57,949 nt of DNA. Origin: a virus. Under the pieces are notes generated by a model. It was given only the letters and a program-made list of their open reading frames with translations, was not told the origin of the DNA and did not search any database. Where the stretch lies: IMG/VR virus record IMGVR_UViG_3300045391_002368, positions 1 to 57,949 of that record; one strand, written 5' to 3'. Below, in pieces: positions 1-57,949 of this stretch (position 1 is the first letter of the stretch; every line of letters begins with the position of its first letter). Both the position numbers and the translations under genes were made by a program.

Positions 1-70
1 AGTGCTCACTGTGACTCCACTGAACTTGACCTTGATCATCATCCCCTGGACCGCCCCACCGGCAGTGACC
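1..70. repeat. Terminal overlap, copy 1. nt 1-70 are identical to nt 57880-57949, so the genome is closed circular or circularly permuted with a 57,879-bp unit.
   Basis: Direct comparison of the first and last 70 nt (agtgctcactgtgactcc...ccaccggcagtgacc). Confidence 0.95.
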
Positions 71-156
71 GGGAATTCCCGGCTGATAGCCTGATCCGTA
101 ACAGAGGCTCCGACGGCCTTCACGATAGCATAGTCGCTAGCTGCCCATCCGTTCAT
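1..156 (-). CDS. 5' part (52 codons) of a 124-aa small virion-module protein whose ORF crosses the circular junction and continues at 57879->57661.
   Basis: ATG at 154-156 overlaps the stop of the upstream gene (ATGA). It reads in frame MNGWAASDYAIVKAVGASVTDQAISREFPVTAGGAVQG into MMIKVKFSG..., the ORF listed at 57661..57921. Confidence 0.6.
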   Translation of the reverse strand, partial: MNGWAASDYAIVKAVGASVTDQAISREFPVTAGGAVQGMMIKVKFSGVTVST

Positions 157-551
157 TTGCTTACCAACCTTTCGTATAACTGATGAGGAGTAGTGCTGGA
201 GTTCTCGTTGTCGTCGAGATACTCAGTCACCCACTCGGTACATAGATACATTCCCGACATCTGCCAGAGATTAGCCTTCGGCAGCCAGGGGAAGAGGCAA
301 CGCAGCCCGAGATAGAACAGCGCACCCCAGTCGTAACCGAACCACCGAGACTGGCCGAGTAAGCGAAGAACCTTATCGGGATCAGAGGAAACAGGGACAG
401 CATGGACGATCTCGCTGTGGTCTAGAAAACTAGACCTATCCTCGACATGCGGTCCCCAGAGATTGCTGTGGATAACGATAGTCCCGTCCTCGATAGCGCA
501 GTGGGAACAGTCCTCTCCGGTGATCGCTCGGATCATCCTACTGAGGACCAT
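153..551 (-). CDS. Candidate permuted papain-like (NlpC/P60 superfamily, YiiX-like) cell-wall amidase/peptidase.
   Basis: Internal start MVLSRMIR chosen because the upstream gene stops at 578. The order SHCAI...IVIHS (His region) ...FGYDWG... then C-terminal MYLCTEWV (Cys) matches the permuted NlpC/P60 arrangement. Confidence 0.4.
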   Translation of the reverse strand: MVLSRMIRAITGEDCSHCAIEDGTIVIHSNLWGPHVEDRSSFLDHSEIVHAVPVSSDPDKVLRLLGQSRWFGYDWGALFYLGLRCLFPWLPKANLWQMSGMYLCTEWVTEYLDDNENSSTTPHQLYERLVSK

Positions 552-577
552 ATTATTTCTGGTGAAGAGGATCTGCA

Positions 578-997
578 CTAGGCGAGGACCTTGTGGAATA
601 GGACATTGAAATAGCAGGCAACGTTGAGAAGGCCAGTCGACGTGTAGATGCACCGCAGATAGAGTCCTGCTAGGATCTTGGCCGGATACGGAGCCTCCAT
701 ACCCCGCTGTGTCTGCGTGTCCGAGGCGACGTACCACGAGGAGGTGAACTGGTTGAGCACCGTTCCGGCTGGATAGTACAGCCCGTCCTTGTCTACTACC
801 TGGACTGTCATCGAATCACCGAGAACGTGGTTACTGAGGATCGCATAGGCCCCGAGAACGAGCCTGTCCTCGGGAAGCTGGTAATCGATATTCGTCGACG
901 TGCCTGCCGTAGCTGTGCCAGTAATGCCGGTACCCCGGAAGTTCAGGATATCGGAGGAGAGTTCGCTCAGTTTCTTCGGTGAGAACAGGGTTGTCAT
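578..997 (-). CDS. Virion-module protein of unknown function.
   Basis: ORF in the co-directional operon. Its start MTTLFSPKK overlaps the upstream stop (TAATG). Confidence 0.6.
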   Translation of the reverse strand: MTTLFSPKKLSELSSDILNFRGTGITGTATAGTSTNIDYQLPEDRLVLGAYAILSNHVLGDSMTVQVVDKDGLYYPAGTVLNQFTSSWYVASDTQTQRGMEAPYPAKILAGLYLRCIYTSTGLLNVACYFNVLFHKVLA

Positions 998-2238
998 TAC
1001 TGGTATTCCTGCCACTCGACCTGAGCCCAGGCAGCTGTGCCGCCGGCTGTCGATCTAGCCGCAACGACTAGAGTATCCTGTACGGATCCAGCGATATCGA
1101 GGCCGAGAGCAATCAGTTCTAGAGCGGCAATTACCTCGTCGCTGACCACCCCAGTCAGGGTGGAGCTTGCCGGCACATAGAATTCCCGCAACTTGATCCC
1201 CCCGGACACTGCAGTTGCCGTCGTGTCGTATTCTACCGCTGAGTATGTCCCAGCGGAGGTGAAGGAAGCACCAGTGAGCGTGGGGTTTAGATAGAGGGCA
1301 ACATAGATCAGGTTCTGGTTTGCGGCAACCTGAACTGAGCGAGGAACAATACTGATACGATTTGTCCGGCCATTGAAGGTTGACTTCGGACGAATCGCAA
1401 TGAGAGGTAAGATAGTATTACCGACGGTCGTGGAGGTAGCTACAGTAGACGCAGTGAAGATGTATGGGGCAGAGATACTATCCGAGGATTCTTTCTGGTA
1501 TGCGAAACAGACCAGGTCGAGAGTTGTCGAACTTGCTGCTGTTCCCGTGTTGGTTAGCTCGACTCGAAGCGGCAGGGAGGGGGTGCGCATGAAGGGAACA
1601 GCGGAGGTATTGGCAGCATTGATAGAATGGCAGTAGATAATCCGACCGTTGTACAGGATACCGAAGCGGATCCTGCCGGCTCCATGCCACAGGAAATCGA
1701 TGACATAGAGGTTGTGTTTGCTCGTATCGAGAGTTATCCCACTCGGACCCGTGCCATCGAGCTTATCGATATTCCAGGAAGACTGTGCAGTCGCCGTGTC
1801 TACTGGAGAACCGGAGGTATTCGACCGCACTACTGCCGAGATGCTGGAGGCTCCGAACTCGAAGAACAGCCCGTTATTGGCGTCGAAGTATCCCGCCCTC
1901 TTTCTGGTATTCGCCTTAGCCGCCCCGATGTTACCACTGATAGTGACAATGTAGCTTCGGCCTGGGTTGTAGCGGAAGTAGCGCTTAGTCTGGACAGTAG
2001 CCGAATCGGAGGAGGACGTGGTAGTGGTCAGGCGGAGAGAGGAGGTATCGAGGTTGGAAGCGATAGTGGCGCTGCCCGTGACTGCTGTATTTGCTAGCAG
2101 AGCATGGTCAGTGTGAGCGAAGTAGAGCGACTCGACGAGCGATGAGTCAGATACTCGAATACGACCGAAGGCATCTATCTGAGAGCCATCGGCGATCTCG
2201 ATATCATTAGCATCATTGAAGGATAGGTTAGCGCCCAT
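997..2238 (-). CDS. Virion structural protein, beta-rich and Ser/Thr-rich. Possibly a receptor-binding or fibre-like protein.
   Basis: 413-aa ORF containing RYFRYNPGRS...GYFDANNGLFFEF...WNIDKLDGTGPSG...FLWHGAGRIRFG, which looks jelly-roll-like. The function is inferred from composition and context only. Confidence 0.55.
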   Translation of the reverse strand: MGANLSFNDANDIEIADGSQIDAFGRIRVSDSSLVESLYFAHTDHALLANTAVTGSATIASNLDTSSLRLTTTTSSSDSATVQTKRYFRYNPGRSYIVTISGNIGAAKANTRKRAGYFDANNGLFFEFGASSISAVVRSNTSGSPVDTATAQSSWNIDKLDGTGPSGITLDTSKHNLYVIDFLWHGAGRIRFGILYNGRIIYCHSINAANTSAVPFMRTPSLPLRVELTNTGTAASSTTLDLVCFAYQKESSDSISAPYIFTASTVATSTTVGNTILPLIAIRPKSTFNGRTNRISIVPRSVQVAANQNLIYVALYLNPTLTGASFTSAGTYSAVEYDTTATAVSGGIKLREFYVPASSTLTGVVSDEVIAALELIALGLDIAGSVQDTLVVAARSTAGGTAAWAQVEWQEYQ

Positions 2239-2514
2239 TTACTTCTTCTTGCGCTTGCCGCCACCACCCGTAGAGGGCAGCGGTCCCATGCTCTTCACCC
2301 GCATCGCCTGCTCGGCGGGAGCAGCGACTGCTGTCGTTGCTTCGGAAGCACGCAGCTTACCAGCAAGCTCATTGGCCAGGCCTCCGACCCATACCCGAAC
2401 CTTGACAAGCTCTTCGGCATCTGCAGCACTGAGGTCCCATCTGCCCGTGCTCAGCAGGCGGATGAGTGCAATACATCGTTTGCCGTCCTCATTAGTTGCT
2501 TCTAGTATGCGCAT
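2239..2514 (-). CDS. Small protein with a Gly/Lys C-terminal tail (GGGGKRKKK).
   Basis: 91-aa ORF abutting the next gene (TAAATG). Confidence 0.55.
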   Translation of the reverse strand: MRILEATNEDGKRCIALIRLLSTGRWDLSAADAEELVKVRVWVGGLANELAGKLRASEATTAVAAPAEQAMRVKSMGPLPSTGGGGKRKKK

Positions 2515-2517
2515 AGT

Positions 2518-2558
2518 AGAAAGGCCCTCCTGGTACTAGGATAGCCACCAGAAGGGCC
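2518..2558 (-). terminator. Intrinsic-terminator-like or SD-sequestering hairpin between 2576..3565 and 2239..2514.
   Basis: On the minus strand: GGCCCTTCTGGT-12 nt-ACCAGGAGGGCC, a 12-bp stem with one G.U pair, followed by TTTCT. The 3' arm contains the AGGAGG Shine-Dalgarno of the next gene. Confidence 0.45.
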
Positions 2559-2575
2559 ACCTGTCAACTGTGCTA

Positions 2576-3565
2576 TTACGCCATCTGGAGGATATTAGCG
2601 TTCTGAGTACCCGAGGCTACCACACCGTAGACATCGACCGCCGGACCAACTTCCAGTTCCATGAACGACGCTTTCGGAACCTCGATGCCAGTCGTAGCGC
2701 CAGTGTTCGTGACCGTGGCACTACCAACCCAGATCGACGCACTACCAGCATTCTGAATCATCAGAGTCTTGCGGTTAGCGAGTGGGGTGGTCGGCAGCTT
2801 CGTGGCCGTGGTGGCGACAGCAATCTGTTGTTGGAGGATACTGCCGTTGGCAATATCGACCACCTTGAGAGAGCCTTCCGACCAGGTCAGAAGGGACGTA
2901 TAGTCGCCATCGGCGGCATTGCTACCCTGGGAATCCTTGCGGACACCGAGAGCCTGGATGCCCTGATCACCACTGGAGTGCGCTGCATCCTCAGCCTTCG
3001 AGAGCGCCGAGAGCGTCGACGAGATGGTGCTGGTGTTGCTAGCCGTGTTGCCCGTGTTGGTGACGATCGTGCTGAGGCTGGAGTTGGCAGTCGTCAGCTG
3101 AGAGTGAGTCGTCGTGTCGAAGACATAGAGCTCACCGAGGTTGTTGCTCTTGAAAGCGCCGTAGTCGCCGTCATTCGAGGTGGATTCGGCCAGCGTGTCC
3201 TGGCGGACGAGCAGCGTGAAGAGACCCGTGTCACCGTCGGTGTGGGGCGCATCTTCCGAGTAGTCGCCAGCGAAGTCGACCGTAGCCGAGACCGGCAGCT
3301 CACCGGAAGCATTGAGCGTGAACGGGACCCAGTTGCCATTGGTATCAATGGCACCCATGCTCATCAGATAGTCTACGCCAGCGGAATAGGCTGAGCCATC
3401 GAGATGAGATGAAATGTCGTTGCTATCGAGACGCTGGGTAGCACCGATAGTGGTCGACGTGAGGAGAGCTCCAGCTGCATCCGTTAGGTATGCTGCGATG
3501 GAGTGGCCGTCGGCCAGACTCGCCGTATTGACCTGGATGTTGTGGAGGCCGAGATTCATACCCAT
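2576..3565 (-). CDS. Structural protein. Its C-terminal ~75-aa beta domain is paralogous to the C-terminus of 3915..4547.
   Basis: 329-aa ORF with an AAGGAG RBS. C-terminus: NRKTLMIQNAGSASIWVGS...VDVYGVV. Confidence 0.6.
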   Translation of the reverse strand: MGMNLGLHNIQVNTASLADGHSIAAYLTDAAGALLTSTTIGATQRLDSNDISSHLDGSAYSAGVDYLMSMGAIDTNGNWVPFTLNASGELPVSATVDFAGDYSEDAPHTDGDTGLFTLLVRQDTLAESTSNDGDYGAFKSNNLGELYVFDTTTHSQLTTANSSLSTIVTNTGNTASNTSTISSTLSALSKAEDAAHSSGDQGIQALGVRKDSQGSNAADGDYTSLLTWSEGSLKVVDIANGSILQQQIAVATTATKLPTTPLANRKTLMIQNAGSASIWVGSATVTNTGATTGIEVPKASFMELEVGPAVDVYGVVASGTQNANILQMA

Positions 3566-3582
3566 CGTGTAGGTACTCCTTG

Positions 3583-3918
3583 TTAGATCCAGTACCAGAT
3601 CTCTGCCACCTGGGCAGCGAGATCCGACTGGAAGAAGAGGTCTAGAGAGGCAGAGAGGGACAGATCACTCTCTGACGCATAGCAATACCGGGGGATCGTA
3701 TAGTAGAGAGTCGAGGACTGCCCGGCTACGTATGCGATCTGTATTCGGCCCGATCCTCGAAGCTTGATGGCATACTGCTTCGTGTTAGTGGGCAGAGTGA
3801 ACGAGTACTCTGTGCCTGCCATCGGCATACTGACATTGGCTACCTGGGGATTAGTAGCACCAGTAATCTGGATAGTGGTGGTTACTCCTCCACTACCTGC
3901 CGGTGTGAAGGCACTCAT
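3583..3918 (-). CDS. Small structural protein consisting of the same beta-domain class alone.
   Basis: 111-aa ORF with an ATGA overlap to the upstream gene. Contains KQYAIKLRGSGRIQIAYVAG. Confidence 0.55.
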   Translation of the reverse strand: MSAFTPAGSGGVTTTIQITGATNPQVANVSMPMAGTEYSFTLPTNTKQYAIKLRGSGRIQIAYVAGQSSTLYYTIPRYCYASESDLSLSASLDLFFQSDLAAQVAEIWYWI

Positions 3919-4547
3919 CCACCAGCCTCCACTATCCTCACGTCGGCTCCCGGAACATCTGAGACACCGTAGACAGCAGCGCCTGCCGCAATATCGAGAG
4001 CGAGTGCATCCTTCGGAGCCAGGGGATATCCGACTGCAGAATCTGCCTTCGAGATATCCTCACCTATGAACAGATTAGCCGTAGCACTCCAGTTCTTTAC
4101 GAGAACACCCTGACGATCTGTGAGGGCTGCGGCAATGAGTACCACCGGGGTCGTACCTACGGTTTCCTGTGAGACTCGCCAGTTGGTGGAACCGAGGATA
4201 CGGGCAGACGCCTCTCCGGAACCTTCGATCGCACGGACGTAGACCTCGTAGGAACATCCGCCCGTGTAGGAGGCTACGACTCGGAATCGCTGGAGCGATA
4301 TGGCAGACTTTCGGAGAAGGAGCTGCGTAGTCGGTGCCGCTACCGCCGGGAACGAGATTACTCCAACCTCTTTCCCAGTATCCGTGAGGGTGTACACAGT
4401 AACCGTCAGGGATCCACTCGTAACTGAGTCTACCCATAGAGTAACTAGGAGTGAGTCCGACTGTATGGACCCCTCTCTGGACGTCGACCCAGCGCTCGCT
4501 GGGGACTCCGCTATCAGCCGTTCCTGGCTACCCGGGTGGATAAGCAT
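3915..4547 (-). CDS. Structural protein with the shared C-terminal beta domain.
   Basis: 210-aa ORF. Its C-terminus DRQGVLVKNWSATANLFIGE...AAVYGVSD aligns by eye to the C-terminus of 2576..3565. Confidence 0.6.
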   Translation of the reverse strand: MLIHPGSQERLIAESPASAGSTSREGSIQSDSLLVTLWVDSVTSGSLTVTVYTLTDTGKEVGVISFPAVAAPTTQLLLRKSAISLQRFRVVASYTGGCSYEVYVRAIEGSGEASARILGSTNWRVSQETVGTTPVVLIAAALTDRQGVLVKNWSATANLFIGEDISKADSAVGYPLAPKDALALDIAAGAAVYGVSDVPGADVRIVEAGG

Positions 4548-4608
4548 ACGGCTAGCATGGCATACTCTACGGGGAAATGCAACAGGTATTTATAGTCCTA
4601 GTACGGGC

Positions 4609-5133
4609 CTACTTCGCTACCGGTAGCTTCCGGATATTCTTCTGGATATATTCTTCGAGCTGCTCTTTCGACATCCCGGCAATCTTTTCGTCGGCATACT
4701 GGGCTTCCTTACCAGCGGCCTTCGGAAGCTTATTACCCAGTTCCATCACCAACTTGATGGCGGCTATCCTAGCGGTAGCCCCCGTATCCTTATCCCGGAG
4801 CACCTGCTCTAGATTGTCTAGCGCCAGGTTGGAGATGAACTCCACTCTCTGCCGGAATTCTTCCCTGTTGGTGAACCAGTCGACGAAGCCCGGTAGGCTC
4901 CACCAGTTCTCGATCCGCCTGTCCCCACAGAACCGCCTGGCTGCCGCCAGATCGATCGGCTCGGGCACAGGGGTCTCCCCATCCAGGAAGTGGCTCCAGA
5001 AGGTTGCCTTCGCCTTTCTGTGCTCTGCAGAGGGATCGCTGAAGAGGGTCAGGTCTCGGCCCACTGCCGCAATCTGGGCGAGGAGGTCTCCCCGCATCTT
5101 ATCTGCCACTGACATAGTATCCCCCAACCCCAT
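4609..5133 (-). CDS. Candidate terminase small subunit or DNA-binding protein. It is the first gene of the leftward late operon.
   Basis: 174-aa helical ORF with FWSHF...ENWWSLPGFVDWF...ARIAAIKLVMELG. The pattern resembles phage TerS proteins. The call is inferred from this pattern and its position at the operon head. Confidence 0.35.
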   Translation of the reverse strand: MGLGDTMSVADKMRGDLLAQIAAVGRDLTLFSDPSAEHRKAKATFWSHFLDGETPVPEPIDLAAARRFCGDRRIENWWSLPGFVDWFTNREEFRQRVEFISNLALDNLEQVLRDKDTGATARIAAIKLVMELGNKLPKAAGKEAQYADEKIAGMSKEQLEEYIQKNIRKLPVAK

Positions 5134-5164
5134 CTCGATACGTAAGACTAGTATCCTCTACTAG

Positions 5165-5208
5165 GCTGCTGTACCGGGTGAATAACTGACCCCTCTAGGT
5201 ACAGCAGC
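5165..5208. promoter_or_regulatory. Perfect 11-bp inverted repeat with a nested 4-bp stem, located 32 nt upstream of the late-operon ATG.
   Basis: gctgctgtacc (5165-5175) pairs with ggtacagcagc (5198-5208). A nested gggt/accc stem lies inside the loop. There is no U-tract on either strand. Confidence 0.5.
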
Positions 5209-5725
5209 ATACCTGGGGGTGTATGCATGCTCTACCCATTCCCCCCACTTCCGCTTCGGCACTCCACTTCGACTGCGTAACCTTCGTATTACTCGTGCGA
5301 CCCGTTGCTGCCGTGCCCCTACGAGCTCCTGGAGGAGCTACTATCGGGACGCCCCACTCGACTCTTCCCTGAGTCGCTCACCTCGGATGCCTGTAGCCCA
5401 TTTCTGGGCATCATCACCTCCGGTCGGGGGTAGTTGCCGGGTGATTCAACCTGGCAGCGGATAGAGAAACATCTAACAGATCCTTGGGTTTCGACACGTA
5501 ACTCAGTGTTACTATGTTCCGAACTGCCAGGTCTATCCGACGGCCCGCTGGGTCATCCTCTCGGTTCGGTGGGTGGACTGACACGTGGGCAGTCTACTCT
5601 CACTGGGCGAACACTGGGACTCTACAGACGTTTCTGATCGGGGCGCCGAACTACGTCACAATCCGGACAGCAGGACAGTGCCTGCCTACTTCGAGGCTAG
5701 CATACTCCGTACTGGGATGCAAGCA

Positions 5726-6274
5726 TTATTTCTGAGTGATGGGGGTTCCGTTAGCCGGGATGACCAGTAGGCCTAATGAGGATAGCATCTTACTCCACCG
5801 GAGGACACATTCCTCTGCCGTCATTCCTAGCATGGTGCGCCGGCAGTCGAGGCAGATAGGCATACAGTTTCGGGATGTGTAGGCCTCATCGGGACGTATT
5901 CTCTGGACCCCGAGCCCCTTCGTCTCCGGACAGAAGGTACAGGTCCCGGCTGTTAGTGCCCTGAATTCCTTGTCCCCTAGGTCGAATGCCTGCCCCTCGA
6001 TGACTGCCCTTCTAATTTCCCTAGCCATGCGCCTTCGGAGCTGGTAGCGTGGACCCGGCTTCGGGGTCTTCCTCCGGGAGATAAGGTTCCGATGTAGCTC
6101 GCAGGTTCCGCACGTCTTCACCCGCCCGTGGCGCACGTCCCTGACCAGGTACTCTCTCACGTTCCCGCAATCGCACCTTCCGAGCCACCTAGATCCGACA
6201 CCCTTCGCCGACGGCCTGGAGTACCGTAGCAGAGTGATGTGATTGTACTTCTTTCCTGTCTCGTCCTTGCGCAT
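5726..6274 (-). CDS. Free-standing HNH/His-Me-finger-like homing-endonuclease-type protein with Zn-ribbon Cys clusters.
   Basis: N-terminal RWLGRCDCGNVREYL...VKTCGTC and C-terminal CTFCPETKGLGVQRIRPDEAYTSRNCMPICLDCRR both match a pattern common in phage HNH-like proteins. Confidence 0.55.
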   Translation of the reverse strand: MRKDETGKKYNHITLLRYSRPSAKGVGSRWLGRCDCGNVREYLVRDVRHGRVKTCGTCELHRNLISRRKTPKPGPRYQLRRRMAREIRRAVIEGQAFDLGDKEFRALTAGTCTFCPETKGLGVQRIRPDEAYTSRNCMPICLDCRRTMLGMTAEECVLRWSKMLSSLGLLVIPANGTPITQK

Positions 6275-6400
6275 TCCTGTGACTCCGTGTGTAATAGTAA
6301 AGTTATTTTACCAGATGCCGAGTGTATGCATAGGCTATTTTCTATTTCTGGTAGCCGTGTGTGGGGGTTGCAATCACCTCGGTTGGGCGGTACGTCAGGC

Positions 6401-6490
6401 CACACTTGCCCCCTTAGCACACGACTGGGGGCTGTGTGCCCAACCTACGGAAGGGGGAAATCAACTGCCGGAACAACAAGTTCCCCGTAG
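6401..6490. other. Two adjacent strong stem-loops in non-coding DNA.
   Basis: First: cacac-tt-gccccc / gggggc-t-gtgtg (6401-6438). Second: ctacgg...ccgtag enclosing ggaac-aacaa-gttcc (6445-6490). Confidence 0.45.
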
Positions 6491-6523
6491 TAGTGGGAGA
6501 CGGTGCATATTGCATGGTTAGCT

Positions 6524-6596
6524 AGGTACGCTTGTGACTCAGCGTAGGGTAGGGTATCATCTCGGTACGGTATGGGTACCAGGGTAGGTACGGTGG
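6524..6596. repeat. GGTA-rich repeat cluster (GGTACG, GGGTAGGGTA, GGTACGGTATGGGTACCAGGGTAGGTACGGTGG).
   Basis: Read directly from the sequence. A second short run, GGTAGGTAGGTAGG, lies at 6817-6830. Confidence 0.6.
6532..6560 (+). promoter_or_regulatory. Sigma70-like promoter candidate, TTGTGA-17 nt-TATCAT, upstream of the small plus-strand ORF.
   Basis: Hexamers at 6532-6537 and 6555-6560 with 17-nt spacing. The host sigma specificity is unknown. Confidence 0.25.
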
Positions 6597-6617
6597 TCAT
6601 TCTTCTGGGAGGAAGCC

Positions 6618-6818
6618 ATGTCTAGACGTACGGTGCTTCGGAAGGTGGAGAGTACGCCGGTTGCTATCGAGCCTCGGGGAGATCGGGGGAAGAGGAGACG
6701 GATCCAGAGACGAGTAGCTCTCGTACTCGACTGCTTCGCCATGGGGGTATCGCTCGCTATCCTCTATCTGCTTATCCGAGGAGCCTGCGTGTTCTTCCCG
6801 GATGCATGCTACTGGTAG
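6618..6818 (+). CDS. Small (66 aa) basic protein with one C-terminal transmembrane helix, encoded opposite to the surrounding leftward genes.
   Basis: Strong SD gGGAGGAAgccATG. Sequence: MSRRTVLRK...RRRIQRRVALVLDCFAMGVSLAILYLLIRGACVFF. Confidence 0.35.
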   Translation: MSRRTVLRKVESTPVAIEPRGDRGKRRRIQRRVALVLDCFAMGVSLAILYLLIRGACVFFPDACYW

Positions 6819-6956
6819 GTAGGTAGGAAAGGCCCCGGACCGCATCTCTGCAGCCCGGGGTCCCCGTCAGTGACTCTAGTTTCCGTCGCTCGGAGACTAG
6901 ATATTCCTCTCTCGGCATCTCACTCCATTTTCTTTAGTAGTAGCATTCCTCTCACA

Positions 6957-7064
6957 CCACAAGTAATCGCCGGACTTCTCCCCGAAGTCCCGACGGTCTA
7001 CTATGCAGTCGCCGGACTCCGCATCGGAGTCCCGATGGTCTCCTACGACCTCCACAAGTAATCG
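6957..7064. repeat. A 13-bp direct repeat (ccacaagtaatcg at 6957-6969 and 7052-7064) brackets two tandem ~43-nt units, each forming a hairpin.
   Basis: Hairpin 1 is ggacttc-tcccc-gaagtcc (6972-6990). Hairpin 2 is ggactccg-cat-cggagtcc (7014-7032). The flanks tcgccGGACT...AGTCCcga(c/t)ggtct are shared between units. Confidence 0.8.
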
Positions 7065-7228
7065 TAGAGCAGCTGCACGAGTCTCACCGATGCTTCCTGC
7101 GCATACGGGAGGATCACCGTATGTCCGCAGAGACCATGGAATACCAGCTGGCAGTGCCCCCGGTACTTCCCTTCCTGCAGCCAGCGTATCGAGACAGTGC
7201 TCCGGTCGGATAGCTGTACCGTATGCAT
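7043..7228 (-). CDS. Small hypothetical protein (61 aa).
   Basis: GGAGG RBS 9 nt upstream of the ATG. The ORF ends inside the right copy of the 13-bp repeat. Confidence 0.45.
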   Translation of the reverse strand: MHTVQLSDRSTVSIRWLQEGKYRGHCQLVFHGLCGHTVILPYAQEASVRLVQLLYDYLWRS

Positions 7229-7287
7229 GTGGCGAGACCTCCTACCAGATGCTATCGCTCCGGGAGGTCCCGCCTCGACTGTCCTAC

Positions 7288-7545
7288 TCAGTTCCTCGAT
7301 TCTCCTCCGGTATTCGGGGAAGAATACTGCGCTCGCAGAAAGCGTACATACGGATCCGAGCCTGCATAGTTAGTTCTACTCATCGCTCGTAGTAGGTCGT
7401 CGAGTGGCACATCGTACCTCTCCGCTATACGCCTGGCCTCTCCCGAGTAACAGAGAGTAGGGTCGTCGGTGATACGCTTCCAGGCCTCGAATAATTGAGC
7501 TACTGCTTCTCTAACAGGATCAGACACTTCGAGTTCCTCCCTCAT
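7288..7545 (-). CDS. Small helical protein, possibly an HTH regulator. It is the first leftward gene at the divergent region.
   Basis: 85-aa ORF. The segment SGEARRIAERYDVPLDDLLRAM looks HTH-like. No obvious SD. Confidence 0.4.
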   Translation of the reverse strand: MREELEVSDPVREAVAQLFEAWKRITDDPTLCYSGEARRIAERYDVPLDDLLRAMSRTNYAGSDPYVRFLRAQYSSPNTGGESRN

Positions 7546-7608
7546 GTTTACCGACTAGTGAGCGAAGATAGTTCTAGTGTCTGGTGCACACTGGAGGCAA
7601 GTACGAAA

Positions 7609-8325
7609 ATGAGCAACTTCCTCTCTCAGCTATACAACCCGCAGCTCTACCGAGAGTTCGAGGCCCTGGCCGATAGGCTCTGCGGGCCTCATGTGTTCCC
7701 TGCTCGCTGCGATGTTCTCTCTTTCCTCGATCTAGGCCGGGATCCATCCGTAGTCATCCTCGGCCAGGATCCCTATCACACGCCGGGGAAGGCGAACGGC
7801 CGGGCCTTCGGCTACCATCCCGATTACCGGGGACCAATCGACGCCTCGATGCGTAACATCATCCAGGAGGTTGCAGCCAGCGGCTACCCCGAGGTGCTCG
7901 AACACGACGAGAAGAGAGGTGTAGTTCCGAGTCCCTACTGGGACCTCACGCTTCGGAGCTGGACTCTCCAAGGCGTATTGCTCCTCAATAGCGCACTCAC
8001 TGTGCGGGAAGGTGCCCCTCTCTCGCATGCATACCAGGGATGGCAGTCTCTAGTCCAGAGACTCCTAGCTCTAGTGGCTCGACAGTACGATCCCGTATTC
8101 CTCCTCTGGGGCCGGTCTGCTCAGTCGCTCTTCGACATCACGTTCCTCGATCACGGGGACAGGCCGCACCCCGTCTCAATCCGTACCTCACATCCATCTC
8201 CCTTCTCTGCTAGCAAGGGCAGCAGTCCGTTCCTCGGTAGTAAGTGTTTCCGGGATGCCAACGAGGTCCTGGCATCGATGCAGCGTCCGACCATCAACTG
8301 GGGGATATCCACTAATGTCCGCTAA
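7609..8325 (+). CDS. ung: Uracil-DNA glycosylase, family 1.
   Basis: Contains VVILGQDPYHTPGKANGRAFG (the GQDPYH motif) and SHPSPFSAS (the HPSPLS-type leucine loop). GGAGG RBS upstream of the ATG at 7609. Confidence 0.85.
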   Translation: MSNFLSQLYNPQLYREFEALADRLCGPHVFPARCDVLSFLDLGRDPSVVILGQDPYHTPGKANGRAFGYHPDYRGPIDASMRNIIQEVAASGYPEVLEHDEKRGVVPSPYWDLTLRSWTLQGVLLLNSALTVREGAPLSHAYQGWQSLVQRLLALVARQYDPVFLLWGRSAQSLFDITFLDHGDRPHPVSIRTSHPSPFSASKGSSPFLGSKCFRDANEVLASMQRPTINWGISTNVR

Positions 8326-8632
8326 TTACTACCAGGCCAAGTACGGGCTCTGCGATAAGCTGGCGCAGCTAGTAGCACACCATTGCCGCACGTCCGGGCT
8401 ATTCGACCCGTACCAGGCAGCTCTATTCGCTAACTGTGCAGTCGACGCCTTCTACGACTCTATCTCTGTCTCGGATCTAGAGGCCCTCCTGGCTAGCCCC
8501 AGTAAGGATTCGGATCCACTCGGAGAACACATGGCATCCGCTGCTGCAGCACGTCTCGCTCAGGAGGCCAAGCGTAGAGATAACAATGCGAAGGTGTCTA
8601 GAACATATCAGTTGCAACCTAGAAAGAAGTAA
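8315..8632 (+). CDS. Hypothetical protein.
   Basis: The ATG overlaps the end of ung. 105-aa helical ORF. Confidence 0.5.
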   Translation: MSANYYQAKYGLCDKLAQLVAHHCRTSGLFDPYQAALFANCAVDAFYDSISVSDLEALLASPSKDSDPLGEHMASAAAARLAQEAKRRDNNAKVSRTYQLQPRKK

Positions 8633-8659
8633 CTCAGAATCATCTACGGAGGTTCCCAC

Positions 8660-9403
8660 ATGCGTACGATCGTTACTACACTAATTAGTTTCCTGGCATC
8701 TACGGCGGCATATGCCGGCTCTGGCCGGACTGCGGTAGACTTCTCCAGAGAAAGAGCAGTCCTCATCGATGATGTCATCGACGGCAGTCTCTTCATTCCA
8801 GTTGCCAGCCGTCTCAATCGCCTCTCCACAGATGGTACGGGAAATCCAATCGATGTAGTCATCTCCTCACCGGGAGGCTCACTCGTCATCGGTTTCCTCC
8901 TCACCAACGAGATGGAGAATGCTCGGGCTCGGGGCTCGAAGGTCCGCTGTTTCGTCCCGACCCTCGCTGCTTCCATGGCGTTCCAGCTGCTACTCCACTG
9001 CGACGAGCGCTATGTGTCTGAGAAGGCGCTGCTCCTCTGGCATGGTGTGCGGGTGATGTCCGAGGGAGAGCAAATTACGGCAGAGGGTGCAGCCCAGCTC
9101 TGGCGAGATATCTCCGCCAATAACCGGGTCATCTTCTCGGAACTGGAGAGCGTGATCGGTGCCTGCGGTATGCCCTCCGACGAGATTCGCTACCATTTCC
9201 TCGCCGAGACACTCCATGTGGGTGAGGTCCTCGCTGCCCGAGTCCCGAGGTTCGTCACGGCGGTACCGGCACTGCCAGGACCGATGACTCTCGTACTCCA
9301 GTCGGCAGCAGCGAAGGCCCGCCAGCTCCAGGATCGAGGTCCGGAGGGCCGGATTCGTCGTTTCGCTCCCGGCACTCTCATCTACATGTGGCGGGGTAAG
9401 TAA
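8660..9403 (+). CDS. ClpP/S49-fold serine protease with an N-terminal signal peptide.
   Basis: MRTIVTTLISFLASTAAYA looks like a signal sequence. VVISSPGGSLVIGF and TLAASMAFQLLL...LLWHG match the ClpP-family Ser/His regions. GGAGG RBS. Confidence 0.7.
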   Translation: MRTIVTTLISFLASTAAYAGSGRTAVDFSRERAVLIDDVIDGSLFIPVASRLNRLSTDGTGNPIDVVISSPGGSLVIGFLLTNEMENARARGSKVRCFVPTLAASMAFQLLLHCDERYVSEKALLLWHGVRVMSEGEQITAEGAAQLWRDISANNRVIFSELESVIGACGMPSDEIRYHFLAETLHVGEVLAARVPRFVTAVPALPGPMTLVLQSAAAKARQLQDRGPEGRIRRFAPGTLIYMWRGK

Positions 9404-9466
9404 TGTTGCGCATCCTCTGTCTATCGTCAGCAACAGATAGTAATCAGCTACAGGAGAGGTCTCCGT

Positions 9467-9688
9467 ATGTCTAAGACTATCTCCTATAAACTTCGGGGGC
9501 AAGCTCTCGAATGGGCGAACAAGTTCAGCAACGACCTAGGGATCCCGCTCAACCTAGCTGCAGAGAGGGCTCTGCTCTGGGCTATCCGGAAGGCGTACGA
9601 GGAGTCTGGGAAGTCCGGAACCCTCGATCCCCACACGGAATCCGAGGCAGTAGCTCCCACTCCGACGGAGGAAGCAAGCAATGGGTGA
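9467..9688 (+). CDS. Small protein, possibly a ribbon-helix-helix DNA binder.
   Basis: 73-aa ORF with GGAGAGG RBS. N-terminal KTISYKLRG strand followed by helices. Confidence 0.4.
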   Translation: MSKTISYKLRGQALEWANKFSNDLGIPLNLAAERALLWAIRKAYEESGKSGTLDPHTESEAVAPTPTEEASNG

Positions 9689-9770
9689 TTTCTTTCTGGG
9701 CTTAGTGACAGGTCTGGTAGTCATGAGCGTCTATCTCATCTATACCTACGACAAGTGGAGTGACCGGTGA
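9681..9770 (+). CDS. 29-aa single-pass membrane peptide (MGDFFLGLVTGLVVMSVYLIYTYDKWSDR).
   Basis: Found by reading the sequence; it is below the ORF-track cutoff. It overlaps both neighbouring genes at start and stop, suggesting translational coupling. Confidence 0.3.
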   Translation: MGDFFLGLVTGLVVMSVYLIYTYDKWSDR

Positions 9771-10855
9771 GTAGTCGCATCCGAACCGACCTCGGCGGGC
9801 GCCTCCGAGATGGCCGGAAGATGGCCAGGGAGAAGCACGTCGAGGGTGAGCAGGAGAAGATCGGCAATCTCCGGGCAGGTAGTTCCGGAATCATGAGCCC
9901 GGAGGGTGAGGTTGCCGGCTCCTGCCACAGACTGGCTCACCTGCGTCAGCTCGGGATCGAGGTGGATCCACCGGACGAGTCACGTCAGATTATGTTCCAG
10001 CTCGGTACTGCGAACGAGTCGATCGTCTATGACGATCTCCTGCAGACTGCGTCTGAGGACGAAGTGATACTGCGGGAGACAGAGATCCCGATCCAATGGT
10101 TCACGCAGAATGGAACGAAGGTGACTGGTCGTCCGGATATGGTTGTATGCCGGAGGGAAGTCCGTACCTACGAGCCGTCTGCCCTCCAATTGGCCGCCGG
10201 AGCAGTTACTGTGGCAGAGCCCGTCAATACACCTCTCTACGGAATAGAGATCAAATCGATTGCCAGCGTCTGGACTAGCAGGGATATCATCGGAGAAGAG
10301 CAGCCGAAGTTGGATCACCTCATCCAGTCGGCGCACTACTCGTGGAAGCTCGGGGTTCCGTTCCGGCTCATCTACAAGCAGTACGCAATCCAGGAGATTC
10401 CGGGATGGAAGGGAACGCAGGGGCGGGAAGGCTGGTCTCAGAAACTCTTCCCGAAGAACTCGCCCCACATCGACTACGAGAAAGGGCGCATCCAACCCTT
10501 CGAGATTGTGTTCGAATTGGAGTTCGATAAAGGTTCGGAGGGGAGGCTCAGATACAGGAAAGAGGTGGTTGACGGATCCTCGGGTGGAACGTCGGGCGGT
10601 ACGTCGGGTGGAACACCCTGGACCACTACACTCATCACGACAGCGGATATCGAGAGATTCTACGAGTTCGTGAGTACGATGGGAAGTAAGGGAGAGCTGG
10701 GTCCGAGGCCACTGACGATCGGTCCCGATGGGAAGCAGAAGAATTACAACAGGTGCGATCCGAAGTACTGCCCACTAGCGGAAACATGCGAGAACCACGA
10801 GAAGAAAGGATACACGAAATGGCTGACGGAAGTAAGATCGAAACTTGGAAAGTAA
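9767..10855 (+). CDS. Cas4/RecB-like PD-(D/E)XK exonuclease with a Cys cluster.
   Basis: YGIEIKSIAS (the E-x-K region), N-terminal AGSCHRLAHL and C-terminal RCDPKYCPLAETC cysteines. The start is uncertain: GTG at 9767 or ATG at 9821. Confidence 0.6.
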   Translation: MSSRIRTDLGGRLRDGRKMAREKHVEGEQEKIGNLRAGSSGIMSPEGEVAGSCHRLAHLRQLGIEVDPPDESRQIMFQLGTANESIVYDDLLQTASEDEVILRETEIPIQWFTQNGTKVTGRPDMVVCRREVRTYEPSALQLAAGAVTVAEPVNTPLYGIEIKSIASVWTSRDIIGEEQPKLDHLIQSAHYSWKLGVPFRLIYKQYAIQEIPGWKGTQGREGWSQKLFPKNSPHIDYEKGRIQPFEIVFELEFDKGSEGRLRYRKEVVDGSSGGTSGGTSGGTPWTTTLITTADIERFYEFVSTMGSKGELGPRPLTIGPDGKQKNYNRCDPKYCPLAETCENHEKKGYTKWLTEVRSKLGK

Positions 10856-11466
10856 TGCAGGTGGATTCTCCTAGTGCACATAGTCCAGGAGAGCGCATCA
10901 ACATCGGGCCGACTCCGAAGGATTCCCTTTCCTACACAGTAACTCTTATCGACCATGAGAAGCGGGAGATCATTCTCACTCTCGACTGGAACTCACTCCC
11001 GGAAGGTACTCTCGCTCGTACGGCAGGCGGACAGATTATGCGTAAGGCTGGTTCCAGCTGTTGGAACCAGATAGGCGGTCCTGCGTGGTGTCATCCTGGG
11101 ATGGGTATATGTGGTGTTAGGCCCCAGGCTCATGCTGATTGGCTATATGAGTCCACTGGGCAATATTGTTGGTCCGGCTCACGGCGCCCTGAGAACATGG
11201 ACCTAGTCGAGGTTCTCCCGGAGGATTACCTGTCTCGGGGCGTCGAACAGAGTCTGAATCGTGACTCGCTACCTCTGAGGTACGTCGAGAAGCTACCTTC
11301 CTGGATAGACACAGGAATGCGGAAAGCGGCACTTCCGCAGGAAGTGGGCGTAGTCGCATGCACTCACGACTGGATTGATACAGGCATGCGACGGAGCTGG
11401 TGTCGCCACTGCAATGCGAATGCGATGATGAATTCCACTGGTGACTGGGAAGAGGTTCCGGAATGA
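10855..11466 (+). CDS. Cys/Trp-rich hypothetical protein with an internal WIDTGMR duplication.
   Basis: TAATG start/stop overlap. The motif occurs as SWIDTGMRK and DWIDTGMRR. Confidence 0.5.
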   Translation: MQVDSPSAHSPGERINIGPTPKDSLSYTVTLIDHEKREIILTLDWNSLPEGTLARTAGGQIMRKAGSSCWNQIGGPAWCHPGMGICGVRPQAHADWLYESTGQYCWSGSRRPENMDLVEVLPEDYLSRGVEQSLNRDSLPLRYVEKLPSWIDTGMRKAALPQEVGVVACTHDWIDTGMRRSWCRHCNANAMMNSTGDWEEVPE

Positions 11467-11815
11467 GTCGCAAGAAATGGGAACTACCGACTGCTCGGCA
11501 GATGTTCGACAATGCGGTACTCGGCATTGCCAGTCAGGGGTACAGGAGAGCATTCTCCCTCTATGAGGGATACTGTGTTGCGCTGACACACGACGGAAAG
11601 CGATGCGCTCTCGGGTGGTCCTGTACTGATGTCAAGCCGGGATACTCCACCACTCCCAGTGGGAGAGTCTCGATGCGACCCTACTAGGTCACCATCTGCG
11701 CCAGGCGCACGATACGGAACTGGGGAGATCCGTCACTCACTGGAAGGACCGCATGGCAGAGATCGCATTGTCCTACGGCCTGGACGATTCTGCTCTCTGG
11801 TTGGATTGCGTGTAG
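11463..11815 (+). pseudogene. Frame-disrupted small gene. Frame 0 runs 11463-11687 and the protein-like continuation runs in the -1 frame at 11630-11815.
   Basis: Frame 0 ends ...DGKRCALGWSCTDVKPGY...*. The -1 frame reads ...AGILHHSQWESLDATLLGHHLRQAHDTELGRSVTHWKDRMAEIALSYGLDDSALWLDCV* and has no start codon of its own. Confidence 0.4.
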
Positions 11816-11842
11816 GAGTCTAGTCAATAAGTAGAATCCTAT

Positions 11843-11861
11843 CCACCAGATGGTCTGGTGG
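11843..11861 (+). terminator. 8-bp perfect hairpin (ccaccaga-tgg-tctggtgg) between genes, without a U-tract.
   Basis: Read directly from the sequence. Confidence 0.2.
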
Positions 11862-11897
11862 ACGGAGAGATAGTGTGTGTAGAAGGAGTGTCTAGTA

Positions 11898-12194
11898 ATG
11901 GCTTATCAGAACAATCGTGGTGGTCAGGGTCAGGGTGGTGGCTATCAGAAGTCGGATGCCACGACGAGTGGCGGCCCAGGCGGGAGCGGAACTGGCGCCC
12001 GCAAGAATGTCAACCGTGTCTTCTCCGCCTTCAAGAACAAGTCGGGTAAGGGTTACTCGGTCATGCTCGACGAGGCTGTGAACATCCCGGCAGGTACCCG
12101 TCTGGGTCTGTTCCTGGATACGATCACGTCGAAGAAGACTGGCCAGCTGTACGAGATCGTGAACGTCTCCGTCATGCCGGAACGTCGCAAGTGA
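11898..12194 (+). CDS. Small Gly-rich protein, possibly a ssDNA-binding protein.
   Basis: GAAGGAG RBS. Has a GGQGQGGGY low-complexity N-terminus and a beta-rich C-terminus. It lies immediately upstream of the DNA polymerase. The function is inferred. Confidence 0.35.
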   Translation: MAYQNNRGGQGQGGGYQKSDATTSGGPGGSGTGARKNVNRVFSAFKNKSGKGYSVMLDEAVNIPAGTRLGLFLDTITSKKTGQLYEIVNVSVMPERRK

Positions 12195-12216
12195 TCTAGG
12201 GGATGGGAGTCGGCGT

Positions 12217-14496
12217 ATGTCAGATGATTCTCTCGTTACAACTGAGGCAGGTAAGCCCGAGTGGAAGCGGGTGCTCATACCGGGACGACATACGCCGGCT
12301 CGCACCGGAAGGTATTTCCAGCGTCATGCAAACTACCAGGATCTCCAGCATATCCTACCGGCAGTAGCCCGATCGGAATTCGTCGCCGTCGACTTCGAGA
12401 CCAGGGGCGGTGACTATTCCGAGGGTCTCTCCATCGTCGGTCTGGGCCTGGCCTGGGACAGCGGCTCGTGCTACCTCGATTGGGGTAGTCTCTATGCCGG
12501 ATCCCAGAGTCAGGTCCGGACTGCCCTCCTCTCCCACAAGGGACTGCTGGCGCACAATGTCTACTTCGACGGCGGGGTGATGCGCACCTGCTGGGGTCAG
12601 CACGGGCAGTGGGCAGCCTGCACCTTCTCCCTATACAAGATGCTGGCCAACGAGGGCTGGCCCGGACAGCGTCACGGTCTCAAGGAAGCGATGGTCGATG
12701 TACTCCAGTGGGAGAACGCCAATGAGGACGAGCTCGAATACTGGCTCATCACGAATGGGTGGTACCGGGGCACTCGTCTCAAGGATGCATCCCCAGCGAA
12801 GTTAGACCTACTAGCACGGGAGAAGAAACTGTCTGCTGACAAGGGCCAGCTGTGGAGAGCCCCTGCACAGATACTCGGGCAGTACTGCGTACTCGACGCC
12901 GAGGCCTGCTACCTACTCTACACAGAGCACCTAATGCCTGTACTTGCAGAGCGGTTTACAGATACCGGATTTTCCAAGTGGTTTACAGAATCCTGGATGC
13001 ACTCGATCCGGGTGCACATAGACCAGAAGATCCATGGTATCTGTGTCGACCGCATCGGTCTTCTCGACAGGCAGCAGCATCTCGGGGATCAGATCGAGGA
13101 TCTCTCCGTAGAAATACGGACCCACGAGGAGGTGGCTCCGCACATCGCCACTATCGAGACGGAGCTTCTCTCCGAACTCCTGGCCAAGGAACCCGAGCAG
13201 TACCTCAGGCAGAAGCCTGTCCCACCGGAGCCTCCTCGCTACCGGAAGAATGGATCTATCTCGAAGGTCTGGCAGCGCTGGCAGGAGAACCTCTCGAAGT
13301 ACCAGACGAGAACCCTCTCGAAGAACTGGGAGAACTGGCACGGGCGCCTCCTCCGGGCACGTGAGGGGAAAGACCCTGCGTACCGAATGAACTTCCAGTC
13401 TGACCACCATCTGCGTCGTCTCTTCTACGAGCTGATGGGTAAGCCGGTGCGCACCTACACGGATGCCGGGCTGCCGGGTACTGGCGTGAAGGCGCTCAAG
13501 AATCTCGGACCGGTGGGCCAGCTCCTGATAGAGAGGTCCTGGGCAGAGAAGGAACTCGGCTATATCACAGACTATATCGAGAGAAGTGAGGCACGGGGAA
13601 CTATCCACCCCTCCTTCCGTATGCCCGGAACTAAGACTGGACGGCTCTCCTCTTCGGGCCCGAACATGCAGCAGATCCCGAAGTCGATGGCAGTGATGAG
13701 TCTCTTCGTTGCGAGACCTGGGCGGCTGTTCGTCGATCTCGACTTCTCCGCACTCGAACCAGTGGTGGCTACCGAGTTCTCCGGAGACGAGAACATGCGT
13801 CGCATCTATGCAGATGGAGCTCCCCCCAATGACATCTACCTCTATGTGGCGGCTCACATTCCGGGGATGGCGGAAGAGATCCGTGCGACTGGCTATGATC
13901 CGAAAGCACCAACAGCTGAGACTCTGGCGAAGGCGAAGAAGGAATGCAAGAAGACGAGGTCGATAGCGAAGACCGTCGTCCTCGCCTGTCAGTACGGCGC
14001 CGGAGTGAAGAAGATACTAGAGACACTAGAGACAGACAACGTGTTCCTTCCCGAGGAGGAGGTAGCGAAGATCCACTCCGGGTACTGGAAACTATTCAGT
14101 GGAGTACGGGAGTTCCGGTTCGACCTAGAGAGACAGTGGAAGCGCAATGGGGGCTACCTACTCAATGGTCTGGGTAGGCCCATGTGTGTCACCGAGGACT
14201 ACAAGCACGACTGTCTCAACCGCTTCATCCAGTCGACTGGACACGACATTCTGGTGGAGTACATTCGAATCCTCACGAACAATCTCGATGCTGCAGGCCT
14301 AGACTGGGATCCTCTCGTCATCGACTGGCACGATGCTGCAGCTGTCGAGGTTGCAGAGGATCAGCTGGAGAGAACAGTGGAAGTGTACAAGGACTCGCTC
14401 GACGATCTCAATAGGCATCTGGGTGGGAGCATAACGCTCAAGGGCACGCCGTCCTGGGGTAGGACAATGGCCTCGATAAAAGAGCCAGAGGAGTAA
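12217..14496 (+). CDS. Family A (T7/Pol I-like) DNA polymerase with a 3'-5' exonuclease domain.
   Basis: VAVDFETRG (Exo I), KTGRLSSSGPNMQQIP, RSIAKTVVLACQYGAG (motif B) and VIDWHDAAAVEV (motif C). Confidence 0.9.
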   Translation: MSDDSLVTTEAGKPEWKRVLIPGRHTPARTGRYFQRHANYQDLQHILPAVARSEFVAVDFETRGGDYSEGLSIVGLGLAWDSGSCYLDWGSLYAGSQSQVRTALLSHKGLLAHNVYFDGGVMRTCWGQHGQWAACTFSLYKMLANEGWPGQRHGLKEAMVDVLQWENANEDELEYWLITNGWYRGTRLKDASPAKLDLLAREKKLSADKGQLWRAPAQILGQYCVLDAEACYLLYTEHLMPVLAERFTDTGFSKWFTESWMHSIRVHIDQKIHGICVDRIGLLDRQQHLGDQIEDLSVEIRTHEEVAPHIATIETELLSELLAKEPEQYLRQKPVPPEPPRYRKNGSISKVWQRWQENLSKYQTRTLSKNWENWHGRLLRAREGKDPAYRMNFQSDHHLRRLFYELMGKPVRTYTDAGLPGTGVKALKNLGPVGQLLIERSWAEKELGYITDYIERSEARGTIHPSFRMPGTKTGRLSSSGPNMQQIPKSMAVMSLFVARPGRLFVDLDFSALEPVVATEFSGDENMRRIYADGAPPNDIYLYVAAHIPGMAEEIRATGYDPKAPTAETLAKAKKECKKTRSIAKTVVLACQYGAGVKKILETLETDNVFLPEEEVAKIHSGYWKLFSGVREFRFDLERQWKRNGGYLLNGLGRPMCVTEDYKHDCLNRFIQSTGHDILVEYIRILTNNLDAAGLDWDPLVIDWHDAAAVEVAEDQLERTVEVYKDSLDDLNRHLGGSITLKGTPSWGRTMASIKEPEE

Positions 14497-15005
14497 TGTT
14501 CGTGGGAACTCGAAGGAGAAAGCTAGAGATAGAGACTACTGGATTTCCGGGAATGAGTAAGCACCCATTGTATCTTGTATGGTATAATATGCTCCGACGC
14601 TGCTATGATAAACAGAATAGCTACTATAGGGGGTACGGGGGTAGGGGTATTCGGGTCTGTCCGCAGTGGTTTGATTTCGGTACCTTTCTCCGGGATATGG
14701 GCGAGAAGCCTGGTCCGGATTACGAGCTGGACCGAAAGGATAACAATGGAAACTACGAACCGGAAAACGTCAGATGGGCAACTCCCTCACAGAATCGGAG
14801 AAATAGACGTCCCTACGGGAAATCGAAGTATAGGGGAGTATGCTACTTAGGGAAGTACATATACGCTAGACTATACTTATCAACTGAATGTAAATTTCTA
14901 GGCTATTTTCCAACAGAGGAGGAAGCAGCCCTCGCTTTCAATAAGGCAGCCATCGAATACTTCGGTGAGGATTGTGGTATGCTGAACGAGGTACCCGAGA
15001 AATGA
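14496..15005 (+). CDS. HNH homing endonuclease with an AP2-type DNA-binding domain.
   Basis: DRKDNNGNYEPENVRWATPSQNRRN and YRGV...EEEAALAFNKAAIEYFGE. The GC content is visibly lower than in the flanking polymerase gene. Confidence 0.8.
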   Translation: MFVGTRRRKLEIETTGFPGMSKHPLYLVWYNMLRRCYDKQNSYYRGYGGRGIRVCPQWFDFGTFLRDMGEKPGPDYELDRKDNNGNYEPENVRWATPSQNRRNRRPYGKSKYRGVCYLGKYIYARLYLSTECKFLGYFPTEEEAALAFNKAAIEYFGEDCGMLNEVPEK

Positions 15006-15199
15006 ACTACGGCATTCCGGATCTGCTGGCGAAGATACAGCGAATAGCCGAGCCCCTCATCGGGGTGGAGATTCGGACAGAGATTCCGGAGCATGCGGAA
15101 TTCATAACAGAGATGGTATACTATACGGGGCTGCTGCTGGAGGCGATCGAGAAGGAGAAGCAGACCCATCCACTCTATCCTCCGGAGGATCGCAACTGA
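15002..15199 (+). CDS. Hypothetical protein.
   Basis: ATGA overlap with the upstream gene. 65 aa. Confidence 0.5.
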   Translation: MNYGIPDLLAKIQRIAEPLIGVEIRTEIPEHAEFITEMVYYTGLLLEAIEKEKQTHPLYPPEDRN

Positions 15200-15399
15200 T
15201 GCGGGTGCAAGGGATAGAGTGCCCGCTCTGCGGGGACAGGGTCTGGTCCCGGGCCACCCACGACATGCGCTACTGCAGGTGTGGCTACTGCTTCGTAGAT
15301 GGAGGCCGTTCCTACTCCCGTATCGGGTACGGCGGAGACGGATTCCCGAGACCCTGGAAGGTACCGAGGGAGATAGAGATAGAGGTGGACAATGCATGA
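15199..15399 (+). CDS. Zinc-ribbon protein.
   Basis: CPLCG...CRCGYC. Confidence 0.5.
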   Translation: MRVQGIECPLCGDRVWSRATHDMRYCRCGYCFVDGGRSYSRIGYGGDGFPRPWKVPREIEIEVDNA

Positions 15400-15790
15400 C
15401 TGGTCCGACAGGAATGTAGATTGGAAGGGCATCTCGGATGCTGCCCGCTACATCGCAGAGTATCTCGTACGCTGGGGACGAGTGGGAGTCCGGGACTACA
15501 AGGAGAAGTACGGGACTGTCCGTGTGTACTGTTCTCTGGGATGGTACCAGTTCCACTCCATCACACACCCCCGGGCTGCCTATTCGAGGTATCCTCCGTG
15601 GCTCTGGCGTCTCGACTGTAGATATGGTTGGAGAATTTTTCGCCCAGTCAACTGGCTGGTGATTCCATTCCACAAATGGTTATACCGCCGAGCCTACCGG
15701 AATGCAGTGCGGAAGTGGCCGCATCTGCGGGAAGAGATACTCCGTGCTGCCGACTTCGATGAACTACTGAGGGGACTCCGAGATGAGTAA
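15392..15790 (+). CDS. Hypothetical Trp/Arg-rich protein.
   Basis: 132-aa ORF overlapping the end of the upstream gene. Confidence 0.5.
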   Translation: MHDWSDRNVDWKGISDAARYIAEYLVRWGRVGVRDYKEKYGTVRVYCSLGWYQFHSITHPRAAYSRYPPWLWRLDCRYGWRIFRPVNWLVIPFHKWLYRRAYRNAVRKWPHLREEILRAADFDELLRGLRDE

Positions 15791-15830
15791 GAAGCCGATT
15801 TGTTTTACAAATCCTGTTGGGATATAAGAC

Positions 15831-16397
15831 ATGTCTCGAAAACTCGCTCGGGATAGACGGAAGATTGCTGCCTCTCGTGGCAAGCGGACTACTGGTGAGT
15901 ATCACCGGTTCGACCCTGCATCGTACGCTGCCCACAATGCCCCGGGCATAGCAGCTGTACTCGACTATCTCGATTCCATCGGACTCTATGCTGTCGAGAA
16001 CGAGGATTTCTATGGTCCAGACATTGTAGTCTGGAAAGGATTCCAGCCTGCCTACTACATCGAGGTAGCCAGAAGAAGTCACTGGGAGAGTGGCGACTGG
16101 CCCGACCACTGGGACCCGATCCATGTCGAGGAGCGGAAGTGGCATCTCTTCAATTCACTCCAGTTTCCCTGCGAGTACTGGATAGTTAGGCTCGACGGTA
16201 AGGCTGCACTGATTGTCCCCGAGAATGTCCTAAGTGGGTGCGAGGACATTCGAGAGATACCGAATAGCAGATTACAGTCAGGTGAGAAGTTCCTCTGCAT
16301 CCCTCTAGAACAATGTATCGAGAAGAACTTAGAACCAGAGAGGGGGACAGGAGATGACATTCCGCAGCAAGGGTCCAGTAACTCGGGAGTCGAGTAA
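15831..16397 (+). CDS. Hypothetical protein, possibly with a restriction-endonuclease-like fold.
   Basis: GPDIVVWKG...YYIEVARR gives weak D...E-x-(K/A) spacing. Confidence 0.35.
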   Translation: MSRKLARDRRKIAASRGKRTTGEYHRFDPASYAAHNAPGIAAVLDYLDSIGLYAVENEDFYGPDIVVWKGFQPAYYIEVARRSHWESGDWPDHWDPIHVEERKWHLFNSLQFPCEYWIVRLDGKAALIVPENVLSGCEDIREIPNSRLQSGEKFLCIPLEQCIEKNLEPERGTGDDIPQQGSSNSGVE

Positions 16398-16788
16398 GTT
16401 CCTCAGCGACAATCTAGTCGCATGCCGAATCTCCACCAATAGCTGGAGTGACGACGAGATGTTCTACGTGTCGGTCGAACAGTTCCCACTAGTCGAGGGC
16501 CGGTGCTTCCACGTCGAGAACTCCCATGCCAATCGGGGTGGGTTCCACCTGCGCCTTCGAACCGCTCCCCGGGAAGGAGACTACGGCTTCGGGCATACGT
16601 CCACTCTCCGGCTCCACACACTGCTCTACCAGGCGCAGTCCGTAGATGTCGGCCTCGAAGTGGATCACCGTGTGCACTGGACCTACAACTATCCCGAGGC
16701 TGTGGAGTTCGTGACCACAGAGGAGAACGTCAGGGCCGGAGCTCCGATACTCCAGACCCGACGTACTCGTCGGAAGAAGGTGGCCTGA
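16354..16788 (+). CDS. HNH-motif nuclease.
   Basis: GLEVDHRVHWTYNYPEAVEFVTTEENV. The start is uncertain (16354 or 16459). Confidence 0.55.
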   Translation: MTFRSKGPVTRESSKFLSDNLVACRISTNSWSDDEMFYVSVEQFPLVEGRCFHVENSHANRGGFHLRLRTAPREGDYGFGHTSTLRLHTLLYQAQSVDVGLEVDHRVHWTYNYPEAVEFVTTEENVRAGAPILQTRRTRRKKVA

Positions 16789-16843
16789 GCCGCAGGCTCC
16801 CACAGTACCCGATCGGTCCATAGCCAGCATAGGAGAGCAGATC

Positions 16844-17362
16844 GTGGCGCTTACGAAGACATCGCAGACATACCAGGATATCGAGGCTGCTGCCGAGGAT
16901 CTCGTCTACGGCACCGTCCTCTGTATCGATCCGTCCATCGGATCCCAGAGCAGCATGCCGGGCTGGGCTATCTACGAGGCCGGCCTGCTCACGAGTTCCG
17001 GAGTACTCCACATCGACCCGACTGGGACCCAGGTGGAACGCCTGCGTTTCCTCGGGGGAGTACTCCGCTCTCTCTTCGAGACCTTCGATCCCGACGTGCT
17101 GGTCTACGAGAAGGTGCCGGTGTCCGCACACGGGGGTGGCCGTTCCCAGGTCGGTCATGCTAGTCTACTAATGGCCAGTGGGGTTGTGCTCTCTATCCCG
17201 GGACCAGACTACACGGTAGGTATCATGCCTATCTCCTGGAAGAAACTAGTGAGACCTACATACAGGAAGGGAGACGAGCAGGATGCAATCGAGATTGGAT
17301 ACATCTGTATCGAGGAAGCTCGGAAGATACTGGGCGAGCGAGACGCCGACGAAGCCAGCTAG
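16844..17362 (+). CDS. RuvC-like Holliday junction resolvase.
   Basis: VLCIDPSIGS, LVYEKVPV and DEQDAIEIGY supply the acidic catalytic residues in RuvC order. GTG start with GGAGAG RBS. Confidence 0.65.
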   Translation: MALTKTSQTYQDIEAAAEDLVYGTVLCIDPSIGSQSSMPGWAIYEAGLLTSSGVLHIDPTGTQVERLRFLGGVLRSLFETFDPDVLVYEKVPVSAHGGGRSQVGHASLLMASGVVLSIPGPDYTVGIMPISWKKLVRPTYRKGDEQDAIEIGYICIEEARKILGERDADEAS

Positions 17363-17460
17363 GAAGAAAGAGTACATCTACGGGTGCCGCAAGTCCTATG
17401 TCTATGTCCCAGGGATCGGGCTCATAATGGAGGTCGTAGACGGTATGGGTACAGAGGAGG

Positions 17461-17823
17461 ATGAGAGCAGTGAGCTCGAAACAGAAGAGTGAGAGATACA
17501 CCGATCCCTCTAGCATCCCAGTCCTGGGGGAGACATTCCGGGTGGAGATGGTAGACGCTATCCTCGACGACGATGAGGCAGTCGGGGAATGTCTTCCGGA
17601 TATCAGCCTGATACGTCTCGTCCGCAGTCAGGGTAGCAGGAGGAAGTGGAAGACTGCCTTCCACGAGGGTCTCCACGGAGCACTCGATGTGACCGGTATC
17701 TCGGCCTACCTATCGACAGAACTGGAGGAAAGTATTGTCCGCACTGCCGAGACCTACACGATGCAGTTCCTCCGCCAGCTGGGACGGGAACTTCTAGACG
17801 CTGTCATCGAGGATCAGGAATGA
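17461..17823 (+). CDS. Small HExxH zinc-metallopeptidase-like protein.
   Basis: TAFHEGLHGAL. The start may instead be the GTG at 17470. Confidence 0.45.
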   Translation: MRAVSSKQKSERYTDPSSIPVLGETFRVEMVDAILDDDEAVGECLPDISLIRLVRSQGSRRKWKTAFHEGLHGALDVTGISAYLSTELEESIVRTAETYTMQFLRQLGRELLDAVIEDQE

Positions 17824-18341
17824 GTATGCGCATCGGGGTACTGCTAGTACTGGCGGGAATGGCGGGGGGTTACTACGTTCGAGAATGGACGTTCGATATG
17901 CCCGAGCCTGAGGTCCGAACCATTACCGTGGAGAAGCGAGTGGAGGTTGCCGGAGCCGAACGTATCGTCTTCCGGGACCGAGTGATAGAGGTCGAGAAGG
18001 AGACACATCCAGATGGGACCGTCGTCGAACACACCACCACCCACGAACAGGAACATGAGAAAGAAGAGACCACGACTGTCAGTGAGAAGGTGGCTACCAG
18101 TACGGCGACGTCGACTTCGACTACGCCCGATAGTTCTCTGGCAGATACACTGAAGGCGAGGCCCGAATACTCGGTCAGTGTCGGATACCGCCAGCATCTC
18201 TCACTGGATAGCGAGTGGAAACCAGACTGGTCGAAGGTCGAGGTCGGAGTAGGAAGGCGCCTCATCGGGGATATCTGGGGAGAGGCGAGTTATCATCCCG
18301 GTACGAATACCGGTACAATAGGAGTACGCTGTGAGTTCTGA
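17820..18341 (+). CDS. Signal-sequence protein with a Thr/Glu-rich linker and a beta-strand C-terminus ending in Phe (OMP-like beta-signal).
   Basis: MSMRIGVLLVLAGMAGG at the N-terminus; ...YSVSVGYRQ...VEVGVGRR...GTIGVRCEF at the C-terminus. ATGA overlap with the upstream gene. Confidence 0.5.
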   Translation: MSMRIGVLLVLAGMAGGYYVREWTFDMPEPEVRTITVEKRVEVAGAERIVFRDRVIEVEKETHPDGTVVEHTTTHEQEHEKEETTTVSEKVATSTATSTSTTPDSSLADTLKARPEYSVSVGYRQHLSLDSEWKPDWSKVEVGVGRRLIGDIWGEASYHPGTNTGTIGVRCEF

Positions 18342-18693
18342 TCCAGACAAGAACGGAACGAACTCTGTTCGGACCTACACTGAACTAGTCAACCATACGA
18401 AGAATAAGAACCTGATAGACTTCCATCAGTTACTCAATGCAGCTCTCGGCCTGGCGGGTGAGGCAGGCGAGTTCGCCGATCTGGTGAAGAAGCACGCCTT
18501 CCAGGGACACGAGCTCGATCGAGATAAGGTCGTGAAAGAGCTCGGAGACGTACGGTACTACCTCGAACTAGCCTGCATCACGTTAGGTATTACTATTACC
18601 GAAGTAGAGGAAACCAATAAGGATAAGTTACTGAAGAGGTATCCGAACGGTTTCACAGTAGAAGCGAGTATCCGGCGTGCTGACACGAAATGA
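18331..18693 (+). CDS. mazG: MazG-type nucleoside triphosphate pyrophosphohydrolase.
   Basis: AALGLAGEAGEFADLVKK and ELGDVRYYLE, matching the EXXE...EXXD metal-binding motifs. Confidence 0.8.
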   Translation: MSSDPDKNGTNSVRTYTELVNHTKNKNLIDFHQLLNAALGLAGEAGEFADLVKKHAFQGHELDRDKVVKELGDVRYYLELACITLGITITEVEETNKDKLLKRYPNGFTVEASIRRADTK

Positions 18694-18700
18694 TTCACTG

Positions 18701-19051
18701 GTGTTCTTCCTGCAGTTACTTCAGGAAGATAAGATTCGATATGATCCCGATACAGGATTGTTCACTCGCTGGTGGGAATCTAGACGGGGCTGGATAGAGC
18801 CAGTGCCCTTCGGTAAGAAATCTCCAAATGGATACATATATCTACATTCTATGTGAGGGAGCCTGAATATGTCAGCCAGCGAATGGGCTTACAACAAGAA
18901 TCCACACCTAGACGAATACGAGATTCGGCGTCTCTTCCTCTTGCTGCTCGCTGAACTAGGGCTTGGAGTGGAGTCAAGGCAGGTTGAGGAAGACATCGGA
19001 CCACGAATCTTCAGCTACACCGAGTACCGCATTGCTCGGAGGAAGGTATGA
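18701..19051 (+). pseudogene. Decayed HNH-type homing endonuclease remnant, interrupted by an in-frame TGA at 18854-18856 and fused to a degenerate MazG-like segment.
   Basis: IRYDPDTGLFTRWWESRRGWIEPVPFGKKSPNGYIYLHSM* resembles the N-terminal region of phage HNH endonucleases. The same frame continues into ORF 18869..19051. The region is AT-rich. Confidence 0.4.
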
Positions 19052-19097
19052 CTTTTGGGACGCCTTCTAACTAGAGGATCCAGGAGGAAAGGGATTG

Positions 19098-19229
19098 CTC
19101 GCTGAACTGGCATGTATTACACTGGGGGTTCCACTCACCGAAGTGGAAGAGAAGAACATCGAGAAGCTACTACAGAGGTACCCGAATGGATTCTCAGCTG
19201 AAGCTAGTGTCGGACGGAAAGTTCTCTGA
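19098..19229 (+). pseudogene. Ghost copy of the MazG 3' end (44 codons, no start codon), overlapping the RNR start in another frame.
   Basis: [42 protein letters not shown] compared with MazG LELACITLGITITEVEETNKDKLLKRYPNGFTVEASIRRADTK*. Confidence 0.75.
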
Positions 19230-20856
19230 TTTCGCCAGAGCGATCTACGAGCAGAAGTATGCGCACACGACGGCCGACGGCCGGAAAGAAACATGGGAGC
19301 AAACTGCGGCTCGGGTAGCTAGGCATGTGCTCGACGCCGACGGTAAGCCGAAGGTCGATGACCTGACTATACAGGCTGTGTACGAGCTGATTCGGGATCG
19401 GAAGTTCATGCCCGGTGGGCGCTATCTCTATGCAGCGGGGCGTCCCTTCCACCAGACCCAGAACTGTCTCCTCCTGCGTGCAGAAGACAGCCGGGAGGGA
19501 TGGGCCGATCTGATGCAGAAGGCGACGATGGCTCTCATGACAGGTGCAGGTATCGGCGTAGACTACTCGGCTATCAGACCGGAGGGGGCACCCATCTCCC
19601 GTACGGGCGGTACCTGCACCGGGCCCCTCGCACTCATGCAGATGGTCAACGAGGCGGGCCGGCACATCATGCAGGGCGGTGCTCGCCGGTCCGCTATCTG
19701 GGCGGGTCTCCGCTGGAACCATCCGGACGTGAGGCGCTTCATCGACCTGAAGGACTGGAGTCCGGAGATCCGGGCAGCGAAGGAGAAGGACTACAATGCA
19801 CCAGCTCCCATGGATGGGACGAATATCAGTGTCATACTCGATGCCGATTTCTTTCGGGAATACAACCAGGGGAATCCGTATGCGAAGGACGTCTACTGGC
19901 ATGTAGTCTGGAACATGCTCTCGACAGCGGAACCTGGCTTCTCTGTCGACTTCGACAACCCGAGAGAATCCCTGAGGAATGCGTGCACGGAGGTAGTCAG
20001 TGAGGATGACTCCGACATTTGTAATCTCGGGTCTATCAATATGGCTCGCATTGGAACTCTTTCAGAGTTCTCTCGGATTGTGGAGCTTGGTACTATCTTT
20101 CTACTTGCTGGTACTCTCTATAGTCATGTTCCTTATAGCAGAGTAGCAGATATCCGTACGAAGAACCGCAGGCTAGGGCTCGGTCTGATGGGCATCCACG
20201 AGTGGTTATTGCAACGGGGGAAGAAGTATGGTCCGGATTCCGAACTTGCCAGCTGGCTTGAAACCTATCGAGAAGTGTCTACGAGAACTGCGCAGAGAGT
20301 TGCAGAGGATTGGGGCATCAGTTGCCCAGTTGCAGTCCGAGCTATCGCACCAACCGGGACCATCGGCATCGTCGCTGAGACCACGACTGGCATCGAACCG
20401 ATCTTCTGTGTCGCCTACCGTCGGCGGTACAAGGGGGCGGACGGCCACACAACCAATTACCAGTATGTCGTCGACCCGACGGCGAAGAGACTCATCGAGC
20501 AAGGCACGCCCCCGGAACTAGTCGAGGATTCCTACACCCTCGCAGCTAGTCCGGAGAGGCGAGTGGAGTTCCAGGCCTGGGTCCAGCAGTATGTGGATCA
20601 GGCTATCAGCTCGACCATCAACCTGCCCGAATGGGGTAGCGAACTCAATAGCGAACTCACTGTAGAGAAGTTCGGTGAGATGCTGATGCAGTACCTTCCG
20701 AGGCTGCGGGGTATCACAGCCTATCCCGATGGTTCCCGGGGTGGCCAACCTCTGGTGCGGGTAAAGTACGAGACTGCTATCAGTCACGAGGGTCAGGTAT
20801 TCGTAGAGCAGGCGGATTCCTGCGACATAACTAAGGGAGGTTCCTGTGGCAGTTAG
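19186..20856 (+). CDS. Ribonucleotide reductase catalytic protein. It is probably class II, since no beta-subunit gene is present.
   Basis: [26 protein letters not shown] (the N-x-C-x-E active site) and ICNLGSINM. The class assignment is an inference. Confidence 0.8.
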
Positions 20857-21559
20857 TCTAGTTACCACTACTCCCGAGGCAGAGAAACTACTGGCCTACA
20901 TGGCAAGGGTCTCCTCGTCTCATCAGGACAATCCAGAGTATTCGAAACTCCTTCGGTACCTCATCGAGCACCAGCACTGGTCGCCGTTCGAGATGGTCCA
21001 CATGGTAGTGGAGATCGAGACGAGTAGGGCCATCGCTGCCCAGATCCTGAGACACAGGAGCTTCTCCTTCCAGGAGTTCTCGCAGAGGTATGCTGAGGTG
21101 CCGAACTCCGGTCCCCCCTCCCTACTAGTTGGTAGAATGCAGTCGGAGAAGAACAGGCAGTCGTCGGGACGGGAGTTACCCGAGAAATGCCAGGAACACT
21201 GGCTTCGCCTCCAGGAAACTATCTTCCAGGTTACCAGAGAAGCATACTGCTCGGCTCTCGATAGTGGTGTGGCGAAGGAGCAGGCACGGATGCTGCTTCC
21301 TCTGGCTACTCCTACTAGGCTCTACATGGCCGGCTCCGTCAGGAGCTGGATCCACTATCTCCACCTCCGTACCCAGGAGGATACCCAGAAGGAGCACAGG
21401 GATATCGCTCTCGCTGTCCAGAGAATATTCATCCAGCAATTCCCCTGTACCTCCGAGGCACTCGGATGGTCGCTACAGAAATCCGAATTCGATGCGACAC
21501 TAGATACTGTGATAGCTGAACACTCAGATGCGCTAGCTAACCTAGTAGAAGGAGACTGA
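20846..21559 (+). CDS. thyX: Flavin-dependent thymidylate synthase.
   Basis: [16 protein letters not shown], matching the RHRxxSxxxxSxR ThyX motif. Confidence 0.85.
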
Positions 21560-21561
21560 GA

Positions 21562-21822
21562 ATGCCGAAGGCGAAACTAGAGTTCTCGCTACCAGAGGAG
21601 CAGGAGGAGTTTTCGACAGCTGTACGATCCTCGAACATGCGCAGCGCTCTCTGGGAGATCTCGCAGAGGGTCTTCCGCCCGGCCCGCAAGCACGGATATC
21701 CGGATGAGTCCATCCAGGAGCTGCTCAATAAGCTGGGAGAAGATGGGGAGGATTTGGTGTCGAAGCTGGAGAAGCTGTTCTGGGAGATCCTGGAGGAGGA
21801 AGAGATCCGAAACCTCCCTTGA
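21562..21822 (+). CDS. Hypothetical acidic helical protein.
   Basis: 86-aa ORF with tight spacing after thyX. Confidence 0.5.
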   Translation: MPKAKLEFSLPEEQEEFSTAVRSSNMRSALWEISQRVFRPARKHGYPDESIQELLNKLGEDGEDLVSKLEKLFWEILEEEEIRNLP

Positions 21823-21919
21823 CCACCTGGCACGGTTCCTGTATTATTCGTCTCCATCTGGGAAGCAATGTTGCTACCCGGTACCCGGGCGGTCAGTCGC
21901 CCGAATAGGAGACTAGCCC

Positions 21920-22336
21920 GTGAAGTTTGCACACAAGGTTCCGAATATCCACAAGTCGGCTGTCTATGTTACGCAGGACCGTATCGCTCTCTACTACTCT
22001 CGCCCAGTACTGTTGGGCCACATCGAGAAGCGGGGCCAGGAATGGGTTGCCGAGGATGGAACTAGGTTCGCTAATAATCGCAGTGCGCTCGAATATCTCA
22101 TGCGTCTCTACGAGATGCGTACCTTCGGGAAACTCCCAGAGGGAGGTATCCAGCCGGGGGATCCGATCAGTGAGAAGATGCGAAAGGTTGCGAAGAAGGC
22201 GGATGAGATCCGTCCAGTCGAGAAGAAGAAGCTGGTAGGTTCCCCGCATCGGGTGGATGCTAGGTCACTAGATAAGATCTATACACTACTCCGGCAGATA
22301 GCTGGAGAGCCGGAGGATTCCCGGCAGAAGGAATGA
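21920..22336 (+). CDS. Hypothetical protein.
   Basis: 138-aa ORF with a GTG start preceded by AGGAGA. Confidence 0.45.
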   Translation: MKFAHKVPNIHKSAVYVTQDRIALYYSRPVLLGHIEKRGQEWVAEDGTRFANNRSALEYLMRLYEMRTFGKLPEGGIQPGDPISEKMRKVAKKADEIRPVEKKKLVGSPHRVDARSLDKIYTLLRQIAGEPEDSRQKE

Positions 22337-22337
22337 C

Positions 22338-22553
22338 GTGCCCATCTACGACTGGTCTTGTAAGAAGTGTGGTACTGCAGTTCCGGTAATTAGATCCTTC
22401 GCCGAATACGAGGTCCCGCCTTCCGACGAGGAAGTGCGGGATGCTCCCGTTTGCAACGAGGGTACGGCGCACGTATTCGTGCGAGTAATCGGCGGGAAGC
22501 AGACTGTACTGAAGGGACCGAACTGGGGCTGGGGAAAGAAGGGATCATGGTAG
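22338..22553 (+). CDS. FmdB-type zinc-ribbon protein.
   Basis: MPIYDWSCKKCG...APVCNEG. Confidence 0.5.
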   Translation: MPIYDWSCKKCGTAVPVIRSFAEYEVPPSDEEVRDAPVCNEGTAHVFVRVIGGKQTVLKGPNWGWGKKGSW

Positions 22554-22696
22554 GGGAGGAGGAGCCGCAGCCTCCGGATCGCTGCCACCACGATCCAGTC
22601 GAGAACGGACTAGTGGTCTGCTACTGCCGGTGCGGACTCGCACGCTTCCGGTGGAACAGAGATACCTGCCGATGGGAGATCTGGTGGGATAGCTGA
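22547..22696 (+). CDS. Small Cys/Trp-rich protein (49 aa).
   Basis: The ATG overlaps the upstream stop. The sequence ends WWDS*. Confidence 0.3.
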   Translation: MVGEEEPQPPDRCHHDPVENGLVVCYCRCGLARFRWNRDTCRWEIWWDS

Positions 22697-22719
22697 CAGC
22701 AAGTAGTGGGGAGTAAACA

Positions 22720-22809
22720 GTGGATTTACTGAAACATTTCCCGTATCCAACACCACGTCCCATTCAGAAAAGAACCATAGAAATTCTACCGGAACAGTGG
22801 GATAGCTGA
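22720..22809 (+). pseudogene. Ghost 5' fragment (29 codons) of a diverged helicase allele, immediately upstream of the intact helicase.
   Basis: VDLLKHFPYPTPRPIQKRTIEILPEQWDS* compared with the helicase N-terminus MNLLDYFPYEEPREIQKQVLEVLGDDWDRY. It is flanked by the 13-bp repeat gtgggatagctga at 22684-22696 and 22797-22809. Confidence 0.7.
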
Positions 22810-22820
22810 TGGAGGTGTCT

Positions 22821-24287
22821 ATGAATCTACTAGATTACTTCCCATACGAGGAACCTCGGGAAATACAGAAGCAAGTACTGGAGGTACTAGGAGATGACTG
22901 GGATAGGTATGACGTCTTCGTTATCTCGGCGCCCACTGCCTTCGGGAAGACGGGCATTGCGAAGACGCTTATGCAAGCACTACACTCAGTGTCAGTCATC
23001 ACCCCCACCAATCTACTGGTTGATCAGTTCAGGGCAGAGTTCCCCGATACCCCGACTCTGTCTAGGCTCGATTCGTACTATTGCGATCTCTGGAAGAGAC
23101 CCTGTGCCGCTACCCGTGCTCGGCTGAGGGGATTCTGCTCGAAGAAAGAGACAGGCTGCGAGTGTCCAGCCAGCAGAGACCTAGCCACGGCGAAGTACAG
23201 AAGAGGCCCAGGGATCTACAACTACCATGCGTATCTAGCCCACAAGCTATACAGGGATACTCTAGTAGTGGACGAGGCCCACAACCTGCTGCCGAACATC
23301 AGGGAGAGGATGTCACTAGTACTATGGCGCCACAAGACGGGATACCCGGAGAGCATGCGGACCCCAGAGCAGATGCGCTCCTGGGTATCCTCTCTCTCGG
23401 AATCTAGGAGGAAGGGCAAGGGGATCGCTACCCTAGAGGCAGCACTGCGTTCCCCCAGTCCCGAGTACATTCCCTATAGAACCCGTAGGGAATTCGCCGG
23501 GAAGGGCACCCTCCGGGGACAGCCAGAGATGCGGGACTGCATAGAGCTAGTCCCGGTCGACATCTCCACAGCCCCGCCGATGTACTGGCCGAAGGACGTG
23601 AAGAAGATTGTGCTACTATCTGCTACGATCGGAAGGAAGGACATCCCAGCTCTCGGTCTCCACAGAAAGAGAGTGCTCTACCTCGACTGCAAGAGCCCCA
23701 TAGATCCCGAGAGAAGGCCGGTAGTTATCGATCCCCAGTTCTCGGTGAGTAGGAATGCGATAGGCACTACCTTGCCGAGGCTGGTAGAATATATCGAGCA
23801 GGTGGCAGCGGCTCATCCCCACGAGAAGGGGGTCATCCACGCTACGTATGCAATGGCGCAGCTCCTCCGAGGTACACTACAGGGACCTCGCTACCTCTTC
23901 CATGAGAAGGAGGAGCGTCGTGAGGTGTACCAGAGATTCCGTGAGGCACCTCCTGAGAGCGGGGCTATCCTCGTCGCCTGTGGGATGTATGAGGGAATAG
24001 ATCTCCCCGAGGACCTAGGGCGCTGGCAGATAATAGCTAAGGTCCCGTGGCCGTCTCTCGGGGATCCGGGTGTCGACTACCAGATGAGGAAGGATCCGGA
24101 GTGGTATCTCTGGGAGACGGCGAGGAAGTGGATCCAGGCCTGTGGTAGAATCTGCCGTACTCCTACTGACTTCGGGGTGACTGTGTGTCCGGACTCAAGT
24201 GTCGAGAGACTGCTCCGAGAAGGTAAACATCTGTTCCCCAGCTGGTTGCTGGATGGGATCGAGGAGGGTAGGAAGTATGTCGGGTAG
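22821..24287 (+). CDS. XPD/DinG (Rad3)-family Fe-S DNA helicase.
   Basis: VISAPTAFGKTG (Walker A) and LVVDEAHNL (DEAH). A four-Cys cluster, YYCDLWKRPC...GFCSKKETGCEC, lies between them. GGAGG RBS before the ATG at 22821; an alternative ATG lies at 22809. Confidence 0.8.
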   Translation: MNLLDYFPYEEPREIQKQVLEVLGDDWDRYDVFVISAPTAFGKTGIAKTLMQALHSVSVITPTNLLVDQFRAEFPDTPTLSRLDSYYCDLWKRPCAATRARLRGFCSKKETGCECPASRDLATAKYRRGPGIYNYHAYLAHKLYRDTLVVDEAHNLLPNIRERMSLVLWRHKTGYPESMRTPEQMRSWVSSLSESRRKGKGIATLEAALRSPSPEYIPYRTRREFAGKGTLRGQPEMRDCIELVPVDISTAPPMYWPKDVKKIVLLSATIGRKDIPALGLHRKRVLYLDCKSPIDPERRPVVIDPQFSVSRNAIGTTLPRLVEYIEQVAAAHPHEKGVIHATYAMAQLLRGTLQGPRYLFHEKEERREVYQRFREAPPESGAILVACGMYEGIDLPEDLGRWQIIAKVPWPSLGDPGVDYQMRKDPEWYLWETARKWIQACGRICRTPTDFGVTVCPDSSVERLLREGKHLFPSWLLDGIEEGRKYVG

Positions 24288-24606
24288 TGGGCGGAAGGAT
24301 GACTCGGGGAAATACGATCTCTCCCTCATTCCACTAGTAGCTCTAGTGGAGGAAGCGAAGGGCTTCATGCTCGGAGAGAAGAAGTACGGACGCTACAACT
24401 ACTGCGCTGGCCTAGAGTCCCATCGTCTCGTAGCTGCTGCCCTCAGGCACATCGCTGCCTGGCAGGCGGGAGAGGACACTGATCCGGAGAGTGGAGCATC
24501 GCATCTCGGACACGCTCGCTGCTGTCTCTCGATGCTCCTCCACACGCAGGAACTCGGGACCCTGATCGATACTCGGTATAAGAAAGGGGAGATAGTCAAT
24601 GACTGA
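24277..24606 (+). CDS. dATP/dGTP-pyrophosphohydrolase-like (all-alpha NTP-PPase) protein.
   Basis: KDDSGKYDLSLIP, GEKKYGRYNY and ALRHIAAWQAGEDTDPESGASHLGHA. Confidence 0.55.
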   Translation: MSGSGRKDDSGKYDLSLIPLVALVEEAKGFMLGEKKYGRYNYCAGLESHRLVAAALRHIAAWQAGEDTDPESGASHLGHARCCLSMLLHTQELGTLIDTRYKKGEIVND

Positions 24607-25237
24607 GAAGATTCTAATAGCACTCCTACTCGCTGCTACGGCTGTGGGTATTGTGCTGATCCTACAACTGGAGAGAGTACTCCCCATCCGCCCAGAAGTA
24701 GTGGAGACGCATTCTCTGGCTATTCCGATGGAAGAGGTTACGGTCTCCCACTACCCCTACATACGTCGTGTGATGAATCGATGCGGGACCCATATCCCCG
24801 AGGAGACTCAGAATCGTCTCGCCTCCCAGATCTCGACAGCGATCGACGAGGTCTTCGCTCCGGAGGAACAGATCGCAGCTCGGGCCTACGTGGCTCTCCT
24901 CTGTATCGAGAGTCGGTTCGATAACTCGGCACGGTCTCCGGTGGGGGCTGTCGGTATCGCCCAGGTTATGCCGGGCAATGCTCCGGAGTTCGCTGCGCTC
25001 TGCGGCATGGATGCAACGGATGTCTACTCTCTCGAAGTGAATGTACGGATGGGGGCCTGCTTCTTCCGCTCCCTCGTCCACCAGTTCGACGGGAACATCG
25101 CACTGGCCCTGGCTGCCTATAATTCTGGACCGAGTAGCTCCACTACCCGCCGGCTGGCAACGCTCGATGTCGGTGCTCAGGAGACTAGTGGCTACCTCGC
25201 AAAGAATTTCGTACTACTACAGGAAATGGGGAAGTAG
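24599..25237 (+). CDS. Lytic transglycosylase (SLT domain) with an N-terminal signal-anchor helix.
   Basis: MTEKILIALLLAATAVGIVLIL, LLCIESRFDNSA, GIAQVMPG and AAYNSGP. Confidence 0.8.
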   Translation: MTEKILIALLLAATAVGIVLILQLERVLPIRPEVVETHSLAIPMEEVTVSHYPYIRRVMNRCGTHIPEETQNRLASQISTAIDEVFAPEEQIAARAYVALLCIESRFDNSARSPVGAVGIAQVMPGNAPEFAALCGMDATDVYSLEVNVRMGACFFRSLVHQFDGNIALALAAYNSGPSSSTTRRLATLDVGAQETSGYLAKNFVLLQEMGK

Positions 25238-25242
25238 GCCGC

Positions 25243-25560
25243 ATGCCGAACTACGACTACCACTGTGCTGCTTGCGATACGGTCCAGACCATCCTCGTTC
25301 CCTACGAGAAGAGGGATGATCCGGGGGTGCCGTGCCCAGGCTGCGGTGCTTACGGTCCCGGCAACGAGTGTCTAGAGCGACTGATGGTCATGCCGAATAC
25401 AACCAGAGCCAGCTATGTGGATGGCCACAGAAGGAAAGGCTGGGATGACCTGAGAGAAGCCAACAAGCTAGCGAGGGAGAAGGCAGTAGCGAAGGGAGAG
25501 AGTAGGAAAGAGATTGCGAGAGAGATCCGGAAGCTAGGCGTCAGAGTAGAGAAAGACTGA
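25243..25560 (+). CDS. FmdB-type zinc-ribbon protein, paralogue of 22338..22553.
   Basis: MPNYDYHCAACD...VPCPGCG. Confidence 0.5.
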   Translation: MPNYDYHCAACDTVQTILVPYEKRDDPGVPCPGCGAYGPGNECLERLMVMPNTTRASYVDGHRRKGWDDLREANKLAREKAVAKGESRKEIAREIRKLGVRVEKD

Positions 25561-25598
25561 GAAACCCGATCGAGATCCCAACAAGAAAGGAACAGATC

Positions 25599-25823
25599 GT
25601 GAGTGCTACCAATCATCGTCTCGACCTACTCGAACAGAAAGTGGAGGTACTGATGGCAGAGATCAATACCGCTCTGCGAGAGATGCAGGTAACCATGGAG
25701 GCTATGGCACGAGTCCAGCGGGCAGCCCTCGCCAGCCTCGATGCCCGTATCACTACTCTCGAAGGGTCCGCAACTCCGACGCCAGCTACAGATTCCCACA
25801 CACGTCCAGGAAAGGAACTCTGA
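25599..25823 (+). CDS. Small coiled-coil protein.
   Basis: 74-aa ORF with a GTG start. Confidence 0.4.
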   Translation: MSATNHRLDLLEQKVEVLMAEINTALREMQVTMEAMARVQRAALASLDARITTLEGSATPTPATDSHTRPGKEL

Positions 25824-25828
25824 TCACC

Positions 25829-26254
25829 ATGCGAGTATCACGAGCTCTACCCATCGTGCGGGACATCGGGAAGGCACTGCTCCAGAAGGCCACTGCCAGC
25901 CCTGGGCATCTGATCCTATTCGGGCATATGATTACGAAGATTCGGGAGACTACGTCGAGGGCAGAGATAGCTCTCTACCCCGAGGACCAGTGGCATCGCT
26001 GGCTCCCCGTCTGCGACGAGGTCGTAGACTGTCTCTGGGATACCACGAAACTCCTCCTGAGAGCCGGGTTCCTAGAGCCGGCAGAACATCGCAGTATCCA
26101 GGCACAGCTCCTCAGGCTAGACTTCCTCACCTATACAGGGGAACGTAAGGGACATTCCTGGGCTCGGAAGGGACACTGGGACTTTCCCGTCCAGAAGAGA
26201 TCCAGTGAATCCGGGGACATGCCCCGACCGGTGAGATTATCACTAGTAGACTGA
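25829..26254 (+). CDS. Hypothetical protein.
   Basis: 141-aa ORF. Confidence 0.5.
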   Translation: MRVSRALPIVRDIGKALLQKATASPGHLILFGHMITKIRETTSRAEIALYPEDQWHRWLPVCDEVVDCLWDTTKLLLRAGFLEPAEHRSIQAQLLRLDFLTYTGERKGHSWARKGHWDFPVQKRSSESGDMPRPVRLSLVD

Positions 26255-26293
26255 TGCGCATTTCTGTATACTAGGGGGAGGAGGGAATGGAAT

Positions 26294-26692
26294 ATGGATT
26301 CCTCATTTCTCAATCTAGTACGGGGCAATAGGCTCTCGTCGTATATGGGCCTGGTAATGGAGCCGGAGCACGGCTTCTCGTATGCGAAGGACTATACCTA
26401 CATCGAGATTCCGGTACTCGGATTCTGGAATCAAGCGGAAGAGAAGCTAGTGGACAAGGTACTGCGCAATCAGTATGTTCGGGTTATCCCGGCATGCAGT
26501 ATCGACTGCCGGGGCAGTTACAAGATCCAGGTAGAGCCCAACCCAGCCATCGCCGAATACGGCCTGGCACAGGGCACCTACTATGTCAGTCCCGACAGTG
26601 GCAAGCAGACTCCGGGCTTCTACTTCCACGCACGGAAAGACCTAGAGATTGCGGACCTACCGTTCGCTGTTCGTCTGTATATGAGGGGATAG
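26294..26692 (+). CDS. Hypothetical protein.
   Basis: 132-aa ORF with GGGGGAGGAGGG RBS. Confidence 0.55.
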   Translation: MDSSFLNLVRGNRLSSYMGLVMEPEHGFSYAKDYTYIEIPVLGFWNQAEEKLVDKVLRNQYVRVIPACSIDCRGSYKIQVEPNPAIAEYGLAQGTYYVSPDSGKQTPGFYFHARKDLEIADLPFAVRLYMRG

Positions 26693-26693
26693 T

Positions 26694-26906
26694 ATGTCTG
26701 TAGATATTCGGGAAGTAGCCCAGACGCTACTCAATGATCTGGAGAGCCAGAGGAAGGATCTGGTTCAGGTTGGTATTGGAGTGAAGTTATTGTATGAGCG
26801 ACTTCTCGAAGCATCGCAGCGAGATAGTAAGCCTGACGGAGAGACGCCAGCAGCGCAACCAGCAGGTGCTGACGCAGCAGAAGTCGGAGACGAGAAGGCT
26901 AGCTGA
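26694..26906 (+). CDS. Small hypothetical protein.
   Basis: 70-aa ORF abutting the upstream gene. It overlaps 26794..27036 in another frame. Confidence 0.35.
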   Translation: MSVDIREVAQTLLNDLESQRKDLVQVGIGVKLLYERLLEASQRDSKPDGETPAAQPAGADAAEVGDEKAS

Positions 26907-27036
26907 GCTGGAGGCTGAGATGCTTCGGGTCATCGATCAGTTACTAGACGTGACAGATCGAGTCGAGAAGCAGGAATCTCACCTCCGCCAGCTGATCAGA
27001 GCCCTCGCTTCCGAGCCTTCTTCTTCCCACGAGTAG
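26794..27036 (+). CDS. Small coiled-coil protein, the last rightward gene.
   Basis: 80-aa ORF with heptad-like LAELEAEMLRVIDQLLDV. It overlaps the convergent minus-strand gene by 41 nt. Confidence 0.35.
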   Translation: MSDFSKHRSEIVSLTERRQQRNQQVLTQQKSETRRLAELEAEMLRVIDQLLDVTDRVEKQESHLRQLIRALASEPSSSHE

Positions 27037-27274
27037 GAGTAAGCTGCTCACTGGGGAATTCGATATCCGCCAGTGTGCCAGCGCCCCCCGGAGCCCGAGC
27101 CTGTTCTTCGTTCTCATCGAAGTCAGGTTCGGCTCCTTCCTCATCTTCCCCGTCTTCCTCTTCCGGTTTCCCGAGAGTCATGTCGAGAGAAACAGTAGTA
27201 GGTTCCGGAGCCCCCTGCTGGCGGAGCTTGCGGAGGATCTCTAGAGTCTGCTTATTCTTCTGTGACTGCAGCAT
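26996..27274 (-). CDS. Small acidic protein with a basic C-terminal tail, the last gene of the late operon.
   Basis: EEEDGEDEEGAEPDFDENEE ... KKKARKRGL. Confidence 0.5.
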   Translation of the reverse strand: MLQSQKNKQTLEILRKLRQQGAPEPTTVSLDMTLGKPEEEDGEDEEGAEPDFDENEEQARAPGGAGTLADIEFPSEQLTPTRGKKKARKRGL

Positions 27275-27573
27275 CAGTCCCTCCTCGGCATGCCCTTCTT
27301 GCGAAGTCTGCCCAGTTTCCCCGGGGCGCTATCCGAGGCCGGCATCTTCCCCTCACCCGGAAGGGCGAATGGGTCGGTTCCCTCGTCGAGCTCAGTCATC
27401 CCCTGATCGTCTTCCGGACCATAGCCGTCGGTTTCGAAGGGATCCGCCGAGTCCATGCCACCCACATCGGAATCCCGAATGAGGTTCATGTCGGACGTAT
27501 CGTCCTCGTAGTACATGTTCGGCTTCGCCGGCTTGGTCTTCTTCGCCAGGCCCTTCGGGCTTCTCGGGTTCAT
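27274..27573 (-). CDS. Small acidic protein with basic termini and DPF motifs.
   Basis: DPFETDGYG and DPFALPGEG; ends RLRKKGMPRRD. Confidence 0.5.
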   Translation of the reverse strand: MNPRSPKGLAKKTKPAKPNMYYEDDTSDMNLIRDSDVGGMDSADPFETDGYGPEDDQGMTELDEGTDPFALPGEGKMPASDSAPGKLGRLRKKGMPRRD

Positions 27574-27782
27574 TTCCCTTCTTCCTTCTGCTGTTCGGGG
27601 GGATCGATACCCCAGTCTTTCTCTATAGCCTCGACGACACGATCGTCTTCCTTCGTGCTCGTCATTGCCGCAATCTTCCTGAGTACGACATCCAGTAGAG
27701 TCTTCAGTGCCTTACCGGTCAGCAGAGTCAGCAGTAGGCCGACTCCCACTGTCCCGAGGGCTTGCATAATATCGCTAGTCAT
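27570..27782 (-). CDS. Single-pass membrane protein, possibly holin-like.
   Basis: GTVGVGLLLTLLTG forms a TM helix, followed by MTSTKEDDRVV. ATGA overlaps on both sides. Confidence 0.35.
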   Translation of the reverse strand: MTSDIMQALGTVGVGLLLTLLTGKALKTLLDVVLRKIAAMTSTKEDDRVVEAIEKDWGIDPPEQQKEEGK

Positions 27783-30700
27783 TTGAGTATCTTCCTCAGT
27801 CCTTCCTGCGAACGTTCAATGAAGTCGTCACCACCCGGCCTCCTCCCCGAGACCATCGTCGGAAGGTCATCCGTGAGGAACCGTACATAGACAGAACCAG
27901 GCGTGAAGTCCTGGACAGCAGTAGCCAATCCCTTCCTAGCAGCGTCCTCTTCTCCCATCAGTGCTGGTACTATCGTTCTCTTCACTATAGCATCTACGGC
28001 AGGGGGAGTAAACATGTCCCCGGTTACGAGCGACTGGACAGATCCGATAGGGGATGCTCCGGCGAATCCGTGGGATCCCAGCAAGAGCCGCTGTCTATCC
28101 GACATGTCCTCGGAGTCACTTCCGTAGAGGGCCAGGTCGACAGCCCGGAACATGGCATACGGAATCAGGAACTTGTCGATATTGCGGATCGCACCACGGA
28201 AGGCTCCACCCTTCCGCACCTCCTGAATCATCTCCCCGGCAGTAGCCGTAGGCCACTTCGAGAACATCGAGAAGTAGGGACCCATGATGCGGCCGAACTC
28301 ACTCATCGATACTTTGTTGTAGTTATACTGAGTGGAACTATTGAGGTGCCCCGCAATGATATCCGCCACTTCCTGGACAGACCCAGCACCGGCTACTCCC
28401 CGCTGGATGGACTTCGGAAATCTACTGAGAGACTTCTGGGCCTGTCTACTTCCCGCAGCCAGGTCCCGAGCCATGACTCCCGCAGTGGACTTCGTGATCA
28501 TACGGTTCATCATGTCCATCTTCTCGTAGAGGAACATGGATGCATTACCGAACTGCTGGAGCTTCTCCATCGGTACTGCATAGAGGGCGGACCTGCGTAT
28601 GCCATCAGCAGTCATCCTGCGGAACTTCGAGGTGAAATCTGCCGGAGCCATGCCCAGGGCCCGGACCTCAGCAGCTACCTTCCGGAAGTTGAGGAGAGCA
28701 TCTGCGGTTCCCCGGATAACAGTCAGATATCCGTATCGGCTGCCCAGCTCCGGAGCCGTCTTCGCAAAGGTCTGGGTTGCGTTCATGAGTAACGCACGTG
28801 GAGACAGTCCGAGAAGGTTCGGATAGATCTGGCGGTTGAGGTCGTCTACCATCTCGGGAAGAGCCTTGCCCACCTGAGCAGCTGTACGCATGACAGGATT
28901 ATCGGATGAGTGCTCGATGCGATCCATCTTCTGATTCCAGGCAGTCTTACCCCTAGCCGTCAGCTCGGCGGCAGTGCCCGCCCGAGTGCCCGCAATGTCA
29001 CCCAGTAGGTCTCGGACATACTGCGCCTCTAGGGTAGCTCCTGCCTTCTCCAGGCGCCGGACCATGGAACCGAGCTTATCGATATCTCGTCTCAGATAGA
29101 GATGCTTGAGAGTATTGGTGGTGTATCTCTGCGCTATCTTATAGAGATTCGTCTCCCGAGCCCACATCGGGATATCGGCACCCTTCCGCTCCAGGGCTGC
29201 AGATGCCCTCGTCGCTAGCTGACTACGTCCAGACCGAGTGAAGAAGGTATCGTGCAGGCGGGTAGCTAGGTCCACTCCGGAGTGTACTGGCTTGGAATCG
29301 AGGATCGTGGTGAGGTTCATCAGGTCCCGAGCAGCCTCCGAGGCCCCGGCTAGCTGTCTCAGTTCTCCGGGGGAAAGATCCCTGAGTCCCTGGACAGGTC
29401 TCTGGAGGAAACGGGAAGCATCCGAAGTGGCCTGCTGGATCTTCTGCTCTACTAGAGGAACGAGTTCCGGTACCTGCCTCATCATGTGTGGAACATAGTT
29501 CTCCATCTTCGGAATAGACAGTGGAGTTACCATGCTATCCTTCGAGAGGCCATTGACATCGGTACGGAAATCGTCGAAATACTTCCTGAATTCAGCAGTC
29601 ACCTTCTGCTCAGCGGGGGTCAGGTCAGCTGGAGCCTTGCCCTCTAGAGCCTCGTAGACTCTATTGGTTGAGACAATACTCTTATCAGCTTCCTGATTCG
29701 CCCTATAGATCCCATTGAGTTCCCCGAGCCAGTGATCTCGGGCATATGACATTCTATTGTAGGAATGGTTGAGATCGACATGTGTCCCGTAGGTAGGGAT
29801 CCCAGTCTTGTTCTCGATATCCTGCATCACGAACTGAGCGTCGGATATCCTATTGAGATTCTTATCGAGGAAGTTCTCACCCCGGCCAGCCCGAACTCCC
29901 TCTCTCTCGATGAAGTGAGTGGCAGCCTGCTCCTCCTGGAAGAGCTTCCAGCGTCGGGCCAGCTCGGTGTCGCCACCCTGTCGGGCCCCGTATTCCTGGA
30001 TAATATCCTTCGCATCTTCTAGTTTCGGGATGGTGCGCTCGCCTTCCGGAAGCAAGAACTGGGCGAACTTCTTCGTCTGGTCGTCGACAATGCGCTCGGC
30101 CTGCTCGATCTCGATGGCACGTTCCATGCCGAGATCCTGCACCAGCTTCGGACGCTCCTTCTGGACCACCTCGGAACGGATACGGTATTCTTCACTAGCC
30201 GGATCGAAGAGCTGTTTCCGGGCTTCCGGAGTCATCTGTTCCTCGACGATCCTACTGGCTACCGGAGTGTCGATATCCTTCGTTCCAGCAATGATGTCTG
30301 CAATGTCAGCGTTCGACTTCTCCCTAGAGGCGAGAACCCTCTGCGTACCTTCCTCGATATCCTGAGAGGATTGTTCGAGAAACTTCTGTGCAACAGCTGC
30401 CTCAGTCTTCGACGGACGCAGACGAGTGAGGGCCCGACCGAGTCCCTCGGCGGCTGCACCAAGGCCTGCCCCCATCGCCCCACCCTGAACTGCTCCGGAG
30501 AGTTCCTCTCCCTGCCGGGCACCAGCAGCACCGACAGCCGCTCCGAGACCTGCCGCCCGGCCAATCCGACCCGCCGTAGTGGCGCCCTCCAGAACAGGGC
30601 CTACGGGTGCAGCCAACTCAGCTGCGAACTGCAGTTTCGATTGGCGGCTCTCTGCTAGATCCTGGAGATCATCGAGGGCTCGTTCCATCTCCGGAGACTG

Positions 30701-31090
30701 AGATATCTTGTACAGTTTCTGGGGGATACCGAATCCAGCAGTCTGTCCGAGACCACCTATACCACGCTTCACTTCCTCAGCACTGAAGTAATCGCCTGGA
30801 GTACGAGCACCGAAATAAGGAGCCAACTCTAGAAGGTGTTTAGGATCTACTCCGTGCTTCTTCGCAATCGCTTCTATTTCCTCTGGCTTCGTATAGTCGG
30901 CAGCGAGATTCGGTTTATCTAAGAAATGCTCGAAAGCCTTACCAACGCTATCCACTAGAGACGGATCTCTATCCTCAGAAACCCCCCCGAATTCAGCGAA
31001 TGGATCTTCCTCCTTACCTCCGAATTGCTCGAAAGGATCTGGATCCGGATCTTGCTGACCACCGAATTGTGCAAAGGGATCTGTTGGCAT
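27779..31090 (-). CDS. Large (1103 aa) internal virion or ejection protein candidate.
   Basis: The call rests on its size, its position at the distal end of the tail/internal-protein cluster, and an N-terminal triple DPFxxFGG repeat. I found no polymerase motifs. Confidence 0.5.
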   Translation of the reverse strand: MPTDPFAQFGGQQDPDPDPFEQFGGKEEDPFAEFGGVSEDRDPSLVDSVGKAFEHFLDKPNLAADYTKPEEIEAIAKKHGVDPKHLLELAPYFGARTPGDYFSAEEVKRGIGGLGQTAGFGIPQKLYKISQSPEMERALDDLQDLAESRQSKLQFAAELAAPVGPVLEGATTAGRIGRAAGLGAAVGAAGARQGEELSGAVQGGAMGAGLGAAAEGLGRALTRLRPSKTEAAVAQKFLEQSSQDIEEGTQRVLASREKSNADIADIIAGTKDIDTPVASRIVEEQMTPEARKQLFDPASEEYRIRSEVVQKERPKLVQDLGMERAIEIEQAERIVDDQTKKFAQFLLPEGERTIPKLEDAKDIIQEYGARQGGDTELARRWKLFQEEQAATHFIEREGVRAGRGENFLDKNLNRISDAQFVMQDIENKTGIPTYGTHVDLNHSYNRMSYARDHWLGELNGIYRANQEADKSIVSTNRVYEALEGKAPADLTPAEQKVTAEFRKYFDDFRTDVNGLSKDSMVTPLSIPKMENYVPHMMRQVPELVPLVEQKIQQATSDASRFLQRPVQGLRDLSPGELRQLAGASEAARDLMNLTTILDSKPVHSGVDLATRLHDTFFTRSGRSQLATRASAALERKGADIPMWARETNLYKIAQRYTTNTLKHLYLRRDIDKLGSMVRRLEKAGATLEAQYVRDLLGDIAGTRAGTAAELTARGKTAWNQKMDRIEHSSDNPVMRTAAQVGKALPEMVDDLNRQIYPNLLGLSPRALLMNATQTFAKTAPELGSRYGYLTVIRGTADALLNFRKVAAEVRALGMAPADFTSKFRRMTADGIRRSALYAVPMEKLQQFGNASMFLYEKMDMMNRMITKSTAGVMARDLAAGSRQAQKSLSRFPKSIQRGVAGAGSVQEVADIIAGHLNSSTQYNYNKVSMSEFGRIMGPYFSMFSKWPTATAGEMIQEVRKGGAFRGAIRNIDKFLIPYAMFRAVDLALYGSDSEDMSDRQRLLLGSHGFAGASPIGSVQSLVTGDMFTPPAVDAIVKRTIVPALMGEEDAARKGLATAVQDFTPGSVYVRFLTDDLPTMVSGRRPGGDDFIERSQEGLRKILK

Positions 31091-32436
31091 CAGTCTACCC
31101 TAGTAAAGCCCCGGGCTTCGGCATCCCGTACCTTGTCTGCGGGGATCGCTCCAATCTTACCATTGGGGGCTCGCATACGTACAGCGCCTGCAGGGGGAGC
31201 GGATGGGGCGGCAGGAGAAGCTGAACTCCCGGAATCCGTACCCGACTGTAGAGAATCCAAGGCCTGTTTCAGGTTCCTGAGTCTAGGAGAATTCTGCAGA
31301 ACGTTATTAACTTTTGCATGATTCTCGTCCTGAGTCGACTGCCAGAACCCTGAGTTATACTGTTCATCTAGATCCGCAAGTGGGACCTTCAGTCCCAGGA
31401 ATCCGTGGGCCCGATTCGCATCTCCGAGCAGTTTCTGTTTCTCTTTCTTATTGGTAGTGGCAAAGTAGTTTTCTAGAACAGATTGAGCAGCCTCGCCCTT
31501 ATCAACAGCGTCCTGAACATCTTTCATCTTTCGATACGCCAATGAACGATCTGCTGGCTTCTCCCCACCAGTACCTGAAGCACGCATTCCTGCAGCACGG
31601 ATAATAGTATCGTTATGCTCCTTAGCCCGCTGAGTTTCCCCGGCCTCGTGTTCAGCGTGCTCGACAGCAGACGCCTGAGCCTTGAGAGCATCCAGCTCAT
31701 CCTTGAGACCTTCCCTCCGTGTCCGCTGCTTTTCCCGATCCTGCTCCATGGTTGCAGTCCGCAAACGTCCCTGACGAGCCAACTCAGTACTGTACTCATC
31801 TCCGTAACGCTTGACTCTAGCATCCCAGTCAGTAGCCGGCTCTAGCTTGACGCCAGATAGGTCCACACCACTCTTTAGGCCCTGGTTAGCTAGGTTGAAG
31901 TGAATCAGACCTCTGCCGATAGTTTCTGCTAGAGAGAGCCATTCCGCACGGTCGGCTCGCTCCTCATATAGCCGTTTCGCTTCCTCTTCCGCATCCTGAA
32001 ACTTAGAGATATCTGCAGGGGTTCCGACCTCCTGTATCCGCCCACGCAGCTCCTCCATACTCTCCTGGAGTTCGCCCAGCTGCTTACTACTCGGGGTGCC
32101 ACTCGTCCCTGCGGGAGCCGACGGAGGCCCCCCTGCCCTGACTCTAGACACCAGAGAGGGAGCAGCTACTGCGGCTGCTGACGTTGGGGAAGGAGTAGTG
32201 GGTGCAGTAGGTTCTGCTGCTTCGTCTGGTACTTCCTCATGGGAGGACGGACCCTCGTCCGCCTCTACAGGAGCTGCTGGTTCAGACAGCTTAGGAAACG
32301 CACCGCCCCCGACGACGCTACTGAGATCCGTGGAACCCTGCTTAGCTGAATACGGAACAGTATTGGAATTGTCGAGGAGAGCCTTGCGAAGCTTCGCTGC
32401 TTCCTCATCAGTCATTGTATTACTAAATGTGGGCAT
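31090..32436 (-). CDS. Internal virion protein candidate (448 aa) with Pro/Ala-rich and coiled-coil regions.
   Basis: ORF with a TGATG overlap to the next gene. Confidence 0.5.
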   Translation of the reverse strand: MPTFSNTMTDEEAAKLRKALLDNSNTVPYSAKQGSTDLSSVVGGGAFPKLSEPAAPVEADEGPSSHEEVPDEAAEPTAPTTPSPTSAAAVAAPSLVSRVRAGGPPSAPAGTSGTPSSKQLGELQESMEELRGRIQEVGTPADISKFQDAEEEAKRLYEERADRAEWLSLAETIGRGLIHFNLANQGLKSGVDLSGVKLEPATDWDARVKRYGDEYSTELARQGRLRTATMEQDREKQRTRREGLKDELDALKAQASAVEHAEHEAGETQRAKEHNDTIIRAAGMRASGTGGEKPADRSLAYRKMKDVQDAVDKGEAAQSVLENYFATTNKKEKQKLLGDANRAHGFLGLKVPLADLDEQYNSGFWQSTQDENHAKVNNVLQNSPRLRNLKQALDSLQSGTDSGSSASPAAPSAPPAGAVRMRAPNGKIGAIPADKVRDAEARGFTRVD

Positions 32437-32450
32437 ACATCCTCTCTATC

Positions 32451-33284
32451 CTATACGGCCGCAATCACGGCTGTCTCTGCCGCTACGGTACCTATACTCA
32501 GAAGTGCATTATCTCTAGCAGCTCTATTAGCTGCATCCGCTTGCTGTTGAGCGATAGATTTCTGGAGGGCAGCCATCTGCCCCTTGAGTCGTACCTGCTG
32601 ATCGAGCTTCTTCTCTAGAATCGCCTGCTGTGCAGCATGCTCTCTAGAATTAATGTCGGTACCAGTCATCTGATCCTTAATCTGCTCAATCTCAGCATTC
32701 TGTTGCTCTGCAGCAACCATCAGTTTCTGGTTAGCTACACTGAGAACCTGGATCTTCCGCTTAGATAATTGATCTGTCTTCTGTTGGTAGTCCTGCCACT
32801 GATCCTCAGTCTGAGTTCGCATACGGGCATAGTCGGCCAACTGCCGCTCATTACTGAACTTCTGTCCCAGCTGATCAGTCTCGAACTGACGGCGGGAATC
32901 ATACATCTCCTGCTTTGCCTGCTCAGAAATCTGCGCAAATTTCTGCTCAGCATCCATCTGCTCCTGTCCGGCTGCCATCTTCTGATTGGCGAGAGCTTTC
33001 TGATTCTCGATCTGCTGTACCTGCTGACCTAGCTGGGCTACCGCATTCTGCCCGGCAGCTGCCTGCTGGGTGTTCTGGACCTGCTGCTGACCTGCCTCCT
33101 GAGCCAGGGCGGCACCAGTCTGCTGAGCGGCCTGGGTCGTATTGGTACTGGCGGGAGCCGCTGCAACTGCCTGCTGGAGCTGGATGTCCCGAGCAGCTGC
33201 CTGCTGCTGGGCCACCTTCTGGTTGGCCACTGGCATCTGAGCCGCTAGCTGCCTGAGGTAGGACTGTTGTGGAGTATCAGCCAT
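32451..33284 (-). CDS. Gln/Ala-rich coiled-coil protein (277 aa).
   Basis: Composition such as QQQAAARDIQLQQA...; C-terminal hydrophobic tail. Confidence 0.5.
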   Translation of the reverse strand: MADTPQQSYLRQLAAQMPVANQKVAQQQAAARDIQLQQAVAAAPASTNTTQAAQQTGAALAQEAGQQQVQNTQQAAAGQNAVAQLGQQVQQIENQKALANQKMAAGQEQMDAEQKFAQISEQAKQEMYDSRRQFETDQLGQKFSNERQLADYARMRTQTEDQWQDYQQKTDQLSKRKIQVLSVANQKLMVAAEQQNAEIEQIKDQMTGTDINSREHAAQQAILEKKLDQQVRLKGQMAALQKSIAQQQADAANRAARDNALLSIGTVAAETAVIAAV

Positions 33285-34138
33285 TATTCGCTATCTCCCT
33301 CATCCTCATCCTCTTCATCCGTACTTTTCTTATCTGCTATTTTGCTACCCGTCTTCAGAGCACCGGACAGGATAGTGGATATCCCCTTTGCCTGCTGCTC
33401 GTAAGCAGTCTGACGAGCTTTCTGACTGGCGACATACTTAGCGATTTCCATATCAGAAGCACCAATCTTCTCGTTGGCAGCCATCTCTAGATCGGCAGCC
33501 TTCTGGGCATCAGCTATAGTCATATTAGCAAGAGCCTGTTTATACTCTCTATCCGAAGCAGCTAGAATGTCTTTCCCCCCAAGTTTCTGTTTGAGGAGGT
33601 CGTACTGCGCCCCGAGGGCCATCTGCTCCATTTCCTGCGTGAAGTTGGCCTCATTGTCCAGTCGACGCTTTCTGCCGATATCCTGGAGCTGATCTGTGTA
33701 CTTCTTATCCTGCATCGATAGGAGGAAGGCTGTCTGTTCCAGGCGAGCCTTATCCTTCTCCAGGTCGAGAGATCCTCGATCCCTACTCAGGTCGTTCAAT
33801 AACTGATTGGTACGAAGCTTATTCTGGACTGTCTGGAACTTCCGAGCCTGGTCTATCTGCGCAGAGGCGATGTCAGTCTGAGCCTGCTCCGCCTGGGCAG
33901 CCTGATTCTGCTGGGCCTGTTGCATCTGGATCTGCTGACCAGTAGTAGCCAGCTGCTGATTAGTAGCATCACCTGCAGCCTGCTCTCCGAGGTTCGACAT
34001 CGGGGTAGTAGGCGAGACTGCCTTCCCACTGCGGGCAGACAGAAGCTGACGTACTCGCTGCGCCTGATCCGGAGCCTCTGCCTGCTGCGAGGCCAGAGCA
34101 GTCTGATTATTGCGAATAGTATCTAGTAAGTTAGGCAT
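33284..34138 (-). CDS. Gln-rich coiled-coil protein (284 aa) with an acidic C-terminus.
   Basis: The N-terminus MPNLLDTIRNN resembles that of the next gene upstream. Ends DEEDEDEGDSE. Confidence 0.5.
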   Translation of the reverse strand: MPNLLDTIRNNQTALASQQAEAPDQAQRVRQLLSARSGKAVSPTTPMSNLGEQAAGDATNQQLATTGQQIQMQQAQQNQAAQAEQAQTDIASAQIDQARKFQTVQNKLRTNQLLNDLSRDRGSLDLEKDKARLEQTAFLLSMQDKKYTDQLQDIGRKRRLDNEANFTQEMEQMALGAQYDLLKQKLGGKDILAASDREYKQALANMTIADAQKAADLEMAANEKIGASDMEIAKYVASQKARQTAYEQQAKGISTILSGALKTGSKIADKKSTDEEDEDEGDSE

Positions 34139-34140
34139 GG

Positions 34141-36645
34141 TTATATAAGCTTCTTCGCAGCGCTACCGCTGAGCCTAGGGCTAGGATTGGCGAATACTGG
34201 CTTGGGGATATCGAAGGGAAGGACAGCATCCTTCGCAGAGTTACCCACGGAACCCACATTGGGAGTGGCACCAGGAGCAGCCCACATAACCTGATTAGCT
34301 AGAGTAGCATTTCTGGTTCCGAGAAGCTGATCAGCTTTCTCCCGGTACTTCCTCACTGTGTCAGAGAGACTTCCAGCAAGGTGCTTGAGGGTATCGACCT
34401 GAACGAGACGGGGATCCCGATCGCCACTACCATGTTCCCATTCCAGAATCTGGTCGTCTAGATCCTTCTTCATCTTCTCGATATCGTCGGCCTTCTTCTG
34501 GAAGTCTAGGATGGTACCCATGGTCGGAACGTTCCCACCTGGGGCTCCTCCCTGACTTTCCGTCGTCTCGTAGTGGACGTCCGATCCGGTAGGACCCTGG
34601 ATCTTGTAGAGGGGATTGAGGATCTCCAGCGTATTCCTCCTGGCATTCATCTCGACCTGCTGCTGCACGGCCTTCTGTACTGTCGGAGCTAGAGATCCGA
34701 ATACCTTCGGGGAATCCTGGAGGGATAGCAACTCGGAATCCGATAGTGCTGCATCCGCTATCTCCGGAACAGTAATCTCCCCATCGAGGGAAGCATCCCG
34801 GAGCTTAGTGAAGAGCATTCGATCGGTGCCAGATAGCTGAGCCGCCTTATTCTCGACCCCGATCGGGGCATAGGTAGTAGCCTTCCCCGAGACTGCATCG
34901 GCTAGGCTAGCCTTCGGATTCTGCTTGAGAAGGTTCTGGCGAATGGTCTCGCCATCGTCGAGCTTACCGTCGCCGTCCGAGTCGAGGAATAGAGCAGCCT
35001 TCTCAGGCTCACCGAGGCCTAGGGTCTGGAGGGCCTTGCCATCCTCGATAACCGATTGCATCCACTTAGAGTCATACTGACCCCCACCGACCATCGACAC
35101 GAGCGTATCGATATCGGCAGGGTCTATGTTCTCCAGCTGCTCTCGCATCTTCTTATTGGCCAGGAGGTCATCGATGGCCTTCGAGGAACCATTCGGCTTG
35201 CCGTACTCATCGAGACGAAGCTTACTGAGGGTATCGGCATCTGCCTTTGCTATCTCGTCAGCGAGGCCGGGGTCGGCACCTACCAACTTATTGAGGCCCT
35301 CGACATATGACTTCTGCTGCTCCGGCGGAAGCTTCTGCATCGCCTGGAATACAGGGACCTTAGAGGTGTCTATTGCCTTCGTGCTGAGGGCGGTAGGATC
35401 CCAGTTCGGAACTATCTTCTTCAGTAGCCCCGGGTCCATCTCGGTACCGCCCACGGTACCGAGAGAGGCAGCGGCTTTGCTGGTGTCTATCAGCTTCTGC
35501 TCACCAGCCTGCATTTGCTTGGCGGCCTCACCGAGAGCCTTCTGGTTCTTCGTGATCCAGCCGACGAAGGCAGGCTCGGAAGCTGCGAAGGCCTTCGCCT
35601 CCTTCGAGTTCGGATCGGAGAGGAAGGTGGTGATCATCTTCGAGACGTTCTCATCCGAGAGCAACTCGTCGATCTTCCACTGCTTACCGCCGAAGCCCAC
35701 AGTATCGGCCCGAGCGATCTGGTCGGCAATGTTACGCATCCCAGCTTCGACAGTGGCAGTACCGGTAGCCTGGGCCTCTGCCACGTTCTGGTGGGCCACC
35801 CCACGCTCAGCGGCTCCGAGATTGGCGTTCGACGCAGCCTGCTGCTGTCCCGCCTCGGTGGCAAACTTGTTACCGACTATCGAGCTGACGGTACTCTCTA
35901 GGTCAGGAATGGACATCTTCCCGAGCTTATCCGCAGGGACTCCGAGGAGGCTCGACAGAGAAGCTAGGTTGTAGCCGAATGCCGGAAGACCCGTGAGGTC
36001 CCCAACTGTGAGGTTATTTCGAATGGCATCCGCACCCGTTCGGGCGATCGCATCCGGAACTGCCTCATATAACTGCTGGACCTGAGTAGGGTCTATGACG
36101 GTGGCGAGGTTCCGACCGAGCAGCTGATTGATCTGCTTAGCTGCTTCGAGGTCCTTACCCCCACTATCCCGGTACGTGGTGAGAGTTCTATTGAGATTGG
36201 CGAGACCCTTCGGGTCAGTGGGAAGGCCTGTAACTCCCGGGGCCGAGAGGTTACTGTGCTGCGCTGCAGTAGCCGAGATCTTGTCGAAGGCAGTATCGAT
36301 GAGCTGCTGAGCCCGTTCCCCGGTAGCACCGAGGGCCTGATACTTCTTCGCCTCACTGGCTTCCTTCGCCTCGGACGTAGTCTTCTGACTACGGACCTGA
36401 CGTCTAGCCTCGGCCTCTTCGAGAGTCTGCGAAGGGTCCACGGACTGGCGCATGGCGTTCTGGACTTGCGCCGGACTACCCACCATCTTCTGCTGCTGGG
36501 GAGTAGCCCCGATGGTGGCAGCTCCGACAACTCCGGTGGGAGCGGCAGGTATGCCAGCCTGTCCAGCCAGTTGCTGGAGGGTACCGTCGGCACCTCGAAC
36601 AAGCTTCTGGCTATTCTTCCGTATAGTATCTTGTAGGCTAGCCAT
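34141..36645 (-). CDS. Large (834 aa) virion protein of unknown function.
   Basis: ORF with N-terminus MASLQDTIRKN. Confidence 0.55.
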   Translation of the reverse strand: MASLQDTIRKNSQKLVRGADGTLQQLAGQAGIPAAPTGVVGAATIGATPQQQKMVGSPAQVQNAMRQSVDPSQTLEEAEARRQVRSQKTTSEAKEASEAKKYQALGATGERAQQLIDTAFDKISATAAQHSNLSAPGVTGLPTDPKGLANLNRTLTTYRDSGGKDLEAAKQINQLLGRNLATVIDPTQVQQLYEAVPDAIARTGADAIRNNLTVGDLTGLPAFGYNLASLSSLLGVPADKLGKMSIPDLESTVSSIVGNKFATEAGQQQAASNANLGAAERGVAHQNVAEAQATGTATVEAGMRNIADQIARADTVGFGGKQWKIDELLSDENVSKMITTFLSDPNSKEAKAFAASEPAFVGWITKNQKALGEAAKQMQAGEQKLIDTSKAAASLGTVGGTEMDPGLLKKIVPNWDPTALSTKAIDTSKVPVFQAMQKLPPEQQKSYVEGLNKLVGADPGLADEIAKADADTLSKLRLDEYGKPNGSSKAIDDLLANKKMREQLENIDPADIDTLVSMVGGGQYDSKWMQSVIEDGKALQTLGLGEPEKAALFLDSDGDGKLDDGETIRQNLLKQNPKASLADAVSGKATTYAPIGVENKAAQLSGTDRMLFTKLRDASLDGEITVPEIADAALSDSELLSLQDSPKVFGSLAPTVQKAVQQQVEMNARRNTLEILNPLYKIQGPTGSDVHYETTESQGGAPGGNVPTMGTILDFQKKADDIEKMKKDLDDQILEWEHGSGDRDPRLVQVDTLKHLAGSLSDTVRKYREKADQLLGTRNATLANQVMWAAPGATPNVGSVGNSAKDAVLPFDIPKPVFANPSPRLSGSAAKKLI

Positions 36646-36839
36646 GTGCTCTCTTCCTATCGGCTACTATACCAGCTACTACTAGCTCGTGGAAGAGCTC
36701 AGTAGGAGTGTACTGCAAGCTTGAGGTGTAAGCATGCTTGTGACCCCAGATTCCTATATCTTCGCTTGTCCTCGCAGGCCCTGTCAAGGCCTTTCGGGGA
36801 CCTCCAGTAATTTCCGCCTGGTGTATAGAGTACACGGGG

Positions 36840-39800
36840 TTACTTGCTCCCCGTCTGCTGGGCAGAGGTGATACCTTGCGTAGATAGCCCATCGATTCTA
36901 CAGTCGATTCCGGAGATATCCAGAGGCTCGTCGATGCCCGAGTTCTCGATCTCTATCGAGAAGTAGACCCCCCTCCGACGGTCTGTGGTATGTACTATCG
37001 TGTAGATAGCCTGATTGGGGACGTCGTCTATGCCGCTGGTAGTTCTGTTGTGCGGGATGATGATAGGCGTAGTATCCCGATATTCCTCGGAAGTATCTGT
37101 CGATAGCCGCAGTACCGTGCCGGTATTGCGTACATCTGTACGGTACTTCGTGATGATCCTATCGAGGATCTTCCGGATGCCTGCATTACCGAAGTCGAGA
37201 TCTCTAGTCCGCATGCGGGTAGTGATGGCAGAGTCGTCGTCTCGGTAGTTGGTGTCCCGCTCTTCATCGCTCTGGAGGCGCCTCACAGATAGCACTCTGC
37301 CGCCCGTAGTTGCCATGTAGGCGTCCTGGCCGAGGTTGGCCCACCCGGTACTGGGGTGGTTATCGTAACGAGTCCAGGCGCCCTGCTTGCCCTCGTCTTC
37401 CCCGGTGTGGTTGTAGACGAATACCTCGGAGTTCTCGGACCCCGAGTCAGTGATCGGAACCGATAGCTTGTAGGAGCGACCCACCCCGTAGTGGTGGCCC
37501 TGGGCGATACTGAGTTCGGTCTTCTCGACTCGGTCCCAGTTTCTCTCCATGTATTTCCCGAGATACTGTATGGACAGGTCCCGTCTCAGGCAGTACATGC
37601 CGGACTCATTGGCGAACATGATCCCCTTCTTCGAGGACGAGACAGAGTAGGGGGCTGTGCAGCCGAGCCCTTCGGTCTCGATCCTCTGGATGGGATTCCT
37701 GCCGTTTCTCTTCTCATTGAGGTCGACTAGATAGATCGAGTTCTGCTTGAAGCAGACGAGGACCGTGGACTGCTGGGCAGCCCCGAAGGTGGCCTCGCCG
37801 AAGAATGGAATGATGGCGGTGATGTCCTGACCATCCGCCGGATTCACGTCGATGGCAGAGTCGGAGTCCGTCGCCAGAACAGCAGTGGGGGAATCGAATA
37901 TCTCCGGGTAGTTCTCGTAGCTGGCCAGCACCCGGCTCGGATACACTCGGGTGATGGCCGAGATCTCGGCTGAGGCAGCACGGCGGATATCATTCACGAA
38001 TACGTCGAACCCGCTGATCGAGGACGGAAGAACCAGTTCGAGGGTCGTGGAGTCAGCTCTCGGCTGGCGAACGACCAGACGTCCTGCCTTCCCAGAGTCG
38101 TTGCCCCCGGTTGCAGTCAGCCAGGGCACGAATGTGGACATCCCCGTGATGGTGGTGTCCGTCATCCTCATCACTGCATTGATGGCCATAGACATACGAC
38201 GCATCGAATCGAAAAGAGCTGAGTTGTTCAGTAGTAAGAACGAGTTACCATTCACCATCCCGAGGTTGCCATCTAGCCCGAGAAGTACAGGGACATCGGT
38301 GGGGTCTGTGGCTACGACATACTTATTAGGGTACGTACCGGGGTCAGCGACACCGGGGTAGTTGATGGTTACGGTAGTTCCTGCTAGATCCGCAATCTGC
38401 CACCAACCACTGAGCACTAGATTCTTACCGGTAGTATAGACCTGATCGTAAGTCAGATAGATCCAGTCGCCTGGAGCCGTAGCCGCTGGGAGATTCGTAG
38501 CCACGAACTTGAACTTATTGGCGGTACTGAAATCGAAGGTCCCCGCATCATCCGTGGTTCCGCTCACGAACTGGAAGGTAACCCTACTGACCATATCCGT
38601 AGTAGTACCGGTGTCGGAACTATCTCGACGGAATAGGAACTTCTTCCCATTGAGGGTGGAGTTTACGACTGTTCCGTCTCCACTCAGCTGGATGTCTAGT
38701 TGTGGGTAGTCAGTGATATTAGCTAGGACGAGACTATTTCCGATGGAGGTTACATATTTCGATCGGAGCGGTTCCTGCCAGCCGACCCCGAGCTCGGATC
38801 CCTTGAGGGCAGTATTGACGGGATCGAGATCGATGAGAGCATCATCCGAGAACACGTCGGTGTAGAGGAAGTATCCCTTCCCATTGTCGAATCCCACCTG
38901 GGCTACGCCCGGTAGCTTATAGAAGGGAGCTGATAGAGACTGCTTCGTGCGGTAGACCTGGACATCTATCCTGTCGTAGTCGTAGACGTCCCAGGCTGGG
39001 AACCCGACTCCCCGGATCTGGACTGCTGCCGAAGCGCCGAGCTGTACCACATGATCCTGATAGCCAGTCACTGCGGATGCTACAATATTGTTATTGGCAT
39101 CCACTGCATTGAGCCGGAAATAGTACCGGAACGTGGCTATCTCGCTGATGGTTCCAGTCGATGCTACTGAACTACTCAGGGCCCGATCGACGAGGACATA
39201 GTAGCTGGTCCCATCGTCTGTGTATTCTCGGATCGTATAGCTCTTCGTATCTCCTTGGATTAGCACCGTAGACCCGACCGGAATGACGCCTGCATCTCCT
39301 GCAGAAATAGTCAGTCGGCCTAGAGCGGCATCTTTCGGGTTGTAGGAGATACTGCGGACATCTATCTGGAGTTTCGTAGAAGCGCCAATATTCTGTATGA
39401 GGAATAGGCCGGGTTGCCACGGGAAGAGTCCGGCACGATAGTTATTTACCCCGTCGTACTTGTAAGCCTCATCTTCGCTGTTCTCTAGATAGAGGTTGTC
39501 CCCCACCATCGAGGACCTGAGAAAGGCCTGATCTCCATACGAGCTACTGTCGAAGTACCGGGTATGGGTTGTCGGCGTCAGATTGAAGGAGTCATCTGGA
39601 GCCTCGATCGAAATCCAGCGGGCTGCCGTGTAGTAGTAGGACGAATCGTCGGTGCTATCTTCCCACTCTATTTCCTCGTCTAGTTCCACCGTCTTACCGG
39701 CGAGTGTGGCTCCGGAGAAACCTGCCGATTCTGTGGAATCGAAGGTCATTTCGGTAGTTGAGGTAATCGCCGTGATAGTCTGTACGCCAGTATAGGCCCC

Positions 39801-42038
39801 AGCCTGGAGGAGAAGGATCTTCCCTCCTACTCGGAAGGCGGAAGTATCCCCGGACCCTAGCGTTATTGTCGCTTCCTCGGCAGCTGTGTCTACTGTGATG
39901 TCCACAGTGAGATCGCTATTCGGATTGATCGCCAGGACTCGAAGGAGTCTATCGAGAGTCGAGGAGGCAAGCATGTCTCCTCGTACTAGATTCGTGACCG
40001 ACGGAGTGGCGCTCGGTTGGGCGCTGCGCATCGGAATCACGGATGAAGTACGAGCAGACGGAGTGAGGACCCCACCCGGAACTGAGACTAGATCCACTAC
40101 CCCATCAATGACCGTACTGGTTCCACTGCTGGAGAGAGTGGTACAGATGAGCGTGTCCCCGAATGCACTACACTTCACCGTGTCACCGGGGATGAGTGTC
40201 GAATCGGTCAGCCACACCATATGATCTGTGAATATGCCCCCATCTCCCTGGCAGCCAGTATCATCCCAATCCGACGAGGATACCGAATCATTCTCTACAT
40301 AGATGTCGATAGAGTCTGTGCCGTCGGTAATTTGCCTGATACGGAATGTTCCGTTGTGACGAACGAAGGGCATATTCCGGAGGGTCAGCCAGTCTTCGAG
40401 TTCCGACGTCGTAGAGATGACCGCCGATAGGGTAGTCGGAGTTCCGGTAGAATCGAGAATCTGCTTATTGGGCAGCGAGATAGTATACTTCGTATATCCG
40501 GTACCGGAGTCGTAAGCAGCGGCAGTGACTACAGCCCAGTTAGTAGCAGATAGATCTGCCGTGACATAGCCTCTAGTCCTGGCCGGAGTATCCCCGGTTT
40601 CCCAGAATAGCGGCCCTAGGGTCCTGTTGCCCGCTGTGCGGAGGAGCAGGTCGGGATAGAGGAGGGCATAGTCGTAGGTGGACGCTGCTGTCTCGTAGTC
40701 CTCGGCAGCGAACAGGTTGCCACCTAGACCCGATACGAGACGGTGCTCTCCGGCAGCTCGGTAGCTATCGATGTGGGTAGTCCACCCGGACCTGCCGGAC
40801 TTCTGAGCCCCATAGATCTCGGAGTGATCGAGGCCCCAGACCGTCAGCTGGGGAGCAGTGTCTGTCGCATTGGTAGTAACTGAGGAGTCAGTGACACACA
40901 GCTGATTACTGCGGATGACCCCATAGTCGTAGTACACATAGACGCTACGGGCACTCGGAGAGGCATTCGTGAACGAGAGGGTCGCCTCCTGGGTAGTGTC
41001 GTCGTAGGAGATAGAATCCGGAATGACGAGTTCCTTATCCCCACCTGGAGTTGTTTCGAGATACACCCCATAGAAGATCCAGGGACTTGTTAGGTCGGAG
41101 ATGAGGATCGTTCCGGTGGAGCTAGCTGCCACCGATCCGAGTTCCGTATTGGTTACCGGAGCCGCCTCTAGGATCACGTAGTACGTTCCAGCAGTACCAC
41201 TCGTGATAGTTACATCAACTCCACCATTCGAGTGGATGACGACAGAATCCGGAGTACTCAACTCCCGAGTAGTCCCGTTATCTTTCTGTACCTGGCATAG
41301 GATATTGAAGTTGCTGAGGGAATGTGTCCCCGCAGATATAGACAGTGTCTCGCTACCAGTACCGCCGTGAGAGAAGGTACCAATGTAGGTACGTCCGGCC
41401 TCAGCAGTCTGGTCCTTGTAGAACACGAACGCATCTATATCGGCGCCCGTATTGTTCTGGTAGGTAACGGAGAGATCCTTCGAGGACTCATCCACCGAGA
41501 TAGTAGGTAGGACCTGGCTATTCGAACTGTTCCCCGAACTGGTAGATTCCACTAGGCCTGCGAACAGGTTCGTGGTAGCGATTCCGTGCTCGTCGGAGGT
41601 GATGGTGAGGGTATGGCTGGCGCCATCCCCAGTTAGTACTTTCCGAGTCGGAATGCTGATGGCGGAGTAGTAGTGAGCTGTATCCCCGGCAGTAGTGAAC
41701 GGACCACCAGAGGAGATCGAGCTGCTGCGTCCGTAGACAACTATCGGAGTCGAGCGGATACCACTGAGATCCACTACGGTATCCGAGAGGGATATCGAGG
41801 AGTCGAGAGTGAGGCAGACCTGGTTAGTACTGTCGATATACTGGAGACTACTCACCCGGACTGGCAGGTTACCTGCATAGCCCTGGAGGCCCGGACGTTT
41901 CCTCGGCCTCTTCTCGATGATGTCCACATTGAGCAGATCCTTCGCAAACCCGGGATCGATCTGGTTCTCTGCAGAACGTGCGTCGATTCCGAATGAGAAG
42001 TCTGATTCTGGACTAATTACGAAGCTAGTATTAGGCAT
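36840..42038 (-). CDS. Giant (1732 aa) tail/nozzle-type structural protein.
   Basis: Largest ORF in the window, beta-rich throughout. It follows the adaptor genes. The function is inferred from size and context. Confidence 0.55.
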   Translation of the reverse strand: MPNTSFVISPESDFSFGIDARSAENQIDPGFAKDLLNVDIIEKRPRKRPGLQGYAGNLPVRVSSLQYIDSTNQVCLTLDSSISLSDTVVDLSGIRSTPIVVYGRSSSISSGGPFTTAGDTAHYYSAISIPTRKVLTGDGASHTLTITSDEHGIATTNLFAGLVESTSSGNSSNSQVLPTISVDESSKDLSVTYQNNTGADIDAFVFYKDQTAEAGRTYIGTFSHGGTGSETLSISAGTHSLSNFNILCQVQKDNGTTRELSTPDSVVIHSNGGVDVTITSGTAGTYYVILEAAPVTNTELGSVAASSTGTILISDLTSPWIFYGVYLETTPGGDKELVIPDSISYDDTTQEATLSFTNASPSARSVYVYYDYGVIRSNQLCVTDSSVTTNATDTAPQLTVWGLDHSEIYGAQKSGRSGWTTHIDSYRAAGEHRLVSGLGGNLFAAEDYETAASTYDYALLYPDLLLRTAGNRTLGPLFWETGDTPARTRGYVTADLSATNWAVVTAAAYDSGTGYTKYTISLPNKQILDSTGTPTTLSAVISTTSELEDWLTLRNMPFVRHNGTFRIRQITDGTDSIDIYVENDSVSSSDWDDTGCQGDGGIFTDHMVWLTDSTLIPGDTVKCSAFGDTLICTTLSSSGTSTVIDGVVDLVSVPGGVLTPSARTSSVIPMRSAQPSATPSVTNLVRGDMLASSTLDRLLRVLAINPNSDLTVDITVDTAAEEATITLGSGDTSAFRVGGKILLLQAGAYTGVQTITAITSTTEMTFDSTESAGFSGATLAGKTVELDEEIEWEDSTDDSSYYYTAARWISIEAPDDSFNLTPTTHTRYFDSSSYGDQAFLRSSMVGDNLYLENSEDEAYKYDGVNNYRAGLFPWQPGLFLIQNIGASTKLQIDVRSISYNPKDAALGRLTISAGDAGVIPVGSTVLIQGDTKSYTIREYTDDGTSYYVLVDRALSSSVASTGTISEIATFRYYFRLNAVDANNNIVASAVTGYQDHVVQLGASAAVQIRGVGFPAWDVYDYDRIDVQVYRTKQSLSAPFYKLPGVAQVGFDNGKGYFLYTDVFSDDALIDLDPVNTALKGSELGVGWQEPLRSKYVTSIGNSLVLANITDYPQLDIQLSGDGTVVNSTLNGKKFLFRRDSSDTGTTTDMVSRVTFQFVSGTTDDAGTFDFSTANKFKFVATNLPAATAPGDWIYLTYDQVYTTGKNLVLSGWWQIADLAGTTVTINYPGVADPGTYPNKYVVATDPTDVPVLLGLDGNLGMVNGNSFLLLNNSALFDSMRRMSMAINAVMRMTDTTITGMSTFVPWLTATGGNDSGKAGRLVVRQPRADSTTLELVLPSSISGFDVFVNDIRRAASAEISAITRVYPSRVLASYENYPEIFDSPTAVLATDSDSAIDVNPADGQDITAIIPFFGEATFGAAQQSTVLVCFKQNSIYLVDLNEKRNGRNPIQRIETEGLGCTAPYSVSSSKKGIMFANESGMYCLRRDLSIQYLGKYMERNWDRVEKTELSIAQGHHYGVGRSYKLSVPITDSGSENSEVFVYNHTGEDEGKQGAWTRYDNHPSTGWANLGQDAYMATTGGRVLSVRRLQSDEERDTNYRDDDSAITTRMRTRDLDFGNAGIRKILDRIITKYRTDVRNTGTVLRLSTDTSEEYRDTTPIIIPHNRTTSGIDDVPNQAIYTIVHTTDRRRGVYFSIEIENSGIDEPLDISGIDCRIDGLSTQGITSAQQTGSK

Positions 42039-42511
42039 AACTGCACATGTCCTTTGTGCAACTTACGATGACACGGAGCACATAACACAGCTATATTTTC
42101 TGGTGTATTATTGTCACAATTGTTGTCGATATGGTGCAAATCTAGGCAATAGTCATGAGCAGAATAGTCAGCAGAGCATATCTCGCATTTCTTTGCCTTA
42201 TGTTCCCAGATCCATTTTCTCAGATTTCTGGATCGATTCGAGTTTCGGTATCGTCTCTGTTTGCGTAGCTGTCGTCTGACAGATTCAGTTCTAGCCGAGT
42301 TAGATCGGCACTCAATACTGCAATATTTCTTATCTGTTCTACTCGGAGAAGCTTCTACTAGCTTTGCACATCCTCGGCAGGTGAACTTAACTCTATTTAG
42401 ATATTGAGTATGATTCTGACACTGTTTCGAACAGAATGTGGCTGTCCCGCTTCTGTGCATTGGAACAGAGAAGGTCGAATTACAGGACTTGCAGATCACT
42501 GAAACTGACAT
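42017..42511 (-). CDS. HNH homing endonuclease.
   Basis: LDLHHIDNNCDNNTPENIAVLCAPCHRKLH plus several CxxC pairs. GC is about 40% by hand count of 100 nt, against about 55-60% in the flanking genes. Confidence 0.85.
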   Translation of the reverse strand: MSVSVICKSCNSTFSVPMHRSGTATFCSKQCQNHTQYLNRVKFTCRGCAKLVEASPSRTDKKYCSIECRSNSARTESVRRQLRKQRRYRNSNRSRNLRKWIWEHKAKKCEICSADYSAHDYCLDLHHIDNNCDNNTPENIAVLCAPCHRKLHKGHVQLCLILAS

Positions 42512-42664
42512 CTATTTCTTCTTTTTCTTGGGGATATCTGCCCCGCTCCTTCGAGCTTCGTCTAGAGAAATCGCTACAGCTTGCTTAGGCTTATAACCCT
42601 CTTCCCGGAGCTTCCTGATATTCGAGGATACAGTCTTCTTACTGCTGCCCTTCTGTAGTGGCAT
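42512..42664 (-). CDS. Small conserved basic phage protein (50 aa).
   Basis: Found by reading the sequence: MPLQKGSSKKTVSSNIRKLREEGYKPKQAVAISLDEARRSGADIPKKKKK. It resembles a widespread small phage protein family. Its stop abuts the HNH ATG (TAGATG). Confidence 0.45.
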   Translation of the reverse strand: MPLQKGSSKKTVSSNIRKLREEGYKPKQAVAISLDEARRSGADIPKKKKK

Positions 42665-42804
42665 ATCAGCGGAATCCCTTCTTCATTAGCCTGCGAATCA
42701 TTCCCGGCCCAGACTTTCTACTGCGGCCCTGTTGCCTGACCGTCAGTAATTTTCCGAGTGGGAGAGCGTCGATATTGTGGAAGCCAGGAGATCCGCTGCT
42801 GCTG

Positions 42805-43431
42805 CTACTTTCCATTGCGGATGATTCCTTTCTTTCTCATTTCTGCTAGTGTATCGAGGGCACTTCTGCGGGTCGGATCCACCCCGGTTTCGTCGTAGAA
42901 TGCCTTCGCTTCCCCGGATATCTTCGGGGGCTTCGGGACACGAGGGGCTGCTTCCGCTGCCTGCTCCGCTGTTCCGGAATAATCGAATCCGCCAGCTGCG
43001 GCCTCACGGGCTGCAGCCTGCTGCTTACCGTAGTCTGCCAGCGCACGTCCTGCAGGAGAGTGTTCTCCGACGGTGAGGACGGGCTTACCTGCGGTATCGG
43101 TGAATACCGTATGGCCGCCCAGTCGGATGTCCTCTGCCGCTGCACTGACCTTCGCTTCCGGGATTCCGAGATCTAGAAGCTTCCGGATGAAACCCTTGCC
43201 GGCTGTAGCAGCCTTAGCTGGAGCAGCTTCGATCAGGCCGACAGGCATGCCCTGTTCGGACACGCCCGTGAATTCGGGCTTTCCCGTACGCTCACTGATA
43301 CGGCGCTGGAGATTCCTGTAGCTCTCCTCGTCTGCCTTCTCAGCAGCAAGGCGCTCCTTCTCTTCCTCGGGCGGCTCGTCGTTACCAAAGATACGGTCCC
43401 AGAGAGCTACCCTATTATCTGCATCAGCCAT
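42805..43431 (-). CDS. Virion-module protein of unknown function.
   Basis: 208-aa ORF. Confidence 0.5.
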   Translation of the reverse strand: MADADNRVALWDRIFGNDEPPEEEKERLAAEKADEESYRNLQRRISERTGKPEFTGVSEQGMPVGLIEAAPAKAATAGKGFIRKLLDLGIPEAKVSAAAEDIRLGGHTVFTDTAGKPVLTVGEHSPAGRALADYGKQQAAAREAAAGGFDYSGTAEQAAEAAPRVPKPPKISGEAKAFYDETGVDPTRRSALDTLAEMRKKGIIRNGK

Positions 43432-43434
43432 AGG

Positions 43435-44427
43435 TTACTCGTAATACCAACGGCGAGTGGGGACGCCCCAGTTCTGGGACCTCTTCTGCACTCGCATCTT
43501 CTTCTCTCTTCCGACCCAGGTACGTTCGACCTGCTTCTCGAACTTGTCGAGAACCTGCTCTTCGGAAGCAACATCCCCACCCCCGAGTCTCTGGCTGCGG
43601 ATCTGGCAGACAGCGAACTGGACTAGGAAGTTCGAGGTAGGCTGTCCGTAGTAGGGCACGCAGATGCCCTGCACTGAGCAGAGATAATCATCCTCAGAGA
43701 TATCGAGGTCGGAGAGAGCTCCCGACACATCCCTATTGAGGACTGTGGATCTCGACGGCACAGTGCGGAAGGAGATCTTATTTTCTGCAATATTCGAGAT
43801 CTGGAGAGTTCCCCGAATGACCCCGGTCTGTCCGTCGATCACATTGACATAGCTACCCAGCTGATCGATCTCGGTAGTCAGGCCATCACCAGCCTCGTCC
43901 ACGATCACGTAGTTCGCAGCTGTACTGATGCGGGTGATTCGTCCCTGAGGAAGGACGAGGTCCTCTGCGTTGCGCAGCACCCATATCCGGGGCTGATAGG
44001 TCCCGGTAGGCTGCGGCACGAAGCGAATCTTTCGGCCATAGAGACAGTAGTAGTAGGGGAGGTTAGTCTTACTGGCACTCTCGTAGTTACTGATATCCCG
44101 GAAGGATATCCTCTGACATTCCCGGAAAGAGCGTCCACCACTGCCGCTAGCCGGCACAGCGAACTCCACCTTCAGGAGGCGATCCTCGAATACATCCTCG
44201 GGGATGTCGTACTCAGAGGTAGTACCTGTGACCGTGATAGCCCCTTCGAGGGGCGCCAGAATAGGCTCCGGATACTTCCGGGCGAGGATGTCGAAGGCGA
44301 AAGCCTGGGCCCTGTTCAGCGCTGGAAGAATGTCCGCCGTAGTGTCTACAGAGTCCGCATTCTCCTCATTGAGGAGGCTGCGAACCTCGTCTACTAGGTT
44401 GTCTGTCGTATAGAGCAGTCTCGGCAT
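43435..44427 (-). CDS. Head-tail adaptor or tail-tube-A-type structural protein candidate.
   Basis: 330-aa ORF upstream of the nozzle gene. The call is inferred from context. Confidence 0.4.
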   Translation of the reverse strand: MPRLLYTTDNLVDEVRSLLNEENADSVDTTADILPALNRAQAFAFDILARKYPEPILAPLEGAITVTGTTSEYDIPEDVFEDRLLKVEFAVPASGSGGRSFRECQRISFRDISNYESASKTNLPYYYCLYGRKIRFVPQPTGTYQPRIWVLRNAEDLVLPQGRITRISTAANYVIVDEAGDGLTTEIDQLGSYVNVIDGQTGVIRGTLQISNIAENKISFRTVPSRSTVLNRDVSGALSDLDISEDDYLCSVQGICVPYYGQPTSNFLVQFAVCQIRSQRLGGGDVASEEQVLDKFEKQVERTWVGREKKMRVQKRSQNWGVPTRRWYYE

Positions 44428-44461
44428 ACTCTCTCCCAGTTAGTTCGGAGGACCCCAGTAC

Positions 44462-44803
44462 TCAGTACCTGCCCTTACCCTTCGGGGCCATGTCCATGCC
44501 GAGATCCATATCCCCGTCGCCACCTTCCGGTTCGCCCTCTTCGAGCTTATTCAGAAGGCCACGCTTCTTCACCTCGGCCATCAGGTCCTCGTCGGACATG
44601 CCAGCCAGGGCATCATCGCCGTGCTTCTCGATTCCCAGTTCTTCTTCTCGTTTCTGATATTCCGGAGATTCCGCAGCCTCGTCTTCCGGAGACTCATTCT
44701 CTTCCGCCATCTCCATCTCGCTGACATCGAGATCGTTGCCACGCTTGCTTGGCATCGGCATGTCGGAGAGATTACGCTTTTTCTTTTTCTGTGCCATGTC
44801 CAT
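44462..44803 (-). CDS. Highly acidic small protein (113 aa).
   Basis: EMEMAEENESPEDEAAESPEYQKREEE. Confidence 0.5.
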   Translation of the reverse strand: MDMAQKKKKRNLSDMPMPSKRGNDLDVSEMEMAEENESPEDEAAESPEYQKREEELGIEKHGDDALAGMSDEDLMAEVKKRGLLNKLEEGEPEGGDGDMDLGMDMAPKGKGRY

Positions 44804-44808
44804 ACTAT

Positions 44809-45027
44809 TTACTGTCCCTTACCCATGAACAAGTGATAGATAATGCCGCACAGAGAACTGACCCCTGTGATGGCAATGGTTACACCAACTCGGAGATATC
44901 CCCGAATCCATTCGATATTAGTCTCAGCCTTCGAGATACGCTCTAGATGGCTGTCCAGTTTCTCTTCGAGAGAGTCGAGCCGACGGTCTAGGTGCTCTCT
45001 CAGGTCTCCGATATCCATCTCACCCAT
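44809..45027 (-). CDS. XhlA-like coiled-coil protein with a C-terminal TM helix.
   Basis: MGEMDIGDLREHLDRRLDSLEEKLDSHLERISKAE...VGVTIAITGVSSLCGIIYHLF. The start overlaps the upstream stop. Confidence 0.4.
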   Translation of the reverse strand: MGEMDIGDLREHLDRRLDSLEEKLDSHLERISKAETNIEWIRGYLRVGVTIAITGVSSLCGIIYHLFMGKGQ

Positions 45028-45922
45028 CTCCGAGGATAATGCGAGCAACGAAGAGCAGATCACCTCCGGAATGGGAGTAGGTGTTCTCCGGTTCTCCACA
45101 GGGCTGTAGTCCAGTATCGCCGTCTGAACGCTGTGTCCTCCAGTGCTCACACCAGTCCTGGGCCGCAGTCGGTAGACGTCCGGCAGGCCAGACGCTGAGG
45201 AGGAGGTTGGTGGCTTCTGTCTGATCTCCATCCGTATAGCGATGGATAAGTGCATGGATCAGTGGGTTACCCTGCATGTGGCTACGGATCTGGCGGAGGG
45301 TCTCTAGCTCGTAGTCGGTGATACTGCCGGCCATCTTCCCACGCATCCAGATATGGAGCATGGTGAGGTGGGACACATACCCAGGCTCTGAGCTGTATAC
45401 GGCGGGGATTAGGCGCTCGGGGTGCTTCTCTCCACCGAGGTGGTCTATGATCTGGGCCAGCAGGGAGATGAGGTTCGGGGTGAGGATAGTACGGGTATCC
45501 GGCTGCTTCCTCTCCACTCCCATTACCCAGGCGTGCGCCGTGCCGTAGTCCCAGATACCCTCAGCCCAGTCGAGCTTGCGGAACTCTAGGATGTAGGCGA
45601 AGAGGCCCACGAACATGTCCCGACTGATATCGGAACTGCAGAACTGGGCATAATCAGGTCCGGGGAGTCGGTGCCAGCGACCTGGCTCAGATTGAGCTAG
45701 ATCTACCGGCCCCTCCTCCCTCAACCCAATGTGCTGGAGTGATACGAATAGCAAAGCGTCGCAGCTCCACTCCGCATCCCAGCCTCTCGGTGCTAGTTGC
45801 TTATACTCATCATAGCGCTGTTGCAGTGTCTCTGGATTCGGGGTCTTCGTTTCCACGTCCCCATTCCGACTGCACGCACACAGCAGAATTCCCAGTAACA
45901 GGTATGCCAGTTTCTTACACAT
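45020..45922 (-). CDS. Lipoprotein (about 300 aa, helical) of unknown function.
   Basis: MCKKLAYLLLGILLCAC carries a lipobox-like signal. An alternative upstream ATG lies at 45952. Confidence 0.55.
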   Translation of the reverse strand: MCKKLAYLLLGILLCACSRNGDVETKTPNPETLQQRYDEYKQLAPRGWDAEWSCDALLFVSLQHIGLREEGPVDLAQSEPGRWHRLPGPDYAQFCSSDISRDMFVGLFAYILEFRKLDWAEGIWDYGTAHAWVMGVERKQPDTRTILTPNLISLLAQIIDHLGGEKHPERLIPAVYSSEPGYVSHLTMLHIWMRGKMAGSITDYELETLRQIRSHMQGNPLIHALIHRYTDGDQTEATNLLLSVWPAGRLPTAAQDWCEHWRTQRSDGDTGLQPCGEPENTYSHSGGDLLFVARIILGDG

Positions 45923-45936
45923 TTTCCAGAGAGCCT

Positions 45937-47226
45937 CTAGGCAATCAGCCATGTCAGCACCATGCCCTTATCGAACCCCTTAGTTCCGCTGTTCGTCCAT
46001 GTACTACCGCCAGCTGTCTTGCGAAAGTCGACATATGTGTTAGTTGAATTGACAAAAGCAAGCGCCGTATCTACGGCAATTGCGCCGTTATCTGTAGGCC
46101 TTGTTGTAATTAGATCCTGTTCAGATGTAATACTTGGGCGTATGGAACTGGGAATAGTAAGTCGGATTACCGTATTATTGCTTGTTGCAGTAAATGCAGG
46201 AACGTGCAGAATTACTACGTTGCCTACCCTCGTGAATTTTGCCGTGCCGGATGGGTTTGAGCTGAATCCGGTCAGCTGTGTCGAAAGGTCGATAGTTCCT
46301 TCTTCGTAGTGATTCAGCTGGGTGGCAGTGCCGCCTGTGGACGGGAGGTATACCCCCGTACCTACATAGAGCTTCTTGGCGATACCGACACCGCCAGATA
46401 TAATCACGGTTCCAGTGGTTGACGAGGAAGCATCTGTAGTGCCACTGAAGGTCTGATCGGCGGAGAATGTCTGAGCGGTACCTAGGAGAGCAAGGGTGCC
46501 GCTAGCATTCGGGACTGTCAGGGTACGGGTTGTGCCCGTAGTGATGCCAGACAACTGGAACTGGAGCTGCTTGGTAGCATCTCCGTCATCCTGGAGCGTG
46601 AATGCATTATCGGCGAAGGTAGCCTGGGTGCTGAGGAGGACTGTTCCGCTGGAGTCTGGCAGAGTGTAGGTGCGGGTAGTGCCAGTGGTGATCCCGGATA
46701 GCTGAAACTTCGCCTGCTTAGTCGTGTCCCCATCATCCTGGAGGGTGAAGAGCGTATCCTTGAGGGTGACAGTGTTAGTGTTATCGAGAGTTTTACTCGT
46801 TAGGGACTGACTGACTCCCGTGCCTACGATTGTTGTACTGGCATCGGGAAGGGTATAGGTTCTGGTTGTTCCAGTAGAAATGCTGCTAGCCTGGAATTGT
46901 GCTTGCTTAGTAACGTCAGCATCATCCTGGATAGTGAACGAGGCATCCTTGACAGTCACCGTGTTGGTATTCGAGAGCGTACTGCTGGAGATAGTAGCTC
47001 CCGACACCGTCGGAGATCCAGAAATGGTGGGGGATGTCAGGGTCTTATTAGTGAGAGTATCCGTCGATGTGCGAGAGACTAGAACCGAGGCAGCGTCTTC
47101 TGCTGGAGTCTGGATGTCTCTCGATGCCGTATAGGTGACTGACTGATTCGGGCGGAGAGTAACCGCCTGCGAGTCCTTGCGGAACACGGCCGCTACAAGC
47201 TCAGTGATCGAACCGAATAACTTCAT
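45937..47226 (-). CDS. Tail fibre with three tandem ~45-aa repeats and a low-GC C-terminal domain.
   Basis: The motif F(T)(I/L)QDD(A/G)DxTKQxxFQxSxIxTGTTRT(Y/L)T occurs three times. Confidence 0.75.
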   Translation of the reverse strand: MKLFGSITELVAAVFRKDSQAVTLRPNQSVTYTASRDIQTPAEDAASVLVSRTSTDTLTNKTLTSPTISGSPTVSGATISSSTLSNTNTVTVKDASFTIQDDADVTKQAQFQASSISTGTTRTYTLPDASTTIVGTGVSQSLTSKTLDNTNTVTLKDTLFTLQDDGDTTKQAKFQLSGITTGTTRTYTLPDSSGTVLLSTQATFADNAFTLQDDGDATKQLQFQLSGITTGTTRTLTVPNASGTLALLGTAQTFSADQTFSGTTDASSSTTGTVIISGGVGIAKKLYVGTGVYLPSTGGTATQLNHYEEGTIDLSTQLTGFSSNPSGTAKFTRVGNVVILHVPAFTATSNNTVIRLTIPSSIRPSITSEQDLITTRPTDNGAIAVDTALAFVNSTNTYVDFRKTAGGSTWTNSGTKGFDKGMVLTWLIA

Positions 47227-47268
47227 TCCGTATCCCCCTCATACCGGTTGTAATCCCGGTGACATGCT

Positions 47269-47327
47269 ATATAGTGGGTACTTAGGCACCACTATATCAT
47301 TGTACCTCACCACTATAGTGAGTATTA
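47269..47327. promoter_or_regulatory. CCACTATA(T/G) repeat set, comprising one inverted copy and two direct copies 21 nt apart. On the minus strand a T7-promoter-like string, TAATACTCACTATAG, overlaps the set.
   Basis: atatagtgg (47269-47277), ccactatat (47289-47297) and ccactatag (47310-47318). The T7-like string is the reverse complement of 47313-47327. Confidence 0.4.
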
Positions 47328-49826
47328 CTTCCTCACCACCACTTTCCAGCCGGATCCCGACGGGGCCTGACTGGATGTGAGAGAGACTGCATTAGCAGAC
47401 GTCCTCGTAATAGAGTCTACCATGATTTCGTCACCACTGTCTATATCATAGATATTCACAGAAATGTCAGTAGTTCCAAGGGAGTGAGTGATGCTCTTGG
47501 TAGTACCATTCCCGGTGGTCCAGGTCGCAGTAATATTGTAAGCATCCACTACCGTCTGAGCAGCGGACGTGAAGTCCGATACCTGGGAAGCAGTAATCGA
47601 GATGGACGTACTGGCTGCGGCCGAGAGCCGGCCCTTACTATCCACCGTGAAGGTAGCTACCTGGGAGGCACTCCCGTAGCTGGCTGCCGATACCCCGGTA
47701 GTCTTGAGGTCCGCCGTGATAGTGTTAGCACCATCATTGTACGTGAAGTCGATCTCGGCAGTATCAGTGAGGATCCCACCCACTGCATCCTGAGCTGCCT
47801 CATTGAAGTCGCTGACACCACTACTAGTAATCGAGATTGAGGTATTCGAGGCAGAGGTCAGACGACCCTGCTGGTCGACTGTGAAGACCCCCACCTGAGT
47901 AGCAGAGCCGTAGGTACCTGGGCCGACTGCGGTGTCTGCGAGCGTAACTGTCGGATTACCCGCCACTCCGTTCGCATTGGATACCGAGATTCCTGTACCC
48001 GCTGCAATGGACCTACCCGTGAAGGTGTCCGAGGCAGTGAGGGTCATCAACCCGAGAGTGCCGTAGGAGGCCAGGGCCGTGAGAGTAGCGTCGAGAGGTT
48101 GCTTCCCGTCGAGCTGGGACTGTATGCTCGAAGTTACCCCGGAGACATGTCCCAGTTCTGTCGTTGTCACTGACGAGGTAGTGACTACTCCGGAGTTGTC
48201 GCTGACAAGCGCCTTCCCCGTAGTGAGGGTAGCCATCTTCGAGAAGTCGATGGCAGCCGACGCATTGATATCTCCGTTCATCAGCGATCCTGTCAGATCG
48301 AGCTGAGAGTACGGAATGTCTGCGGGAAGGTCGGAAACTACAATGGAACGGAAGGAGGGCTGAGCAGACCCCCCACTTGTGGGGCCTGCCCAGAACTGAT
48401 TGGCGGACTGATTGACCTTCGTGACCGTGATGGTGCCCGAGGTCGTGATGGGGTTACCCGAGACCGAGAACTCGGCAGGGGTTGCTAGATCGACGGAGGT
48501 AACAGAACCGGTACCTACAGCTGCCCAGGAGACGTTAGTTCCGTCAGTCTGGAGAACCCGACCGACATTCGAGGCCTGCGAGGGTAGTAGGTTGTTGCGG
48601 GCATCCTGTGCAGTAGCCGCCCCCGTACCGCCACGACTGATGGACAGTGTGGCTTCGGAACTGAGTAGTCCCGATCCATCATTGATGAGGACATGGTCTG
48701 GGGTTCCGGTGGAGATCTTCGAGCGGGTGATCGAGGCAGAGGCGGAGATATCTGCATCGACAATAGAGCCCGTCAGAGAGAGCTTACTGTAGGCGATGGC
48801 GGCAGAGGCATTGATGTCTGCGTTCGTGATAGAGTCGACTAGGTCCAGGGAGGTAGCATCGACATTCGAGATAGTATTGAACTGGCCGTCGATCGTCTTA
48901 TTGGTGAGGGTCTGTGAACCGCTCTGTGTGACTAGAACGCCACTACTTGGAAAGGTAACTCCCGACATATCGGAGCCAGCACCACCCCGGCTCTTCGAGA
49001 GGTACGGCTCTTCCACCATTACGCCGGAAGCATTATTCACTACCACATAGTTGGCAGTACCATCCGCAAGCTTACTGCGAGCTATCTGTGCTGCAACGTA
49101 GACATCGGAATTCGTTACCGAGTTACTGAGTACCAGCTTATTGTAGGTGATGCCTGCCGACGCAGAGACATCCGCATTCACCAGACTGGCGGTGAGGTTC
49201 AGTTTCGAGTAGGCGATAGCGGCTGTGGGGGAGATACTGATATTGGCGATATTCGTCAGTGTATTGAGAGACGAATCGATAGTCTTATTGGTGAGAGTCT
49301 CCGACCCGGCTAGTGTGGCGAGGGTGCCAGTGGGGGGCAGTGTGAGGGCCGTAGTTCCGGAGAGGGTCCAGGCTAGACTGCCACCAGTCTGGGAGTAGTT
49401 ACCCCCGAGAACGAGGGTCCTATCGGACCCGTCTAGATCTATGGATAGGGTGCGGTTGGCCGTGGTATCTACGGAACCAGAGAGGTCAGACTTGTATCGG
49501 ATGTTCAGATACTTCGTCCCGCCACTTGCCTGATCGAGCAGTGACAGAGGCGAGGCCATGGACACAGAGTCTGCATATAGAGCAATGGAATCGAGAAGAT
49601 GCGAAGCAGTACCAACACTGACAGTTCCGCCATCGGCTGATCCGCCTAGGTCTGCAGATTCCGGCTCGATGAGGATATCAGTCTTCGATCGTATTTCGAG
49701 GGTGTTTGTCGAATCTACGAGGAAGGTGCCACCGAGGGCATCGATTCGCTGGAGGTTGTATCTAGCATCCGCCGTGAGGTTCGAGTTCAGGCGAAGCTTG
49801 AGATTGCGAGATAATTCAGTAGCCAC
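47325..49826 (-). CDS. Long tail fibre (833 aa) with IxxSKL-type and GSAxQV...TVDxxGR repeats.
   Basis: AIAYSKLNLT / AIAYSKLSLT / ITRSKIS repeats, and YGSATQVGVFTVDQQGRLTSA / YGSASQVATFTVDSKGRLSAA. GTG start. Confidence 0.75.
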   Translation of the reverse strand: MATELSRNLKLRLNSNLTADARYNLQRIDALGGTFLVDSTNTLEIRSKTDILIEPESADLGGSADGGTVSVGTASHLLDSIALYADSVSMASPLSLLDQASGGTKYLNIRYKSDLSGSVDTTANRTLSIDLDGSDRTLVLGGNYSQTGGSLAWTLSGTTALTLPPTGTLATLAGSETLTNKTIDSSLNTLTNIANISISPTAAIAYSKLNLTASLVNADVSASAGITYNKLVLSNSVTNSDVYVAAQIARSKLADGTANYVVVNNASGVMVEEPYLSKSRGGAGSDMSGVTFPSSGVLVTQSGSQTLTNKTIDGQFNTISNVDATSLDLVDSITNADINASAAIAYSKLSLTGSIVDADISASASITRSKISTGTPDHVLINDGSGLLSSEATLSISRGGTGAATAQDARNNLLPSQASNVGRVLQTDGTNVSWAAVGTGSVTSVDLATPAEFSVSGNPITTSGTITVTKVNQSANQFWAGPTSGGSAQPSFRSIVVSDLPADIPYSQLDLTGSLMNGDINASAAIDFSKMATLTTGKALVSDNSGVVTTSSVTTTELGHVSGVTSSIQSQLDGKQPLDATLTALASYGTLGLMTLTASDTFTGRSIAAGTGISVSNANGVAGNPTVTLADTAVGPGTYGSATQVGVFTVDQQGRLTSASNTSISITSSGVSDFNEAAQDAVGGILTDTAEIDFTYNDGANTITADLKTTGVSAASYGSASQVATFTVDSKGRLSAAASTSISITASQVSDFTSAAQTVVDAYNITATWTTGNGTTKSITHSLGTTDISVNIYDIDSGDEIMVDSITRTSANAVSLTSSQAPSGSGWKVVVRK

Positions 49827-49852
49827 CTGTTTAGTCCTTCGATGAGGTCCCG

Positions 49853-49882
49853 CCGGAACCCGGATGCTGTCTCCGGGTCCGG
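49853..49882 (-). terminator. GC-rich hairpin after 49904..50458, without a U-tract.
   Basis: ccggaacccgga-7 nt-tccgggtccgg, with one bulged base. Confidence 0.25.
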
Positions 49883-49903
49883 CTCGGGCGGTGGTAGATT
49901 AAC

Positions 49904-50458
49904 TTACGAAGCGGCTCGGTAGACAACGTACTGGAGCACGTGGTCCGTCGACGGATCGGCACTCATCGTAACGGCGATAGCGTCGGTACCAGCTGCAGCA
50001 GCGACGACAGAGACTGGCGTACCGCCAGCCGTCTGGACCGTAACAGCGACAATGTCAGTGCCGAGAGCTCCCGGAACCGAGATGCTCTCCGATGCATCAC
50101 CACCGACCGTGGTGAATGTGCCAGCAAACTTCACGACGTGCGACGGAGCAACACCACTGGCAAGCTTCGCCAGGGTCACCGCACCGGAAGCCAGACCGGC
50201 TGCAGCGAGTGCCGCATAGCTAACCGTGGACGCTCCGGCGACGAGCGGAAGGCCCGACGTGCCCTTGGCCAGACGAGTTGCATCACCGGAAGCGTTGCCC
50301 ACGATGATGTCGCCCTGCGTGGTGATAACCGTGTCCGGAGACAGGGAATCCACGTAGTCCTTCACCGAGGCTAGAAGCTTGCGCTCACGCTGGTTGAAAC
50401 GGAAAGCTGGATAGGAACCGGCCCGTGCGGCTTCGGTTGACAGGGAAGGATTCGACAT
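49904..50458 (-). CDS. Capsid decoration or head-fibre-like protein.
   Basis: Contains TTQGDIIVGNASGDATRLAKGTSGLPLV, a motif common in fibre N-terminal regions. It lies directly after the capsid gene. Confidence 0.45.
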   Translation of the reverse strand: MSNPSLSTEAARAGSYPAFRFNQRERKLLASVKDYVDSLSPDTVITTQGDIIVGNASGDATRLAKGTSGLPLVAGASTVSYAALAAAGLASGAVTLAKLASGVAPSHVVKFAGTFTTVGGDASESISVPGALGTDIVAVTVQTAGGTPVSVVAAAAGTDAIAVTMSADPSTDHVLQYVVYRAAS

Positions 50459-50675
50459 GCTATATACCTTTCGTTCGATTTCGCCATCTAGTTGTGAGAC
50501 ACAACAAGGGGTGGCTTAGGCCCACAGTTAGGAACTAGCCCCCGGCCACAAGGCCGGGAGCGACGGAGATTGCTCTCCGAGGAATGGAGCGGTAGCCCGC
50601 CAACCTCACCACTGTACGCCCGGGTTTCGCCTTGGAGGCTACCGTCTGGTAGGTGACACCAGCATGGACTACGAA
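50459..50675 (-). other. Structured 217-nt intergenic region downstream of the capsid gene.
   Basis: cccggcc-acaa-ggccggg (50541-50558), cggaga-ttgc-tctccg (50564-50579), and a long-range ggtagcc/ggctacc pair (50591-50597 with 50637-50643). Confidence 0.45.
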
Positions 50676-52055
50676 TTAGCTATTAGTGAAGTTCTCGACC
50701 ACAGCGATGGCTGCCGGGTGCTTGCACACGATCACGCCGATTGCCTGCAGGTAGCTGACAACCGTGTTCACGTAGCCGCCCGAGCTCGCCGGCTTCAGGT
50801 GGAAGTCACCCATGCCTTGCGCCTTGACGGTCTCGAAGTCCGAACCGTGGAATTCGAGAACCTTCTCGCCAGCCTTCGTTTCCGGAAGGATGTAGAGACG
50901 CTTCGGCGGAACGTATTCCGACGTGTAGCATTCGAGGGTGTCATTGCCATGGACGTAGGCGAAGACCTTCACACCACGCTTGTTGTCTTCGACAGTCTGG
51001 AAACGGCGATCCGTTTCACGGCTCTCGATGAGCGAAGCCTGGGTTTCCGGCGCCATGGTCATCATCTTCCAGGAGTAGCGATCCTGGCCAACGTTGACCT
51101 TCACCTGATCCATTGCCTTCTGGATGTACTTGACATCGATCGGGTTCGCACCAGCGTCCGTACGGCTGCCCGAGAGAGCACCAGTCATCGTGATACCGTG
51201 GACCACACGGCTGTCGCCAGCGGCCAGGGATTCGAGGCCGGCCATGACTTCCGTCGCCGTACCGTAGTCCGAGATCGAGCCCAGGTTCGGGATCGTCGGT
51301 TGGCCATAGCGGTAGAACACGTCGCCCGCAGTCGGCTGGACCGAGATCGAGCTCATCGTGCCGGCAGAGGCCAGCGAGCTATTGAGACCCTGGAGGGTGA
51401 CCGTACCCGCACTGCGGTCCTTCGCAGTGACCATCCAGTAGGCCGGCTCGGTACCGAGGTTGGTATCGAGAGCCGACGTGCCGCCGGCAGTCGCCTTGAG
51501 GACCAGGATGTCGCCGTATTCGAACATGCCGACATGGCCACGAGCCGAGTTCGAGGTGGACAGAGTGAACACCAGAGTGTCACTCGCCGGGCTGGTGACA
51601 GCTGCCGAGGCAACCGTACCGACCACGCCTGTTCCGTCTCCGTAGAGGTCGGCAGCGATACGGCGCTTGCTGGCGCTCGCCTTGCTGTCGATTTCGAGAG
51701 CGAGCGGCTCGGCATACTTCTCCGGGCTCTTGCGAGCACGGTCCCAGAGGTTGTATTCGAGTTCGATCGTGGCATTGATTTCCTTGAACTTCGCCGTGTA
51801 CTCACTGACAGTCGCCTGGCGAGCATCCGGAAAGCTGCGGCCCGAGGTGCCAGGGTCACGGTACTGGATGGCCGACGGGCCGAACGAGCGCTGGAGCATG
51901 AAGCGCAGCTCACGAGCGACCGAGCTGGAGACCTTCGCCCGCTTGATCATCTCGAAGTCACGGAAATCCTGGGAGATCTGGTTCCGAACGCCGTTCGAGA
52001 ACACGATCTGGAGGAGGTTGCCTAAGTTTAGATTGTCGATATTGTTAAATGTCAT
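50676..52055 (-). CDS. Major capsid protein.
   Basis: 459-aa ORF immediately after the scaffold gene. It has strongly biased codon use, with no TTA, CTA or TCA codons, which leaves the antisense frame open for 453 codons. Confidence 0.7.
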   Translation of the reverse strand: MTFNNIDNLNLGNLLQIVFSNGVRNQISQDFRDFEMIKRAKVSSSVARELRFMLQRSFGPSAIQYRDPGTSGRSFPDARQATVSEYTAKFKEINATIELEYNLWDRARKSPEKYAEPLALEIDSKASASKRRIAADLYGDGTGVVGTVASAAVTSPASDTLVFTLSTSNSARGHVGMFEYGDILVLKATAGGTSALDTNLGTEPAYWMVTAKDRSAGTVTLQGLNSSLASAGTMSSISVQPTAGDVFYRYGQPTIPNLGSISDYGTATEVMAGLESLAAGDSRVVHGITMTGALSGSRTDAGANPIDVKYIQKAMDQVKVNVGQDRYSWKMMTMAPETQASLIESRETDRRFQTVEDNKRGVKVFAYVHGNDTLECYTSEYVPPKRLYILPETKAGEKVLEFHGSDFETVKAQGMGDFHLKPASSGGYVNTVVSYLQAIGVIVCKHPAAIAVVENFTNS

Positions 52056-52081
52056 CGCCTACTTACCTTGTGGTTGTTGTG

Positions 52082-53215
52082 TCACTTGTTGAAGAGAGAA
52101 CCGTACTTCTTCCAGTTAGAGAGGAGGCCGGTCAGGTTGCGACCGTCGATGAGGTCACGAGCTTCCTTCGCTGCACCACCACTCTGCTTATATCCACTCC
52201 GAACCTGTGCCTGAGCATTCTCTGTGGCTTCCTGCTTCTTCTGATCGATGGCCTTACTAGCCTTCTTCTCAGCTTGAGAGCCGATGCGCTTACGGATTGC
52301 GCTAGCCACTGCACGGAATTCCCGTTCGATTAGCTCGGGTGAGATCGGGAGACCCTTCTCCTCATATGGCTCTAGTCGTCTGAGGGCGGAGTTCCAGAGC
52401 ATCTCATCGAACATGTGCTCGTCATTAGAATCACCCAGCTTGTCAGCGAAGCGATACCGATCGAACACAGGATGGAGCTTGCTCTCCAGACTACGGAGGT
52501 CAGCTGTGTCTTTCTCTTCCGAGATCTTCTTACGGAACTCCTCATTCTCCTTGCGGATCTGAGCAGTTTCCCTGCGAAGTTGTTCAGCTGCCTCTTTTGC
52601 ACGGAATGCCTCTAGTTGTTCCGGAGTGGCGTCTTCGAGGAAACGAGCTCTCTCGATAGCCTTCTTTTCCCACTCCTTATGAGCACCCGGCTTACCCTCT
52701 AGCAGATCGATTACACCCGCAATCCCTTGCTTCTGATAGGCGGATTCCAGGACGTTCCAGTTCTTCTGGAGTTCTTCCTTTTCTCCCGCCACCTTGGCAA
52801 CTTCTGTACGGGCCGAGTCTCGCTCTGCCTGCCATTTCCGAGCACCATGCGCCATCTGGACATACTTGCGCAACTGGTCTCGGTTATTCCAGTCGACTTC
52901 TACCTTCCGACGTCCCTTCTCATCCGATACAGTGATTACTTCCTTCTGGGCAGATGTCTTCTGGGGTTTGCCTGACTCTGCCTTGGCCTCGGCAGTGTCT
53001 TCTCCAGATGAGTCTGCGGGAGTGTCCTCACCGTCATCTCTGGGCAGGAGATCCTCCGTAGTGGACTCCTGGGACTGTACGGATTCCGCACCGTCGTCGA
53101 CTCGGGCTGTGCCGCCCACTCCAGCCGTAGCTGGTCCATCACTACTTCCGCTAGCGTTCGACAGAAACTCTGCAACCAACTGCGTAGAACTCTTCGGGGT
53201 ATCTGACATATACAC
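52082..53215 (-). CDS. Scaffolding protein.
   Basis: 377 aa, highly charged, with helical and coiled-coil character. It lies between the portal and capsid genes. Confidence 0.6.
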   Translation of the reverse strand: MYMSDTPKSSTQLVAEFLSNASGSSDGPATAGVGGTARVDDGAESVQSQESTTEDLLPRDDGEDTPADSSGEDTAEAKAESGKPQKTSAQKEVITVSDEKGRRKVEVDWNNRDQLRKYVQMAHGARKWQAERDSARTEVAKVAGEKEELQKNWNVLESAYQKQGIAGVIDLLEGKPGAHKEWEKKAIERARFLEDATPEQLEAFRAKEAAEQLRRETAQIRKENEEFRKKISEEKDTADLRSLESKLHPVFDRYRFADKLGDSNDEHMFDEMLWNSALRRLEPYEEKGLPISPELIEREFRAVASAIRKRIGSQAEKKASKAIDQKKQEATENAQAQVRSGYKQSGGAAKEARDLIDGRNLTGLLSNWKKYGSLFNK

Positions 53216-53319
53216 TCACTCCGTATCGCCGTTCCGATCTGTGTCGGAATAGGCACACTCCCGCCCGGCCTAGTCTGGCACTATGCTCGGATATAGGTGG
53301 GAAGGATAGATAGAATGAG

Positions 53320-53360
53320 TCTATATTACGAAACTACCACAGTCAAGCATTATTGTCAAT
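53320..53360 (-). promoter_or_regulatory. AT-rich patch with tandem TTGACA/TTGACT boxes and a TATAGA element upstream of the scaffold-capsid genes.
   Basis: On the minus strand: ...GCATTGACAATAATGCTTGACTgtggtagtttcgtaaTATAGA. The spacing is suboptimal (15 nt, or 17 nt to TAGTTT). Confidence 0.3.
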
Positions 53361-53367
53361 GCTTTTT
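53345..53367 (+). terminator. Plus-strand hairpin followed by a T5 run (aagcatt-attgtc-aatgcttttt).
   Basis: 7-bp stem followed by TTTTT. It would act on antisense transcription. Confidence 0.3.
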
Positions 53368-53382
53368 ACATCGGGATTGCAA

Positions 53383-53733
53383 TTACGGCTCGAATACACG
53401 CTTGCCTGGAACAGGGCGGATCTGGAGGTGTACCCATCCCTTTGTCTTCGCTGGAGATTCCATCCAGAGGCCACACTTCTCTAGGAGGGACAGGTTGCGA
53501 ATACAGTAATCCGCCAGCTTTCCCTCTCCGTCAGCAAAATCGCATGCTTCGCACGTGAGATGTGCAGAATGGGGGGCTCCGCCTGCCTTCGTATTGTACT
53601 TCCCTGGACGATATCCCGAGGTTACGAACATAGGCTTCCCGTAGATCGTACGGAACCTATTGAGGGAGGCCAGAAGACGTACTAGGTTGGCCTCTAACTC
53701 TGGGGTTAGTGGGTACTCTGAATCCCGTCCCAT
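53383..53733 (-). CDS. Peptidase M15-family peptidoglycan hydrolase (endolysin or virion-associated).
   Basis: SGYRPGKYNTKAGGAPHSAHLTCEACDF ... GWVHLQ, giving a His/Asp/His zinc-ligand pattern. Confidence 0.75.
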   Translation of the reverse strand: MGRDSEYPLTPELEANLVRLLASLNRFRTIYGKPMFVTSGYRPGKYNTKAGGAPHSAHLTCEACDFADGEGKLADYCIRNLSLLEKCGLWMESPAKTKGWVHLQIRPVPGKRVFEP

Positions 53734-53753
53734 GAGGACTTCGGCTCTGCTAA

Positions 53754-55784
53754 TCACGCTACTACTCCTGGTGCTGGCGGGATACCCGTATCGGGGGCTC
53801 CGGGGGTGACTGGGCCTGCTTCTGGCTGGGGAACAGGAGCTGCCTGGGCAGTTCCGGCCTTCTCCGAGGCTGCCAGCTGCGCTCTCTCCTCGATATGGCG
53901 CTCGCACAAGGCCTGCATCTCGTCAGGCAGGGACTCGAATTCCTGAGTCATGAAGTAGCGCATAGCGAAGGCGATCATATTCTCGTGGTCACGGTACTTC
54001 TTCGGCGGAATGTAGAGGCCTGTAGCCACCATGGCATCGAAGATCTCCTTCTGACGGGTGTCCGCCAGGTCGAGCTCGTCGTACATCCCCTCCAGCTCAT
54101 TGAGCTTCATGAGCTTCATGGAGGTACGGGCAGGAACCCCCGCCTTCTCGAACATCGGCTGGAGGGTAATGATCTCCTGCCGGCGTGTCATCGGGTCGAG
54201 AGAGAGGGAAACGCCATACTCGCCTACCACATCATAACCCCCATCAATATCCGTACCCCGAATATCGATAGCCTCCAGCGCTTTCTCCTTACCGATGACG
54301 TGGATGGTTCGGGTAGTCGTCCAATGCTTCCGAACGAGGTTGAGAATGCCCCGATATATAGATTCCACCACAAGTACATACTTATTGAAGAGCCTCCGGC
54401 GGATCATGTTTCCCTGGTTGGTAGCGAACTGCATCGCTGCCATGGCCTGTTCCCGGCTCTGCTGTCCGAACATGGACTCATTCACACCAGAAACATCATT
54501 GATCCCATTGACGTGGTTGGTACGCAGCGCTGTCATGTCTGGCATGAGCTGCGGGGGTTGCATGAAGTAGGGCGGCTGATTGCCGCTGATCTTCGTAACA
54601 TCCCACGGAGAGTTGGATAGTCCGTCGTCAGCGATGTCCGCACTCTCTGGAATGACCAGTCTCGCAACTCCGTGTGCCTGGACGTTATCCATCGTCGCAG
54701 AGTCGAGCCTATTGAGGTTTTCCTGGAGCTGCGCAGCATACTCCACGAAGGAACGGCCCCAGACCATGTTCGGAACATCGATATCTGTAAGAATATGATA
54801 GGGAAGTTGCGCTCTCTCCGGGAGGCGCTCGATCATCCGCTCCTTCACCTCATCGGGAAGGTCCATTGCCTCGATGCGAGCGATGGCTCCGGCACCACGG
54901 AAGCGGAAGGGAGAGGGCCTACAGGGCTCGACCACGTCACCGTCGACCGTGGTGATGCAGTAGCGGCCTAGATATCCGTTAGTGGGAAGGCCAGTTTCCC
55001 AGTACTCCAGGAGTTCGACGCAATTGTAGTGATCATCCTGGAGCTGCGTAGCCCGGCCACGGGTAGCAGGCGTGGTCTTTCTCTCGATACGGGCCTTCTT
55101 CAGTAGATCCTGCTTGGTAGGCCAGCGCAGACACGCTTCCTCGTAGTCGATGTAGACCCGCTCGATTATCTTGCGGACGGTATCCGCACTCTTCGCATCC
55201 GGGTCGAGATAGAGATTCCAGATGAAGGGGGTCTCTACAGCGATGTCGCCTTCGAGAATGACCTCACCGGTCTTCTCCTCGTGGCGGATGATGTCGCCCT
55301 TACCTGCATCCCAGATCGTCTTGATAACGCCAGTACCGTAGAGGAGAGTCATCAGTGAGAGCTGATCGATCTTCTCTTGCATATTATAGTGACGGATGGA
55401 ATAGCGAACAATCTTGTCTGCAGCCTCAGCCTTCCTGTGGTCTTCCTGGTCGGAAGTAGTCGGCCGCATCACCACAGACGGGGGGTTACTGCTCATCTGT
55501 GCGTGGATGAAGCGGAAATTCTTGAACGTGTAGGCAATGTTCACGTCGGCATTCGAGCCGTCGATTCCGGGAAGGCCGATATTGAAGTTGGACTCCAGAG
55601 AGGTCTGGAGATAGCTCATGTTCTGTGTGGAATTAGTGGAATAGACCGACTTTTCGTTGCGGATCCACTTTTCTTCCTGGTATATCCGGGCCTCTTCCGC
55701 ATAGCGGAACATCTCCGAGACCTTCTTCTTCGTCTCAGCGTCCGACCAGGCATGTGCTCTGATACCGGTTTCCATCTCGCTCAC
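53754..55784 (-). CDS. Portal protein.
   Basis: 676-aa ORF, separated from terL only by two small ORFs (56069..56209 and 55781..56065). Size and position are typical for a portal. Confidence 0.7.
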   Translation of the reverse strand: MSEMETGIRAHAWSDAETKKKVSEMFRYAEEARIYQEEKWIRNEKSVYSTNSTQNMSYLQTSLESNFNIGLPGIDGSNADVNIAYTFKNFRFIHAQMSSNPPSVVMRPTTSDQEDHRKAEAADKIVRYSIRHYNMQEKIDQLSLMTLLYGTGVIKTIWDAGKGDIIRHEEKTGEVILEGDIAVETPFIWNLYLDPDAKSADTVRKIIERVYIDYEEACLRWPTKQDLLKKARIERKTTPATRGRATQLQDDHYNCVELLEYWETGLPTNGYLGRYCITTVDGDVVEPCRPSPFRFRGAGAIARIEAMDLPDEVKERMIERLPERAQLPYHILTDIDVPNMVWGRSFVEYAAQLQENLNRLDSATMDNVQAHGVARLVIPESADIADDGLSNSPWDVTKISGNQPPYFMQPPQLMPDMTALRTNHVNGINDVSGVNESMFGQQSREQAMAAMQFATNQGNMIRRRLFNKYVLVVESIYRGILNLVRKHWTTTRTIHVIGKEKALEAIDIRGTDIDGGYDVVGEYGVSLSLDPMTRRQEIITLQPMFEKAGVPARTSMKLMKLNELEGMYDELDLADTRQKEIFDAMVATGLYIPPKKYRDHENMIAFAMRYFMTQEFESLPDEMQALCERHIEERAQLAASEKAGTAQAAPVPQPEAGPVTPGAPDTGIPPAPGVVA

Positions 55785-56065
55785 CCTTCCGAGGAGACCT
55801 TGTGGTAGCCATACTTAGCCATCACAGGTTCGATCATTGCTAGGAGATTGTCTATTCTCTTATTCTTACCACGTTTCTGGACTAGATTCTTGTACAATCT
55901 ATTTATCATGACCCATTCGACGTTCGAGTTGTGTCCACTGTCTATACAGTCGAGAGCATCCCTGACCCGATCTTCCACGGACATAGGTGCGACCTCCGGT
56001 TGCTGCGGCACTGGAGCCCGCTCTGCGGGCATGCCGATATCCAGCATTACACGAATAGAACCCAT
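55781..56065 (-). CDS. Hypothetical protein (94 aa).
   Basis: GAAGGAGA RBS. ATGA overlap with the portal start. Confidence 0.5.
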   Translation of the reverse strand: MGSIRVMLDIGMPAERAPVPQQPEVAPMSVEDRVRDALDCIDSGHNSNVEWVMINRLYKNLVQKRGKNKRIDNLLAMIEPVMAKYGYHKVSSEG

Positions 56066-56068
56066 GAC

Positions 56069-56209
56069 TTATGGTCTCCTTCTTCCCAGACGCCATTGCT
56101 CCAGAAGAATACGACGGTTACGTAGACGTTCCTGACGGATACCCATGTAGAGTATCCCATTGATAGGAATGAGAATTGTCAGTAGATAGAGAATAGCAGC
56201 AGCAATCAC
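56069..56209 (-). CDS. 46-aa membrane peptide between terL and the portal-proximal genes.
   Basis: The GTG overlaps the terL stop (GTGA). Sequence: VIAAAILYLLTILIPINGILYMGIRQERLRNRR... Confidence 0.3.
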   Translation of the reverse strand: MIAAAILYLLTILIPINGILYMGIRQERLRNRRILLEQWRLGRRRP

Positions 56210-57654
56210 GAGACGTGCCTCTTCCGTTGGATACGTATGCGCCTCTTCTCGGACTTCGAGCGGGCCTTCTCGACAGACTGCTTGCGTTCCTCGTTGGCCT
56301 TCCACAGCCAGTCCTGCCAGGAGCTGGCCTGGATTCGCTTCTCTGCCTTCGGGATATTGTCGCAGAAATACTGGGCAGAATCGAGGAGATGGTATGAACT
56401 AGCGTTGACTATCTTTCCCTCTGCCTGATTACTCCAGCGGCACTCCTGGAATTCCTCGATGAGCTGCTCGCAGTGGGGGGCAACGAATACCTGCTTACCC
56501 ATCTTCTCCTGGAGCTGCTTGATCAGCTCTGCCTTGCGCTCGCTCTTCCGATGTACCCCTATATAGGAGAGGCCCATGGATGCTGCGGTCTGGATGTACC
56601 AGACCTCGTGGGGATCCGAGATACGGCGTACGATATTGTAGCGGGAGGTCTTCTCCCGGATTGCTTGCACGAGTTCTGTCGGAACGTAGATGCCCCGTAC
56701 CTTCTCTGCATGGATGCAGTACCATTGCCCGCTGGCGGGGTCCTCTGCCCAGACAGTCAGACCGAGGGCCGATTTGAGAGCTGGGTCTACAGCTTCGACG
56801 TGCCTCCACAGGGGAGAGTAGTTGTCGGGCATGCGCACCATCTGCGCATAGTGGAAGTAGTAGACCTGGTCATCCGAGGACATCCACTCGCCCTCGAAGA
56901 TCGCCTTCTGCACATGATCCGGAAGCTGCGAATATCGGGCTAGGAGTTCTGCCTTACGCTGTGCATCGCCGTAGAGCGGGTTGTCTAGCATGTGGAAACG
57001 GTAGACCTTACCCTCGGGTTCCGAGAGGGAGTCTACGTATCTCTGGATCTCCGCACTCACGACAGTCGGAGTGAAGGAGGCTAGGAAGTAGCCATTGCGG
57101 GCCTGTACCCGAACGAGAAGTTCTCGGACTAGCTCGATGGTCGGTGGCAGCTCGTCGATCCACACGAGGTGGGCCACGTACGACATGAGCCTCTCACGGG
57201 CTATGTTCGGGTTTTCCAGAGACTGGAAGACTACCCGATTCCCGTTGGTTAGCTCTAGCCGCTGTATGATATTCCCGATCCGGACCTCCTTGTAGGTCCC
57301 AGGCTCTAGGAAGGAGCGGATCTTCGGGAGGAGCGAGTCCTCGATCTGCTTACCGGTACGGCCTGCCACGATGATCAGGAGGGGCTCTTCTCCCCAGGTT
57401 TCCGGACGTCCCCAGACAGGATGTGTATCGGTCAGTACCCAGGTGACGATGCGAGCACAGGTCTGGCTCTTTCCCGACTGGTTACCGGCCCTAATCCACT
57501 GCTGCTTGATGTTCGAGAAATCGTCGAAGACTTCCTGCTGCTTCGCTGTGGGCTTCGACTCTAGATTGGAAGGGTCGAAGGCCTCTCGCCGTCGGAGGAT
57601 ATCGAGACGGCGGAGGGCAGCAGCTACTAGCTTCTGACTGTCTGACGACGACAT
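56206..57654 (-). CDS. terL: Terminase large subunit.
   Basis: RAGNQSGKSQ (Walker A-like) and HLVWIDELP (Walker B). 482 aa. Confidence 0.85.
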   Translation of the reverse strand: MSSSDSQKLVAAALRRLDILRRREAFDPSNLESKPTAKQQEVFDDFSNIKQQWIRAGNQSGKSQTCARIVTWVLTDTHPVWGRPETWGEEPLLIIVAGRTGKQIEDSLLPKIRSFLEPGTYKEVRIGNIIQRLELTNGNRVVFQSLENPNIARERLMSYVAHLVWIDELPPTIELVRELLVRVQARNGYFLASFTPTVVSAEIQRYVDSLSEPEGKVYRFHMLDNPLYGDAQRKAELLARYSQLPDHVQKAIFEGEWMSSDDQVYYFHYAQMVRMPDNYSPLWRHVEAVDPALKSALGLTVWAEDPASGQWYCIHAEKVRGIYVPTELVQAIREKTSRYNIVRRISDPHEVWYIQTAASMGLSYIGVHRKSERKAELIKQLQEKMGKQVFVAPHCEQLIEEFQECRWSNQAEGKIVNASSYHLLDSAQYFCDNIPKAEKRIQASSWQDWLWKANEERKQSVEKARSKSEKRRIRIQRKRHVS

Positions 57655-57660
57655 GGGAGA

Positions 57661-57949
57661 TCAGAGGGGCTGGAGGACTTCACAGGAAACGACAGTTGCA
57701 GCATCTCCTGAACCAGTCGTGAGGACGATACGGCCCCTATTGAGAAGCGGCATGTAGGTCCAGTCACTGGAATCAGTTGCCAGAAGCTTGATGTACACAG
57801 CTCCGTTACCAGCTACAGAAGCAGTCTTATTGTCGACCCAGTCGGAGCCGATAGCCGTCTGGAGCTTTGCCGTGATGGCAGTGCTCACTGTGACTCCACT
57901 GAACTTGACCTTGATCATCATCCCCTGGACCGCCCCACCGGCAGTGACC
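57661..57949 (-). CDS. 3' part of the junction-spanning 124-aa gene. The ORF is open to the window end.
   Basis: See feature 1..156. The ORF-track start at 57921 is internal to this gene. Confidence 0.6.
   Translation of the reverse strand, partial: VTAGGAVQGMMIKVKFSGVTVSTAITAKLQTAIGSDWVDNKTASVAGNGAVYIKLLATDSSDWTYMPLLNRGRIVLTTGSGDAATVVSCEVLQPL
57880..57949. repeat. Terminal overlap, copy 2 (identical to nt 1-70).
   Basis: Direct comparison. Confidence 0.95.

Follow-up and report, generated by a model that had tools for sequence, protein, structure and literature searches.

A putative pseudoknotted leader RNA ahead of the late operon of an HMO-2011-type podophage

What is encoded by the two ORF-poor tracts that flank an HNH-like gene in this phage genome, and do they belong together? 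The window, i.e., the whole stretch of 57,949 nucleotides that was analyzed, is a complete circular genome (~57.9 kb) of an HMO-2011-type podophage, and no DNA similarity to it was found among GenBank phages. The 70-bp terminal overlap of the contig is an assembly artifact and is therefore uninformative on the genome ends. The minus strand carries all genes from position 7545 down to position 1 and then from 57654 to 27779. The preliminary description of this DNA had treated positions 5134 to 7042 as a coding-poor, hairpin-dense block of 1.9 kb around a free-standing HNH gene and had offered a large phage-borne noncoding RNA, a decayed intron-like shell, or a pac, ori, or regulatory region as explanations. 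It proved to be partly right.

The longest ORFs in the tract from 5134 to 5725 reach at most 56 amino acids on the minus strand and at most 81 on the plus strand, and all of its short ORFs scored negative on codon usage (confident genes scored 0.15 to 0.54). Homologues place the start codon of the downstream gene, p174, at the ATG at 5115, and the true spacer thus extends from 5116 to 5725. On the minus strand, the tract is truly noncoding. A spacer of 460 to 920 nt without a conserved ORF occupies the same position in the 15 related lineages that carry the RNA described here and for which upstream DNA was present. Throughout this family, the RNA core has stop codons in practically all frames, its conservation shows no 3-nt periodicity (0.749/0.744/0.723), and its length differs among relatives by non-multiples of 3. 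For annotation, the lesson is that hypothetical ORFs should be kept out of such a spacer of ~600 nt. Stop-codon reassignment as a cause of the ORF-free tracts was considered and rejected, since each minus-strand frame of the gaps contains stops of mixed types and the genome has long ORFs in the standard code elsewhere.

Fold and conservation of the RNA

The stems listed in the preliminary description were all found, including the 11-bp inverted repeat, the tandem hairpins, and the CCTGGCAG/CTGCCAGG pair. The impression of a hairpin-dense block did not hold, as the MFE was just 1.3 to 1.5 standard deviations below that of dinucleotide shuffles, and 13 of 100, 3 of 20, and 1 of 20 shuffles folded equally well. 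The suggestion of a large phage-borne noncoding RNA was borne out for the tract from 5134 to 5725 only, and there by conservation, covariation, and a pseudoknot, not by the hairpins seen by eye.

Related sequences were collected via the flanking p174 protein, whose family comprises 58 clusters at 90% identity, by IMG/VR look-ups and exact-protein look-ups; a metagenome scan with the p174 profile gave one locus among the matches listed. The position of the RNA is syntenic in 15 lineages, and the family core of ~250 nt contains at least 11 helices, one of them a 9-bp pseudoknot. In a structure-blind MAFFT alignment of nine related sequences, 91.2% of the cells could pair, compared to 77.3% for shuffles and 30 to 43% for slid partners, and changes on both sides were observed at 31 of the 59 pairs, a number reached by none of 500 shuffles. 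An alignment of 12 related sequences fitted to the covariance model gave 91.4% pairing cells versus 69.9% for shuffles and both-side changes at 44 of the 59 pairs (again 0 of 500 shuffles); both sets consist of few (9 to 12) and related sequences, and this second alignment was fitted to the structure. The 9-bp pseudoknot had been left out of the covariance model and nevertheless paired in 98 to 100% of the cells, with four to five covarying positions. G·U cells outnumbered A·C cells (57 versus 21), which favors the gene-sense strand, and only one strand folds well. The comparison with related phages proposed in the preliminary description thus revealed an ORF-free spacer kept in 15 lineages with compensatory changes at 31 to 44 of 59 pairs. 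Judged from these sequence comparisons, the minus strand of the tract encodes a previously undescribed pseudoknotted RNA of ~400 nt that is conserved in related environmental phages.

In this phage, the RNA core spans positions 5286 to 5666 on the minus strand (381 nt, compared to ~250 nt in most relatives). The following pairings were confirmed in position and complementarity (5′ strand/3′ strand): helix a (5666-5659/5526-5519), pseudoknot X (5633-5625/5475-5467), hairpin H (5483-5480/5462-5459), helix d (5489-5486/5303-5300), helix d0 (5497-5492/5299-5294), the closing helix k (5501-5498/5292-5289), and helix e (5458-5453/5312-5307), which encloses a lineage-specific insertion of ~140 nt. 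None of helices a, X, H, d, e, and k is missing from the window copy, and they follow one another in the correct order. In the predicted fold, the long-range helix a would close a 5′ domain, and strand X5′ within this domain would reach over to the 3′ domain and pair with the hairpin H loop to form the pseudoknot. The 3′ domain would itself be closed by the helix stack k, d0, and d and would bear a variable arm of helices e, f, and g. This predicted overall architecture (helix a domain, pseudoknot X-H, and 3′ domain) is shown by covariation, while helices f, g, and m and an alternative local pairing of k5′ are weakly supported. The stretches CUGUUGA, GAGACAG, GAAAC, and UGUUAG are unpaired and conserved in the RNA core.

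The covariance model of the family (R1) matched positions 5553 to 5275 on the minus strand with 11.8 bits (E = 0.0016 in 3.1 kb), with the 5′ part misaligned, and a profile of 12 relatives had its top match across the 58-kb window at 5513 to 5455 on the same strand (E = 0.011 to 0.023). By sequence and predicted pairing, the window copy belongs to the R1 leader RNA family as a divergent member; its divergence is seen in low covariance model and HMM scores, the 140-nt insertion, and the misalignment of the 5′ domain by the model. For the subgroup resembling it (the window, L003, L033, and L038), a manual alignment covered helices a, X, H, d, and e only, and a convincing alignment of L035 to the RNA was not obtained. 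Of the stems noted by eye, only the CCTGGCAG/CTGCCAGG complement coincides with a covarying pairing, which covaries only with L003 (CCGGGCAG/CUGCCCGG); the 11-bp inverted repeat lies outside the conserved core. The latter forms a perfect hairpin (5208-5198 with 5175-5165) in the variable 3′ tail of the leader (5116 to 5285, minus strand), which extends to the p174 start codon and also contains a purine-rich GGGGGG motif and CTAG/GTAC-rich repeats. Its 11-bp stem is not conserved in L003. The tails of the relatives align poorly and have AAAGGGG-like motifs and GTAC-containing inverted repeats in common; the tail of the leader could offer sites to which proteins bind, either as RNA or as DNA.

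The Rfam search that had been suggested was carried out and gave no family matches. With Rfam 15 and gathering thresholds, the whole window was without a match; at E values of up to 10, the region from 4400 to 7700 gave only a chance match to Xist_exon1 (16.6 bits versus a gathering threshold of 50), and nine relatives (62.7 kb) gave none at E values of up to 1. ARAGORN did not find a tRNA or tmRNA. A strict three-anchor DNA pattern run over IMG/VR recovered only the four p174-linked phages already known and three chance matches that failed the model; thus, this pattern, which is a narrow one, gave no evidence of the RNA in other contexts.

Promoter and neighboring genes

A candidate promoter for the leader RNA was identified on the minus strand at 5694 to 5722, with a −35 element TTGCAT (5722-5717), a 17-nt spacer, and an extended −10 element TGC-TAGCCT (5699-5694). 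It matches 6 of 12 consensus positions and ends 27 nt upstream of helix a; transcription is predicted to start near position 5687. In five relatives (L026, L008, L010, L007, and L011), promoters matching 10 to 11 of the 12 consensus positions (TTGACA, 17 to 18 nt, TAnnnT) precede helix a by 29 to 36 nt. In L038, where the HNH gene is absent, the promoter and the RNA directly follow the divergent early genes, and the promoter lies 63 nt before the first helix. Such near-consensus sigma-70 promoters just upstream of the first helix mark the RNA as the probable 5′ leader of the late operon. Host RNA polymerase would start at the sigma-70-type promoter, which is placed after the HNH-like stop codon and ahead of the first helix. 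We hold, with moderate confidence, that the tract from 5134 to 5725 (minus strand) is the 5′ leader of the late (virion/packaging) transcript and that it carries a conserved pseudoknotted domain that is probably cis acting. The late operon led by it measures roughly 37 kb, and TerL, portal, and virion proteins are encoded downstream of the leader on the minus strand. Of the proposed pac, ori, or regulatory region, the regulatory part can thus be retained (the late operon opens with a promoter and then a leader RNA), but a DNA-level pac site was unsupported for the core and might at most lie in the variable tail beside p174, which is rich in GTAC repeats. A second, near-identical promoter-like motif (TTGCAT, 12 nt, GAGTATGC, and then TAGCC) is located at 4553 to 4582 on the minus strand between p174 and p210; TTGCAT N9-15 TATGC has just two matches in the window, namely, the leader site and this one (4582-4553).

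The upstream neighbor of promoter and RNA is the gene for an HNH-like zinc-finger protein of 182 amino acids (5726 to 6274, minus strand). This protein matched PHROG 374 (HNH endonuclease; E = 2e-9), with its N-terminal 65 residues only, and PHROG 1035 (endonuclease VII; E = 2e-7), and it had no match in Pfam. On visual inspection, the window copy seems to have a degenerate HNH motif (GVQRIRPDEAYTSRNCMPICLDCRR versus GIDRIDSSLGYVSGNVVPCCGTCNKMK in L006). Homologues with 27 to 37% identity are found at the same position in L005 to L011, L015, L018, L019, L022, L026, L033, and L035. The gene is therefore syntenic in most relatives and not a sporadic, free-standing insertion as had been supposed. 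In L038 and L039, the RNA is retained and the HNH gene is missing; L034 and L001 have neither, with p174 intact. The HNH-like gene is a conserved and frequent but dispensable neighbor of the RNA and no part of an intron.

Downstream of the leader RNA, p174 (4609 to 5115, minus strand) is the first gene and heads the late genes p210, p111, p329, and onward. Its sequence had no matches in Pfam, PHROG, or PDB. The AlphaFold model is all-helical (pLDDT 80), and a Foldseek search of PDB with it gave no significant match; the weak top matches (E ≥ 0.9) include four small terminases. The p174 gene is intact and of equal length in relatives with or without the block. L034 and L001, the relatives without the RNA, have a small winged-helix-like gene upstream of p174 instead, and so the RNA is not essential for this phage type.

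Possible roles of the leader

The leader RNA would most likely act in cis, on its own transcript or polymerase. We tentatively suggest that it may make elongation terminator resistant over the ~37-kb late operon, in the manner of HK022 put or conAn2. Somewhat less probable is a broader reading in which the leader would represent a new RNA class, a processive antiterminator or late-gene switch (RNA only or RNA plus a small protein) that replaces a protein regulator in widespread environmental HMO-2011-type podophages; the small winged-helix protein of the RNA-less relatives is a candidate protein counterpart of the RNA. A strong terminator-like hairpin (~−25 kcal/mol, followed by UUUCU) is situated within the operon after gene 2576-3565 (~2522 to 2570, minus strand), as found in a permissive scan of which most matches are probably noise.

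In pLS20 and further conjugative plasmids from Gram-positive hosts, the conAn system has a gene for a small protein with a ~315-nt RNA behind it at the head of a 37-kb operon, and this RNA mediates antitermination in cis (PMC8191782). The locus described here resembles conAn2 in that a large RNA lies directly downstream of a small protein gene and close to where a very long unidirectional operon begins (37 kb in pLS20 and ~37 kb here). conAn2 acts only in cis, and the same is proposed here by analogy, the two having been compared by description. However, the conAn gene and RNA are cotranscribed, whereas in the phage, the HNH-like gene and the RNA have a promoter between them; moreover, the HNH-like protein bears no relation to ConAn1, its gene is dispensable, as L038 shows, and the host range differs. 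A phage precedent is provided by putL and putR of the lambdoid phage HK022, which confer processive antitermination by RNA only (PMC9378689). As with put, the phage RNA would emerge as a nascent transcript right behind the promoter that heads a long operon; relatives that lack put use a protein, and the RNA-less relatives here carry the winged-helix-like gene. Unlike put, this RNA measures 250 to 400 nt and has at least 11 helices and a pseudoknot, and there is zero similarity between the two. The put RNAs are ~70 nt long and consist of two stem-loops without a pseudoknot. EAR (eps-associated RNA) is likewise a cis-acting structured RNA in or ahead of a long operon, but it is much smaller, has no similarity to this RNA, and is found in Bacillales; no Rfam family matched the window or the nine relatives, which covers EAR as well if Rfam includes a model of it.

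If the leader RNA did control elongation, the number of known RNA-based antitermination systems would rise to just four, and no other phage system among them would be as large. Such control would also account for the switching on of late genes in HMO-2011-type phages that lack an RNA polymerase; an RNA polymerase gene was not recognized among the large ORFs of this genome. HMO-2011-type phages are abundant in aquatic and soil viromes. Large tertiary-structured RNAs of bacteria and phages beyond the classic ribozymes and riboswitches are rare, and OLE, GOLLD, ROOL, HEARO, and raiA have opened new biology; with a different role (in an RNP, in packaging, or in sensing), the RNA would still constitute a new functional RNA class. 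The genomic logic of promoter, RNA, and 37-kb late operon is clear, follow-up is aided by naturally occurring variants that have or lack the RNA and that have or lack the HNH-like gene, and the strong covariation, including the pseudoknot, makes structure and function directly testable.

An unlikely alternative to antitermination is a sensing leader, i.e., a riboswitch or protein-responsive switch with alternative pairings that tunes the expression of p174 and the late genes; its ligand would be a metabolite or a protein of the phage or the host. A complex fold with highly conserved unpaired stretches fits such a role, and two possible alternative pairings, with partial support, were observed. 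k5′ can pair distally or locally (GUAAC/GUUAC in the window, GUUGC/GCAAC in L010, and UGUUGC/GUAACA in L008), and the two states are possibly mutually exclusive; in helix m, e5′ can pair with the segment just before a3′ (CCUGGCAG/CUGCCAGG in the window, compensated as CCGGGCAG/CUGCCCGG in L003), but this helix is missing in L007, L019, L022, L005, and L018. An expression platform is not apparent, since no intrinsic terminator follows the core and a variable distance of 135 to 305 nt separates it from the p174 ribosome-binding site, and the known riboswitch models of Rfam were unmatched in the window and the nine relatives.

We regard as equally doubtful that the RNA is processed from the leader into a stable, trans-acting molecule or RNP component that works with the HNH-like protein and/or p174 in packaging or virion assembly, much like the phi29 pRNA or an RNA that serves a nuclease as cofactor. 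HK97-type packaging modules have the classic order HNH, site, and small terminase, with the large terminase directly after it. The RNA lies, at the front of the packaging/virion module, between the HNH-like gene and p174, and the resulting order (HNH, site, and possible small terminase, given the four small terminases among the weak Foldseek matches of p174) would resemble that of HK97-type modules; its size and tertiary complexity also exceed the needs of simple leaders. However, the terminase-like matches of p174 were nonsignificant (E ≥ 0.9), TerL (56206 to 57654) lies ~5 kb further along the operon and not beside p174, L038 and L039 have the RNA and lack the HNH gene, and processing or stability was nowhere indicated. 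The Rfam models of pRNA, HEARO, GOLLD, and ROOL were unmatched as well. GOLLD, ROOL, and the phi29 pRNA are large, highly structured phage RNAs, with the pRNA tied to packaging; no Rfam family matched the window or the nine relatives, and these three were thus among the unmatched ones. They are free-standing genes, often near tRNAs, and not operon leaders. HEARO, the omega-RNA of IscB, invites comparison as a large structured RNA beside an ORF with HNH similarity. IscB-type proteins combine RuvC and HNH domains in ~400 to 500 amino acids and are obligatorily linked to their omega-RNA. The proteins encoded here differ in having 164 to 216 amino acids, no RuvC-family matches, and an HNH motif that looks degenerate by eye; furthermore, the RNA follows the gene behind its own promoter and occurs without it (L038), the locus is syntenic and not mobile, and the HEARO model was unmatched.

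Conservation of a protein-binding sequence in duplex or extruded DNA, i.e., a pac, cos, or origin site, appears considerably less probable than either of these RNA-based alternatives. The tract adjoins a possible small terminase gene and the HNH-like gene, and the arrays of GTAC/CTAG inverted repeats in the tails of many relatives could be binding sites. In the core, however, the sequence changes while pairing persists, including that of a pseudoknot spanning ~110 to 160 nt, and both the G·U excess over A·C (57 versus 21) and the good folding of only one strand argue against a DNA site. Last, a decayed group I or other intron shell, or a mobile HNH element, with the two tracts as its halves is suggested by an HNH-like ORF between two ORF-poor tracts, much as HNH homing endonuclease ORFs lie amid the structured noncoding sequence of phage group I introns, but it is highly improbable and was rejected because the intron models of Rfam, including group I, were unmatched in the window and the nine relatives, exons and a split host gene are lacking (the flanking p61 and p174 are complete and unrelated), conservation is confined to one flank, the RNA and the ORF are separable (L038 and L039) with a promoter between them, and L034 and L001, which are without both and have p174 intact, hold a different small gene and no clean empty site.

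The tract upstream of the HNH-like gene

The second ORF-poor tract (6275 to 7042) lies outside the conserved RNA. No similarity to the corresponding regions of L005, L006, L007, L018, L033, L035, and L038 was found by blastn or tblastx, and the only further copies were identical assemblies of the same phage; in L006, the region upstream of the HNH-like gene is just ~280 nt long. The tract folded no better than shuffled sequence (z-scores of −1.5 and −1.4), and model R1 gave no meaningful match to it. The view of both tracts as one element is unsupported, as 5134 to 5725 is conserved and 6275 to 7042 is not.

The claim of coding poverty, which held for 5134 to 5725 with its negative-scoring ORFs, holds less clearly here. 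Four ORFs, at 6618 to 6818 and 6870 to 7061 on the plus strand and at 6557 to 6742 and 6897 to 7055 on the minus strand, had codon usage scores of 0.07 to 0.13. The accepted neighboring genes (HNH-like, p61, and p85) scored 0.04 to 0.06, i.e., in the same range, and the tract is less clearly empty. It is probably a separate lineage-specific region with promoters and at least one small gene. An AT-rich, promoter-like stretch (~6300 to 6340) is found directly upstream of the HNH-like gene, and tandem 42-nt hairpin units are located at 6967 to 7045 (hairpins at 6972 to 6990 and 7014 to 7032). The ORF at 6618 to 6818 has a GGAGGA ribosome-binding site and was predicted as a gene when the same phage was assembled elsewhere; together with a promoter-like sequence (6532 to 6560) and a GC-rich hairpin (~6831 to 6865), this membrane-type ORF of 66 amino acids forms a plausible plus-strand cassette at 6532 to 6865.

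A conserved pseudoknotted RNA upstream of p174

Related phage loci (L001 to L039) were recruited from IMG/VR, JGI and Logan assemblies with the protein of p174, the first gene 3′ of the putative leader RNA. The p174 proteins of the relatives are 31-59% identical, and the family comprises 58 clusters at 90% identity. An HNH-like gene (5726-6274 on the minus strand in the window), followed by 460-920 nt without a conserved ORF, p174 and p210, was found in this order in L005, L006, L007, L008/9, L010, L011/12/14, L015, L018, L019, L022, L026, L033 and L035; the L003/L004 contigs start within the spacer. Alignment of homologues placed the start of p174 at 5115, so the true spacer is 5116-5725. The preliminary description had reported no convincing minus-strand ORF in 5134-5725, which we confirmed: the ORFs in this tract are all short, and their codon-usage scores are negative.

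Alignment of the spacers revealed a conserved core of about 250 nt. A covariation scan of a plain alignment detected a 9-bp long-range helix, X, whose 3′ strand lies in a hairpin loop and which therefore forms a pseudoknot. Its strands are AAACGUCUG/UAGAUGUUU in the window, UAUUAUCUG/UAGAUAAUA in L006, AAUCACUG/UAGUGAUU in L007, CAUUGUCUG/UAGACAAUG in L010, AAGUUACUG/UAGUAACUU in L018, AUAACAAUAUA/UAUAUUGUUAU in L033 and GAAUUACU/AGUAAUUC in L038. RNAalifold and inspection added helix a, which closes the 5′ domain, hairpin b, a closing stack of helices k, d0 and d, hairpin H, and an arm e bearing sub-hairpins f and g. In a structure-blind MAFFT alignment of nine sequences (A5), 91.2% of 513 cells were canonical, compared to 77.3% in column shuffles and 30-43% with slid partners; two-sided changes occurred in 31 of 59 pairs, and the score was reached by none of 500 shuffles. 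For 12 sequences fitted to the covariance model R1 (A6), the corresponding values were 91.4% versus 69.9%, with two-sided changes in 44 of the 59 pairs. Pseudoknot X paired in 98-100% of cells, which constitutes an independent check because the pseudoknot was excluded from R1. Core pairs contained 57 G·U cells versus 21 A·C cells, an excess pointing to the gene-sense strand. No coding signal was found in the core: stops occur in essentially all frames, codon periodicity is absent and length differences are not multiples of three.

R1, built without the window sequence, matched L005 (58 bits) and L018 (42 bits) strongly and L003 weakly. In the window it matched 5553-5275 on the minus strand (11.8 bits, E=0.0016), with the 5′ domain misplaced; the top match of a sequence-only profile of 12 relatives in the entire 58-kb window was 5513-5455 on the same strand (E=0.011-0.023). 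All family helices could be located by hand, in order, in the minus-strand window copy: a (5666-5659 with 5526-5519), X (5633-5625 with 5475-5467), k (5501-5498 with 5292-5289), d0 (5497-5492 with 5299-5294), d (5489-5486 with 5303-5300), H (5483-5480 with 5462-5459) and e (5458-5453 with 5312-5307). In both the window and L003, arm e is enlarged, to about 140-190 nt.

Thus, the proposal of a large structured RNA held for 5134-5725, and we are confident that this tract holds a real, new family. An Rfam search, which the preliminary description had recommended, returned no matching family for the window and nine relatives, and our literature search found no paper tying phage HMO-2011 to a non-coding RNA. 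Attention had been drawn to the right place, but the evidence cited is not the evidence that matters. The listed stems are present in the sequence; neither tract of the supposedly hairpin-dense block folded significantly better than dinucleotide shuffles on the strands tested (z of -1.3 to -1.5). The perfect 11-bp inverted repeat at 5208-5165 exists but is not conserved and sits in the variable tail. The long-range complement cctggcag/ctgccagg is a real 8-bp complement, compensated in L003 (CCGGGCAG/CUGCCCGG) but missing in several clades. Formation of this helix would compete with helix e, so it may represent an alternative pairing.

Promoters, flanking genes and the variable tail

In relatives, near-consensus sigma-70 promoters lie in the stretch from the stop codon of the HNH-like gene to helix a: TTGACA-18-TACAAT (L007), TTGACA-17-TATGAT (L008, L038), TTGACA-17-TAGAAT (L026), TTGACA-17-TACCAT (L010), TTGACA-17-TACAGT (L011) and TTGACT-17-TATATT (L005). 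The distance from the -10 element to helix a is 29-36 nt in five of these lineages. The window carries a candidate promoter, TTGCAT-17-TAGCCT with a TGn extension, that ends 27 nt before helix a; the transcription start is predicted near 5687. The motif AAATA..TTGCAT-N12-GAGTATGC..TAGCC has only two matches in the genome, both on the minus strand: one at 5722-5694 preceding the leader RNA and a sister copy at 4582-4553 preceding p210. Both are possible late promoters of the phage, of a non-consensus type that would suit a GC-rich host.

The promoter position places the HNH-like gene upstream of the RNA and makes it transcriptionally separable. L038 has the promoter and the RNA alone, without an HNH-like gene; in L038/L039 the spacer is present and an uncalled winged-helix-like ORF (about 3250-3500 in L038) precedes p174, so that these loci seem to carry both this ORF and the RNA. 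In L034 and L001 the HNH-like gene is missing and there is no room for the spacer; L036 also lacks the gene, and just 365 nt of its contig lie upstream. In these three loci a gene of 89-113 aa directly abuts p174 upstream (L034:1672-1941, L036:366-647, L001:1179-1520), and the L034 copy gave a sub-threshold MarR/winged-helix match (E=7e-5). This small protein is a possible alternative to, or partner of, the RNA. In L010, positions 1633-2043, 5′ of the promoter and RNA, translate to an HNH-type C-terminal motif (NGIDRVNSDIGY..CVPCCSTCNMMK) past the stop codon that ends the HNH-like ORF as called (209 aa); this gene seems to be frameshifted or partly duplicated, which explains the 921-nt gap of L010.

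Between the 3′ end of the core and p174 lies a variable tail of 135-305 nt with plentiful GTAC/CTAG inverted repeats, in which no terminator and no conserved pairing of a ribosome-binding site were found. Arrays of direct and inverted repeats around GTAC (CUGUAC, GGUACC, CCGGUAC), together with GUAGC/GCUAC, were noted in the window (5116-5285), L008, L010, L011, L015, L019, L022 and L026. The repeats are unalignable across clades, yet recurrent in kind, and may serve as sites where a regulatory protein binds or in small-terminase/pac recognition.

Late-operon setting and possible function

The window comprises a complete phage genome, assembled as a circle, in which the terminal 70 bases at each end are identical. 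Replication genes (UDG-family protein, DNA polymerase, ribonucleotide reductase, helicase) occupy 7609-27786 on the plus strand, while virion and packaging genes run on the minus strand from 7545 down to 1 and then from 57654 to 27779, including TerL (56206-57654) and the portal (53754-55784). Several of these late ORFs match virion structural proteins; a 413-aa structural protein shares 33% identity with gp65 of Puniceispirillum phage HMO-2011, whose gene order is also similar. No RNA polymerase gene was recognized among the large ORFs of the window. The block at 5134-7042 therefore falls in the opening 2.4 kb of a late operon that spans about 37 kb. Inside this operon, genes 2576-3565 and 997-2238 are separated by a strong terminator-like hairpin (about 2522-2570, minus strand); its GC-rich stem of 16 bp has a folding energy of about -25 kcal/mol and precedes UUUCUACU. 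Late transcription would have to read through this candidate internal terminator.

The analysis shows a conserved, pseudoknotted sense-strand RNA fold in a constant position, following a promoter at the late operon's head. Of the preliminary suggestion of a pac, ori or regulatory region, the regulatory part fits: the RNA is probably a cis-acting late-operon leader, which would act in cis on late-gene expression. The mechanism that we prefer, tentatively and by analogy, is processive antitermination, for which the put RNAs of HK022 offer a parallel. The foremost analogy is conAn2, an RNA of ~315 nt that is encoded 3′ of a gene for a small protein where a 37-kb operon begins, and that acts in cis only (PMC8191782). 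Antitermination is consistent with the apparent reliance on host polymerase, the length of the operon, the strong internal terminator-like hairpin after gene 2576-3565 and the small DNA-binding-type protein in the place of the RNA in some relatives. A sensing switch is a rival reading of the same leader. The RNA could also act in trans, as an RNA or RNP tied to the HNH-like protein or p174. A DNA-level packaging site is plausible for the tail only; the AlphaFold model of p174 has a pLDDT of 80, and its small-terminase hints were non-significant. A decayed intron shell, also proposed initially, failed every test made. Although the family is new, RNAs of this general kind, structured leaders of phage operons, are broadly known; there is a fair chance that the family represents a new mechanistic class.

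The tract 6275-7042 and other observations

The second tract described as ORF-poor, 6275-7042, is less clearly empty: it contains small ORFs that score like the HNH-like gene and the neighboring p61 and p85. We found no reason to regard this tract as part of the conserved RNA and no detectable counterpart in relatives, where the region upstream of the HNH-like gene spans about 280 nt (L006) to 712 nt (L033). A plus-strand mini-cassette at 6532-6865, antisense to the late operon, comprises a promoter-like site (TTGTGA-17-TATCAT, 6532-6560) and a 66-aa ORF (6618-6818) with a GGAGGA ribosome-binding site, a basic N-terminus and a single predicted membrane helix; a GC-rich hairpin follows the ORF. 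In another assembly of this phage, gene callers predicted the ORF (P0060); no homologues were found outside this phage. At 6957-7064, an exact 13-nt direct repeat (CCACAAGTAATCG, at 6957 and 7052) flanks a tandem pair of 42-nt units. Each unit carries a hairpin of 7-8 bp, and compensatory changes distinguish the two stems (GGACTTC...GAAGTCC versus GGACTCC...GGAGTCC). Deleting 95 nt would join ORF 7043-7228 in frame to ORF 6897-7055 through repeated DYLW codons, which suggests that a recent duplication or insertion cut short a small gene. Most likely, the tract holds the cassette with the 66-aa gene, an AT-rich promoter for the HNH-like gene (about 6300-6340) and a recent local duplication, and it may otherwise be ordinary. 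Stop-codon reassignment was tested as a cause of the ORF gaps and does not account for them.

Elsewhere, a late-operon ORF at 153-737 (minus strand) matches an enoyl-CoA hydratase/carnitine racemase-like PHROG (E=8e-12); it may encode a scaffold protease of the ClpP/crotonase fold or be an auxiliary gene. The plus-strand ORF at 14496-15005 (169 aa) is a bona fide HNH endonuclease (PHROG 374, E=3e-47, and seven other HNH families), a far better match than that of the HNH-like gene at 5726-6274. It begins at the final base of the DNA polymerase gene (12217-14496) and looks like a free-standing homing endonuclease adjoining the polymerase. Stop-like trinucleotides are skewed across the window: TAA is strongly depleted, with 194 occurrences on the plus and 339 on the minus strand, against 916 and 737 for the abundant TAG. 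By eye, CTAG and GTAC also look frequent, which is unusual given that bacteria and phages normally avoid CTAG. These skews may reflect host restriction-modification or DNA modification.

Follow-up and report, generated by a model that had tools for sequence, protein, structure and literature searches.

How does a phage gene come to possess its own 3' end a second time, lying across the start codon of the next gene? This is the arrangement found between a MazG gene and a ribonucleotide reductase gene in the window analysed here, 57,949 nucleotides of the IMG/VR virus record IMGVR_UViG_3300045391_002368. An initial annotation, made from the letters of the sequence, had taken it for a homing or gene-conversion scar, in which a mobile endonuclease cassette brought in a foreign MazG 3' end, displaced the resident one and then decayed. 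We asked what the two gene ends are, what lies between them, which of them is foreign, and what related phages carry at the same junction. With moderate confidence, we consider the locus to be a scar of homing-endonuclease invasion at the MazG/RNR junction. The features on which the argument turns are as follows:

18331..18693, + strand: intact MazG-like NTP pyrophosphohydrolase gene, 120 aa, GTG start (PF03819, phrog_229, homologue alignment)
18565..18693, + strand: tail 1, the duplicated 3' end that is in use as part of MazG, ELACITLGITITEVEE...RRADTK and stop (profile match, codon usage)
18677..18856, + strand: ORF59, putative remnant of an HNH_3/AP2-type homing endonuclease gene, N-terminal module only (phrog_99, tblastn)
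18705..18729, no strand assigned: near-perfect palindrome TCTTCCTGCAGT-T-ACTTCAGGAAGA, 12 nt after the MazG stop (11/12 complementary)
18869..19051, + strand: ORF60, independent small protein gene, 60 aa, ATG after GAGGGAG (homologue P0123)
18945..18957, + strand: first copy of the exact 13-mer TGCTCGCTGAACT, inside ORF60, where it reads LLAEL (repeat search)
19052..19103, + strand: spacer and right-hand junction, with AGGAGGA at 19082-19088, TTG at 19095 and the second 13-mer copy at 19096-19108 (MazG similarity absent upstream of 19104)
19104..19229, + strand: ghost, a second MazG 3' end without the first ~79 codons of the gene (profile, phrog_229)
19186..20856, + strand: class II-like ribonucleotide reductase (RNR) gene, with its start inside the ghost (Pfam)

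Two ends of one MazG gene

The gene at 18331-18693 encodes a full-length MazG domain, including the N-terminal EAGE metal-binding helix. Its product matches Pfam PF03819 (1.1e-8, above cut-off) and phrog_229 (1e-36), and scores 169 bits over positions 10-120 of a profile that was built from 119 other MazG proteins, the window's own protein being left out. In a full-length alignment its C-terminus is level with those of 30 aligned homologues. The body of the gene, where it adjoins tail 1, reads ...GTACGGTACTAC.

About 400 nt downstream of this gene, approximately its last 40 codons are repeated, as the initial annotation had reported. From ELACITLG onward the two copies (18565-18693 and 19104-19229) align without a gap, with 80/126 nucleotides identical (63%), and both are recognized by the MazG profile: tail 1 with 57 bits (profile positions 76-120) and the ghost with 46 bits (positions 80-118; E 1e-14 among 56 translated pieces). 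The ghost also matches phrog_229 (1.1e-8). Across 18301-19300 nothing else scored above 0 bits on this profile. Upstream of 19104 the similarity to MazG falls to background (27-37% of nucleotides); a full-length MazG domain was not found in the ghost, nor is there anything MazG-like upstream of it in any frame. The ghost is a fragment homologous to MazG rather than a MazG gene. It lies over the start of the RNR gene, again as first described, with the RNR ATG at 19186 inside the ghost ORF and the ghost stop at 19227-19229. The duplication is not an assembly artefact, because the arrangement recurs in independent assemblies: an 11.8-kb contig from a different run carries these genes with unchanged spacing, and two more, short contigs are 100% identical across the stretch covered. 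A second MazG tail was found at 1 of 38 MazG-bearing loci, namely in the window.

We compared the two tails codon by codon. Of the 42 codons, 9 are the same in both, 18 show synonymous and 15 non-synonymous differences, and the encoded proteins share 27 of 38-39 residues, with no indel and no stop. The value of dN is 0.19, dS is saturated, and third positions are identical in 14/39 codons. When tail 1 was mutated randomly to the observed nucleotide divergence, 14 +/- 2 residues remained identical and never the 27 observed, and the frame stayed open in only 26% of the simulations; neutral drift as the source of the divergence is rejected (P < 5e-5 by simulation). Both tails diverged under purifying selection, as functional alleles, and the earlier description of the ghost as a diverged allele rather than a fresh duplication is borne out. 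Since 27 residues were kept despite saturation, nearly all of the divergence must date from a time when each sequence formed the working end of a MazG gene, the two being in different genomes. The ghost retains 8/8 of the near-invariant tail residues of the family. Its decay has not begun, and the displacement is therefore young compared with the two alleles themselves.

The segment between the two ends

The first part of the intervening segment had been read as an HNH-endonuclease-like fragment at 18701-18853. A resemblance to the N-terminal part of such enzymes is present, but it is weak. ORF59 (alternative GTG start at 18701) reads ...QEDKIRYDPDTGLFTRWWESRRGWIEPVPFGKKSPNGYIYLHSM and stops at the TGA at 18854-18856, and its similarity to other sequences extends over 18713-18844. 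Against phrog_99, a profile of HNH endonucleases, it gives E 0.06, the matched stretch being profile positions 116-151; for the window's own intact HNH gene at 14496 that stretch is positions 173-262. Searches by tblastn against phages returned E 0.5-8. Among the matches listed, most of the annotated features are HNH or homing endonuclease genes, and the matches stem from several unrelated phage groups. In both matches that were inspected, the similarity lies at the N-terminus (residues 13-55 of FelixO1 ORF106 and residues 3-38 of S119 orf37). Pfam HNH_3 occupies residues 62-104 and 48-94 of these proteins, respectively, and the ORF59-type match ends just before it, 7 residues short of the HNH_3 start in FelixO1 ORF106. 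ORF59, the FelixO1 protein and the S119 protein have 14 invariant columns in common. When two HNH proteins were compared with the region by tblastn, only the N-terminal residues of each aligned.

No HNH catalytic core or motif was found in the six frames of 18670-19240, and Pfam HNH_3 matched neither ORF59 nor the read-through product. Two contigs break off exactly at position 18852. A word search of 5.8 billion proteins found no homologue of ORF59, and NCBIfam and PDB sequence searches with ORF59, ORF60 and the read-through product returned nothing. ORF59 showed no similarity to the HNH genes of three other loci (L090, L094 and L095); for the L095 enzyme the score was 25, against 23 +/- 4 for shuffles, and no relationship is detectable. 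No single E-value for the HNH assignment is significant, and part of the confidence in it comes from context. Taking these together, ORF59 quite likely represents the 5'-terminal ~150 nt of a gene for an HNH_3-type endonuclease, a gene that presumably once encoded an active enzyme.

The second part of the segment continues in the frame of ORF59 beyond the TGA, as had been seen, and had been taken for a third, more degenerate MazG tail. This part of the earlier reading does not survive. ORF60 scores -2 bits on the MazG profile. An exhaustive HMMER search of 1.84 billion representatives found one true homologue for it, P0123 (62 aa; 50% identical along its full length; E 6.9e-9). The contig that encodes P0123 (L093) carries a membrane ORF and a pyrimidine-dimer glycosylase gene, and MazG, HNH and RNR genes are not nearby. 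On these grounds, ORF60 was rejected as a MazG tail. Of 60 residues, ORF60 and P0123 have 28 in common; for 19 of these the codons differ synonymously, and conservation is lowest at the third position. The motif LLAELGLGVESRQVEED of ORF60 appears as LLGELGYAVEYRQTEED in P0123; being shared in kind, it therefore belongs to the ORF60 family. Together with the profile score and the homologue, this pattern of substitution shows ORF60 to be an independent small gene under purifying selection, and we take its sharing of one frame with ORF59 across the TGA as coincidence.

The 13-mer TGCTCGCTGAACT that the initial annotation had noticed in ORF60 and at the ghost is present at both places, 18945-18957 and 19096-19108. 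Its second copy straddles the start of the MazG homology, with 8 bases lying outside that homology. A local score equal to or above that of the 13-mer arose in 5/1000 shuffles. The DNA of ORF60 and the ghost resemble one another beyond background (semi-global score 9.5, against 2.6 +/- 1.5; 1/1537 background windows reach that value), and the 13-mer drives this resemblance. The repeat may be a microhomology that was used in joining, or the truncated start of an ORF60-like gene in the incoming DNA. A scan for promoters and terminators found nothing above the expectation from shuffled sequence.

The junction in related phages

The RNR gene matches Ribonuc_red_lgC (7e-49) and Ribonuc_red_lgN (6e-11), and is at best 67% identical to its IMG/VR relatives. 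Relatives without an insert and with an intact endonuclease at the same junction were both found. In L092 the site is empty: the MazG stop overlaps the RNR ATG as TGATG, and the MazG protein (P0005) has 60% identity. In L095 the MazG gene (P0003) is followed by an intact 189-aa HNH_3 gene (HNH_3 1e-7), 72 nt and the RNR gene, with no ghost; the lineage of this enzyme differs from that of the remnant. The MazG body of P0003 is among the two most similar to that of the window. The L095 endonuclease is called from a GTG start 17 nt inside the MazG end, the same codon as the called start of ORF59. At seven further IMG/VR loci MazG lies directly upstream of RNR, and intact HNH+AP2 genes flank RNR at three loci (L035, L054 and L057). 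An intergenic seat beside a conserved gene, sporadically filled among relatives, is thus seen in all of its versions: empty in L092, filled by an intact HNH_3 gene in L095, and filled by a remnant in the window. The MazG/RNR boundary has been occupied independently by different HNH genes, and the window holds a decayed occupant.

We searched for a donor or an uninvaded ancestor by blastn and tblastn against 50,697 phage records, by IMG/VR scans with MazG and RNR, by a search of 5.8 billion proteins with MazG and ORF59, by an exact 30-mer scan of metagenome and viral contigs, and by cluster membership. These searches found no close candidate: the best MazG homologue among the 5.8 billion proteins has 67% identity and, apart from exact copies, nothing exceeded 67%. 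The window contains two intact HNH genes, and beside these no duplicated ends of neighbouring genes were found.

Origin of the two ends

To ask which end is foreign, codon usage was normalised for amino acids and compared with that of 26 long native genes, tail 1 being set against native windows of 42 codons. Tail 1 falls at the 1.3rd percentile and the HNH remnant at the 1.2nd, the MazG body at the 39th, the ghost at the 14th and ORF60 at the 15th; the composition of the MazG body, the ghost and RNR is native-like. The signal in tail 1 comes mainly from two TTA codons. TTA accounts for 15/1094 leucine codons in native genes, 2/5 in tail 1 (P 0.002), 1/5 in the remnant, 2/12 and 2/11 in the window's two intact HNH genes, 0/7 in the ghost and 0/8 in ORF60. 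The overall GC of 18562-18861 is 45%, within the lowest 0.9% of 300-nt windows, a value that is due in part to amino-acid composition. The proposal that a foreign MazG end displaced the resident one is favoured by the TTA codons and the first-percentile usage; on the other hand, the two tails did not differ significantly in a paired test of codon usage, and GC3 is 0.488 in both. In alignment with other MazG proteins, the ghost is nearer than tail 1 to 82/116 homologues. The congruence of the tails with the MazG body across 116 homologues, taken as a guide to the native tail, carried no signal (Spearman 0.04-0.05). The ghost physically overlaps the RNR start, and the two therefore belong together. 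On balance there is modest support for the view that tail 1 may have travelled with the endonuclease gene, which is the weakest link of the argument.

From these observations we infer the direction of transfer and the mode of joining. The ancestor would have had a MazG gene ending in the ghost sequence, its 3' end overlapping the RNR start. A free-standing HNH_3-type gene would then have entered from a diverged phage, in which it was seated directly after MazG. A break made by the endonuclease within the resident MazG end, or close to it, may have been repaired from this diverged donor; the left crossover would have fallen inside MazG, just past the conserved KELGDVRYY block, with the donor's tail 1 copied in frame so as to complete the gene. 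On the right side, the incoming tail 1, endonuclease gene, ORF60 and spacer would have been joined non-homologously or by microhomology at ~19096-19104, because the two tails, at 63% nucleotide identity, are too diverged to pair. This right-hand join would have stranded the resident tail ahead of RNR. Later the endonuclease gene would have lost everything from the HNH motif onward, probably in one deletion, with ~50 N-terminal codons left. Several findings speak against this invasion model: the best MazG homologue found is only 67% identical, so that neither donor nor uninvaded ancestor has come to light; GC3 and the paired test do not separate the two tails; the HNH assignment has no single significant E-value; the L095 enzyme is unrelated in sequence to the remnant; the model does not account for the 13-mer shared by ORF60 and the ghost junction; the site in L095 is occupied without any duplication; and ORF60 is native-like, which is awkward for an imported segment.

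The last two of these findings are also arguments for a rival view, in which the ghost, and not tail 1, would be the immigrant. The ancestor would then have had MazG (with tail 1), the HNH gene and ORF60, and an RNR module would have been imported illegitimately together with the donor's last 42 MazG codons; in the donor phage MazG would have abutted RNR, and the imported piece would have begun, on its left, within the donor MazG. The overlap of ghost and RNR start, which must share a history, agrees with such an import. L095 has MazG, HNH and RNR without the duplication; the tail of its MazG stands nearer to tail 1, at 25/41, than to the ghost, at 20/38. In addition, the GC3 of the ghost lies below that of RNR (0.653), and the composition of ORF60 resembles that of native genes. 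However, the TTA codons and the usage percentile place tail 1 with the HNH genes and not with the MazG body, RNR is compositionally native, and the illegitimate event is unmotivated, whereas a double-strand break made by an endonuclease explains recombination at this place. We regard the import of RNR as unlikely, though it retains some weight.

A different question is whether the ghost ORF is in use. It had been described as a start-less ghost of 44 codons; this does not strictly hold, since the open frame (19095-19229, separated from ORF60 by a 44-nt spacer) can begin at the TTG at 19095, which follows AGGAGGA. Translation from this codon would restore the translational coupling of MazG to RNR, for the sake of which the ghost would have been kept, and would fit either history. 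The Shine-Dalgarno-like AGGAGGA precedes the TTG by 6 nt; free of internal stops, the ORF runs 44 nt beyond the RNR ATG, or 23 nt beyond an alternative GTG at 19207; and stop and start of MazG and RNR overlap in L092. AGGAGG is found 65 times in the window, however, mostly inside genes, and is not distinctive in a GA-rich genome. Moreover, coupling would select for an open frame and not for fully conserved MazG residues, which the recency of the displacement explains equally well. We judge a translated, coupling ghost to be rather improbable.

A duplication of the MazG end in tandem and in place, with the unused copy diverging and no mobile element involved, might be suggested by the fact that the nearest relative of each tail is the other tail (27/38, vs <=26/41 to any database protein). 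Synonymous sites are saturated, though, and an unused copy could not have kept 27/39 residues together with an open frame; the ghost is if anything nearer to the family consensus than tail 1 is, and an endonuclease remnant lies between the copies. This makes an in-situ origin very improbable. That the ~540 nt between the MazG body and the ghost are a self-splicing intron or other removable element, with the ghost as the true 3' exon, is hardly credible: group I introns are a frequent home of homing endonuclease genes, and the ghost shows no damage, but Rfam covariance models found no match in 18000-19600 at E up to 1, tail 1 finishes MazG in frame at the normal family length, and ORF60 inside the segment is an independent conserved gene.

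Within the invasion model there is a further, tentative possibility, namely that the tail is part of the mobile unit, such that the endonuclease gene carries a heavily recoded replacement 3' end of its target gene. An element of this kind could insert into a conserved coding region with the function kept and its own cleavage site destroyed or immunised, and would constitute a third phage solution beside introns and inteins. Such a unit would be analogous to fungal mitochondrial elements, and in T4 the mobA gene with the ribosomal-bypass cassette of gene 60 is an analogue. If the tail is a carried component, phages would join fungal mitochondria, the main setting in which this strategy has so far been described; if it is not, the finding is an example rather than a principle.

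In either case, under the invasion model the junction bears a trace, open to dating, of gene mosaicism that an endonuclease brought about in a phage lineage without cultured members, and empty, occupied and decayed versions of the site can be compared. It would indicate that homing-type repair can strand a gene end where donor and recipient differ too much for resolution by homology. Stranded ends of this sort can pass for small genes in annotation: here the 44-codon ORF before RNR and ORF59 are probably relics, and ORF60 is a real small gene.

In comparison with known systems, the layout of an in-frame C-terminal end (18565-18693), an endonuclease ORF (18677-18856) and a displaced partial copy (19104-19229) is the point of departure. 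Work by Paquin et al. in 1994 is said to have found, in the atp6 gene of Allomyces macrogynus, that the in-frame copy is foreign and that the resident end was displaced downstream. In fungal mitochondrial DNA, a complete gene, an endonuclease ORF that is often degenerate, and a partial C-terminal copy occur together, as in atp6 and cob of Endoconidiophora resinifera (PMC6279837). The locus in the window is like these duplications in having an in-frame C-terminus, an endonuclease ORF and a displaced copy without its 5' part. It differs from them in its phage host, in an endonuclease assigned to HNH_3 and not to GIY-YIG or LAGLIDADG, in the short duplication of only ~42 codons, and in the overlap of the displaced end with the start of the next gene.

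Among phages, the T4-like group has a free-standing HNH gene, mobE, between nrdA and nrdB (PMC2790892; PMC2988022). Like mobE, the putative remnant belongs to an HNH-family gene that sits intergenically beside an RNR gene and occurs sporadically among relatives. Free-standing HNH genes of T4-like phages move through double-strand break repair with co-conversion of flanks, a route that we invoke for the present locus by inference. Unlike in mobE, the catalytic domain is gone, and the duplicated gene end is not something that ordinary homologous co-conversion leaves behind. In Aeh1 nrdA with mobE, and in T4 gene 39/60 with mobA, genes have been split by the insertion of an endonuclease (PMC2988022). 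The window resembles these cases in that a selfish endonuclease gene lies within or at the margin of conserved coding sequence, the function of which is spared; in contrast to them, where two functional pieces result and there is no redundancy, MazG is whole and accompanied by one redundant fragment. ORF59 itself shares YDP[DE]TG.FTW ... G ... GYIYI with FelixO1 ORF106 (NP_944978) and S119 orf37, at 42-45% identity over 44-45 residues, a similarity that is not significant database-wide; unlike these proteins, it ends before HNH_3 and has no AP2. No description of a stranded duplicate gene end was found in PMC2790892 and PMC2988022, which do not amount to a survey of the field. The locus adds to a known type of arrangement, familiar in fungal mitochondria but with fewer descriptions from phages.

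Repeats and contig ends at the probable HNH remnant

The beginning of the HNH remnant (ORF59, probably the N-terminal module of an HNH_3/AP2-type homing endonuclease) is occupied by a palindrome, starting 12 nt 3' of the MazG stop codon, and by one copy of a direct repeat, the other copy of which lies in the MazG body:

18705-18729, near-perfect palindrome with 12-nt arms, TCTTCCTGCAGT T ACTTCAGGAAGA
18420-18434 and 18706-18720, 15-nt direct repeat, 13/15 identical, CTTCCATCAGTTACT / CTTCCTGCAGTTACT

The direct repeat translates as F(H/L)QLL in both places, and is probably a product of chance. At the other end of the remnant, two short contigs with 100% identity to the window (L087 and L097/L098; sources Logan SRR8549365 and JGI 3300031716, runs that may represent one and the same sample) start at different positions, 17879 and 17673, and end at exactly the same one, 18852, i.e., 2 bases before the TGA that closes ORF59. 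This common end may reflect a branch in the assembly graph, that is, a co-existing variant with a different downstream sequence.

For the neighboring small gene ORF60, the search returned P0124, a 588-aa protein built of ~52-aa tandem repeats (E 2e-5). This match was judged spurious and driven by the repeats.

Intact HNH genes elsewhere in the window

Two further HNH endonuclease genes in the window are intact, and neither was recognized by Pfam at E 0.01:

14496-15005, + strand, 169 aa, phrog_374 (3e-47)
42017-42511, - strand, 164 aa, phrog_1271 (4e-17)

The first, whose start falls on the DNA polymerase A stop codon (gene at 12217-14496), contains two rare TTA codons and sits in a local GC dip; a duplicated polymerase end was sought beside it and none was found. 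The second lies immediately upstream of a 1732-aa gene (36840-42038), within the kilobase of the window that is poorest in GC (47.6%).

The MazG-RNR region in relatives

In the relative with an intact HNH gene at the junction (L095), an AAGGAGG within the MazG end could serve as a ribosome-binding site for the HNH gene, and a small ORF separates that gene from the RNR:

L095 1182-1253, hydrophobic ORF of 22 codons, MTALCILLGVLLIASLVSLMKE

The relative with an empty junction (L092) carries an RNR with an insertion:

L092 1291-3867, RNR, 858 aa

In this protein the N-terminal domain spans residues 3-76 and the barrel starts at residue 393; an insertion of ~310 aa separates the two. It opens with FSATTRVLTDRG, immediately after HQTQNC, and looks like an intein; a Pfam search for an intein at E 0.001 gave no match.

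Downstream, the RNR of the window overlaps the next gene by 11 nt:

20846-21559, ThyX (Pfam Thy1, 6e-47)

At L096 (370-804), ThyX rather than RNR directly follows P0002, the MazG homologue closest overall to that of the window. Relatives show the MazG/RNR/ThyX cluster in reshuffled order.
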